Assembly: GCA_028279595.1 (NCBI GenBank)
Contig: JANQNK010000010.1
Location: 1 to 46,304, forward strand
Direction: 5' to 3'
From: Thermoplasmatota archaeon
GTDB lineage: Archaea > Thermoplasmatota > JAKEGO01
Length of the DNA stretch: 46,304 bases
A program made the position numbers and the translations under genes. Within the stretch, counting starts at the first letter, position 1; each line of letters opens with the position of its first letter. Shown in pieces: positions 1 to 46,304 of the stretch. The notes below the pieces were generated by a model, which did no database searches, was not told the DNA's origin, and saw only the letters and a list, made by a program, of their open reading frames with translations.

Positions 1-39
1 GCAGGTCGAAGACGTGACCTATTCCGAGGAGGAGCAGGG

Positions 40-3000
40 CTACCTTCTCTTCCTGAAGATCAGGACCGCCGCTGCCAGTGCCGTCATGACCGCAGTCGCG
101 TCCATTCCCGGGATCTCCCACCATTCGTCGTCACTCCCTCCGCTCGACTTCGCCTTCTTGACGTTCACCTGGGTGGAGACCTCCTCCGACCAGATCCCGT
201 TGGAGCCCATTACGCGCAGCTCGATCTCATGCACGCCCACGTTGAGGTCTTCGGCCTTCACTACTATCGTAGCGTTGGTTCCGAGAACCCCTCCCCGGTT
301 GGTCGTCCACTCCCATTCAGCAATGTCGCGGTCCTCGTCGTAGTCTCCCTCCATGGAGGCGTGTCCCTTCATTATGATCGTGTCCTTGTACCAGACGGCC
401 ACTCCCGGCTTCACCGAGTCGATGATCGCCTCGGGTTCGCGGTTGTCGATCCTGATGGCGACGCTGTCGTGGTCTGAGAAGTCACCGTCGTTGTCCTGGG
501 CGCGGGCGTAGAGCCTGTAATCGTCCGCGGTGTAGATCCTGGTGTCTAGCTCGATGTACCAGTAGTAGTAACCCTCCTCGCTCACGTCGATCTCGAGCGG
601 ATCGTCGAAGTCGATGTCGTCGATCGCCAGCTGGATCTTGGTGATCTCGCCGTCCTCGTCGATCGCGGAACCCTCGCACATGACGATGTGGGTCAGGACA
701 TCGCTGTCCGATGCTGGATAGACTATCTCGATCTCTGGGGCGACGTTCGGCTTGACGATCTCCACCTGGACGGTGTCGGTCGTCTGGTCGCCGTCGTCGT
801 CGGTGGCCCTCGCCCTGATGTTGACCTTGTCGCCGTCATCGTAGTTCGAGTAGTTCCAGTCGTATGACCAGTCCTCCCAGGTTCCGTTGGCCGACTCATC
901 GGTGGCCAGGTTCCACGAGCCCGCTCCGAACTTGATGTGGACCTTGTCCACGTAGCCGTCGTCGGATGCGGTCCCGGTTATCGTTATCTCGCTTCCCGAG
1001 AGGTCGCCGCCCGTCGGATAGGTTATCTCGACCGTCGGAAGAGAGGACATGATGGTGACCGTTATCATGACGACCTCGGACTCGAGTCCGGACTCGGACT
1101 TCGCCCTGGCGTGGATCTCCATGTCGCCGCTGAACCCGTCAGTGTCCCAGTGTGCGTACCAGTCCTCGAGGCCCTCGACGTCAAGTCCGTCATTCTCCCA
1201 GTCCGGGTCCTCGTCCACCTCGCTGTAGGCGACCTCCACGAGTATGACGTCCTCGTCTGACTCCGCGGTCCCGGTTATGTTGACGGTTCCGCTGACCTCG
1301 TCCTCGTCCTCCGGTGCGGTTATCGTGACCTCCGGGGGATCCCCGCTCACCACCTTCAGGGTCTCGTCGACGGTGGTCGACTTCTTGCCGTCCTCGTCCT
1401 CGACCTCGAAGTATATGGGCCATGAGCCAGTTCCGAAGGTGTCTGCGTCCTCCTCGAACTCGGCCTGCGTGCTGAGGGTCCCGCCGCTCCACCACCACCT
1501 GTATCCGGTGATGTTCTTGCCGCTGCCAGAGTGACCCTCGCCCTCGAACGAAACGGTGTCTTCGATGTCCGCGGGGTTGGGTGAGATGTCGATGATCTCC
1601 GCCTCGGGTTTCGAACCTGGTGCGGTGATGGTAAGGGTGTCCATGACCTCGTCGGCCCACTGTCCGGTGTCGTCCTTGACGGTGAAGGTGATGTCGTTGT
1701 CGCCCAGGTCGAACAGGGTGTCATCCGAGCCGATCTCGAACTCGGCCTCGTCGGACAGGAACTCGCCGGAGACGTTCCACAGGTAATCGGTGATGTTCCC
1801 TGCAGTGTGCCCCTCGCCGCTGAAGTACACATCATTGGACGAGCTCCGCTCCACGGGGTTGGGCTCGATGGCGATTATCTCGGCGATCGGCTTCTCGCCC
1901 GGTCTGACGACGTAGGCTGAAACCTCTGCCACGTTGTTGTCGGTATAGGGATCGTACATGTCCGTGACCATGACGATTATCGTTTGCTCGCCGGACATGT
2001 TGGTCGTGTTCCACTCGACTATGAAACCGTTCATCCCGCCGGCGGGTATGTCAACCTTCGCCGCGCCGAGGCGGTGGGCCATGTCGGTCTCGTTGATGTA
2101 GACGGATATGACCGCGGTGGTGTCCTTCAATCCATTGTTGGCCGCGCCGACCATGAACTGGATAGTGTCGTTCACCGGGATGGAGTCCGGAAGGACGACC
2201 ATCGACGGTGAGACGGACACCTCGGGCATGTCGACGAAGTCGCTGAACTTGTAGACGTCGTCGGACCAGAGGAAGAGCCACGGGTCCGGGCCTCCCGGCA
2301 GATAGAGTGAACCGCCGTAGAGGGCGGGCTGTCCGTAGATGAAGCTGAACGGTTTGGTGAGGTAGCGCCAGTTGACGTTCCCTGTATCGATGTCCAGCGA
2401 GTAGAGGTAGGAGTCGATCCCTGCAAGATATATCGTGTCGTTGGTTATCGTCGGAGCTGCCCAGAAGGGCATGCTGAGGTCCTCGGACCATACGACGTTG
2501 CCTGTGTCGGCGTCGAGGCAGTTGACCTCGCCCATCCATGTGACCGCGAAGACATGTCCGTCGTGATACGAAGTGGATGCAATGAGGTCCTGGTCCAGGT
2601 TAGTCCTCCAGATCCACTCGCCGTCGTCGGCCGCACCAGTGAGTGGCGTTGGTCCGCTGCCGTCGGAATCGATGCTGTCCCTGGGCTGCTCGCCGTCGGG
2701 CTCGAAGGCGTAGACGTCGCCGGTTATGTCAGCGACGACGACGTAGTCAGTCCCGCCGTACGAGTATAGGGTCGGGCTAGAGATCGAAAGGGCTGCTCCG
2801 ATCAGAGGGACTCCTATCCCGCCTATCGAGCCGTCGCCGAGCCTCCAGCGCCAGTCGACAGCTCCGGTGTCGGGGTCGAGACCGTATGTTGCGTAGTAGC
2901 CCTCGTTGTCATCATCCGTGCTGTAGGAGGTGACGTAGACATGGTCGAACCCGACCGCGGGTGAAGAGTAAAGGTATCCGCTCGAAACCTCGAAGCGCCA

Positions 3001-5370
3001 TTCCTCGATGCCCGTGGTGAGGTTGTAAGCGCTGAGGTTCTTACCAGCATGCGAGTGTGCGTAGACCTTCCAGTCGTCGATGACTGGACCGGAGAACTCG
3101 AACCCTCCGAAATGGACGGCCCATTCCTCATCTCCGTCGTCGATGTCAAGCGCCACCAGGGCGTTCCCGGATATGATCACAAGGCCCTCGTCGATGTCGA
3201 CCGCGGGTGTGTTCACGTACGACCATACGTCATTGTAGGAGTATGTCCACAGCTCGGTGCCGTCCTCGATGTCGATGGCGTATGTCCTGTTCAACGAGCA
3301 GTAGTACATCACGTCGTCTACGACGGCCGCACCGGAAAGGGTCTGCTGGATGTTCGTCCTGTCGACGGACCATTCAACGGAGGGCAGCGTCGGGCCTCCC
3401 GACATGCTGTATCCGGTGTTCTCCATGTCTGCACCGGAGCGATACCAGTCGTCCAACGGGTCCGGCCTGACGAAGAGCATGGCCGAGGCGTTCTCGGACA
3501 TCATCCCGTCGTCGTCCTCGACCTGGAGCGTTATGTAGTGGGCTCCCGGTGATAGTGACTGGACCGACAGATCGAAGTCCTCGCTCGATGATAGGAATCC
3601 GTCAATGCTGGACGTCCACGTGTAGTACTCCACCGTGCCGTCGTCGTCAGCGTCACCGCTGAAATCGATGGTGGTGGTGCCTACCTGGTAGAGGTCGTCC
3701 GGAGATATGGATACTATCGAACAGGTCGGGGCCTCCCCGCCCGGAATTATGCTGATCTCCCCCGAGCCCTGGTTGTTGGATTCGATTGTCTCGGTGACGT
3801 CGTTGTCGGGATCGACGACGGCGTAGACCTCGAGGCCGCTGTTGGTATCGGGTATCCACTCGTAGAAGACGGGTGTGCTTACCCCGGGCAGGAGCCTAGG
3901 TGCGATGGCGGTCCCGATGAGGTCTCCCGAGCCGTCCGGGTCACCGTCATAGAATTCCACCTCGACGTCCCAGGCGGACATCGTCCCGTCATTGAACACC
4001 TTTGCCACTATCGGGCTTGGAGTGCCCTCTATGGGGGCCGTCGCTCCGACGGTCTTGACCTGCAGGTCCACGTCCATGTCGTGGTCCCCGAAGGCGAACA
4101 GCAGATGGGAATCGACGGGCACGGACACATCGGCGACGCTGATGAAGAGCATCCCGTTGTCTGCACCGAACGATGCCAGGGTGTAACCGGTGGTGTTGTA
4201 CTCCCACACGACGTCCCTTGTTGACATATCGAAGCAGGAAACGATACCTTCGGAAGTGCCGAGGTTGTTCCAGGAGGTATACATGTTCCCGTTGTCGTCG
4301 TGTACCGGCGATGTCCTGATCGGACCGCCCATGTCCTTCTCCCAGGCCTTGGAGCCTGTATCCTTGTCGTAGGCCGTGATGTATCCGTCGTCATCGCCGA
4401 TGTACACGTTGTTGTCGTCCCATGACGGGGTCATGCCGAAGATCCAGTTGTTCGCGGTCTTGACATACTCCTCGCTCCCGTCCGTTATGTCCAGGGCGAA
4501 TAGGCGGTCGCCGTTGGGCACCCACACGATGCCGTTGGTGCCGGAGTCGAGGTCCCATGAAGGACCCGAACCGCTGTGCGACCCCTGACCGGGGATCGAT
4601 ATGTTGACCACGGGGGTGTTCGTCGCCAGCTCAGCCCTCCATTCGAGAGAGCCGTCCGCGTCGTTGATCGCGTAGAGGGCGCCTGGGTTGGCTCCGCCCT
4701 CGACAGCGGTCGCTCCAAGAACGAGGTCAAGGTCGGGGCAGACCGTTACGGGGGCGTAGAATATGCCCTCCGAGTCAGGGACCAGGTCCCCGGTCTGGTA
4801 GTTCCACTCCGCTTCGCCGACGGTCATCGTTCCATCGCCGTTCGGGTCCTCGGCCGGGAACTTGTACAGGTTGCCGTCCACGGAACCGAAGTATACGAAA
4901 TCATCGTAGACGGCAGGGCAACTAACCTCCGGCCATCCCGTCTCCATGAAGTTCTTCTGGTTCCTGAACCTCCAGACGATGTCTCCGGAGTCGGTATCCA
5001 AGGCGAACAATGTGTTCAGGTTGCCGATGTATACCAGTCCGTTCTCGGTATCGACGGCTGCCGAGGATTGTATCGTTATCCAATCCAGCGGTGTCGACCA
5101 CAGCTCCTCTCCGTTCCTGATGTCCACAGCATGGACGTTGTAGTCGTATCCACTGAAGTATACGACGCCGTCGGCCACGGTGGGCGTGTTCAGGTAGAAG
5201 ATGTCGCTCTCATATGTCCACATCACATTGTCGTCCTCTGGTAAGGTCCCGTTGTAGTACCCGCTCTTGTCGAGCGAGCCCTGGAACATCGGCCAGTCGG
5301 CCGAGGAGGTTCCAACCACAAGTAACGAGCTCAGTAACACAAACAGCACTACGGGTATCCAGTGCCTCAT
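40..5370 (-). CDS. Large secreted/cell-surface protein: two PQQ-like (BamB-like) beta-propellers, two CARDB-like domains, multiple PKD/Ig-like repeats, C-terminal archaeal sorting signal/anchor
   Basis: ORF 40..5388; probable start ATG 5370 (MRHWIPVV..., preceded by GGTGA). It has a signal peptide, DWPMFQG start motif, repeated A.D..TG...W propeller motifs, the CARDB motif VVDPDNDVTETIESNN, repeated P...I..P Ig/PKD modules, and a C-terminal IPGM + hydrophobic helix + FRKRR. Confidence 0.85.
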   Translation of the reverse strand: MRHWIPVVLFVLLSSLLVVGTSSADWPMFQGSLDKSGYYNGTLPEDDNVMWTYESDIFYLNTPTVADGVVYFSGYDYNVHAVDIRNGEELWSTPLDWITIQSSAAVDTENGLVYIGNLNTLFALDTDSGDIVWRFRNQKNFMETGWPEVSCPAVYDDFVYFGSVDGNLYKFPAEDPNGDGTMTVGEAEWNYQTGDLVPDSEGIFYAPVTVCPDLDLVLGATAVEGGANPGALYAINDADGSLEWRAELATNTPVVNISIPGQGSHSGSGPSWDLDSGTNGIVWVPNGDRLFALDITDGSEEYVKTANNWIFGMTPSWDDNNVYIGDDDGYITAYDKDTGSKAWEKDMGGPIRTSPVHDDNGNMYTSWNNLGTSEGIVSCFDMSTRDVVWEYNTTGYTLASFGADNGMLFISVADVSVPVDSHLLFAFGDHDMDVDLQVKTVGATAPIEGTPSPIVAKVFNDGTMSAWDVEVEFYDGDPDGSGDLIGTAIAPRLLPGVSTPVFYEWIPDTNSGLEVYAVVDPDNDVTETIESNNQGSGEISIIPGGEAPTCSIVSISPDDLYQVGTTTIDFSGDADDDGTVEYYTWTSSIDGFLSSSEDFDLSVQSLSPGAHYITLQVEDDDGMMSENASAMLFVRPDPLDDWYRSGADMENTGYSMSGGPTLPSVEWSVDRTNIQQTLSGAAVVDDVMYYCSLNRTYAIDIEDGTELWTYSYNDVWSYVNTPAVDIDEGLVIISGNALVALDIDDGDEEWAVHFGGFEFSGPVIDDWKVYAHSHAGKNLSAYNLTTGIEEWRFEVSSGYLYSSPAVGFDHVYVTSYSTDDDNEGYYATYGLDPDTGAVDWRWRLGDGSIGGIGVPLIGAALSISSPTLYSYGGTDYVVVADITGDVYAFEPDGEQPRDSIDSDGSGPTPLTGAADDGEWIWRTNLDQDLIASTSYHDGHVFAVTWMGEVNCLDADTGNVVWSEDLSMPFWAAPTITNDTIYLAGIDSYLYSLDIDTGNVNWRYLTKPFSFIYGQPALYGGSLYLPGGPDPWLFLWSDDVYKFSDFVDMPEVSVSPSMVVLPDSIPVNDTIQFMVGAANNGLKDTTAVISVYINETDMAHRLGAAKVDIPAGGMNGFIVEWNTTNMSGEQTIIVMVTDMYDPYTDNNVAEVSAYVVRPGEKPIAEIIAIEPNPVERSSSNDVYFSGEGHTAGNITDYLWNVSGEFLSDEAEFEIGSDDTLFDLGDNDITFTVKDDTGQWADEVMDTLTITAPGSKPEAEIIDISPNPADIEDTVSFEGEGHSGSGKNITGYRWWWSGGTLSTQAEFEEDADTFGTGSWPIYFEVEDEDGKKSTTVDETLKVVSGDPPEVTITAPEDEDEVSGTVNITGTAESDEDVILVEVAYSEVDEDPDWENDGLDVEGLEDWYAHWDTDGFSGDMEIHARAKSESGLESEVVMITVTIMSSLPTVEITYPTGGDLSGSEITITGTASDDGYVDKVHIKFGAGSWNLATDESANGTWEDWSYDWNYSNYDDGDKVNIRARATDDDGDQTTDTVQVEIVKPNVAPEIEIVYPASDSDVLTHIVMCEGSAIDEDGEITKIQLAIDDIDFDDPLEIDVSEEGYYYWYIELDTRIYTADDYRLYARAQDNDGDFSDHDSVAIRIDNREPEAIIDSVKPGVAVWYKDTIIMKGHASMEGDYDEDRDIAEWEWTTNRGGVLGTNATIVVKAEDLNVGVHEIELRVMGSNGIWSEEVSTQVNVKKAKSSGGSDDEWWEIPGMDATAVMTALAAAVLIFRKRR

Positions 5371-5412
5371 CACATCACCTTTAGTCATTCTAGCGAATCT
5401 AATCCATTCTAC

Positions 5413-5421
5413 CTATAAATA
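5413..5421 (-). promoter_or_regulatory. Putative TATA box of surface-protein gene
   Basis: TATTTATAG on the minus strand about 45 nt upstream of ATG 5370, followed by a leader containing GGTGA. Confidence 0.5.
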
Positions 5422-5606
5422 ACATGTTGTAGCGATGTAACCGGGACGTATCTGGCATATGTCGATTTCTACGTCTAGATATCCTCAAAATCGCCGAAGG
5501 TTTAAATATCTATGAAGGTCGGTCGATGGACTGCCTCGGAGGCAAATCATCGGTCCCGATCCCTGCGTTAAAAGGGTCATTCCGTCCGTCAGACCGCATA
5601 AAAAGA

Positions 5607-5613
5607 CTTAAAT
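5607..5613 (+). promoter_or_regulatory. Putative BRE/TATA of glycosyltransferase operon
   Basis: AAAAAGA-CTTAAAT, 25 nt upstream of ATG 5639. Confidence 0.5.
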
Positions 5614-5638
5614 CACCCAGTGGATTGTTTTCTCTGAC

Positions 5639-6571
5639 ATGAGGCCTACGATCTCCGTGGTCATTCCCGTCTACAACGGGGAGGACGTGCTTCCACGCTG
5701 CCTCGACGCCTGCGCGAACCAGGAGGGGTTGGAGGAGGACTACGAGATAGTGGTCGTTGACAACGGTTCTACCGATTCAACGCTCGGAATTCTCAAGGAA
5801 TATTCCAAGAGATACGGGAACATCAGGTACATCGAGGAATCCAAACGGTCCTCTTACGCGGCCCGGAACAGGGCTCTAAAGGAGACGGACAGCCAGACAC
5901 TGGTCTTCACCGACGCGGACACCATCCCTTCGGCGGGTTGGCTTGCCGCCTACATCAAGTGTTTGAAAGACCACGACGGCATCAAGCTGATCGGTGGAGC
6001 GGTGGACGTGACCGCGGATGAGTCCAATGCCTGTGCGGTGTACGACAAGCTGAACTACCTCAACCAGGAGATGTTCGTGAAGGAGAAGGATTTCGCTGCG
6101 ACGGCGAACGTCCTTGTCGACAGGAGCGTCTTCGATGAGGTTGGGGAGTTCGATCCGGACCTCATCTCGGGGGGCGACCTGGAATTCGGCCTCAGGGCGA
6201 CGGCGAGGTTCGAGATGATATACTGTTCTGCGGCGGTGGTCGAGCATCCGGCCAGGGATTCGCTGGTAAAGGTCCTGAAGAAGAACTTCCGGATCGGGAT
6301 CGGGTTCGCCCAGGTCCACCGGCGGCGTACTGACGGGAACATCCCGGCGGGATCGATGGTCCGACATCTCGTTCCCAACGTCGGTCTGCTGAAGACAGGC
6401 TCGTTCCCGAGATTGTCGGTAGAGACCTACAACGAACTACCCAGGAGCGGTTCCGTCAGGTTCAAATTGCTGATGATAGATATCGTAGCGCGATATGTCC
6501 AGTTCCTCGGACGCGGAGAGGGGTCCGGCAGGGCCCCCGGGTCCGCGAACGGTAGGAAGCGGAGGGTCTGA
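5639..6571 (+). CDS. Glycosyltransferase family 2 (GT-A fold)
   Basis: ISVVIPVYN, VVDNGSTD, AARN, FTDAD (DxD) and FDPDLISGGDLEF motifs. Confidence 0.92.
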   Translation: MRPTISVVIPVYNGEDVLPRCLDACANQEGLEEDYEIVVVDNGSTDSTLGILKEYSKRYGNIRYIEESKRSSYAARNRALKETDSQTLVFTDADTIPSAGWLAAYIKCLKDHDGIKLIGGAVDVTADESNACAVYDKLNYLNQEMFVKEKDFAATANVLVDRSVFDEVGEFDPDLISGGDLEFGLRATARFEMIYCSAAVVEHPARDSLVKVLKKNFRIGIGFAQVHRRRTDGNIPAGSMVRHLVPNVGLLKTGSFPRLSVETYNELPRSGSVRFKLLMIDIVARYVQFLGRGEGSGRAPGSANGRKRRV

Positions 6572-6572
6572 A

Positions 6573-7754
6573 ATGAGGATACTGTACGTTCTCGGTCGGT
6601 TCCCGAACGTCTCGAACACATTCATCATCTCCGAGGTCGCGGGGCTCATCAGGAAGGGCCACGACGTCAACGTTATCTCCCTCGAGAAGCCCGAGGGGAT
6701 CGACGTGGCCGCCCACCCCGAAGTAGCGGTCCACGACCTCGTCTCCAGGACCACGTACATCGACAGGGCGGCACTGATCAGGACCGTGGGGCGGTCGATC
6801 GCCGCGATGCTCAAGAACCCGTACGACGAGCTCTGGTCCGACGGGGACCTTCACAAGAGGGCCCTGACCGAGCGGATCGGTAAGGCCGTTCGGAAGGGGG
6901 AGTACGACGTTATCCACACACATTTCGCCAAGGACTTCGCCAAGGTCGCCCTCGCTGCGGCCGTCGACGCCGGGGTTCCGTTCACGTTCACGACGCATGC
7001 ATTCGACCTCTACGACGAGGAGAAGAAGATGCCCGACGAAGACCTGCGCACCATGGTCGAACGCTGTGCCAAAGCGATCACGATATCGGAGTACAACAGG
7101 GACCACATCATCTCGGTCTGCGGGCAGTCAGCAGCCGAAAGGGTCGAGATAGTCCACTGCGGGATAGAACCGGACAAGTTCCCGGCGATCTACAGGGGCG
7201 GCGGCAACTCCGTGTTGACCGTCTCCAGGCTCGTGGAGAAGAAGGGGATCGACGTCCTCGTGAGGGCCGCAGGACGGCTCGACACCGACCTTCGGTTCGA
7301 CATCGTCGGCGGCGGGCCGCTGCATGGTCCGCTGACCAAGCAGGTGAAGGAGTCCGAGTTGACAGACAGGATCACGTTCCACGGTTCAGTGGATGATGAG
7401 ACCCTGCTGAACCTGTACGATGAAGCACTGATGTTCGTCCTCCCCTGCGTCACGGCGTCCAACGCCGACAGGGACGGCATACCGGTGGTCCTCATGGAGG
7501 CCATGGCCTCGGGCCTGCCGGTGATCAGCACCGACGTCAGCGGTATACCCGAGCTCATCGTCGACGGCGAGACGGGATTGACGGTCCATGAGGGCGACGA
7601 CAACGCGCTGGCGGATGCGATGACACGTCTCGCCGGGGATGGCGGTCTGAGGGATCGGCTCGGTTCGGCCGGCAGGGCCAAGGTCGCAGCGGAGTTCAAC
7701 ATCGACGATTCTGTGGACCGGCTCATCGGGATCTGGGAGGACGCGGCACGATGA
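6573..7754 (+). CDS. Glycosyltransferase family 4, WcaL-like
   Basis: Start ATG 6573 after GGAGGG; RFPNVSNTFIISE, IHTHFA, SRLVEKKG and DGIPVVLMEAMASGLPVIST..SGIPEL motifs, typical of WcaL/AmsK-like GT4. Confidence 0.9.
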   Translation: MRILYVLGRFPNVSNTFIISEVAGLIRKGHDVNVISLEKPEGIDVAAHPEVAVHDLVSRTTYIDRAALIRTVGRSIAAMLKNPYDELWSDGDLHKRALTERIGKAVRKGEYDVIHTHFAKDFAKVALAAAVDAGVPFTFTTHAFDLYDEEKKMPDEDLRTMVERCAKAITISEYNRDHIISVCGQSAAERVEIVHCGIEPDKFPAIYRGGGNSVLTVSRLVEKKGIDVLVRAAGRLDTDLRFDIVGGGPLHGPLTKQVKESELTDRITFHGSVDDETLLNLYDEALMFVLPCVTASNADRDGIPVVLMEAMASGLPVISTDVSGIPELIVDGETGLTVHEGDDNALADAMTRLAGDGGLRDRLGSAGRAKVAAEFNIDDSVDRLIGIWEDAAR

Positions 7755-8938
7755 ACACGAAGGTCCTGTTCATCGGGAACTACTGCTCCTCGAACAGGGG
7801 GGACGCGGCCATCATAGACGGGATGCTGGGCGACATCCGGGCCACCATTCCAGATTGTGAGATCAGGATGACCTCGCTCTTCCAGGATGTCGCACGAAAG
7901 GTCCACGGGGTCGATACGGCAGGACCATGGTACTGGACGGAGTCCAGGTCCGATGTGATCTCTGCGCGAGCCAGGTTCCTCCTGTCTGGCCGGAGCTCGC
8001 TTCCGAAGGCGTATGCCTGGGCGGACATCGCGGTGGCGGTCGGCGGATCATACATCCACGACAGGTACCACCCAGCTATCGTGGGGAGGCTCCTCGAACT
8101 CAAGGCGCTCCTCAGGGCGGGCGTACCGACATTCCTATATTCACATTCCATCGGTCCATTCACTCGCCCAGCTACGAGTAAGATGGCGTCGGACGTTCTT
8201 GAACGGGTCGACGGCATCACCGTCAGGGAGAGTGTCTCGCGGGACCAGGTGGAGGAACTCTCCGGCCGTGACGTGGTAATAGCGTCCGATGCCGCGTTCA
8301 TGGCGCCGCCGGGGGATCCCGATATCGGGGACCTAATGAACCGGATCGAAGGGATATCGGGATCGAATGGATACATCACCGTCAGCGTCCGGGACCTGAA
8401 GGGGTTCTACGACAAGGGGGTCCAGGACAGGACGTTCAAGGACCTTTCCGGATCATTGAAGGATATCGCAAAAGGTCAAGGTGTTGGCGTCGTCTTCGTC
8501 CCCATGTGTACCGACATGGGCGGCTACCGCCACGACGACCGCGTCCCCTCCAAACGCTTGGCCAGATCGATGCGGTCGGACGACCGGACCCTGGTGGTGG
8601 AGGGCGAGCCGACCCACATGGACCTGAGGGGGATCATCGCGGGCGCGAGAGCGCACATCGGCCTGCGCATGCACTCCAACATTCTCGCTCTGGCGACGGG
8701 AACCCCGGTCGTCGGGATCGGTTACGAACACAAGACGAAGGGCATCATGGAGGACATGGGCCTTTCCCGCTACCATTTCGAAGCGCATGCAGTGAGCCGG
8801 AAGCGGTTGTTGAGTACGGCAGCAGACCTGTTCAAGAACGAGCAGGACCTTCGCGAACATATCTCCGGCGAGGTCGAGAACGCCACAACCAGCGCGCACC
8901 AGTCCTCAGTACTTCTAAAAAAGATAATAGACCGATGA
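7751..8938 (+). CDS. Polysaccharide pyruvyl transferase family protein (WcaK/CsaB-like)
   Basis: NRGDAAI, GGSYIHD, HSIGPF, ITVRESVS, SDAAF, GLRMHSNI and YEHKTKG motifs; ATGA overlap with upstream GT4. Confidence 0.9.
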   Translation: MNTKVLFIGNYCSSNRGDAAIIDGMLGDIRATIPDCEIRMTSLFQDVARKVHGVDTAGPWYWTESRSDVISARARFLLSGRSSLPKAYAWADIAVAVGGSYIHDRYHPAIVGRLLELKALLRAGVPTFLYSHSIGPFTRPATSKMASDVLERVDGITVRESVSRDQVEELSGRDVVIASDAAFMAPPGDPDIGDLMNRIEGISGSNGYITVSVRDLKGFYDKGVQDRTFKDLSGSLKDIAKGQGVGVVFVPMCTDMGGYRHDDRVPSKRLARSMRSDDRTLVVEGEPTHMDLRGIIAGARAHIGLRMHSNILALATGTPVVGIGYEHKTKGIMEDMGLSRYHFEAHAVSRKRLLSTAADLFKNEQDLREHISGEVENATTSAHQSSVLLKKIIDR

Positions 8939-8954
8939 ATGTGGTGAAAGGCAC

Positions 8955-10475
8955 TCATTCCTTCTTCCGAGAATTGTCATTCTTGGATCCTTTAACGTCT
9001 CGACCTTCCGTTCGATCGCCCGACCGTCCACGGGCCTTCATGATCGTTCTGGCGATCCCGATCGCCTCCCTGAAGGTCGAGGGGCTCAGCAGTGCCAGCA
9101 TGCCGAAGTATACTCCGATACCGACGAGTATCAGGAAGAGCACATAGCCGATCCCCGGGAAGACGATGACGTACTTGATGCCGAAGATGGCGAGGGCCAT
9201 GATCGCCGCCGAGGCCAGGGAGGGGGCGAGGGCGCGTCCGATGTCCCCGGTCCGAGTGGACGTGTACTTGCAGCTGTAATAGACGTTCAGATACGTGATG
9301 AGGACGGCGGTCCCGGTGACGGCGACCGCGACCCCGAAGATCCCGTAGCCAAGATAGATGAACAGGAGGATGAGGGCGATCTTGAGCACCAGGCTGAGGG
9401 AGGATATCTTCAGGAGGGTGTCGGGCCTGCCGACGGCCTTGAACACGCTTCCGCTGTTGGCGGATATCGAGCGCAGGAGACCGAAGACGCACAGGACCAT
9501 GAGCGGATAGAGCGAGTCCTCCCACTTGTCCGAGAGGACGTGCTCGATGAACTCCGGGGCGATGGCGATGAGACCGATCGCGAGCGGGATCGACAGCATC
9601 GAGACGTAATGCACGGTCTTGATGTAAGCGGCGCCAAGGGCCTCCGGTTCGTCCTTTATCTTCGAGTACGTGGGGAACATTACACGGTTGATGACCAGTG
9701 TCAGCTGGGTGGCCGCTATGGTACCCCACCTGTAGGCCATGTCGTAGTATCCGAGGATCGCTATGCCGAACGCCGCACCCACGATGACGTTGTCAAGGTT
9801 GGTTATCGCGAAGATGACCAGGGCGGAGCCGAATATGTGCTTCCCGTAGCCGATGATCCATCGCCCTATCTTGCGGTCGTAGGTCCAGCTGAAGTCCCAA
9901 GGGGCGAAGTACCAGAGTACGGCGACCATCACGATGTTGCCGACGATGTGGCCATAGACGACGGCCCAGTAGCCATAGCCCATGAACGCGAGGACGACGG
10001 TCACGCCCGCGAAGACGAACATCTGTGCAGCCTGTGCGAGGGAGATCCTCCTGAAGTCAAGGTCTATCGTCAGCTTGACGAGCGAGCCGAAACCGAAACT
10101 GGTTATGAGTATGATGAGGGACATCACCCGGACGACCGCGACGACGGAACTGCTTCCGAAGACGGGCGCCCAGAATGGGACAGTGAAGAATATCACTAGA
10201 TATGCTATCAGGCTCAGAAGGAACCGGAGGACGAATCCGGTGGAGAGCCACCGCCTCGACCTGTTCTGCTTGTGGATCAGGGCAGAACTGATGCCGAGGT
10301 CGGAGATGTTGTTGAGGGCGTTGAGGACCACCAGTCCTATCGCGAGCGTCCCGAAGTCCGCTGAGTCCAGGAGCCTCGCGAGGATGAGCAGCACGATGGT
10401 GCTCACGACCATTCCCAGGACCTGAACGAGGCCTATGTAGCCTATGTTCTTGGCGGTCCGGAGCTTCAGCGACAT
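8955..10475 (-). CDS. Oligosaccharide flippase (MOP/PST family, WzxC-like)
   Basis: Many predicted TM helices; ILARLLDSADFG, DLGISSALI, NLDNVIVG...LGYYDMAYRW and VMFPTYSK motifs. Confidence 0.9.
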   Translation of the reverse strand: MSLKLRTAKNIGYIGLVQVLGMVVSTIVLLILARLLDSADFGTLAIGLVVLNALNNISDLGISSALIHKQNRSRRWLSTGFVLRFLLSLIAYLVIFFTVPFWAPVFGSSSVVAVVRVMSLIILITSFGFGSLVKLTIDLDFRRISLAQAAQMFVFAGVTVVLAFMGYGYWAVVYGHIVGNIVMVAVLWYFAPWDFSWTYDRKIGRWIIGYGKHIFGSALVIFAITNLDNVIVGAAFGIAILGYYDMAYRWGTIAATQLTLVINRVMFPTYSKIKDEPEALGAAYIKTVHYVSMLSIPLAIGLIAIAPEFIEHVLSDKWEDSLYPLMVLCVFGLLRSISANSGSVFKAVGRPDTLLKISSLSLVLKIALILLFIYLGYGIFGVAVAVTGTAVLITYLNVYYSCKYTSTRTGDIGRALAPSLASAAIMALAIFGIKYVIVFPGIGYVLFLILVGIGVYFGMLALLSPSTFREAIGIARTIMKARGRSGDRTEGRDVKGSKNDNSRKKE

Positions 10476-10623
10476 CGTTCCGGATTACCCCTAAGGGCTA
10501 TATTAAATGTTACTAGCAGGAATTGATAGGAGCCAGACCTCTGAAATTGCAGCTTTTGGGCAACGGGGAAAGGTCCCTCTGTCAAGATCGGCGGATCGGG
10601 GGGCAGGATTTGTTGTCAGGAAC

Positions 10624-11940
10624 TCATTCCAGCCCTTTCCGGACGCGGGCCATGTGGTCTATCTTCCTCTGTATGGCCTCCATGGTCCCGATGTCGTGCC
10701 TGGCGAAGAACTCGCCGTCGATGCCGGAGAGACCCGCTTCGGCGTGCTTCTCCGCATCCTGTATCCTGTCGGCGATCCCGAGGATGCCAAGGGAACGCGA
10801 CCTGGTCGTTAGAACGAAGCCATTGCCCGCATTGACGGAAGCGTAGAACAGCATCAGGTCGGTGGTCTCGGGGGTATCGACCTTCAGTGGTGAGCCCTCG
10901 AGCGGGTCTGTGCCGTATCCCTTGGGGACGACGTACTTGACGACCGTCGCCTTGGGCCTGAACTTGGCCGGCTCGAGACGTCCCTCGACGATCTGCCATG
11001 AAATCTCGAGCAGACTGTCCTCTAGAAGTGGAAGGACGTTCATCGCTTCGGGATCGCCGAAGCGCACGTTGAACTCGATCACCTTGGGTCCGTCAACCGT
11101 CTCCATGAACTGTCCGTAGAGGATGCCCTTGTACTCGTTGCCTGACTCGGCCATCGCCTCGACGGTCTTCCGCATTATCTCGACCGCCTTGTCGACGTCC
11201 TCCTGCGGGACGAAGGGCAGGATGCCGTCCGGCATTGAATAGGAGCCCATCCCTCCCGTGTTGGGACCGCGATCCCCCTCGTAGGCACGCTTGTGGTCCT
11301 GGACCAGCGGCATCGGGATCACGTTCTTGCCGTCGACGAACGCCTGCAATGTGAACTCCTCGCCGGTAAGACACTCCTCGATCACGACGGACCTGGACCC
11401 GCCTATACAGGTGTCGATGACCTCCTTGGCGTAGTGGATGGCGCCAGCGCTGTTCTGGAAGTGGTCGCCCCAGACCTTGACGCCCTTTCCGCCGGTCAAT
11501 CCGACGGGCTTGACGGCCACCCGGCCGTTGAGCTCGGTTATGAATGCGGCGGCGGCGTTCGTGTCCGAGAACACGCCGTAGCGTATCGCTCCGGGAACCT
11601 CGTACTCCGCCATGAGGTCCCTCATGAACGACTTCGATATCTCGAGACGAGCGGCTCCCGCCTTGGGTCCGACGGCCGGAACACCGGCCTCCTCGAGGGC
11701 GTCCACGACGCCCGCACCCAGGGGAGCCTCGGGACCGATGAATGCGATGTCGATGCCCATCTTCGTTGCGTAACCGGCAACGGCGTCGACCTCTGTCTCC
11801 TTCCCGATCATGTGGTCCTTGCAAAGCTCCACGATCCCTGGATTGACATTCGACATGAACGCGTACAGTTCCGCGTCCTCGGCGAGCTTCTTAGCGATAG
11901 CGTGCTCTCTTGCGCCTCCTCCGACGATCATCGCCTTCAT
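10624..11940 (-). CDS. purD: Phosphoribosylamine--glycine ligase
   Basis: GGGAREHAI, GPEAPL, GLTGGKGV, QDHKRAYEGDRGPNTGGMGS and EFNVRFGDPE motifs. Confidence 0.97.
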   Translation of the reverse strand: MKAMIVGGGAREHAIAKKLAEDAELYAFMSNVNPGIVELCKDHMIGKETEVDAVAGYATKMGIDIAFIGPEAPLGAGVVDALEEAGVPAVGPKAGAARLEISKSFMRDLMAEYEVPGAIRYGVFSDTNAAAAFITELNGRVAVKPVGLTGGKGVKVWGDHFQNSAGAIHYAKEVIDTCIGGSRSVVIEECLTGEEFTLQAFVDGKNVIPMPLVQDHKRAYEGDRGPNTGGMGSYSMPDGILPFVPQEDVDKAVEIMRKTVEAMAESGNEYKGILYGQFMETVDGPKVIEFNVRFGDPEAMNVLPLLEDSLLEISWQIVEGRLEPAKFRPKATVVKYVVPKGYGTDPLEGSPLKVDTPETTDLMLFYASVNAGNGFVLTTRSRSLGILGIADRIQDAEKHAEAGLSGIDGEFFARHDIGTMEAIQRKIDHMARVRKGLE

Positions 11941-12458
11941 GATTTCACCTCTAGTATCTCCTCAGCGGTAAGCAGTGCCTCCAACTTGACATCGATCACT
12001 GAAAGTGCCTCTCGACCGCCCTCCTGGCGGTCGACCACGGCTATTACCCGGTCCACGGTCGCCCCGGCGTCCCTGAGCGCCTCCACGGCCCTGGCGACGG
12101 AGCCAGCGGTCGTTATCACGTCCTCGACCAGAAGGACCCTGAGTCCGTTGACGTCAGCGCCCTCGATCCTCTTGCCCGTTCCATGTTCACGTCCGCCCTT
12201 GCGGACTATCACGTAGGGCAGATCGATGTCCAACGAGACCGCTGCGGCGATCGGGACTGCGCCGAGCTCTGTCCCTCCGATGAGGTCCTCTCCGGTCCAT
12301 CGCCGGCCCATCCTCCTCGCTATCACAGCGAGTATGGCCGGTTCGGTTATCGCCCTCTTGATATCAACGTAATAGGACGACCTCTTTCCGGAGGAAAGGG
12401 TGAAGTCCCCGAACTTGACGCTCCCGACGTCAACGAGCATCTCCAATAGAGTGGGCAT
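11937..12458 (-). CDS. pyrE: Orotate phosphoribosyltransferase
   Basis: FGDFTLSSGKRSSYYVD and VEDVITTAGS PRPP-binding motif; start ATG 12458 with TATTAA about 25 nt upstream; stop overlaps purD start (ATGA). The longer 497-aa track ORF is an upstream over-extension. Confidence 0.95.
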   Translation of the reverse strand: MPTLLEMLVDVGSVKFGDFTLSSGKRSSYYVDIKRAITEPAILAVIARRMGRRWTGEDLIGGTELGAVPIAAAVSLDIDLPYVIVRKGGREHGTGKRIEGADVNGLRVLLVEDVITTAGSVARAVEALRDAGATVDRVIAVVDRQEGGREALSVIDVKLEALLTAEEILEVKS

Positions 12459-12548
12459 TGTCCTCGGACCTGCGAAAGGGATTGACGTTAATAGTAGTTG
12501 CGGAAAACCCGGGACAGTCCTTGGAATGGAAACCCGAGGTGATGTTGG

Positions 12549-12676
12549 TGACATTGAGCGGGCGGGAGAACCCCGACAGGACGGGTTCGGGTCTGTCATT
12601 GATTGTAATAATCGATCATTCTCCGCTGTCGCTGCCACCGCCTTGCGGAGCGGTGAGCGACCAACCCGCGGATCGA
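12549..12676. other. Candidate structured RNA element (two imperfect hairpins) between mutL and pyrE
   Basis: Nested stems 12622-26/12668-72, 12628-33/12656-61, 12636-40/12651-55 and 12641-42/12647-48, closed by a GCAA loop on the minus strand; second hairpin 12549-53/12594-98 and 12568-73/12583-88. Confidence 0.3.
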
Positions 12677-12799
12677 GCACGGTACCGTTCAATCTGATAT
12701 TGGAGCATTCATTGACGGGAAAGGCGAGGAAGATCGAAAGATACGACGCATCGGGGACCGATTCCTTCAATGACCATATTAGGTCGCCGGGGTCCCGGG

Positions 12800-15415
12800 T
12801 TACCCAAGCCGTCCGAACTTCTTCTCCATGTACTGGAACGGAAGCTTGATCATTGTCGGACGTCCGTGGGCGCAGACCTCGGGATTCTCGAGCCGGTCGA
12901 GGGCAGACACGAGGTCGGCCATCTGGTCCATCGTCATGGGGTCCCCGGCCTTGATGGAGGCGTGGCACGCCATCGATTCGAGGACGCCCTCGAGAACCGT
13001 GGTCTTGACCCCCCGTTTCCGCTCCTGGATGTCCTCCAGTATGCTCCTCAGGGACCTGGCTGGATCGGGCATCCGGAAGAGGACGGGTACAGCCCTGACG
13101 AGGACCCCCGTGCCGAACTCCTCGATCTGGTAGCCGAGCTCCTCGAAGTGCTCCAGGTTGTCCTTCAATGTCTCCAGGTCCCTCCTGTCGAGGTGGATGA
13201 AGGCTGGTTCTATCAGTTCCTGGACGCCGAACTCCCGGGATTGGAGCCTTTCGAGGTTTATCCTCTCTGCAGCAGCGTGCTGGTCGATGAGGTAGACGCC
13301 GTCCGGCCCCTCGGCGACGATGAACTCGGCCCGAGCCTGTCCGAGGATACGAAGTGGAGGAAGATGTTTCCCGACGAACTCCCTCTCGCCGGGCTCGGCG
13401 AGGGGTTTCGTTCCGAGGGCCGCCTTCCATCGGCCCTTTCCCGGGTCCTTCGCCGGCGACGGCGGCGGTCTTGCTCCGGACCCCTTTACCGGAGGCGGGG
13501 CAGGCTTCGGTGCACCCTTCTCCCAGTCCGAGAGTGTCGTCTCGGCGGATTCCGGCTCGTACGGGACGCTCTCCTCGGCCACGGCTGCGGCCATCTCCGG
13601 GATCGGGAACTCGTGTTGAAGGGCTCGCTGGACCGCCTTGGTCAGGACACCCGCTACATCGTCCCTGAAGAAACGGACCTCGGTCTTCTGGGGATGGATG
13701 TTAACGTCGACGTCCTCGGGCGGGATGTCGATGTGGAGGAACGCTGGCGGGAACCGGCCGAACATGGTCCTCGGCCGATATGCCTCCCTCAGTGCATCGC
13801 TCAGTTCCCGGCTGCGGACCCATCGACCGTTGACGATGAAGTGTTGAAGCTTCGACGACGCCCTTTCCACGGATGGTCGGGCGACGAGCCCGGTTATCCG
13901 GACCTCACCCTCTGCGGAGACAGGGACCAGGTCCTTGGCAAGGTCGACCCCGCAGATATGGCCGATGTTGGTGCGCTTGTCCTCAGTGGCGGGCGCGTTC
14001 AGGACCTCCTGTCCGCTGGAGACGAGTTTGAAATGTATGCTGGGATTGGCGATCGCCTCCCTCATTACCGTGTCGATCACGCGGACCAGCTCCGCCCGCG
14101 CATGGGACATGTGCTTCATCCTCGCGGGGACATTGAAGAATATCCTCTGGACCGATACGGTGGTGCCGACAGGACGTCCGGTCGTTCCGGTGTTGACAAC
14201 CTTCGCGCCCTCGACCCGGATGGTCGTCGCCCTCTCGTCCTCCTCGGACCGCGACGCGACCTCCAGAAGCGACACGGCTCCGATGCTTGCAAGGGCCTCC
14301 CCCCGGAATCCGAGGGTCGATATCCCCTTGAGGTCGTCGGGCCCCCCGACCTTGGAGGTGGTGTGGCGCTCGACAGAGAGGAGGGTATCCTCCCCTGACA
14401 TCCCGACGCCGTCGTCGGTTACCTTGATGAGCTTCCGGCCGCCCTCCTCGACCTCCACGGTGATGGTGCCCGCGTCCGCGTCGATCGAGTTCTCGACGAG
14501 CTCCTTGACCACCGATGCGGGACGTTCCACTACCTCTCCAGCGGCTATCATCCTGATCGTTTTCTCGTCAAGTGCGACTACCCTGGTCACGGTCGGGGAT
14601 TGCGGTCCGGTTAGATAAATCCTCGGTGGAGTTTTCTCCGGCGGAAAGGGTTCGGGATCGAGTTCTGCAGGCTTTGGTTCGTAGTCCCCACCCCCTCTTC
14701 GCAGGACCTCGAGCTCCCTGTCGATGATCTTCGCAATATCATATCTGAGATCCTTGGGCGCAGCTGGATGACAGGATATCCTGATGACGGAACTCGCCGA
14801 GTAACCGACGAACCTGTAGACGTCCACCCTCGCTGTTTCCGGGATGTTGAACGAGCATCGCCTCCATTCAGGATCGCCGTGGCCCGGGCGGACCATAAGT
14901 GTGTATCCCTCTGAGCGCAGAGCCCTAGATACTGCAAGGGCCATCGAGACGTGACCTCGGTCGGACATTATCGCGACGTCGTTCTCGCACCGGAGCAGAT
15001 GACGGACCTCCAGCAATGCCCACATCACGACGAACAGGTGCGCGAGCAGGTCAAGGACAAGGAGGAGGTCTTCAGCTCTATCCCCCCGGCCCATCAGCGT
15101 ATGGTAGGTGAGCAGGTACATTCCGAAGAACGAGATGAAAAGGAGACGCCGGGTCCCCTTCACGTGGTCAAGGTCGGCCCGTAGGGAATACCAACCGCGC
15201 ATCTTGATCGCCTCGGCCTCGGCCGGGATCCTGTCGACCGATAGGACGAAGACGGCCGAGATAAGCATGATCAGAAGGAAGAGGTGGCCCGTCCGCCCGT
15301 CGACCCATTCAGCGAGGCCGATGGAAAGGAGGACGAGCAGCAGGGCCAGGATGATGACCGGGACCGCTGAGCGGGTGTCGTAAAATCGAATGAGGTCCCA
15401 GTCCACAACGTTCAT
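12800..15415 (-). CDS. mutL: DNA mismatch repair endonuclease MutL, in frame with an N-terminal multi-pass membrane domain (MutL moiety begins at about GTG 14590)
   Basis: GHKL motifs IAAGEVVERPASVVKELVENSIDA, DDGVGM, TSK and TLGFRGEAL; DVNIHPQKTEVRF; endonuclease motifs DQHAAAERINLE, ACH and CAHGRP. The first 275 codons contain about 4 hydrophobic helices and no stop. Confidence 0.9.
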   Translation of the reverse strand: MNVVDWDLIRFYDTRSAVPVIILALLLVLLSIGLAEWVDGRTGHLFLLIMLISAVFVLSVDRIPAEAEAIKMRGWYSLRADLDHVKGTRRLLFISFFGMYLLTYHTLMGRGDRAEDLLLVLDLLAHLFVVMWALLEVRHLLRCENDVAIMSDRGHVSMALAVSRALRSEGYTLMVRPGHGDPEWRRCSFNIPETARVDVYRFVGYSASSVIRISCHPAAPKDLRYDIAKIIDRELEVLRRGGGDYEPKPAELDPEPFPPEKTPPRIYLTGPQSPTVTRVVALDEKTIRMIAAGEVVERPASVVKELVENSIDADAGTITVEVEEGGRKLIKVTDDGVGMSGEDTLLSVERHTTSKVGGPDDLKGISTLGFRGEALASIGAVSLLEVASRSEEDERATTIRVEGAKVVNTGTTGRPVGTTVSVQRIFFNVPARMKHMSHARAELVRVIDTVMREAIANPSIHFKLVSSGQEVLNAPATEDKRTNIGHICGVDLAKDLVPVSAEGEVRITGLVARPSVERASSKLQHFIVNGRWVRSRELSDALREAYRPRTMFGRFPPAFLHIDIPPEDVDVNIHPQKTEVRFFRDDVAGVLTKAVQRALQHEFPIPEMAAAVAEESVPYEPESAETTLSDWEKGAPKPAPPPVKGSGARPPPSPAKDPGKGRWKAALGTKPLAEPGEREFVGKHLPPLRILGQARAEFIVAEGPDGVYLIDQHAAAERINLERLQSREFGVQELIEPAFIHLDRRDLETLKDNLEHFEELGYQIEEFGTGVLVRAVPVLFRMPDPARSLRSILEDIQERKRGVKTTVLEGVLESMACHASIKAGDPMTMDQMADLVSALDRLENPEVCAHGRPTMIKLPFQYMEKKFGRLG
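14612..14620 (-). promoter_or_regulatory. Putative internal TATA box for a leaderless MutL-only transcript starting at GTG 14590
   Basis: ATTTATCTA on the minus strand, 21 nt before the GTG that begins the canonical MutL N-terminus; similar box and spacing to GTTTATCA before the S8 gene. Confidence 0.45.
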
Positions 15416-15438
15416 CCAGGTTTACCGGATTCTGTGGC

Positions 15439-15511
15439 TTTATATAGTTTTCTGAAAAAGAGACAGATGTCGTCCAATGTCGAAATCGTTCTCGAACTAA
15501 ACCTATATATC
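15439..15511. promoter_or_regulatory. Divergent TATA boxes (membrane-MutL ORF / paaK)
   Basis: TATATAAA on the minus strand at 15439-15446 (23 nt before ATG 15415) and CCTATATATC on the plus strand at 15502-15511. Confidence 0.55.
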
Positions 15512-15543
15512 ACAAAAGGCCTTGCTCCACCGGAGGCATCACT

Positions 15544-16845
15544 ATGGACGATCAGGTTTGGAGCAGCATGGAGACGGCCGGTCTCGACGAACTCAGGGAC
15601 ATCCAGCTCAAGCGGCTGAAGTGGGTCACGAAGCACGCCTACGACAACAACGAGGCCTATCACAAGAGGTTCAAGGACGCGGGTTTCCATCCGGACGATA
15701 TCTCGACCCTTGCGGACGTCACCAAGATACCAGTTCTGGCGAAGGAGGACCTCAGGGATGCCTATCCATTCGGACTCGTCTGCACTCCCAAGGACACCTG
15801 GATCGAGCTCCACAGCTCCTCAGGGACCACGGGAAAGCCCGTCACCAACGTCTACACCGAGAACGACCTCCAGGCGTGGGCCGAGGTAATGGCCCGGGGA
15901 CTCTACGCGGGAGGCCTGAGGCCGGGGGAGAAGATGCAGATCGCCTACGGATTCGGACTATTCACCGGTGGATTCGGCTTTTACCACGGAGCCCGTCGGT
16001 TGGGAGCGTTCACGGTCCCGACGAGCTCTGGCAACACCAAGCGCCAGATACGCCTCATGAAGGACTTCGGAGCCCACGCGCTCGCAGCGACGCCGTCGTA
16101 CGGCCTTTACCTGGCCGAGGCGGCCCATGACATGGGAATGTCGTCGGACGAGTTCGAGCTCAAGGTCGGATTCTTCGGCGCGGAGGCCTGGTCAGAGGAG
16201 ATCAGGGGAAAGATCGAGACGGCATGGGGGCCCGGGTTCAGGGCCGCCGAGGCGTTCGGTCTGACCGAGGTCGGCGGGCCTGGCACGAGCTTCGACTGCG
16301 AGCATCGGACAGGGCTTCACATAAACATGGACCACTTCCTTGTCGAGTGTGTCGACGAGGAGATGGAGCCCGTCGGCGAGGGCGAGGAGGGAGAGCTCAT
16401 CATAACTACGCTCACGCACGAGGGCTTCCCGGCGATAAGGTTCAGAACGAAGGACCTCTCGATGCTCCACGAGGAGAAGTGCGAGTGCGGCCGGACCCTA
16501 GTCAGGCATTCCAGGATCCTCGGGCGGAGGGACGACATGATGAAGATCAAGGGAGTCATCGTCTTCCCGAGGCAGATCGAGGAGGCAATACTCACTGTCG
16601 ACGGCGCGAGCGGAAACTACCAGCTCGAGAAGTACATGGCGGGACCCTTCATGGACCTCCTCGTCAAGGTGGAGCCGGAGCCGGACAGATGGAAGAAGGG
16701 CGATCACGGAGCCCTCTCGGGGGAGATATCGACCGAGATCCACAACATCGTCGGGCTCAACCTCAAGGTAGACATCCTCGAGCCGGGAACGATACCGCGT
16801 TCCGAGGGGAAGGCCCAGAGGGTCATCGACAGGACCAAGGAGTAG
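15544..16845 (+). CDS. paaK: Phenylacetate--CoA ligase family protein
   Basis: AYPFGL, HSSSGTTGKP, YGFGLFTGGFG, GAEAWSEE, FGLTEVGGPG, GRRDDM and PRSEGKAQRVIDR motifs. Confidence 0.92.
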   Translation: MDDQVWSSMETAGLDELRDIQLKRLKWVTKHAYDNNEAYHKRFKDAGFHPDDISTLADVTKIPVLAKEDLRDAYPFGLVCTPKDTWIELHSSSGTTGKPVTNVYTENDLQAWAEVMARGLYAGGLRPGEKMQIAYGFGLFTGGFGFYHGARRLGAFTVPTSSGNTKRQIRLMKDFGAHALAATPSYGLYLAEAAHDMGMSSDEFELKVGFFGAEAWSEEIRGKIETAWGPGFRAAEAFGLTEVGGPGTSFDCEHRTGLHINMDHFLVECVDEEMEPVGEGEEGELIITTLTHEGFPAIRFRTKDLSMLHEEKCECGRTLVRHSRILGRRDDMMKIKGVIVFPRQIEEAILTVDGASGNYQLEKYMAGPFMDLLVKVEPEPDRWKKGDHGALSGEISTEIHNIVGLNLKVDILEPGTIPRSEGKAQRVIDRTKE

Positions 16846-16852
16846 TTTACGA

Positions 16853-17206
16853 ATGGAATACAAGATGGTCATCGTCATCAGGGCCGATCTCGGCCTGTCC
16901 GCCGGAAAGGCGGTCGCCCAGGGCGCACATGCGGCTGTGGAGTGCGCCCGGAAGGCGAGGGCAGAGAAGGCATCCAAAGTTAGGAAATGGCTCTCCGAGG
17001 GACAGCGGAAGGTCGTACTCAAGGCACAGGACCTGGACGATCTCGAGGACATCAAGAGGAGGGCGGAGAAACGGAAGCTTACCACAGCGTTGATCGTCGA
17101 CGCCGGCCTGACCGAGATCCCTCCGGGTACACCCACTGCCCTGGGCATCGGACCTGCCGCCGAGAACGAGATCGACGCTATCACGGGCTCGCTTCCTCTC
17201 TTCTGA
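16853..17206 (+). CDS. pth2: Peptidyl-tRNA hydrolase Pth2
   Basis: KMVIVIRADL..SAGKAVAQGAHA, GQRKVVLK and DAGLTEIPPGTPTALGIGP motifs. Confidence 0.97.
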   Translation: MEYKMVIVIRADLGLSAGKAVAQGAHAAVECARKARAEKASKVRKWLSEGQRKVVLKAQDLDDLEDIKRRAEKRKLTTALIVDAGLTEIPPGTPTALGIGPAAENEIDAITGSLPLF

Positions 17207-17277
17207 GGTATCGGACCTGAAGTGACTGCTCGACGATCCGAGATAACATTATTATCCTCCAACGCACTCTGGCGATC

Positions 17278-17841
17278 ATGCACGGACTACCCGTGGGTCA
17301 ATGGTTCGAGATGCGGTCCTTCGGCAAGAGCGGAGCCAGGAACGTTGCGATATTCGCGCTAGTGATCGTCATGTCGCTCCCCGTCTCACTCTTCATCGCG
17401 TCCATGGACAGGGAGATACCGATGTCCACATGGATAGCCGTCCTCCTCCTGTCGTCGATGGTGGGGATATTCCTGCTTCGTGCATTGGCCGCCCTCCACA
17501 TGCACAAGGATGCGTTCGTCACCTCGATCAGCTACCTCTTCAAAACGCGGCCGGATGAGTCCAGGTTCATGGATTTCGCCGACAGGTTCTTCGCCAAGCT
17601 CGATCTGGAGATGGAGGACACCATACACGAGGGCCTGCCGCGGTATTCGAACGGTGAGGTGTCCCTGACGATCCTCTCGGCCGGAAAGCTCGCCGGGATC
17701 GGTGGGTTCTCAATGAAGGACCACAGCGGGAGGAACATCGGGATCCTGAACGCCTTCTACAGGGCCGCGACGAAGAAGTTCAAACTCGACCCGCACGTCC
17801 GGAACGGGAAGCGGGTCGGAGGGAAGAGGAACCGCCGTTAG
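17278..17841 (+). CDS. Hypothetical membrane protein (2 TM + soluble domain)
   Basis: Fills the gap between pth2 and dph2; two hydrophobic helices; AT-rich TTATTAT box about 25 nt upstream. Confidence 0.65.
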   Translation: MHGLPVGQWFEMRSFGKSGARNVAIFALVIVMSLPVSLFIASMDREIPMSTWIAVLLLSSMVGIFLLRALAALHMHKDAFVTSISYLFKTRPDESRFMDFADRFFAKLDLEMEDTIHEGLPRYSNGEVSLTILSAGKLAGIGGFSMKDHSGRNIGILNAFYRAATKKFKLDPHVRNGKRVGGKRNRR

Positions 17842-17879
17842 GCTGAAAGGATTATTACCCCCTATCCACATCGCGGTCC

Positions 17880-18860
17880 ATGGACGAGGTCGCTCCCCTG
17901 GTCGAGCAGTATTCCGGTTCGCTCGTTGCCATACAGGCACCTGAAGGTCTGAAGGCAAGGGCTCAGGAGCTCTCGGACCTCCTCGAGGCAGGGGGGGTAA
18001 GGACTATTCTGATCGGCGATCCCTGCTTCGGCTCCTGCACCCTGGCTGACAGCGACGCCTCCGACCTGGGTGCCGCGGCCCTGATACATCTGGGCCATGC
18101 TCCGATACCGGGCACTCCCACCGATGTCCCCGTCCATTACATCGAATTTCGCGAGGAGCCTCCGATCGACCATCTGCTCGTCGAACTGAACGAGATACTG
18201 GTATCACCGGTCGGACTCGCGACCACGGTCCAGCACATCGACCTTCTGGGGAGGTTGAAGACGCACCTCGAGGAGTTCGGTCACACCGTCCTCGTCGGGG
18301 AGAAGAGTGGCCGCGTCGCATATGACGGACAGGTCCTCGGCTGCGACCTCTCGGCCGTCCACGGGATCGAGGACCAGGTCGCTTCGTTCCTGTTCCTTGG
18401 TACGGGAAGGTTCCATCCGCTCGGCATCGCCCTCGCCACCGGAAGACCCGTTATCACGTTGGACCCCTACATGGGCGAGATCGGCTCCCTCGACAACGAA
18501 CAGCTCCTGAGGCAGAGATACGGAGCGATCGGACGGGCCATGGACGCGAAGAGGGTCGGTATAATCGTAGCGCCGAAGGGCGGACAGCGAAGGATGGCCC
18601 TGGCCCTCGCCCTGAGGAAGGAGTTCCAGGACGCCGGGAGGATCCCGGTGATGATCTCGACGGAGTTCGTCTCGCCGGACCATCTCCTAGCCTACCGCCT
18701 GGACGCACTGGTGATAACATCGTGTCCGAGGATCGCCTTCGACGACTACCAGCGTTTCGAGATGCCTGTTCTGACTGCTGCTGAAGCGAGGATGCTCCTG
18801 AAGGGTGCGGACGAGCTCATGAACGGTAACTACGTCGTCGACGAGTTCGAGATGGACTGA
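17880..18860 (+). CDS. dph2: Diphthamide biosynthesis enzyme Dph2
   Basis: QAPEGLK, DPCFGSC, GQVLGC, GRFHPLG and SCPRIAFDD (three conserved Cys). Confidence 0.95.
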   Translation: MDEVAPLVEQYSGSLVAIQAPEGLKARAQELSDLLEAGGVRTILIGDPCFGSCTLADSDASDLGAAALIHLGHAPIPGTPTDVPVHYIEFREEPPIDHLLVELNEILVSPVGLATTVQHIDLLGRLKTHLEEFGHTVLVGEKSGRVAYDGQVLGCDLSAVHGIEDQVASFLFLGTGRFHPLGIALATGRPVITLDPYMGEIGSLDNEQLLRQRYGAIGRAMDAKRVGIIVAPKGGQRRMALALALRKEFQDAGRIPVMISTEFVSPDHLLAYRLDALVITSCPRIAFDDYQRFEMPVLTAAEARMLLKGADELMNGNYVVDEFEMD

Positions 18861-18878
18861 CCCAGAGGAACGGTCCGA

Positions 18879-20450
18879 TCAGGCCTTGTACGTACTCGGG
18901 AAGAATAGGATCAGCGCGGCGTAGATCTCCAAACGGCCGAACCACATACAACCGCAGAGCCATATCTTCGTCGGAACGGACAACGAGAGGAAGCTGTTGG
19001 TAGGACCGATGATGTTCAATCCCGGGCCGACGCCGCCCATTGTAGTAGCTACCGCTGAGACGGCAGAGACTATGTCCATGCCGCCGTCGCCTCCGTTGAC
19101 GGACGGTTGTATCAGCGTAAGGGCCAGAGTTGACACTATGGCGATGATTATGTAGATGAAGAAGAAAGTGGTAAGGCCGGAGATCATCTCGTCCGGTACC
19201 TGCTTCCCGCCGAGGCGGACGGGGATGATCGCCTTGGGGTGCAATATCCTGATGATCTCCCTCTTGAAGGTCTTGAAGAGGACGACGATACGCACGACCT
19301 TGATGGCGCCGGCGGTCGAACCGGCGGACCCGCCGATGAACATGAACAGGATGAGGATCAGCCTGGCGGCATCCGGCCATTGGTTGAAATCGGCGTTGGC
19401 GTATCCCGTCGTTGTCATGATGGAAACGCCGTTAAACCCGCCCTGATGTATGGCATGCTCCAGGGACAGGCCGCCGCTCATGACCAGATTGAAGATGATG
19501 AGCAGTACACCCAGGGACATTATGGATGCGTAGGCCTGGAACTCCGGATCGCCAAGCAGCTTGCCCGGGTTCCCCGTCAACATATGATAGTACAGGTAGA
19601 AGTTGATTCCTGCCATTATCATGAACGCTGTCAGGAGGCCCTGGATCAAGGGGTCTGGATATGCCGATATCGAATTGAACATCGGCGAGAATCCACCAGA
19701 GGCGATGACGGTGAACGAATGGCAGATGGCGTCGTACCATCTCATGCCGGCCATCTTCAGGGCCAATATCTGTAGGATCGTGATCCCGACGTAGATCCAC
19801 CTGAGTATCGCGAAGGTCTCGGATATCTTGGGCCTGAGCCGGCTCTGGGTGGCCATGCCCTCGGCGCGAAGGAGCAGGATGGAACCGCTGAGTATCCTCG
19901 AGAGGAACACGACGGACAAGACCACGATCCCCATGCCACCGAGCCACTGCGTCTCGGCACGCCACAGTATCAGACTGTAACTGTATTCGTTCGGATAGTA
20001 GTTCCCGCCACCTGCTGGCATCTCCATGACAGTGGCGCCGGTGGTGGTGAAGCCGGACATGGATTCGAAGTATGCGTTGACGAAGGCCTCGAAGGAGTGC
20101 CACGGATCGGAGAAGTCCATGGCGAACGGACTTTCATGGGTAGGTACGGAAGGCTCGTAGTAGAACGTTCCGTGGAGAAGGTACGGCATCGCGCCGATGA
20201 GGACGATGATCAGCCATCCGAGGCCGACGGCCGCGAAGCCCTCGTTGTCCCGGATGTTCTTGACGTCGCGTGTCCCCCACATGGCGATCATGCCGATGAG
20301 GAGCGATACAAGTCCTGGTACGCCGTAGATGACTGATAGTTGAAGCCAGTTCTCCCCGAACCAGAGACCGACCGCTATCGGTAGGAGGAAGGCTCCCGAG
20401 AATAGGAGCAATACTGAGCCGATGATGTTCATCACTGCGCGGAACCTCAT
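18879..20450 (-). CDS. trkH: Trk potassium uptake membrane protein TrkH
   Basis: FESMSGFTTTGAT, QWLGGMGI, GGFS, TTTGY, GSAGSTAGAIKV and GRLEI motifs. Confidence 0.96.
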   Translation of the reverse strand: MRFRAVMNIIGSVLLLFSGAFLLPIAVGLWFGENWLQLSVIYGVPGLVSLLIGMIAMWGTRDVKNIRDNEGFAAVGLGWLIIVLIGAMPYLLHGTFYYEPSVPTHESPFAMDFSDPWHSFEAFVNAYFESMSGFTTTGATVMEMPAGGGNYYPNEYSYSLILWRAETQWLGGMGIVVLSVVFLSRILSGSILLLRAEGMATQSRLRPKISETFAILRWIYVGITILQILALKMAGMRWYDAICHSFTVIASGGFSPMFNSISAYPDPLIQGLLTAFMIMAGINFYLYYHMLTGNPGKLLGDPEFQAYASIMSLGVLLIIFNLVMSGGLSLEHAIHQGGFNGVSIMTTTGYANADFNQWPDAARLILILFMFIGGSAGSTAGAIKVVRIVVLFKTFKREIIRILHPKAIIPVRLGGKQVPDEMISGLTTFFFIYIIIAIVSTLALTLIQPSVNGGDGGMDIVSAVSAVATTMGGVGPGLNIIGPTNSFLSLSVPTKIWLCGCMWFGRLEIYAALILFFPSTYKA

Positions 20451-20454
20451 ACGA

Positions 20455-21813
20455 TCACTTGAGTACCCTCTTGATCCTGGGTATCGCTTCCCTCAGCGCG
20501 AAGACGATGAGCTGATCGCCCGCCATCAGGAGGTCGTTGTCCCTCGCCACCTTCACCTTCTTGACCGTCGTCCCATCCTCCGCCAGTCCCTTCCTTCGTA
20601 TCGCCGCGATCTCCGCCTCGCCGCGTATGTTGATCGACTTGACGGGCCGTCCGACCGCGGACGAGCCGCTTCCAACGTCGATCTCCAGCAGCTGGGCGTT
20701 GTCCTTGTCCATGAGCAGTACGGCGTTGTACTCCGCCTCGTGCACCTGCTCGAGTATCTCGCCGATGGTCGCCCACCGGCGGTTGACCACTATGTCGACC
20801 CCCATGTTGGAGGCCATGTCCGCGAGGTCTGGATTGTCGATAATCGCCATGGTCCGCTTGGCGCCGTGTCGCCTGGCCAGGAAGCAGGAGAGGGCATTTC
20901 GCTCCTCGTCCTCGCCAGCGGCTATGAAGACGTCCACGGTCTTTATTCCGGCCTCCTCCAGCTCCCTGCTGTTGGTAGGATCGGCGACATATGGATAGGT
21001 CTTCTCGAGCACCCGGGCCGCCTCCTCGCAGAGCTCCTTCGACTCGTCCATCAGGGTGACCTTCATCTTCTTCTCCATGATCTTGGCGATGTGGATGCCG
21101 ATGTCGTTGGCACCGGAGATGAAAACGGACTTCACCTTGCCAAGCGAGCGTCGGGCGAAGAGCTGTTCCAGCCTCGGAAGTACGGACATGTCGTTTACTA
21201 TCACGACCACCCGCTGACGCGCCTTTAGGGTGTATCCAGCGTTGGGAAGTATGAGGGACCTGTCCTCGTAGATCCCGATGATCTTCGCCTCGCTCGGGAA
21301 GTCGATGCTCCCGATGGTCCTGTCGACCATGGAGGACTTCTTTGACAGCCTCATGACGAGTATGAACGCATCCCCCCCGATTATCGGGCGGGCATCCACC
21401 ACCGACGGTGTCCCGATGAGCTTCACCAGAGTACCCGCCGACACGAGGTCGGGACAGAGAATGTTCTTGACCCCTATGCGCTCGAAGACGTCTCGGGAGT
21501 CCTTGCGGACGAAGCTGAAGTCGTTCACGCGGGCGATGGTGGGGATCAGCCTCGATGCCGCCAGCGAGCAACCGAGCAGGTTCACCTCGTCCGAGCCGGT
21601 CACGCCAATGTAGAGGTCGGCGTTCTGGATCCCGGCCTTCTCGAGGTCGGCCGGACTAGCTGCATTTCCCTCGATGACCAGCCCGTCTATGGACTTCGCC
21701 CTGCGTACCATATCGAGGTCCTTCTCGAGGATGAAGAGGTCGTGTCCCTCGCTCCGGAGCACCCGTGCGATGTGGAATCCGACCTCGCCAGCACCGCCGA
21801 CGATTATGCGCAT
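20455..21813 (-). CDS. trkA: Trk potassium transporter NAD-binding subunit TrkA
   Basis: IIVGGAGEVG Rossmann motif, VTGSDEVN, two RCK N/C repeats; directly upstream of trkH. Confidence 0.95.
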   Translation of the reverse strand: MRIIVGGAGEVGFHIARVLRSEGHDLFILEKDLDMVRRAKSIDGLVIEGNAASPADLEKAGIQNADLYIGVTGSDEVNLLGCSLAASRLIPTIARVNDFSFVRKDSRDVFERIGVKNILCPDLVSAGTLVKLIGTPSVVDARPIIGGDAFILVMRLSKKSSMVDRTIGSIDFPSEAKIIGIYEDRSLILPNAGYTLKARQRVVVIVNDMSVLPRLEQLFARRSLGKVKSVFISGANDIGIHIAKIMEKKMKVTLMDESKELCEEAARVLEKTYPYVADPTNSRELEEAGIKTVDVFIAAGEDEERNALSCFLARRHGAKRTMAIIDNPDLADMASNMGVDIVVNRRWATIGEILEQVHEAEYNAVLLMDKDNAQLLEIDVGSGSSAVGRPVKSINIRGEAEIAAIRRKGLAEDGTTVKKVKVARDNDLLMAGDQLIVFALREAIPRIKRVLK

Positions 21814-21920
21814 GGGCCGTTATCCCGATGTTCCGATATAAGGGTTCCTGAAGTCGAAATAGGCCCTCTGGAAGCCGTTCCTGGGTGGTTTTTTATATAC
21901 CATGTATACGTTGAGGGACC

Positions 21921-22919
21921 ATGGCGCGCGTCCTGTTCGTGTACCAGTCCAACACGCCCTGGGTGGAGTTCGACAGGGCAGGGCTCGAGCGCGAGCACGA
22001 GGTCGTCGATCACCATTTTCCGATGTCAGGGCCAGACGGGGGAAGGGACGTTTCGGGGACCATCAGGCGCTCCATGAGGATGAAGAAGGCCATCAAGGAG
22101 GTCGACGCGGTCTTCGTCTGGTTCGGAGATGTTCCCGCGACGGCGGCGGTGTTCTGGGCGCGGCGCTTGAAGAAGAAGAGCATCATCGTCGCCGGCGGTT
22201 ACGACGGCGCCTACCTCGAGGGGACCAAGTACGGTCTCCAGCAGAGGTTCCCGCGTAAACTCCTTCCAAGGTACGCGTTCAACAGGGCCGACCTGGTCCT
22301 GTCGGTGTCGGAACGTCTTCACAAGGACCTTCATCGCTTCTGCAAGCCAAAGAACGCGGTCATGGTCTACAACGGCGTCGAGACTTCGAAGTACACCCCT
22401 GGAAAGAAGGAGAATAAGGTCCTGACGGTCGGGGCCATCGACGAGGTGACGATATGGCGCAAGGGGCTGGAGACCTTCGTCAAGGCTGCAGAGCACCTTC
22501 CGGACGTTCCATTCGTCCTGGTGGGGAACGCGAGAGGAACCGCTGTGGTCGATCTGGTAGAGAATTCCCCTGAGAACGTAACGCTCACGGGATACATCCC
22601 GTTCGAAGAGCTCCTTGCCCATTTCCAGACCTCGAAGGTCTATGTCCAGGGATCGGCATACGAGAGCTTCGGTTATTCACTGGCCGAGGGGATGCTCTGC
22701 GAGTGCGTTCCCGTCGTGACGAACAGGGGAGCCCTCCCGGAGGTCGCCGGTGACACCGGGATCTATGCCCCGTATGGTGACGCCAGGAGGACGGCCGCGG
22801 CCATCGAGAAGGCGTTGGAATCCGATGCGGGACCCAGGGCCAGGGAGCGCGTCCTCAAGATGTTCACCATCGAGAGGCGGACGGAACGCATCCTCGCCGA
22901 GATGGACAAGGTCCTATGA
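21921..22919 (+). CDS. Glycosyltransferase family 4
   Basis: VYNGV, RKGLE and S.YESFGYSLAEGM..ECVPVVTNRGALPEV (E-x7-E) motifs; TTTTATATA upstream. Confidence 0.92.
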   Translation: MARVLFVYQSNTPWVEFDRAGLEREHEVVDHHFPMSGPDGGRDVSGTIRRSMRMKKAIKEVDAVFVWFGDVPATAAVFWARRLKKKSIIVAGGYDGAYLEGTKYGLQQRFPRKLLPRYAFNRADLVLSVSERLHKDLHRFCKPKNAVMVYNGVETSKYTPGKKENKVLTVGAIDEVTIWRKGLETFVKAAEHLPDVPFVLVGNARGTAVVDLVENSPENVTLTGYIPFEELLAHFQTSKVYVQGSAYESFGYSLAEGMLCECVPVVTNRGALPEVAGDTGIYAPYGDARRTAAAIEKALESDAGPRARERVLKMFTIERRTERILAEMDKVL

Positions 22920-22971
22920 TCGGGTAACGTTTGCCAAAAGGTTTATCAGACACACCGTGTTTGGACGCTCC

Positions 22972-24798
22972 ATGTTGAGAATTACAACGCTCATGGCGTT
23001 GATGACGATCGCGTTCCTGGCCATGGTCCCGATGAACGGGTCGAACACCGGTGCGGACGTTCCCGACGGGGAGCTGCCCTGGTGGGAGACCACGACCATG
23101 GACATGGACAGGAACCACATTCACGATTCCATCGATGAGAGCGACGAGCGCTGGTTCGACCTGTTCGTCTGCTACGACCGGGACCCGACACCCGAGGACG
23201 CTGAGAGGCTGGAGGAGCTCGGGCTCGAACCCATGGACGCCAGCTCCAGGACGGACACCATAACCCTCTATCACGTCCACAGGGCGTTCGTCGATATCAT
23301 TGTCGATCTCCCGAATGTCGTTATGGTCGAGGAGCAGCCTTGGCTCGTGGCAACCCTTGATGTCGGAGCACCCACAGTCAAGGCCCGCCCGAACGACCTC
23401 TACCATGACGTCTGGGAGGAGCTGGGATTCAACGGGTCCGGGATTCACATCGCCATACTCGACACTGGCGTCGACGACCAGCACGAATCGCTGGATGGCA
23501 AGTTCGTAGCCGGTGTGGACGTCAGCAATCCGCCGCTCATCATTACCACTAATCCCGACGATGGTAACGGCCACGGGACCCATTGCGCCGGAGCGGCCAT
23601 GGGCGACGGCGGCATGACCGACGGGGACACTGACGGCGAGCCTGACTACCAGGGTACAGCGCCCGGCGCGTCCTTGATCGACGTCAAGATATCCACGGAC
23701 CTCGGTGTGTCTGCGGGGACACTACGCACCGGCATAGAGTGGTGCATCGATAACAAGGAGGACCACAGCATCGATATATTGAGCATCTCCTTCGGCCAGG
23801 TCTCCGGGGACAGCGACGGTTCCGACACGCTATGCCGCGTGGTGGACAACGCGACCGCGGAGGGACTGGTCGTGATCATCGCAGCCGGGAATGAGGGGCC
23901 CGACAACAACGGCATCGGGAGCCCGGCAGCGGCGGAGACGGCGATCACCGTCGCAAATGAGGAGGACCACCAGACCCTGACCAGGGACGATGATGTGATC
24001 GCCTCTTCCTCGCAGCGTGGCCCCAGGAGGGACGATGGTGACGAGGAACAGCTCGACGAGCTCAAGCCCGATATCGCTGCACCGGGTTCCAATCTCACAT
24101 CCTGCGATTACAGTCCGGCCGGCCAGTTCGCCGTGGGTTATCGGGAGATGACCGGGACGTCGATGGCCTGTCCGATGATCAGCGGGATAGCCGCGCTCAT
24201 GCTCGACGCCAAGAGCGACCTCACTCCCGCCGATGTCAAGGAGATCTTGATCCAGACAGCGGAGCCCCGCGGAGAGCCGACACTACCTGACATCCATGAC
24301 ACCTGGAACCGGGGCTGGGGATTCGGATTCGTTGATGCCTACTGGGCAGTGTACGTCGGGGTCCACGGAAGTCAGAACGGAGGCGGGATCATCGACGACT
24401 CCATCAACTGCGTTATCTCGACACCCTCGGCAAATGCGACCATCAGCGGAATGGTGAACGTCACCGGACTGGCGAGCATAGCCCAGGGCGAGATAGACCA
24501 TGTGGAGGTCTGGTGGGACGACCTCTGGGCGATCCAGGCCAACCCCGAGAGCGAGGACTGGACGAAATGGTACCTCGAGTTCGATACGAATGACTTCGAC
24601 GAGGGACCTCACCAGATCGGTGTCAGGGCCGTCTCGGGTGCTAGGGCGTCTGAGGACCACATCATCAACATCACTATCGATAACTCAGGCTCCGATGATG
24701 ACGACGATGACGACGGCTTCATGGGACTGCCGGCGGTATCGCCGTTGATGGCCGTGCCGATAGCACTAATAGCGTTCGGGTTCCGAAAACGAAGATGA
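22972..24798 (+). CDS. Secreted S8 (subtilisin-like) serine peptidase with Ig-like domain and C-terminal sorting signal
   Basis: Start ATG 22972 (GTTTATCA 23 nt upstream); signal peptide; triad LDTG / HGTHCAG / GTSMACP; oxyanion AAGN; C-terminal poly-Asp, LPA, hydrophobic helix, FRKRR. Confidence 0.93.
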   Translation: MLRITTLMALMTIAFLAMVPMNGSNTGADVPDGELPWWETTTMDMDRNHIHDSIDESDERWFDLFVCYDRDPTPEDAERLEELGLEPMDASSRTDTITLYHVHRAFVDIIVDLPNVVMVEEQPWLVATLDVGAPTVKARPNDLYHDVWEELGFNGSGIHIAILDTGVDDQHESLDGKFVAGVDVSNPPLIITTNPDDGNGHGTHCAGAAMGDGGMTDGDTDGEPDYQGTAPGASLIDVKISTDLGVSAGTLRTGIEWCIDNKEDHSIDILSISFGQVSGDSDGSDTLCRVVDNATAEGLVVIIAAGNEGPDNNGIGSPAAAETAITVANEEDHQTLTRDDDVIASSSQRGPRRDDGDEEQLDELKPDIAAPGSNLTSCDYSPAGQFAVGYREMTGTSMACPMISGIAALMLDAKSDLTPADVKEILIQTAEPRGEPTLPDIHDTWNRGWGFGFVDAYWAVYVGVHGSQNGGGIIDDSINCVISTPSANATISGMVNVTGLASIAQGEIDHVEVWWDDLWAIQANPESEDWTKWYLEFDTNDFDEGPHQIGVRAVSGARASEDHIINITIDNSGSDDDDDDDGFMGLPAVSPLMAVPIALIAFGFRKRR

Positions 24799-24881
24799 CC
24801 CATCCCCTTGTTCGGATGGCGGAACGATAATTGATCCATCCTAGAACGGTTCAGATACGACCGTATAGGGATAATCACATC

Positions 24882-25283
24882 CTAGTAGGGTTCAGACCTC
24901 TGCAAGACGAGGTGCTTTCCACTTCTGAGGAATATCACCGGCACTCCTGCAGCGAGCGCCTTCTTCCTGACGAGCGAGTCCTGTGTCAGAACGGCTCCGT
25001 TCCGCTCCTGCGCGAGCTCTATGACAGCATGGTCGGCAGGACCCATGACCTCGACGACCTCGGGGGAGATGTGGTCGTAGAGGGACATGGCCTCCCTGGA
25101 CTTGGGCTCCCTGCCCTTCAGAAGGCCCTCCAGCTCGCTCACCACGGTGTTCGGTACCAAATAATCGTATGATCCAACGACCCGCTCGAGCTCGGAATCG
25201 AGATTGATGTTGAACTGGAACGGTAGATAGAACGCATTGGTGTCCAGTATCACTGGATAACGCCGTAGCCGATCAGACGCCAT
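24882..25283 (-). CDS. PIN-domain ribonuclease (Fcf1/Utp24-like)
   Basis: [25 protein letters not shown] and LTQD motifs; usual archaeal position downstream of eIF2gamma; start ATG 25283 overlaps eif2g by 34 nt. Confidence 0.88.
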
Positions 25284-26494
25284 CTGCTGCCGTCCCTCCT
25301 GCTGATGGCCACCTTGGCGCCGTCGTCGGCCGCCACGGCGAGCTTGAGCTTGACATCGACGACGTCGTCCCGTGCCGAGGTCACGACACCGACCGTGGTC
25401 GCGGTCCCCACGCTCAGCATGAGCGGTGTGTTGGACCTTATCGGTTCCACGGGCTGGGTCTCCGAGTCGCCGTCGAACCCGTGGGACGTGACCATCTTGT
25501 CCAGGAGGAAGACGTTCATCGTCATCTCCTCCCTGACGGGTGGCAGCGTCCCGGGCGCGCCCATGACGTTCCCGATGAACGAGTCGGCCTTGCTGTAGAA
25601 CGGGTCCAGCGATGTTCCGATCCCGACCAGGCCGCCGGGTCTGATCGCCGGATACTCGTGACCGCCCGACATCAGGGAAGTGGCAACGGTATGGACCGGG
25701 TTCCATGATTTCCCATCGGCGTCCTTGACGCCGGGGGCGATCTCAATCTCGTCGCCCTCGTTGAGAGTGCCCTGGGTAAGGCTGCCTCCGAGGACGCCTC
25801 CCCGGAGCTCGTCTGCCCTCAGGCCGGGCTTGTTGACGTCGAAGGAACGAGCGATGTTCATCCTCGCGGGGAGCTTCTCGTCCCGCTCGGGTGTCGGGAT
25901 GAACTCCTCGATGGCCTCGATGAGTATCTCGATGTTGACGTCGTGGTGGGCCGATATCGGGATGATCGGCGCCTCCTGGACCCCTGTACCGTCCAGGAAA
26001 CCCTTTATCTGCTCGTAATGCTCGATGACCTTCTCCTTGGGGACCAGATCGATCTTGTTCTGGAGCACGATGACGTTCTCGACCCCGGAGATCTCGAGCG
26101 CCATGAGGTGCTCGATGGTCTGGGGCTGTGGGCACTCCTCGTTGGCCGCGATCAGCAGGAGCGCTCCGTCCATGATATCGGAGCCCGAGATCATAGTCGC
26201 CATGAGCGTCTCGTGGCCCGGAGAATCGACGAAGGATATGGCCCTCTGGAACTCGCCCTTAGCTCCGTCGTACTTGCACTTCTCGCTGGTCGAATAGCAG
26301 AGCGGCTTGTCGCACTTCTTGCACTTGAAGATGTTCGTGTCCGCGTAGCCGAGGCGGATGGAGATGCCCTTCTTGATCTCCTCCGAATGACGGTCCGTCC
26401 ACACGCCGGAGAGGGCCTTCGTCAGCGTCGTCTTTCCGTGATCGACGTGGCCGACCAGACCTATATTGACCTCCGGCTGTTTCATCGTGGACAT
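25250..26494 (-). CDS. eif2g: Translation initiation factor 2 subunit gamma
   Basis: [37 protein letters not shown] and RWRLIGYG; start ATG 26494 after GGTGAGGAG. Confidence 0.98.
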
Positions 26495-26495
26495 T

Positions 26496-26894
26496 CTACT
26501 CCTCACCGTCTCCTTCCGGCTTCTCGGACAGCAGGTCCTCGATGGACCTCATGCCGTCCTTGGTGACCTTCATGTTGATGCTGGAGATATCCGCGGAAAT
26601 GGTGTTGCCCCTGAGCAGGCGCCTCCGGCGCACTCCAGGGTCCTTCGGCTGGAAGCCGACGCCCTTGGTTATGAGCACACGCGACCTCTTCGGTCCTGGT
26701 AGGTCCCGCCTCATGGGAAAGCCCTGATGATCGGTCCCGCCCGTTATCTCGAGCTTGTAGTGGGGAAGGTTCACGAATATCCCGTCGATGTTGTCGCCTA
26801 TCTTCTTGCCAACTAACGAATTGGCGTAGTGGCCGGACACATCGGTCGTGTACGATCGCTTTCCGTCGGATATGACTACCTTGAATTCTGGCAA
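26496..26894 (-). CDS. rps6e: 30S ribosomal protein S6e
   Basis: [20 protein letters not shown] and RGNTIS..ISSIN motifs; TTG start. Confidence 0.96.
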
Positions 26895-27115
26895 GTCTCA
26901 AGCCTCCGAGGTCACACTATAGACAATCCTATTAAATACTTTGTGTAGAGAGGGATACGCCAGGACATGGTACTGGATGGCCTATTCGATGTCATTCGAC
27001 ACGCATTGCCCGTCCACGGGGAAACGGGCGCGAGCGTCTCCTTGAACGATGGAGCGGACCCGCGTTGCCCGGGGCGAACCATTCGATTTTAAATCACCAT
27101 GTCGTTAGAGGGGCG

Positions 27116-27700
27116 ATGGATGTCGATGACGCCTATCTGAGGCGGGCGAGCCACACCGTCGGGGCCTGTGCGGTCATGTACTACGCGCTGCCCGAGGACA
27201 TGTACGGTGTCCCGAGGCTCATCATCCCCGCTTTGGCCGTCATCCTGACGACCGCGGGCGAGTTCGCCAGGAGAAGGAAGGGTGCGCTGATCCCCGGCCT
27301 GAGGGATTTCGAGAGACACCGGATCGCCTCGTTCTACTACTACGGTCTGTCGATCGTCCTGCTCCTGCTCCTGGCGCCCCAGGTGGTCGCGATCGCCTGC
27401 ATCCTTCTGATGGCGTTCGTCGATCCATTCATGGGGGAGACCCGTGGCAAGGTCTGGTCCTTGCCTGCAGCGGTCGCCTTCGGGGCGTTCCTCATGTACG
27501 CAGCAGGGTTCGGTCCGGAGCATTGGCCTTACATCATCGCCGGCGCCCTGACAGCCGTCGTATTGGAATCGGTCTCGCACCACCCGCTCGACGACGACTA
27601 TACCATGTCCCTCGGCACGGCGTTGGTCCTCATGACCATGTCCCGCTTCACGGAGCTCCCGGGCGACATCATCCATTCGATGGAGGGGGTATGGTGGTAG
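27116..27700 (+). CDS. Dolichol/phytol kinase-like membrane protein (CTP-dependent polyprenol kinase family)
   Basis: RRASH, RDFER, DPFMG and ES...LDDDYTM motifs resemble the archaeal dolichol kinase family; TTTTAAAT box 21 nt upstream of ATG 27116. Confidence 0.7.
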   Translation: MDVDDAYLRRASHTVGACAVMYYALPEDMYGVPRLIIPALAVILTTAGEFARRRKGALIPGLRDFERHRIASFYYYGLSIVLLLLLAPQVVAIACILLMAFVDPFMGETRGKVWSLPAAVAFGAFLMYAAGFGPEHWPYIIAGALTAVVLESVSHHPLDDDYTMSLGTALVLMTMSRFTELPGDIIHSMEGVWW

Positions 27701-27882
27701 ACGTCATCGATTCGGCCCACTGGAGGGGCGTCTATTTCCTCTGGATCCTGGGGCTCATCCTGTTCCCGATGGTCACGCTACTCGTACTGGTATGGGACAC
27801 GCCTGTCCTCGCATTGACCATCCTCATAGTAAATGCGGTCGTGCTCACACGGATGATAACGCCCCCAGATGGGGGAAAATGA
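27691..27882 (+). CDS. Small hypothetical membrane protein (63 aa, 2 TM)
   Basis: ATG 27691 preceded by GGAGGGGG; overlaps the upstream stop; two hydrophobic helices. Confidence 0.55.
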   Translation: MVVDVIDSAHWRGVYFLWILGLILFPMVTLLVLVWDTPVLALTILIVNAVVLTRMITPPDGGK

Positions 27883-27917
27883 TATCAACCCGTGCCTGTT
27901 TTCACCCCTTTGATAAC

Positions 27918-28301
27918 ATGCGGATCGCACTACCCACGACAGACGGCCAGGGGATGGACGGACAGGTCTTCGCACACTTCGGCGGTGCTTCACATTACGT
28001 ATTCGTCGAGGTGATGGACGGAGAGATACAGGCCCATCAGGTCGTTAAAGCCCCCTGGACCGAACACACACATGGACAGGTACCGAAATTCATCCAGAGC
28101 CTCGGCACTGATGTCGTCATCGCCCGGGGGATAGGCAGCAGGGCTGTAGACGTCTTCGGTTCGATGGGGATCAAGGTAATAACCGGCGCTGGCGGAAGGC
28201 TGGAGGATGTTGTCAACGCATATCTGACAGGCACACTGCAGACCGACGATTCGTGGATGGACGAGCCAGGCCATTCGTGCGGCTGCGGCGGCCAACATTG
28301 A
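27918..28301 (+). CDS. NifB/NifX (dinitrogenase FeMo-cofactor binding) family protein
   Basis: MRIALPT, AHFGGASHY, DVVIARGIG.RA and GIKVITG motifs; His/Cys-rich tail; start ATG 27918. Confidence 0.88.
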   Translation: MRIALPTTDGQGMDGQVFAHFGGASHYVFVEVMDGEIQAHQVVKAPWTEHTHGQVPKFIQSLGTDVVIARGIGSRAVDVFGSMGIKVITGAGGRLEDVVNAYLTGTLQTDDSWMDEPGHSCGCGGQH

Positions 28302-28304
28302 ACG

Positions 28305-28988
28305 CTAGGTCAGTTGGGTCCTGATAAGGTAGATCGGCAGGACGATCAGCATCGAGAACACCAGCAGGAACAGCGTCAGGTTCATTCCGGCCATCAGCGG
28401 TCGGCCGATGTGGTCGAGCCCGTCCGCAAGGTATTCCGACGTCTCTATCATCGCTGCAGCAATGAGTGCGAGGATGATCAGACCCAGAAGGCAGTTCTTG
28501 ATGTCACGGTTGCTGGGACCCAGCGAGGCGCTCACCGACACCAGGAGATAGAGGAATATCCAGAAGTGCCAGAGCATGTAGTTCGAGGCGAAGAAGCCGA
28601 CCAACCGGTGGGCCGATGACAACGGGTCCCTCAGGTCCAGGAGGGAGATCCCGGAGTAGTTCATGGCGAGAGCGATCACCCAGATGAAGAGCACACCTCC
28701 GAAGAGCGGGAACAGCGAGATGATGACCGGACCTATCACGGGGACCTTGGGCTGGGTGTGCTTCACGTAACCGCCGTGCTTCGAGATGAGCTTGACCTCC
28801 ACCACCCTGGCGCCGGTGAGCAGGCAGCCGAGGGCGTGGCTGAGCTCGTGTATCGCGACCCCGGGGGACACTATGAACATGTAGAGCCCGGAGCCGAGGC
28901 TCCTTCTCAGCATGTGGTCCACCGCCCGGCTCATGAAGATGAGGATGGCTATCCAGATGAATATGAAAGCCAGGCCGTTCAGGGTCAT
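28305..28988 (-). CDS. Membrane zinc metalloprotease (M50B-like)
   Basis: PGVAIHELSHALGC (HExxH in hydrophobic context), GYVKH, PSNRD; multiple TM helices; probable start ATG 28988. Confidence 0.8.
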   Translation of the reverse strand: MTLNGLAFIFIWIAILIFMSRAVDHMLRRSLGSGLYMFIVSPGVAIHELSHALGCLLTGARVVEVKLISKHGGYVKHTQPKVPVIGPVIISLFPLFGGVLFIWVIALAMNYSGISLLDLRDPLSSAHRLVGFFASNYMLWHFWIFLYLLVSVSASLGPSNRDIKNCLLGLIILALIAAAMIETSEYLADGLDHIGRPLMAGMNLTLFLLVFSMLIVLPIYLIRTQLT

Positions 28989-29193
28989 GCCCCGGAATGT
29001 CGGTATTGATAGAAAAGGGTGTTTGTCCTGCCATATCTGTGAACCAAATTGGATGTCCGATGCTACAAGCCAACCGGTCCCGTTCGACAGCCCATCGTGA
29101 TGGCCATTCATGCGAGATGGTGTGACAATGTAGCGCGGATGCCTACAAAATGTTTAAAACACCACATTGCCATGCGGGAAGAAGGTGGACCCG

Positions 29194-30390
29194 ATGGAAA
29201 GACGCATAGTGGTTGAGAAACTTGAGCAGACGCCCAAGGAGGACCAGCAGATCGAGCTTGTCGAGCGGAAGGCCATCGGTCATCCGGATTCTATCGCTGA
29301 CGGACTCTCCGAGACCGTAAGCAGATCACTCTCGCGAATGTACATGGAGAAGTATGGAAAGATCCTTCACCACAACACGGACGAGACGCAGATCGTGGGG
29401 GGCCAGGCCCATGCCGAGTTCGGCGGCGGTCTCGTCCTCGAGCCGATCTACATCCTTCTGGTGGGCAGGGCCGTCACCCGTGTCGGCAACGACCGGCTTC
29501 CGTACAGGACGGTGGCCCTCGGCGCAGCGAGGAAATATCTTCAGAAGAACTTCGCTTCCCTCGACGTCGAAGTGGACGTCTCCCTGGACTGCAGGATCTC
29601 GCAGGGATCGGAGGACCTAAGGGGACTGTACGAGACGAGCGAGGACCTCTCCAACGACACGTCGTTCGGAGTTGGATACGCGCCCTACTCGGAGACCGAG
29701 AGGATCGTCCTGGACACGGCCAATTACATCAACGGACAGCTCAAGGCCGAGTTCCCCGCCTTCGGCGAGGACGTGAAGGTCATGGGTGCCAGGGACACTG
29801 ACGACATCAACCTCACGATCGCAGTGGCCATGGTGGACAGGCACGTCGCGGACGCCGACGAGTACCAGAACCTGGTATCCACGATGAAGGAGAAGGCGCA
29901 CGACTTCGCGACCAAATATACAGATAGGAACATCAATGTATACGTGAACACCGCCGACGATCCATCGAAGGACCTCTACTACCTGACCGTCACCGGACTT
30001 AGCATGGAGAACGGAGACGATGGCTCGGTCGGCCGCGGCAACAGGTCGAACGGGCTAATAACCCCCGGAAGGCCGATGTCGATGGAGGCATCCGCAGGGA
30101 AGAACCCGGTCACCCATGTAGGAAAGCTCTACAACCTCCTCTCGACGAGGATAGCCAACGACATCATCGAGGGGACGGGAGGGGACATCAAGGAGGCCTA
30201 CGTAAGGCTCCTCTCGCAGATCGGCAGCCCGGTGAGCCATCCGTTCGTTGCGGACGCCCAGCTCATACCCGCACCAGGTGTGGATGTCAACAAGTACAAC
30301 TCGGACGTTACTGCGATATTCGAGGACCATCTCGACAACATTGCGAGGTTGAAGAACGACATCCTCGCGGACAAGGTCACGGTCTTCTGA
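29194..30390 (+). CDS. mat: Archaeal S-adenosylmethionine synthetase
   Basis: [49 protein letters not shown] and [13 protein letters not shown] motifs. Confidence 0.97.
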
Positions 30391-30744
30391 TCAGAGGGCC
30401 TTCTCGAGGATGGTCGCCAGGTCCTTCTCGAACAGGGAGAGCATCTCCTCGGAGAACTCCTTCCTTACGTGATCGGGTATCATCAACACGCCCAGCTTCG
30501 CTGTCAGCCCCATTATCTTCACCTGGGCGGCGAGCTGCTTCATCCTGGCCTCGAGGTAGTCCTCCATGGCCTTCTTGAGCTCGCGCTTGATCTCGGGGTT
30601 CTCGTCGAGCACCCGGCGGATGTGCTTCTTCATCTCGTCCTCAAGGAGGGACTGGGCGGCGTTCGTGAGAAGCTCCTCGCCCTTGATGAAATCGGTCAAC
30701 GAGCCCTGCAGCATCGATGGTACCATCTCGTTAAGATCGACCAT
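30391..30744 (-). CDS. Hypothetical alpha-helical protein
   Basis: Genome-typical codon usage; TTATATAA-like box about 22 nt upstream of ATG 30744; fills the gap convergent to mat. Confidence 0.7.
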   Translation of the reverse strand: MVDLNEMVPSMLQGSLTDFIKGEELLTNAAQSLLEDEMKKHIRRVLDENPEIKRELKKAMEDYLEARMKQLAAQVKIMGLTAKLGVLMIPDHVRKEFSEEMLSLFEKDLATILEKAL

Positions 30745-30894
30745 GCGGTCCAAACGGCCTGGTCCTTATAATAATGTATCGAGATGGGTGAAATGTGGCG
30801 AAAGGGGGGGCCAGTACCCGTTCAGGGGGCGTCCATTCAACCAAAAGCGATATAAACCCCTTGGGCTTAAGGTGATTCCACTCGGAGTGATACC

Positions 30895-31350
30895 TTGGCT
30901 GAGGAATCGGAGGATTTCAAGTACATCGTCAGGCTGGCCAACACGGACATCGATGGCCATTACAAGATAGTCAAGGGTATATCCCAGATCAAGGGCATAG
31001 GCTGGCGGATGGCCGGCGTCATCGCCCGCAACATCGAGATCCCGAAGGAGAGGCGCATCGGCGACCTCGAGGACGAGGAGATCGAGCAGATCGCCGAGGC
31101 GGTCGACAGCGTTCTGGAGATAGCTCCGACCTGGATGTTCAACAGGCAGAAGGACTACGATCTCGGAGAGGACACCCACATCATCGGCACTGACCTCGAG
31201 ATGATCGGCAAGGAGGACATCGACAGGATGAAGCGCTCCCGCAGCTACAAGGGAGTCCGCCACGAGCGGGGAAAGAAGGTCCGCGGACAGCGGACGCGGT
31301 CGAACGGAAGGACCGGCGCCACCCTCGGCGTCTCGAGGAGAAGGAAGTGA
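30895..31350 (+). CDS. rps13: 30S ribosomal protein S13
   Basis: FKYIVRLANTDIDG, IKGIG, SYKGVRH and KVRGQRTRSNGRTG; TTG start after GGAGTGA. Confidence 0.97.
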   Translation: MAEESEDFKYIVRLANTDIDGHYKIVKGISQIKGIGWRMAGVIARNIEIPKERRIGDLEDEEIEQIAEAVDSVLEIAPTWMFNRQKDYDLGEDTHIIGTDLEMIGKEDIDRMKRSRSYKGVRHERGKKVRGQRTRSNGRTGATLGVSRRRK

Positions 31351-31354
31351 CGTC

Positions 31355-31912
31355 ATGGGCGACCCGCGTTCCCCTAAGAAGAGCTACAAGACCCCCTCGC
31401 ATCCGTGGGAGGGTGAGCGGATCGAGGCGGAGAAGGAGCTCACCAAGAAGTACGGACTGAGGAACAAGCGGGAGATCTGGAAGGCCCAGGCGTTCCTGGA
31501 AGGATTCAGGCGTCAGTCAATGAACCTGAACGCCGAGATCAGGAGCAACAATCCTCAGGCCCTGAAGGAGAGGCAGTGGCTCCTCACCAAGATGCAGCGG
31601 CTCGGCTTCCTCGAGGAGACCGCTGAACTCACGGATATACTCACGCTAAACGTGGAGCACGTCCTCAACAGGCGACTTCAGACCGTCGTTTACCTCAAGG
31701 GGCTCGCGTCGTCGCCGAAGCAGGCGCGCCAGATCATCACACACGGACATGTTGCGATCAAGGGGCAGAGGGTCACGGTGCCTGGATACATGGTCTCCGT
31801 CGAGGAAGAGCACCACATCACGTACTATCCCTACAGCCCGCTCGCTGACGAGCTCCATCCGGTCAGACCCCAGGCGCACAGACCGGCCGAGGAAGAGGAG
31901 GTGGCGGCATGA
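31355..31912 (+). CDS. rps4: 30S ribosomal protein S4
   Basis: [28 protein letters not shown] and ARQIITHGH motifs. Confidence 0.97.
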
Positions 31913-32289
31913 AGTGGGGAGTGGCTCACATCTACGCGTCCTTCAACAACATCATAATCACGATCACCGACGTCACCGGCGCGGAGACGATAGCCAAGTG
32001 CTCCGGCGGGATGGTCGTCAAGGCGGCGAGGGAGGAGTCCTCGCCGTACGCTGCCATGAAGGCTGCCGAGAAGGCGGGCGAGATCGCCATGGAGAAGGGG
32101 ATCACCAGCGTGCACGTTCTCGTCCGGGCGCCCGGCGGGAACAGGTCGGCCACACCAGGCCCCGGCGCACAGGCCGCCATCAGGGCCCTGGCGCGTGCCG
32201 GCATGAAGATCGGACGTATCGAGGACGTTACCCCGATCCCCCACGACGGCACCAAGAAACCCGGCGGAAAGCGTGGCAGAAGGGTCTGA
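31909..32289 (+). CDS. rps11: 30S ribosomal protein S11
   Basis: [33 protein letters not shown] and [11 protein letters not shown] motifs. Confidence 0.98.
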
Positions 32290-32299
32290 GGGATTCCAT

Positions 32300-33151
32300 A
32301 TGGAGATCGAGGTCCTCTCGCAAGACGAGATGTCAATGAAACTGCTCATCAAGGGTACCAATCCTGCGTTTGTCAATGCACTCAGGAGGATACTTCTGGC
32401 GGAGATACCCAAGATGGCCATAGACCGTGTCGAGTTCACGATGGGTTCCATCAGGAACCCCGGAGGGGAGGACAAGGAGTACGAGTCCAAGACCCCTCTC
32501 TTCGACGAGATCATCGCCCACAGGCTGGGGATGGTCCCGATACCCACCGACCTGGAGCTCTTCGGCTACAGGGACGGCTGCACCTGCGAGGGCGTCGGCT
32601 GTCCGAACTGCGAGTTGATGTACTCCCTCTGGAAGGTCGGTCCATGCACCGTCTATTCAGGGGACCTGGAGCTCACCGAGGCGGACGAGAAGTTCGCTAT
32701 CCGGGAGAAGCTCATCCCGATCGTCAACCTCAACGAGAAGCAGGGTCTTGTGCTGTACGCTACGGCGATCCTTGGCAAGGGCACGGAACACGCGAAATGG
32801 CAGGCTGCACACGCAGTCGGCTACCGCAACTATCCGACCATAGAGATAGATCAGAAGAAGTGCGACCTCTGCGGCGAGTGTGTCGAGGCATGCCCCAGGG
32901 CGCTGCTCGTGGTCGACAAGAAGAAGGTCGAGACCGTCGACGGCTATCACACCAGGTGCAACCTCTGCAACTCCTGCGAGGAGGTCTGCGACCCCGAGGC
33001 GATCAAGGTCCGAGCCGACGATTCCACCTTCATCTTCCAGTTCGAGACCGACGGCGCGCTCACGGCCAGGGAGGCGCTCCTCCAGGCCATGAAGATCGCT
33101 GGCGAGAAGTTCGGTGGGTTCCGCGAGGCCCTCGCCGACATCGGTGCGTGA
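32300..33151 (+). CDS. rpoD: DNA-directed RNA polymerase subunit D (Rpo3) with ferredoxin-like domain
   Basis: NALRRILLAEIP.MAI, LFDEIIAHRLGMVP, EHAKW, two CxxCxxCxxxC motifs; start ATG 32300. Confidence 0.97.
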   Translation: MEIEVLSQDEMSMKLLIKGTNPAFVNALRRILLAEIPKMAIDRVEFTMGSIRNPGGEDKEYESKTPLFDEIIAHRLGMVPIPTDLELFGYRDGCTCEGVGCPNCELMYSLWKVGPCTVYSGDLELTEADEKFAIREKLIPIVNLNEKQGLVLYATAILGKGTEHAKWQAAHAVGYRNYPTIEIDQKKCDLCGECVEACPRALLVVDKKKVETVDGYHTRCNLCNSCEEVCDPEAIKVRADDSTFIFQFETDGALTAREALLQAMKIAGEKFGGFREALADIGA

Positions 33152-33273
33152 GATGGAGAACGATAAACTTACCTGTTCAGCATGAGCTTCGTCCGGTGAG
33201 GATGGTGGTGACCGGTGAGAAGGATATGGAAGGCTTTTTGTCATGACCACTCTATCAAGATGAAAGTGGTTAC

Positions 33274-34263
33274 GTGAAGGCGATCGTATGTGAAAGATAC
33301 GGGCCACCGGAGGTCCTTCAGCTGAAAGAGGTGGAGAAACCGATCCCGAAGGCGGACGAGGCTCTGATAAAGGTCCATACATCAACGGTGACGACAGGAG
33401 ACTGCAGGATCCGTAGTTTCACGTTCGCGCGCTGGTTCTGGCTGCCTGGAAGGATCATGTTCGGCATCACCCGTCCAAGGAAACAGATACCAGGCTGGGA
33501 GTTGGCTGGTGAGATCGAATCAGTAGGGAAGGATGTCAAACACCTCAAGAGGGGCGACAATGTCTTCGGATACACAAAAGGTGTAAGTTTCGGCGGCACG
33601 AATGCCGAGTACAAATGCCTGCCTGCGCAAAGGCTGGTGGGGATGGATCCTTCCAAGATAGGTCATGCAGAGGCAGCGGTCCTGCCGGTCGGTGGCCTGA
33701 CGGCCCTTTTTCTCCTGAGAGAGGCAAAGGTGAAGGAAGGACAGGAAGTCCTCATCTACGGAGCATCTGGAAGTGTCGGCACCTATGCGGTTCAACTGGC
33801 CAAATACTACAGGGCTACGGTCACTGGCTTGTGCAGCGGCAGGAACTCTGAACTGGTCCGGTCCCTCGGAGCCGAGAGGGTGATCGATTATACTGCTGAG
33901 GACTTCACGGTGAACGGCCGTACATACGATATCATCTTCGATTGTGTCGGAAAGACCACCTACTCCCGCTGTAAGGATTCCCTGAAAAGGGAGGGTGCAT
34001 ACCTTACCGTTGAATGGCCGTTCCTTCAGAAACTCATTGCTTCCATTTCGAGCAAGAGAAGGATCATCTTCGGAATGGCACCGGACACCACCGAGGATAT
34101 GGAATTCCTGAGGGACCTCGTCGAAAAAGGGGAATTGAAGCCAGTTATCGACAGGACCTATCCCCTCGAGGAGGCCGTTGAGGCTTACAGATATGTGGAC
34201 ACTGGACGAAAGAGGGGGAATGTGGTCATCACGATCGACCACGAAAGGGAATCGGACCAATGA
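33274..34263 (+). CDS. NAD(P)-dependent medium-chain dehydrogenase/quinone oxidoreductase-like protein (MDR family)
   Basis: YGPPEVL, GASGSVGTYAVQLAK, VIDYT, LKPVIDRTYPL and GRKRGNVVI motifs; GTG start. Confidence 0.9.
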   Translation: MKAIVCERYGPPEVLQLKEVEKPIPKADEALIKVHTSTVTTGDCRIRSFTFARWFWLPGRIMFGITRPRKQIPGWELAGEIESVGKDVKHLKRGDNVFGYTKGVSFGGTNAEYKCLPAQRLVGMDPSKIGHAEAAVLPVGGLTALFLLREAKVKEGQEVLIYGASGSVGTYAVQLAKYYRATVTGLCSGRNSELVRSLGAERVIDYTAEDFTVNGRTYDIIFDCVGKTTYSRCKDSLKREGAYLTVEWPFLQKLIASISSKRRIIFGMAPDTTEDMEFLRDLVEKGELKPVIDRTYPLEEAVEAYRYVDTGRKRGNVVITIDHERESDQ

Positions 34264-34326
34264 TGATCCCATCGTCCGGACATGACCTCCGGTGGACCAT
34301 TATGAAATATTCGATTCGGTGGCCGA

Positions 34327-36276
34327 TCACTTCTTGTTGATGAGGTCGTCCACGACGGACGGGTCCGCGAGGGTCGAAGTGTCGCCGAGCTGATCGAGCT
34401 CCTTGGCGGCGATCTTCCTGAGGATACGCCTCATGATCTTGCCGGACCGGGTCTTCGGTAGTCCCGGAGCCCAATGGATCTCGTCCGGCGTCGCGATGGG
34501 TCCGATCTCCTTGCGGACATGTCCGCGGAGCTCCTTCCTGAGTTCCTCGGTGTACTCGATCCCGGTCTTGAGGGTCACGTAGGCGTAGATGCCCTGGCCC
34601 TTGATGTCGTGGGGGAATCCGACCACAGCGGACTCGGCGACCGCTGGATGGCTGACGAGGGCGCTCTCGACCTCCGCCGTGCCCATCCTGTGTCCGGACA
34701 CGTTGATGACGTCGTCGATCCTGCCGGTGATCCAGTAGTAGCCGTTCTCGTCCCTCCTTGAACCGTCACCGGTGAAGTAGTATCCCGGGAACATCGAGAA
34801 GTAGGTGTCGACGAAGCGCTTGTGGTCGCCGTAGAGGGTCCTCATCATTCCGGGCCATGCGCCCTTGATGACGAGGGGGCCGCTCACCGTCCCCTCGAGC
34901 TCGTTGCCCTTGTCGTCGAATATCGCCGGCTCGACGCCGAAGAACGGCATTGTCGCGGACCCGGGCTTCGTCGGGATGGCTCCCGGAAGCGGTGTTATGA
35001 GGATCCCGCCGGTCTCCGTCTGCCACCATGTATCGACGATCGGGCAGCGCTCTTCCCCGACGACCTCGTTGTACCACTTCCATGCCTCGGGATTGATGGG
35101 TTCGCCGACCGTCCCGAGGACCTTCAAGGTCTCCCTCGAGGTCTGCGTGACCCAGCTGTCACCCTCCTTCATCAGGGCCCTGATGGCAGTGGGTGCGGTG
35201 TAGAACTGGTTGATGCCGTGCTTGTCGACGACCTCCCAGAACCTGCTGGGGTCGGGATAGTTCGGGACGCCCTCGAACATGACGGATATCGCACCGTTCA
35301 GCAGAGGGCCGTAGACTATGTAGGAGTGACCGGTGACCCAGCCTATGTCGGCCGTACACCAGTACACGTCTCCATCGTGATAATCGAAAACATACTTGTG
35401 GGTCGTCGCGGCGTAGACCATGTAGCCGCCGGTGGTATGGAGAACGCCCTTCGGCTTGCCGGTTGAACCGGATGTGTAGAGGATGAAGAGCGGGTCCTCG
35501 GCCTCCATCTCCTCGTGCGGACACTCGCCCTGGACGTCGTCCGCCTCCATCTCCTCGTGCCACCAGATGTCCCGGCCGGTCTCCATGGGGACCTCGAGTC
35601 CGGTGCGCTGGACGACGAAGACGGTCTCGATGCTCGGCGTCTCGCTGAGCGCCTTGTCGGCATTGGTCTTCATGGGGATGTTCTTCTTGTTGCCCCTGAG
35701 CGCGGTGTCCTGGGTGATGAGCACCTTGCAGGTCGAGTCATTGATCCTGTCGCGGAGCGAGTCCGGCGAGAAGGCGCCGAAGACTATGGAATGTATGGCC
35801 CCGATGCGCGCGCAGGCGAGCATCGCGATAGGCAGCTGCGGTACCATCTGAAGGTAGATGCAGACGCGGTCGCCCTTCTCGACCCCGTGCTTCTTCAGCA
35901 CGTTGGCGAACTTGTTGACCTCGGTGTGCAGCTGACGGTAGGTGAAGGTGGCATCCTCCTCGGGGTCGTTGCCCTCCCAGATGATGGCGACCTGGTCGCC
36001 CCTCGTCTCGAGGTGCCTGTCGAGGCAGTTGTACGACATGTTCGTGGTGGCGCCGTCGTAGAAACTGATCTCGCCCTTGACGAAATCGAACTTCCTCACG
36101 GTGTCCCACTTCTTGAACCATGTGAATCCCTCGGCTATCTCGGCCCAGAACGCGTCCGGGTCCCGTATGGAGCGCTCGTACATCCTCTTGTACTCATCGT
36201 AACTCCCGATATGGGCTCTGCTTGAGAACTCGGCCGGGGGTCTGTAGATGTGTTCCACACTCACCTTTTCCGACAT
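34327..36276 (-). CDS. acs: Acetyl-CoA synthetase (AMP-forming)
   Basis: [37 protein letters not shown] and [15 protein letters not shown] motifs. Confidence 0.97.
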
Positions 36277-36451
36277 GGTTGAATCACCTTCACGCTTACA
36301 TCGAAACCTTTTATTTAAAGATTACCAGTAACAGTCGAGAAAAATACGTGTCTGGATGCCGGGTTTTCGCATTCCATGATAGAGGAGTATGGAAAATGAG
36401 AAAATGGTTTATTTCGGAAAGGGTAATATACCAAACACGGAATTTTACGGC

Positions 36452-36784
36452 GTGGTCGTAAAGGACAGGGTCGGAAGACGTCGCTACGTCCTCGCAAGGG
36501 TGCCAGAGGGCACGTCGACCGAGGACCTGATCTCCATGGCGAAGAGGTGGGACAGGGACGGGCTTACGTTCTGGATCATCGATCGCAGGGACGGTTTCGT
36601 CCTGGTGAGATGCAAGCATCTCGTCGTCACCGACGTGCGGGAAGCCCTCAACGGAGAGGGGCTCGAGACCGTCGTGACGAGCGGGACGATCAGCGGTGCA
36701 GAGAAGCGGGCTTCCGAGAAGGGCATCGCCTTCAAGGCCCGGAGGAAGCGGAAGGAGCGGGGGAAGAGAAGGGTCCTCCGCTGA
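36452..36784 (+). CDS. rnp2: Rpp14/Pop5 family protein (RNase P protein component 2)
   Basis: GRRRYVL, LVRC.H and TVVTSGTI motifs with a basic C-terminus; probable GTG start 36452 with GTAATATA about 22 nt upstream. Confidence 0.7.
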   Translation: MVVKDRVGRRRYVLARVPEGTSTEDLISMAKRWDRDGLTFWIIDRRDGFVLVRCKHLVVTDVREALNGEGLETVVTSGTISGAEKRASEKGIAFKARRKRKERGKRRVLR

Positions 36785-36840
36785 CCTCACTTTCATCCAC
36801 CCCTTGTTTGTTTTAATACGGTTGAGCCCGGTCAGACTGT

Positions 36841-37683
36841 GTGTTCAGCTCGGCCTCCGATATATTCAACCTGCGGTCCCACTCGAAGGGCCATCCGGCA
36901 CGCCACATCGTCCGTGTGGACCCGTATCCAGAGCCGGAGATATCTGTATTCGACCATACGACCGGCGAGATGGGGAGGCTCGACATCGATCCCATCGACA
37001 TCGATGTCTCGCACGGCTCGATGTGCGTCGGACGGTTCGATCGAGGAGGATACACTGCATGTCCGCACTCCCAGCGTGTTGGGACGTACAGCGTGTGTTC
37101 CGACTGCGGGGCCCCGATGATAAGGCACCTCGAGTGCATATTCGAGCCCAAGTGCGAGGGTGAGGTCTGCGGGGAGGGCATCTGCACGGCCGAGCACGCC
37201 GTGTACCTAGCCTACTTCGGATCGACCCCGAAGGTCGGGATGAGCACAGGCGGCCGGGTGCTGACGAGGGTCCGCGAGCAGGGCGCAGACGGCTACTCGA
37301 TAGTCGCGCGGGTTCCGAACAGGTACCGGGCCAGGCGATTGGAGAAGACCATCTTCTCGACGATGCACGTCAGGCAGGGCTTCAGGTCGGAGGCGATCCT
37401 CCCGCTGCTCACGCAGGGTGTGGACCATGCCGAAATGGCGGCGGAACACGAGGTCCTGTCCTCCCGGCTCGCTGACATACTCGACCTGGACCCATCGCCG
37501 CTGCAGACCCTCGAGTACGACTTCGAACCGCTGGACGAACAGCCCGTGATCGTCCCCACACCGGGCAGGCACACCGGCGATTACATCGGCGCGAAGGGGC
37601 GGTTCCTTATCTACCTTGACGACGTTCCGAGGGCGTTGAAGGTCAAGGACCTTGAGGGGAGGTTCCTGCTCGATGTTGTCTGA
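36841..37683 (+). CDS. DUF2797-like Cys-rich protein
   Basis: Multiple Cys motifs, HAVYLAYFG..KVGMS, R..EQGA and GAKG.FL motifs; own TTTTAATA box upstream. Confidence 0.75.
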   Translation: MFSSASDIFNLRSHSKGHPARHIVRVDPYPEPEISVFDHTTGEMGRLDIDPIDIDVSHGSMCVGRFDRGGYTACPHSQRVGTYSVCSDCGAPMIRHLECIFEPKCEGEVCGEGICTAEHAVYLAYFGSTPKVGMSTGGRVLTRVREQGADGYSIVARVPNRYRARRLEKTIFSTMHVRQGFRSEAILPLLTQGVDHAEMAAEHEVLSSRLADILDLDPSPLQTLEYDFEPLDEQPVIVPTPGRHTGDYIGAKGRFLIYLDDVPRALKVKDLEGRFLLDVV

Positions 37684-38491
37684 ATACACACCCGACGATG
37701 TTCGGGACCTGCTGGCCAGGACACGGAAGGTCCTGGAGGTCAAACCGACGATTGTCAGGCTGAAGCCTCCGATCACCGTTATCGGCGACCTGCACGGGGA
37801 CCTGGGAACGCTGGGAGCCGCCATCAGGCTGGCCGAGGACGAGGGGACGACACCGGTGATCCTCGGCGACTTCATCGACAGGGCGCCCGACAACCAGAAC
37901 GTCGAGACCGCGATATCCGTGATGGAACTGGCAGCGTCAAACCGTGCGGTCGTCCTCAGGGGGAACCACGAGAACTTCCTCCATTTCAACCTCGGACCGT
38001 ATCTTGAGCTCGCTCCAGACCTTCTCGTGAAGTACGAGGACGATACCGATCTCCTGAAACACTTCGGGGAAACGTTCCTTGAGCTGCCGCTGATGGCCCT
38101 AACGGACAGCATACTGATGAGCCACGCCGGAATTCCGCCATTACCTTTCAAGGACATCGATCCGAAGGACCCGGAAATGGCGATACCATTCACATGGGCG
38201 GACCCTGAGTCCCATCCCCATCACAAGTGGTACACCTTCAGCCAGGCAGATATCGCCAAGTTCATGTCCGATACGGACAGGAAGGTCTTCATCAGGGGCC
38301 ATACCGCCCCATTGAACAGGATCGTCGTCTACGACAACGTCCTCACGCTCCAGACGACGAAGGTCTTCGCCGACGCTGGGGCCGGAGGGATCAACCTCGC
38401 GATCATCAGGGACGAGATAGCCTCCGTCGACCAGCTAGAACTGTTCGACCATGACGGAAGATGGAGAGCGACCTCGCCGGTCCACGCATAA
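37673..38491 (+). CDS. Metallophosphoesterase, PPP-family Ser/Thr protein phosphatase-like
   Basis: GDLHG, GDFIDR, RGNHE, HAG and RGH motifs; ATG 37673 overlaps the upstream gene end. Confidence 0.9.
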   Translation: MLSEYTPDDVRDLLARTRKVLEVKPTIVRLKPPITVIGDLHGDLGTLGAAIRLAEDEGTTPVILGDFIDRAPDNQNVETAISVMELAASNRAVVLRGNHENFLHFNLGPYLELAPDLLVKYEDDTDLLKHFGETFLELPLMALTDSILMSHAGIPPLPFKDIDPKDPEMAIPFTWADPESHPHHKWYTFSQADIAKFMSDTDRKVFIRGHTAPLNRIVVYDNVLTLQTTKVFADAGAGGINLAIIRDEIASVDQLELFDHDGRWRATSPVHA

Positions 38492-38599
38492 TTCCCCAGG
38501 ACCGCTCTACGAGTAAATTCTGACACGCGTTGCTGACGGACCGTGACGTCAGCGAGCGCGCTATCCTTCATGCAAGGAACAGAACAGATGGATCTGGAC

Positions 38600-39718
38600 C
38601 TATTCCTCAAGGTCTTCCTCATCGAGGTCATCCTCTTCGACGTCCTCGTCGAGGTCTTCCTCGTCCTCTTCTTCCCCTTCCTCGGATTCGTCTTCGCTCG
38701 GCTTTGGTAAGGGACTTTGCATATTGACGAATGCGCTGTCCTCAGGTGCCTCGTCGCCGTACTCGGGGGTCTCCTCGGACTCCAGCCATTCCAGCGCCTT
38801 GCCCCTGAAGGCCGGGATGTCGTCGTATCCCTTCTCCTTCATCCACACCTTCAGCTCGTCGGTTGACTCCGAGAAGATGTCCACGTCGCGCTTGTACACG
38901 GCGGAGCCGAGGCCGACGGCCGTTGCACCGATAAGAAGGAACTTGGCTATGTCCTCACCGTTGGAGGCGCCGCCGTAGGCGATGATCGGGGCCTCCTCGA
39001 GGCGGCCGTCCCTCATGGCAAGGGATATCTCGGTGACCTTGGCCAGTGCGAGCGGTTTGATCGCTGGTCCCGACATCCCTCCGATGAAGTTCCCGAGAAC
39101 GGGACGTTCGAAATGACCGTCGATCTCGATCGCCGAGAACGTGTTCACCGCGGAGATCGCCGACGCTCCGGCGAAGAGAGCGGCGGCGGCGATCTCGTAG
39201 ATGTCCGTGACGTTGGGTGAGAGCTTCGCGATTATCGGAACGTCCGTCGTCGAGGCGACGGCGCCGATGTGCTGCGCGGTGAGTGCGGGGTCCTGGGCGA
39301 CCAGTTTCCGTCGTGAACTGCCTCCAGCATGGGGACATGAGAGATTGACCTCGACCGCAGGCGGATCCAGCCTGTCGATCGCGAGGGACAGCACGCGTAG
39401 CTCGCTGACCGAGTTGCCGTAGAGGCTTGGCACGACGGGGACGCCGCTCATCTTCGGCTTGTAGGTCTTCGCGAACTCCTCGACACCCGGGTTCGGGAGT
39501 CCCATCGCGTTGATGAGACCTCCTGGAACGGCCTCGATTACCGTTGGACCCTGATAGCCCTCCCTGGGCCTCATGGTGATGGACTTGGTGATGAGCATGC
39601 CGACACCCTTGACGGCGGCCTCCTCGAGCATCCCCAGTGACTCGCCGAGGATGCCTGAAGGCAGGACCGTCGGGTTCTGCAGCTTCATGCCGAGAAGGTC
39701 CACAGTAACGTCGCTCAT
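38600..39718 (-). CDS. pyrD: Dihydroorotate dehydrogenase (family 1) with acidic C-terminal extension
   Basis: NPTVLPSG, TKS, NAMGLPNPG, EVNLSCPH, KLSPNVTD, NT and GGMSGPAIKP motifs; start ATG 39718. Confidence 0.92.
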   Translation of the reverse strand: MSDVTVDLLGMKLQNPTVLPSGILGESLGMLEEAAVKGVGMLITKSITMRPREGYQGPTVIEAVPGGLINAMGLPNPGVEEFAKTYKPKMSGVPVVPSLYGNSVSELRVLSLAIDRLDPPAVEVNLSCPHAGGSSRRKLVAQDPALTAQHIGAVASTTDVPIIAKLSPNVTDIYEIAAAALFAGASAISAVNTFSAIEIDGHFERPVLGNFIGGMSGPAIKPLALAKVTEISLAMRDGRLEEAPIIAYGGASNGEDIAKFLLIGATAVGLGSAVYKRDVDIFSESTDELKVWMKEKGYDDIPAFRGKALEWLESEETPEYGDEAPEDSAFVNMQSPLPKPSEDESEEGEEEDEEDLDEDVEEDDLDEEDLEE

Positions 39719-39899
39719 CCGTGGGCGTATGAGCGGGCTGGGATTTAATCCTTTTCCAACGTCCGTTAATCCTATATATGAGGACACTCGACGCGAGGTC
39801 GGACAGCCTGGCCATGGTACATGATGGGCCTGGAAATCGGCACCAGGACCGTGGATCGAGACCGCAAACCATATAACGGACACCTCCTTACTTGGCCCC

Positions 39900-40064
39900 A
39901 TGCTCACGGATAGATGCTCGTCGTGCGGTGTCCGCCTGGTCGACACTGGCTTCACGACGTTCAAGTGCCCCGCTTGCAAGGAGGGTATCATCGGCCGCTG
40001 CCAGCAGTGCCGCGACCAGTCAGTGAACTACACGTGTCCGGAATGCGGACGCATCGGACCCTGA
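39900..40064 (+). CDS. Small double zinc-ribbon protein (DUF1610/HVO_2753-like), 54 aa, absent from the ORF track
   Basis: Translates to MLTDRCSSCGVRLVDTGFTTFKCPACKEGIIGRCQQCRDQSVNYTCPECGRIGP; four CxxC motifs; usual position upstream of EF-1beta; CATATAA box upstream. Confidence 0.93.
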   Translation: MLTDRCSSCGVRLVDTGFTTFKCPACKEGIIGRCQQCRDQSVNYTCPECGRIGP

Positions 40065-40074
40065 GGTGAGGAAC

Positions 40075-40338
40075 ATGGGCGATGTGATGTTGAAATACCA
40101 GATCATGCCGGAGTCGGCGGAACAGGACATGGAAGCGCTTCAGACCTCGATACGGCAGGCCATCGCGGGAGTCGACATCAGGGACATGGGCCTCAAGCCC
40201 ATCGCGTTCGGCCTCAAGTCCGTCGAGATCGTCCTGGTGATCCCGGACTCGGGCGGCGGGACCGAGGAGATCGAGGCAAAGCTCGAGGGCCTCGACGGCG
40301 TCGCCTCCGTCAATCCTCTCGGCATGGACCTGCTCTGA
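40075..40338 (+). CDS. ef1b: Translation elongation factor 1-beta
   Basis: MGDV, IMPES and PIAFGLKS motifs; ATG 40075 after GAGGTGAGG. Confidence 0.95.
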   Translation: MGDVMLKYQIMPESAEQDMEALQTSIRQAIAGVDIRDMGLKPIAFGLKSVEIVLVIPDSGGGTEEIEAKLEGLDGVASVNPLGMDLL

Positions 40339-40372
40339 AGCGTAACCATTCTTGCCAACAATTCGATGTGGG

Positions 40373-41158
40373 TCAGTCCGGGCTCTCGCTGTAACCCGCG
40401 GGATCTATCTCCATTCCAACGAACCCTTCGGATGCCAGCTTATCCTTTACAGCATCTAGAACGTCAGGCTGCATCAGCTTCTCAACGTCTTCAGGAGCTA
40501 CCTGGACCATCGGAGGGCCGCCCCAAAGGCGTACGCGGACCACTGGGAAACCGAGGTCCATGATGAACTCCTCCGTGCGCTCGAGCATCTTCAGAACTTC
40601 TGGATCGAGGTCCTCGCCCTCCAGAAAGCGTGTGGCGAGGCAAGTCGTGCTAGGCATCCCAGCGAAGGGGAGTTCCATCTCCCGTGAGAGCAGGCGAACG
40701 GCCAGGTCCGAGAGGTCCGCATCGGCCAATGGATGGACTATACCGAGCTCATCGGCGACGGTGAGGCCTACCCGACCCTTCTCGACGTCGGATGTGGTGG
40801 CCCCGTCCGCAACTGGCCATCCATCGGATATGGACAGCAATTCCTCGTACATGGCCCTCTTGCAGCGGCCGCACCTGTCGTGAGGGTTCCCGCGGAATCC
40901 GTCGATGTCGTCGATGGGGACCTCGATCAGCTCGATATCCACCTGTCCGGCGTTCTCGATCGCGGCCCGCCTCTGGACCTCTGGTACCGCATCGTTGACT
41001 ATCATGACTGGACGGACCGAACCCTTCCCAAGGACGTCCGTGGCAGAATGAAGGAGAAAGGCGCTGTCAACGCCTCCGGAGTAGGAGATGACAAGCTTTG
41101 CATGGTCCAGGAGGACCGTCTCCAAAGCCTCGGGGATGTCCACGTCCAGGGAACTCAT
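40373..41158 (-). CDS. larE: LarE-like PP-loop ATP-dependent sulfur transferase (TIGR00268 family)
   Basis: SYSGGVDS PP-loop, NP.DRC..CK, PS..CLATR, VRVR and GY motifs; start ATG 41158. Confidence 0.85.
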   Translation of the reverse strand: MSSLDVDIPEALETVLLDHAKLVISYSGGVDSAFLLHSATDVLGKGSVRPVMIVNDAVPEVQRRAAIENAGQVDIELIEVPIDDIDGFRGNPHDRCGRCKRAMYEELLSISDGWPVADGATTSDVEKGRVGLTVADELGIVHPLADADLSDLAVRLLSREMELPFAGMPSTTCLATRFLEGEDLDPEVLKMLERTEEFIMDLGFPVVRVRLWGGPPMVQVAPEDVEKLMQPDVLDAVKDKLASEGFVGMEIDPAGYSESPD

Positions 41159-41234
41159 GACCGCCAGATAAGTGTATCTCCAAACCTGGGCGTAGGGAAT
41201 CACTATTTACACGATGTGCTATTGTTAACAACAG

Positions 41235-42677
41235 GTGGCCGCAGTGAAGGAGTACGATTTCATAGTGATAGGCACAGGCTCGGCCATGAACTTCGTCGGG
41301 GCTGCAATGGAGGATATCCCCAACGCGAAGATCGCGGTCATCGACCGGAGCGATCCTGGAGGCATCTGCCTTACCGTCGGATGCATCCCCACCAAGATAC
41401 TGGTCTATCCGGCCGACCTCGTCCGGATGGTGGATCGAATGGACGAGTTCGGCATCGATGTCACAGTGAACAACATCGATTTCCAGAAGGTCATGAAAAG
41501 GATGAAGGACTCCATCAGCGAGGACATCGAGGCCATCCGTGCAGGATTGACGGAGACGCCGAACATCGATTATTATCCGGAGACCGCGAGGTTCACCGCG
41601 CCGCGCACCCTCGAGGTCGGCGGTGAGACGATCCATTCCGAGAGGATTTTCCTCTGCACTGGCTCGAAACCGTTCATACCGCCGATAGAAGGATTGGATA
41701 AGGTCGGCTACCACACAAGCGACACTATACTGGACATCGACAAGCTCCCGGAGCAGCTGCTCATAGTCGGCGGAGGGTACATCGCTGCCGAGTTCGGACA
41801 CTTCTTCTCGGCCATGGGATCGAAGGTGACGATCAACGGGAGGAATCCCCAGTTCCTCAAGATGGAGGAGCCCGAGGTCTCGGAATTGGCGCTCCTGAAG
41901 ATGAGGGAGCACATGGAGGTACACGTCAATCTCGAGGTCGTCAAGGCCGACAGGACATTGACCGGAAAGAAGCGACTGGTGGCGAGGGACAGGGCTTCCG
42001 GAAAGACCGTCGCGTTCACCGGAACGGACATACTCGTGGCAGCAGGTAGGACCTCGAACTCCGACATCCTCGACCCCGCAGCGGGCGGAGTGGATGTGGA
42101 TGAGAACGGATGGATCATCGTGGACGACCAGTTCAGGACGTCGCAGGAGGGGGTCTGGGCCTTCGGGGACGCGACAGGAAAGCACCTGTTCAAGCACGTT
42201 GCAAACAGGGAGGCGATAGCGGCTTACCTCAACGCGTTCCATGGCGAAGGGGAGACTGTCCCATATCACGCGGTCCCCCACGCGGTCTTCACGCATCCGG
42301 AGATCGCCAGCGTGGGGATGAGGGAGGCCGAGGCCATCGCCTGGTTCGGCGAGGAGGGAATCCTGATCGGATTCCACAGGTACGAGAACACGGCGAAGGG
42401 CAACGCGATGGCGCTGAAGGATTACTTCGTCAAGGTCATCCTGGAGGAGGAATCGAGGAGGATATTGGGTGCTCACATAATTGGGCCTGATGCGTCGGTG
42501 TTGATCCAGGGGATCATCGACCTGATGTACACACACGACATGAGCTCGGAGCCAGTGTACCTTTCCATGTACATCCACCCCGCGCTTCCGGAAGTGGTCC
42601 AGAGGGCCTTCGGGAGCGTCTACACGCCAGCCCAGTACAGACATAGACTGTACCATATGCACGGTGGGCACCACTGA
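41235..42677 (+). CDS. Class I pyridine nucleotide-disulfide oxidoreductase (dihydrolipoamide dehydrogenase/mycothione reductase-like)
   Basis: GGICLTVGCIPTK redox disulfide, GGGYIAAE, GD, HVAN and HPALPE motifs. Confidence 0.92.
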   Translation: MAAVKEYDFIVIGTGSAMNFVGAAMEDIPNAKIAVIDRSDPGGICLTVGCIPTKILVYPADLVRMVDRMDEFGIDVTVNNIDFQKVMKRMKDSISEDIEAIRAGLTETPNIDYYPETARFTAPRTLEVGGETIHSERIFLCTGSKPFIPPIEGLDKVGYHTSDTILDIDKLPEQLLIVGGGYIAAEFGHFFSAMGSKVTINGRNPQFLKMEEPEVSELALLKMREHMEVHVNLEVVKADRTLTGKKRLVARDRASGKTVAFTGTDILVAAGRTSNSDILDPAAGGVDVDENGWIIVDDQFRTSQEGVWAFGDATGKHLFKHVANREAIAAYLNAFHGEGETVPYHAVPHAVFTHPEIASVGMREAEAIAWFGEEGILIGFHRYENTAKGNAMALKDYFVKVILEEESRRILGAHIIGPDASVLIQGIIDLMYTHDMSSEPVYLSMYIHPALPEVVQRAFGSVYTPAQYRHRLYHMHGGHH

Positions 42678-42716
42678 GCGCGATAGGATTATACTGCGAG
42701 CGCCGATTCGAGGGTC

Positions 42717-43835
42717 ATGGCCCCGATACTGCTCCCGCTGTTCCTGGGAGCCGTCACGATAACAGCGGTATCAGTCCTGGCCCTCGAGGCGAGAAGGCAC
42801 AGATCACGCTTATCGACGCTCCAACACAGGATACACGTCAACGGGACCCGGGGAAAAACGGAGGTCACAGAGCTCATCGGAGATGCTATGAGGAACGCCG
42901 GCGTGAGGACCTGGTCGAAATCCACCGGCAAGGCTACCCGTATCATTGACCACGATGGCGTTGAGATCCCGTTCAAGAGGTCCGGCCCTCCAAACATCAG
43001 GGAGCAGATGGAGTTCATGGAGATGACGTCTGGGGCAGGTGCAAGAGGCGCTGTCGTCGAATGTATGGCTATAACACCAGAGCTCCAGGTGACATCGACC
43101 AGGATGGTAGGCCCGTCGATAGGTGTGATAACGAACGTCAGGCTCGAGCATACCGACGTCATGGGTCCAGGGATCGACGATATAGCCGAAGCTCTGGCCG
43201 GAACGATACCGGAGAACGGTGTCCTCGTCACCGGGGACCGGAGGTTCTACCCGTATTTCAGGGATATCTCGAAGACAAGGAGGACCAGGATCGTCCTTGC
43301 CGATTCGAGGAAATTGCCCGAGGATATCATTGCGGCTTTCAGGAACCATCAGAACATCGAGAATGTGGCAGTAGCTTGGGCCGTTTGCGAGGCAATGGGG
43401 ATTGAAAGCAGCGCCCTGATAGGGACGAATATCAAGAGGGATAGGAAGGCCCACCGGATAAACGTGAGTGGGATCCGAATGACTGTCATAGACGCACTAG
43501 GTTCGAACGATGCCGAATCGACCCGGATGGCATTGGAGGGTGTGGATACCGCCGGACCAGTCGTGGGTCTTTTCATCGGCCGCTCAGACAGGCCTGGAAG
43601 GGCGGTCGAGATGGCAGAGGGTTTCCTTCCAAGTGCGGGATTCGATGGGTGCTACGCCATCGGTCCGGGTGCCAAACTCTTCTCCTCAAGAACACGTGAT
43701 GTAATGGTCATCGGGGTAGCCAAAGGCATCGTGGAGAGGATAGCGCACGATGTTGGAGAGGACATGATCTTATTTGCGTTCGGCAACAGGACCGGTCGGA
43801 CAGCCGAAGAGGTTCTAAAGGAGTTGAGGCTATGA
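42717..43835 (+). CDS. pgsB: Poly-gamma-glutamate synthase subunit PgsB/CapB
   Basis: N-terminal TM; RIHVNGTRGKT, K.TG, NIREQ, VECMAI.PELQ, ITNVR.EH.DVMGP, AE.L..TIP, ND.EST and RSDR..R motifs. Confidence 0.92.
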   Translation: MAPILLPLFLGAVTITAVSVLALEARRHRSRLSTLQHRIHVNGTRGKTEVTELIGDAMRNAGVRTWSKSTGKATRIIDHDGVEIPFKRSGPPNIREQMEFMEMTSGAGARGAVVECMAITPELQVTSTRMVGPSIGVITNVRLEHTDVMGPGIDDIAEALAGTIPENGVLVTGDRRFYPYFRDISKTRRTRIVLADSRKLPEDIIAAFRNHQNIENVAVAWAVCEAMGIESSALIGTNIKRDRKAHRINVSGIRMTVIDALGSNDAESTRMALEGVDTAGPVVGLFIGRSDRPGRAVEMAEGFLPSAGFDGCYAIGPGAKLFSSRTRDVMVIGVAKGIVERIAHDVGEDMILFAFGNRTGRTAEEVLKELRL

Positions 43836-44290
43836 CCGTCGACCCTTCCGTGGCCACGGTCGGGATCGTTACGGGTATCCTGATATCAATGCTGCTCTAC
43901 GAGCGCTCCAACATCTCAGCGGGAACGACGTTCGCTCCCGGCATCGCTGCCATTATTATCGTGATCGAACCGATCAGCGCCCTGGCGATCATCGCTTCGG
44001 CCCTCCTGGCCGGAGCTAGCGTGATCTACCTGTCGGAACACCTGTACGTCTTCGGCAAGAGACGGTATGCCCTCCTCGTCCTGCTGGGAATGACGATAAT
44101 GGCAGCACTAGACCTCGGATTTCGGTTCCTGGACGATGTGGGATCGGGGTATCGTGTCCTCGCTTATCTGGTCCCCGGGCTGGTAGGTACGGATTTCCAG
44201 AGACAGGGTGTTCCAAGAACGATGACGGCATTCCTGATCGTGACGGTCGTTACATCATCGGTCGTCCGCCTTCTGATCGGGTTTTCCTGA
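43832..44290 (+). CDS. pgsC: Poly-gamma-glutamate biosynthesis membrane protein PgsC/CapC
   Basis: YER..AG...PG, FGKRRY and LVPGLVG.D..RQG motifs; ATGA overlap with pgsB. Confidence 0.9.
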   Translation: MTVDPSVATVGIVTGILISMLLYERSNISAGTTFAPGIAAIIIVIEPISALAIIASALLAGASVIYLSEHLYVFGKRRYALLVLLGMTIMAALDLGFRFLDDVGSGYRVLAYLVPGLVGTDFQRQGVPRTMTAFLIVTVVTSSVVRLLIGFS

Positions 44291-45199
44291 GGTACGCTCA
44301 TCAACGGGTTCCCTATTTTCGGGTTCTCCTTTCTCCGATGGAGCGGCGCTTGCCTTTGACTCCTCCGGAGCCCCCCTGAACCTGAAGAGCCTCCTGCGGG
44401 TTGCGTCCGCGGCAGCTTCCTTCATGTCCCTTGAGGCAGGCTTCTTGTCGGATACCGGCGCCTCTTTGGGCCCTTCGGCCGGGTCCTGACCTGCCGGTCC
44501 CTGATCCTCATCGACCCCATTCTCACGAGGTCTGGTCCTGATCAGGGGTGGTTTCTCCGTGCCATCGGATCCGTTCTGGGGACCGGACTCAGCGGTCTCC
44601 TCTGCGGGTGCGGCGTCCTCTCCGGCGCGCCTCCTGAACAGCTGCCTCCTCTCCCTCGGCCTGCTCGACTCGAGCTTGGCCAGGCACTTCTGGCGGGAGA
44701 ATAGGGTCACTTTGTAATCGGGATTGATCTTCAGGGCCTCGTCGTAGACGTCGAGGGCTTCCTCGTATCGCTCTAGGTCCATCAACAGGTCGCCCTTGGC
44801 GAGAAGTAGGACCAGTCCGCCTCCCTGCTTGATGCCCCTTTCGAGGACGCGGAGGGCGTCGCGGTTTATCCCGTACTTGGAGAGTGTCATCGACTTGTTG
44901 TAATACGCCTTGTCGTCGGCCGGATCGACATCGATCGCTCTGTCGAAGCATTGTATGGCCGTGAGGAACTCTCCGGAGTCGCGTCTCGCGATCCCCAGGG
45001 CGATCCAGCCCTTGACCATCTTCGGATCCAGCTCAACTGTCCTCTCGAGGCTCCTCGACGCCCAGCCGTGACGTCCTGACTTCCAGTGGTTCCTTCCGTG
45101 GTCATACCATCTCTCCGGGTCCTCTCCGAGGTCCAGTGGAGCGTGGCAGATGGGGCATTCGTCACCTTCGAAGTCGGAGTCGCAGACCTGGCACTTCAC
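44255..45199 (-). CDS. Tetratricopeptide-repeat protein with N-terminal zinc ribbon and disordered C-terminal tail
   Basis: GTG 45199 overlaps the upstream stop (GTGA) and follows GAGGAGG; CQVC...CPIC; about 4 TPR motifs. Confidence 0.85.
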   Translation of the reverse strand: MKCQVCDSDFEGDECPICHAPLDLGEDPERWYDHGRNHWKSGRHGWASRSLERTVELDPKMVKGWIALGIARRDSGEFLTAIQCFDRAIDVDPADDKAYYNKSMTLSKYGINRDALRVLERGIKQGGGLVLLLAKGDLLMDLERYEEALDVYDEALKINPDYKVTLFSRQKCLAKLESSRPRERRQLFRRRAGEDAAPAEETAESGPQNGSDGTEKPPLIRTRPRENGVDEDQGPAGQDPAEGPKEAPVSDKKPASRDMKEAAADATRRRLFRFRGAPEESKASAAPSEKGEPENREPVDERTSGKPDQKADDR

Positions 45200-46304
45200 T
45201 CGATGACCTCCTCGAGGATCATGCCCTCGATACGGACTGGCCAGTCGGCGTAGGCGAGCTTGACCGCAGCGTTCAGCTTCCATTCGGCATCAGCGTAGAT
45301 CGTGATCAGAGGTTCGCCCTCGCCGATCTCCTCTCCCTCCTTCTTGTGGAGCAGGAGTCCAGCGCCCTTGTTCCTGGGCGCTCCGGCGGTGCGCGCTATC
45401 CTGACCAGGCAGCGGTTCCTGACAAGTTCGACGTATCCGTGCCTGGGGCTCGGGATGACCTCGGTGAACTCGCCGGGCTCGATGTCCGATATCGAGACCT
45501 TGCCCTCCACGCCTTGCGCCTCTATGATCTCATTGAACTTCTCCAGAGCCTTGCCGCTGGCGAGTATCTCCTCGGCGTGCTCCTTGCCCTTTCCCTTCGG
45601 GGCGATCTTGCCCATCTCTATCATGACGCCTGCTAGCTCCAGGGCTTTCTCTCTGATCGAACCGATCTCGAGCGAACCATCGAGTATGCCCAGCGCCTCC
45701 TTGACCTCGAGCGAGGGACCGATCGCCCTGCCTATGGGCTGTCCGCCGTACGTGATGGCGCACCGGACCTCGACCCCGATGCGGCGTCCCAGCTCGATGA
45801 AGTCGCGCGCAAGGCGTCTGGCCTCCTCCTCGTCCTCGACCTTCGATCCCCTGCCCATCGGGATATCTATAAGGAGCTTCTCGACCCCAGCAGCTATCTT
45901 CTTCGCCATGACGGAGGCCAGCAATTGGCAGTGAGGGTCCAGCGAGAGCGGCCTCTCGGCCTTGATAATGATGTCGTCGGCGGGCGCTATGTTGACCCCG
46001 CCGCCCCATACCAGGGTGGCTCCAGTCCTGTGGGCGATGTCCATGATCTCGTCCGCGGAGTGAACGACGTCCGTGACGACCTCCATGAAGTCAGCGGTCC
46101 CGCAGGCGGAACTTATCGCCCTCGAAGATGTCTTCGGAACGAGGAGCCCGGCAGCTGCAGCGATCGGGACGGCTATTGCCGCATACTTGTTCCCTGGTAC
46201 GCCTCCGATGCTGTGGACGTCGAAGACGGGGGAGCGTTTGAACGTGAGCCTGTCGCCGGTGTCGACCATGGCGTTGGTCAGGTGGACTATCTCCTCCATG
46301 CTCA
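45196..46304 (-). CDS. deoA: AMP phosphorylase (thymidine/nucleoside monophosphate phosphorylase family), 5'-truncated by the window edge
   Basis: DVHSIGGVPGNK, PKTSSRAISSACGTAD, WGGG.NIAPADD, ASVMAKK, QPIGRAIGP and AGAP..KGAG motifs. Confidence 0.93.
   Translation of the reverse strand, partial: SMEEIVHLTNAMVDTGDRLTFKRSPVFDVHSIGGVPGNKYAAIAVPIAAAAGLLVPKTSSRAISSACGTADFMEVVTDVVHSADEIMDIAHRTGATLVWGGGVNIAPADDIIIKAERPLSLDPHCQLLASVMAKKIAAGVEKLLIDIPMGRGSKVEDEEEARRLARDFIELGRRIGVEVRCAITYGGQPIGRAIGPSLEVKEALGILDGSLEIGSIREKALELAGVMIEMGKIAPKGKGKEHAEEILASGKALEKFNEIIEAQGVEGKVSISDIEPGEFTEVIPSPRHGYVELVRNRCLVRIARTAGAPRNKGAGLLLHKKEGEEIGEGEPLITIYADAEWKLNAAVKLAYADWPVRIEGMILEEVIE

Follow-up and report, generated by a model that had tools for sequence, protein, structure and literature searches.

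Bacterial-type MutS and MutL occur in some archaea, and MutL proteins are treated as soluble; we know of no membrane-anchored MutL that has been described, and none was found in the literature searched. In Halobacterium salinarum, internal transcription start sites were associated with intraRNAs and protein isoforms (Ten-Caten et al., 2018; PMC6161675). Here, a stretch of 46,304 nt from a Thermoplasmatota archaeon, hereafter the window, was analyzed, in which 275 codons without a known family and a complete MutL endonuclease form one 871-codon ORF (Table 1). The explanation that we favor, and consider reasonably probable, is a lineage-specific Rosetta-stone fusion, in a small archaeal clade without cultured members, that has kept mutL's own leaderless promoter, with a soluble and a membrane-tethered MutL as its predicted products.

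Table 1. Features of the fused mutL locus, numbered from the first letter of the window.
Feature	Position	Strand	Description
Long ORF	12800..15415	-	871 aa/codons without a stop; membrane module, linker, and MutL; predicted long isoform
Canonical-length MutL endonuclease CDS	12800..14590	-	596 aa; predicted short isoform
Four hydrophobic helices	15008..15367	-	Residues ~17–136; Kyte-Doolittle, loop K+R counts, AF2 helices
Small soluble domain, β-α-β4-α	14696..14980	-	Residues ~146–240, roughly 95 aa; predicted KA1/Flpp3/BamC-N-like fold
Pro-rich linker	14591..14695	-	Residues 241–275; equivalent, in the split form, to the end of the membrane gene and the spacer that follows it
TATA box TATATAAA of the long ORF	15439..15446	-	23 nt before the ATG at 15415
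28-nt block	14597..14624	-	Identical in the three fused lineages; contains the internal TATA-like box ATTTATCTA
Internal TATA-like box ATTTATCTA	14612..14620	-	21 nt before the GTG at 14590
GTG, canonical MutL start	14588..14590	-	Predicted leaderless start of the short isoform

Profile searches placed MutL at residues ~276–869 of the long ORF, and the MutL profile models started aligning at residues 276–281, that is, at the GTG. The long ORF scored 470.9 bits with TIGR00585 against a cut-off of 180, and the tested Pfam domains HATPase_c_3 (PF13589), DNA_mis_repair (PF01119), and MutL_C (PF08676) were all found above their gathering scores. Motifs I–IV of the gyrase/Hsp90/histidine-kinase/MutL (GHKL) ATPase, ELVENSIDA, DDGVGM, GFRGEAL, and GTTV, were read in the translation and are invariant columns in a 12-sequence MutL alignment. 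When compared with the endonuclease metal-site pattern DQHA(X)2E(X)4E, ACR-like, C(P/N)HGRP, and FXR, the translation contained the predicted endonuclease motifs DQHAAAERINLE, ACH, CAHGRP, and a C-terminal FGR, which are kept in relatives, and QELIEP was also read. ORF and profiles thus agree with the first-pass annotation, which had recognized an intact MutL preceded in frame by 275 stop-free codons, and the endonuclease motifs it had listed were all read directly.

MutL open frames elsewhere in the phylum are mostly 584–717 aa long; a 1482-aa open frame around mutL in G016 was rejected as a further fusion, being a GC-rich shadow frame. At the window locus, gene callers give the 871-aa product alone. 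The window holds no mutS, as had been noted before, and a MutS1 is encoded on contig C4 of the same genome by an 890-aa ORF with all five domains (MutS I–V). An Rfam scan of 11500–16000 returned nothing other than one chance match below threshold.

In the N-terminal extension, residues 1–275 matched no Pfam or NCBIfam family, and residues 1–285 had no Pfam match at E ≤ 0.1. Kyte-Doolittle hydropathy showed hydrophobic segments at about residues 17–37, 44–60, 90–108, and 116–136, and helices were present in the AF2 model of the whole extension; the TM helices are thus predicted from hydropathy and a model of low confidence (pLDDT 56), for which Foldseek returned no match at E ≤ 1e-3. Because K+R-rich loops lie on the N-terminal, loop-2, and C-terminal side of the four helices, both termini of the long isoform, and hence its MutL part, are predicted to be cytoplasmic. 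Unlike the whole extension, the small soluble domain alone folded usefully in AF2 (pLDDT 77, pTM 0.70). Its model superposed on the kinase-associated-1 (KA1) domain of METTL16 with a VIA-align Z of 10.8 and an rmsd of 2.0 over 91 residues, and on other KA1 domains with Z of 8.6–9.3, while Foldseek matched it to Flpp3 (6e-4) and the SAD kinase KA1 (9e-4). The modeled domain is therefore KA1-like in its β-α-β4-α superposition, which is a likeness of fold, and the sequence profile of KA1 (PF02149) did not match it; any role in lipid binding, RNA binding, or autoinhibition would be speculation by analogy with KA1. The linker contains 10 Pro in 35 residues. Among the fused lineages, dN/dS values were 0.11–0.30 for the helix region, 0.12–0.15 for the soluble domain, and 0.4–0.9 for the linker, which is near-neutral. 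Hydropathy, AF2, and composition accordingly match the about four hydrophobic helices, small soluble domain, and Pro-rich linker described from the letters alone. The JGI name of P0004, "Ca2+/Na+ antiporter," was not adopted, having no Pfam support in the homologous window sequence.

Three further metagenome assemblies, representing two more lineages, contain the same stop-free fusion. P0002 (871 aa, two samples) and P0003, the 5′-end of which is lost at a contig end, both carry it without an indel. Across the extension, dN/dS was 0.12–0.30 at dS 0.5–1.5 among the fused lineages, a sign of purifying selection, and 1–9 stops were found in each other frame vs. none in the coding frame. These results indicated that the extension is coding and under purifying selection in the three fused lineages. 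Further, the ATG-to-GTG distance is 825 nt in the window, L015/L016, and L019, and L017 aligns indel-free from codon 23, whereas the non-coding spacer after mutL varies from 341 nt (window) and 344 nt (L015) to 253 nt (L017), indicating that the length of the extension is constrained in contrast to the nearby non-coding spacer. That 24 near-neutral linker codons remained stop-free in three lineages is only a weak hint of selection, the chance under neutrality being roughly estimated as 10–20%. With only four lineages bearing the module, the sample is small.

These comparisons also bear on whether the missing stop is an artefact of sequencing, of assembly, or of a chimeric contig in the MAG, as the first-pass annotation had allowed for in part. 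The window comes from a MAG that is 86% complete and consists of 21 contigs; however, the stop-free, indel-free fusion recurs in three other metagenome samples at dS 0.5–1.5, the flanking gene order of the fused contigs is identical, and four independent assemblies agree on the stop-free frame. Such an artefact is extremely improbable and already looks refuted.

A split form of the locus was found in L019, a single sister contig from one sample, which has the same gene order and one in-frame TGA between the membrane gene and mutL. In detail, a 252-aa stand-alone homologue of the extension (E 8.6e-53 in an exhaustive profile search) ends at the TGA, and the 66 nt between this stop and the mutL GTG contain the identical TATA box; the TGA corresponds to codon 253 of the linker stretch, the remainder of which is the spacer before mutL. 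The stand-alone homologue sought since the first annotation thus exists in L019, where the gene caller took a later ATG and gave 232 aa instead of 252 aa. Pairwise dN/dS of this membrane gene was 0.28–0.41, with helices and invariant motifs kept. In G001, a genome of the same family, the membrane gene is absent and the paaK–mutL gap is just 223 nt. In a 5-gene tree, the fused lineages grouped to the exclusion of L019, but with a bootstrap of only 86% (informative sites 28 vs. 18 vs. 14); split-to-fused and fused-to-split changes would be equally parsimonious. An orthologue with a stop between the membrane gene and mutL, which had been considered as an objection to the fusion, therefore exists in L019 and not in the three fused lineages. 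The earlier alternative that the upstream gene lost its stop by a recent mutation stands insofar as fused and split forms differ by one stop, but not in the age of the event, which is indicated to be old by a dS of about 1 between fused lineages.

Other searches for the N-terminal module recovered little more. A word-index search among proteins of 151–482 aa gave no stand-alone homologue of residues 1–275, its alignment-based repeat gave P0004 only, and the exhaustive profile search recovered just two clusters, P0001 and P0004, apart from a repeat protein with an E of 3e-6 that was regarded as a chance match. With this query, the module was absent from 40 related genomes. No further module loci were found in metagenome or genome contigs with patterns from the module alignment, which were too degenerate, and an exact search of the same contigs with the 27-nt promoter block gave no match. 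An ESM Atlas feature search matched best to a Thermoplasmatota cluster of archaeal proteins (57 members, 232 aa), which, with a score of 0.84 below the trust level of 0.9, may hint at more stand-alone forms. Since the membrane protein stands alone in L019 and the linker is almost neutral, the fusion may add nothing functional.

Both promoter-like elements are at the places and distances reported in the first-pass annotation (Table 1), exactly so. The 27-nt block with the upstream TATA box is identical in L015 and nearly so in L019. The TTTATCTA box, a 21-nt spacer, and the GTG mutL start are common to all five lineages (window, L015, L017, L019, and G001), and in the fused genes the element sits inside the linker. 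In an AT-rich octamer survey of the genome, distances to the first ATG of long ORFs peaked (mode) at 21–25 nt, so that both starts, at 23 and 21 nt, have the spacing typical of leaderless genes. On leaderless mRNAs, however, initiation at GTG is generally weaker than at ATG. Codons 265–280 belong to the region where the protein is conserved least and yet have no synonymous change over 16 codons, with a pS of 0 in all three fused pairs vs. 0.5–0.65 elsewhere. Consistently, codons 263–277 are the sole 15-codon window in which all third positions are identical in the three fused lineages, against a gene-wide mean identity of 0.47 (binomial p about 1e-5 per window, and about 0.01 when corrected for ~835 windows).

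It is very unlikely, in our view, that only the long anchored MutL is made and that the internal TATA-like box is a relic, or is conserved for coding or RNA reasons without being a promoter. Chance can give intragenic AT-rich octamers, and PRIYLTGPQS is conserved as a protein motif too in the fused lineages; protein-level selection, however, leaves the frozen synonymous sites unexplained. Moreover, the same element with the same spacing precedes mutL in L019 and G001, where it is non-coding/intergenic DNA and the only promoter-like element before the gene, and the same octamer is found before mutL in G002, a genome with the same gene order. These comparisons indicated that, in relatives with a separate mutL (L019 and G001), the counterparts of the internal TATA and GTG are the gene's true promoter and start.

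The favored two-isoform explanation would then run as follows. Directly upstream of mutL, an orphan gene would encode a membrane protein with four TM helices and a KA1-like domain on the cytoplasmic side. The two genes would have been fused in frame, since the window has a sense codon at the position of the one stop found between them in the sister lineage. The end of the orphan gene, together with the former spacer before mutL, would have become the Pro-rich linker, within which the old mutL promoter (TTTATCTA) and the GTG 21 nt downstream would have been kept intact, and the locus would therefore have two leaderless-type promoters. Firing of the upstream promoter would yield the 871-aa protein, with its N-terminal module inserted in the membrane and MutL in the cytoplasm, while firing of the internal promoter would yield an ordinary 596-aa soluble MutL, with the MutS from contig C4 as its partner. 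Since the fusion is conserved and selected, and the internal TATA/GTG is the mutL promoter of relatives and is synonymously frozen, the original suggestion of a soluble and an anchored MutL from one locus is supported as far as sequence comparison reaches, and the locus can probably make the normal soluble MutL plus the membrane-tethered one.

Alternatively, the fused ORF may be real and two separate proteins result, as in L019, the fusion being a tolerated accident and all active MutL being the soluble form from the internal promoter. This could come about through cleavage in the Pro-rich linker or through upstream transcripts that rarely reach mutL. The stand-alone form in L019 still looks constrained, the linker is near-neutral, and the strictly kept internal promoter would make the MutL supply independent of the fusion. 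Nevertheless, no run of ≥5 T occurs between the membrane module and mutL, and thus no obvious archaeal oligo-T terminator, the linker has no known protease site or signal for processing, and the exact length and frame are kept while nearby non-coding DNA changes length. We consider two separate products unlikely. For the two-isoform explanation, we lean toward a tethering that is tolerated or mildly regulatory; it appears doubtful that selection maintains the long isoform as a working mismatch-repair endonuclease anchored in the membrane. If it does, the 4-TM and KA1-like module could keep some of the MutL at the cytoplasmic membrane face, and long/short heterodimers could form through the shared C-terminal dimerisation domain. 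Tethering could restrain nicking or direct it to membrane-proximal DNA, and the amount of free MutL would follow the ratio of the two promoters.

With a working anchored isoform, MutS/MutL repair would have its first component bound to the membrane, and a conserved membrane-anchored MutL would give a core repair enzyme a new architecture, with which it could be tested whether the membrane can serve to localize or throttle mismatch repair. Whatever its function, the locus records its evolution unusually cleanly, with the membrane gene absent, split from mutL, or fused to it in close relatives. A captured downstream promoter that persists internally would be a concrete route to archaeal internal-promoter isoforms, and the same route could add new N-terminal domains to housekeeping proteins. 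The locus is also a warning for annotation, as callers miss the short product in the window and chose a late ATG in L019.

Compared with canonical endonuclease-type MutL (TIGR00585; Bacillus subtilis, Aquifex), residues 276–871 have every domain and motif, the N-terminus at the GTG matches the start of the profile models, and a MutS1 partner is encoded in the genome, whereas the window protein carries a 275-residue N-terminal membrane module. The soluble domain shares its predicted β-α-β4-α topology with the KA1 domains of MARK/SAD/Kcc4/Chk1 kinases and METTL16/TUT1, and superposes on the Flpp3, BamC-N, and DUF3568 lipoprotein domains too; the fold is common, with 7–15% identity to these domains and no sequence-family match. 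As in a Rosetta-stone fusion, that is, two genes separate in one genome and joined in another, the components are adjacent and separate in L019 and one ORF in the window, a single in-frame stop apart; here, however, a clade-restricted orphan membrane protein is joined to a housekeeping repair enzyme. Similar to the H. salinarum intraRNA loci, a CDS-internal promoter element lies just before an in-frame start at leaderless distance, and an N-terminally shortened isoform is possible. In contrast to those loci, the isoforms of the window locus would differ by a whole membrane anchor, and its internal promoter can be traced back to the one that originally served the downstream gene and was captured in the fusion.

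The long open reading frame at 12800–15415 (minus strand) runs for 871 codons without a stop, and residues ~276–869 form a complete MutL. The MutL part scored 470.9 bits on TIGR00585 against a cut-off of 180 and contained the Pfam domains HATPase_c_3, DNA_mis_repair and MutL_C; the GHKL ATPase motifs, the endonuclease motifs (DQHAAAERINLE, ACH, CAHGRP and FGR) and a clamp-type motif, QELIEP, were readable in the translation, and it is an ordinary member of the MutL family. In other genomes of the phylum, MutL open frames are mostly 584–717 aa. A 1482-aa open frame around mutL on L009, a contig of another genome (G016:C51), was rejected as a MutS–MutL or other fusion, being a stop-free GC-rich shadow frame rich in Arg, Gly and Pro. 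Since a five-domain MutS1 is encoded on another contig of the genome of the window, a standard MutS/MutL pathway is expected there. An Atlas hit points to the Thermoplasmatota.

Residues 1–275 matched no Pfam or NCBIfam family. Hydropathy gave four hydrophobic segments (about 17–37, 44–60, 90–108 and 116–136), in agreement with the approximately four helices described in the first-pass annotation, which had also placed the open frame, the MutL motifs, the linker and both TATA boxes correctly. The linker (241–275) carries Pro at 10 of 35 residues. Based on the Lys+Arg counts (two at the N-terminus, one, six and two in loops 1, 2 and 3, and three after helix 4), both termini of the long protein are predicted inside, so that MutL would face the cytoplasm.

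Promoter elements of the mutL locus and the stand-alone module gene
Feature	Position	Strand	Remark
TATA box of the long ORF, TATATAAA	15446–15439	minus	23 nt before ATG
Internal TATA-like box, ATTTATCTA	14620–14612	minus	21 nt before GTG at 14590
Stand-alone module gene	L019:5906–6664		ATG 5906 to TGA 6664; 252 aa

A search with the N-terminal 275 residues alone retrieved two further fused proteins, P0002 (871 aa, its extension 67% identical to that of the window) and P0003 (849 aa, cut by the contig end), whose contigs derive from three further metagenome samples. A phosphoribosyltransferase gene and purD lie downstream in all three contigs; where a contig is long enough, it also shows the upstream run of TrkH, diphthamide synthase, a 187-aa protein, PTH2 and a PaaK-like ligase. 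The three fused proteins aligned without any indel. The Nei-Gojobori dN/dS values among the fused lineages (dS 0.5–1.5) were 0.11–0.30 for the helices, 0.12–0.15 for the soluble domain and 0.04–0.14 for MutL itself, and linker substitutions were near neutral (0.4–0.9). The extension has no stop in the coding frame and 1–9 stops in each of the other two. Misassembly and a stop codon lost only very recently, which the first reading had left as the alternative, are thereby excluded to a reasonable standard, and the fusion is real and conserved.

When 1.8 billion representatives were searched exhaustively by profile, the sole further cluster was P0004 (E 8.6e-53), the only stand-alone homologue of the extension retrieved in that search. 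Its contig, L019, from a sister lineage, has the gene order of the fused loci; a 66-nt spacer follows the stand-alone gene, and mutL begins at GTG 6731, in frame with and exactly 275 codons from the upstream ATG, the frame being broken only by the TGA at codon 253. For the stand-alone gene the gene caller had chosen a downstream start, ATG 5966 (232 aa), whereas the conserved one is ATG 5906, with a TATA box 23 nt upstream. The JGI name of P0004, "Ca2+/Na+ antiporter", lacks family support and was rejected. L019 also carries an extra C5-epimerase-like gene (PF06662; 1290–2255) between trkH and the diphthamide synthase gene, absent there in L015, a contig encoding P0002. In G001, a same-family genome, only 223 nt separate mutL from its divergent neighbour, the PaaK-like gene, and no membrane gene lies between them. 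The query used detected the module in none of 40 related genomes. A five-gene tree (1461 columns, rooted on G001) gave ((window, L015) 86%, L019), so the fused lineages are probably a clade, and the split lineage its sister. Loss of the stop in that clade and its gain in L019 both fit the tree. Both also fit the pace of the module's evolution, which, measured against housekeeping genes, was ~3x higher along the path to L019 than among the fused lineages.

Where mutL stands as a separate gene (L019 and G001), a GTG start follows CCGAGGATTTATCTA after 21 nt, and no other promoter-like element precedes mutL. The fused genes keep the same element at the same spacing within the linker. All three fused pairs were free of synonymous differences over codons 265–280 (pS 0.5–0.65 elsewhere), and a 28-nt block (window 14597–14624) was identical in 3/3 fused lineages. 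The region of the internal box is the gene's only 15-codon window with 15/15 identical third positions, and falls in the protein's least conserved part. Synonymous conservation runs ~ten codons beyond the GTG, a pattern that would be in keeping with a leaderless mRNA starting there.

Upstream, a 27-nt block around the TATA box of the long ORF recurs unchanged in L015 and almost unchanged in L019, while its spacer to the ATG varies. Across the genome of the window, the spacing between AT-rich octamers and the first ATG of long ORFs showed a sharp peak at 21–25 nt (165–189 cases per position vs. a background of ~35–70). Leaderless geometry is thus the norm, most genes look leaderless, and both starts of the mutL locus fit. 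The divergent PaaK-like gene (15544) departs from this pattern and has GGAGG ~8 nt before its ATG. In G002, a genome of the same order, the same TTTATCTA octamer precedes mutL (L003:1400–1500), but it stands some 60 nt ahead of the ATG, and the gene has a ribosome-binding site, GGTGA. Depending on the lineage, this promoter box appears to serve either a leadered or a leaderless mutL.

Between the module and mutL there is no T run of at least 5, so the upstream transcript should read through, and with no stop the ribosome would have to continue into MutL. ATG and GTG lie 825 nt apart in the window, L015/L016 and L019, and L017, the contig of P0003, aligned with the other fused genes without indels from codon 23, whereas the non-coding spacer after mutL varies (341 nt in the window, 344 nt in L015 and 253 nt in L017); this points to a constraint on frame or length. 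Taken alone, the 24 stop-free linker codons in three lineages argue weakly for selection. MutL proteins tagged at the N-terminus are commonly active, and a long flexible linker need not block dimerisation of the ATPase domain.

A spacer of 341 nt separates the mutL stop (12800) from the start of the phosphoribosyltransferase gene (12458). In it, a block at window ~12625–12661 (minus strand) is conserved in the window, L015 and L017, and the spacer around it otherwise varies by ~90 nt among close lineages. The block includes an imperfect inverted repeat, GTCGCTCACCGC ... GCGGTG-GC-AGCGAC, and had no Rfam match; it could belong to mutL as a 3′ element or to the phosphoribosyltransferase–purD genes as a leader.

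The full extension was modelled poorly (pLDDT 56); residues 140–250 alone gave pLDDT 77 and pTM 0.70, with a beta-alpha-beta4-alpha topology. Among 48,161 chains, the top VIA-align match of this soluble domain was the METTL16 KA1 domain (Z 10.8, rmsd 2.0 over 91 residues), followed by Flpp3, the KA1 domains of SAD-B, Chk1 and Kcc4, and BamC-N (Z 8.6–9.5). Foldseek agreed (Flpp3 6e-4, SAD kinase 9e-4), and an Atlas search returned DUF3568 lipoprotein domains (TM 0.7). The likeness to these domains is one of fold only, a common alpha+beta arrangement without sequence signal, and suggests a possible membrane-surface, nucleic-acid-binding or autoinhibitory role.

The conserved fusion and the retained internal promoter support, at the sequence level, the main proposal of the first-pass annotation that one locus may give both a soluble MutL (predicted 596 aa) and a membrane-anchored one (predicted 871 aa). 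We know of no report of a membrane-anchored MutL, and a literature text search found none, which is not proof of absence. The fusion is restricted to a few uncultured lineages and is a classic Rosetta-stone event. The short isoform would be made via the internal-RNA route to protein isoforms known in archaea (Ten-Caten et al., 2018, PMC6161675); the mechanism proposed here is the same, and in this case its origin is visible, as a captured ancestral promoter.
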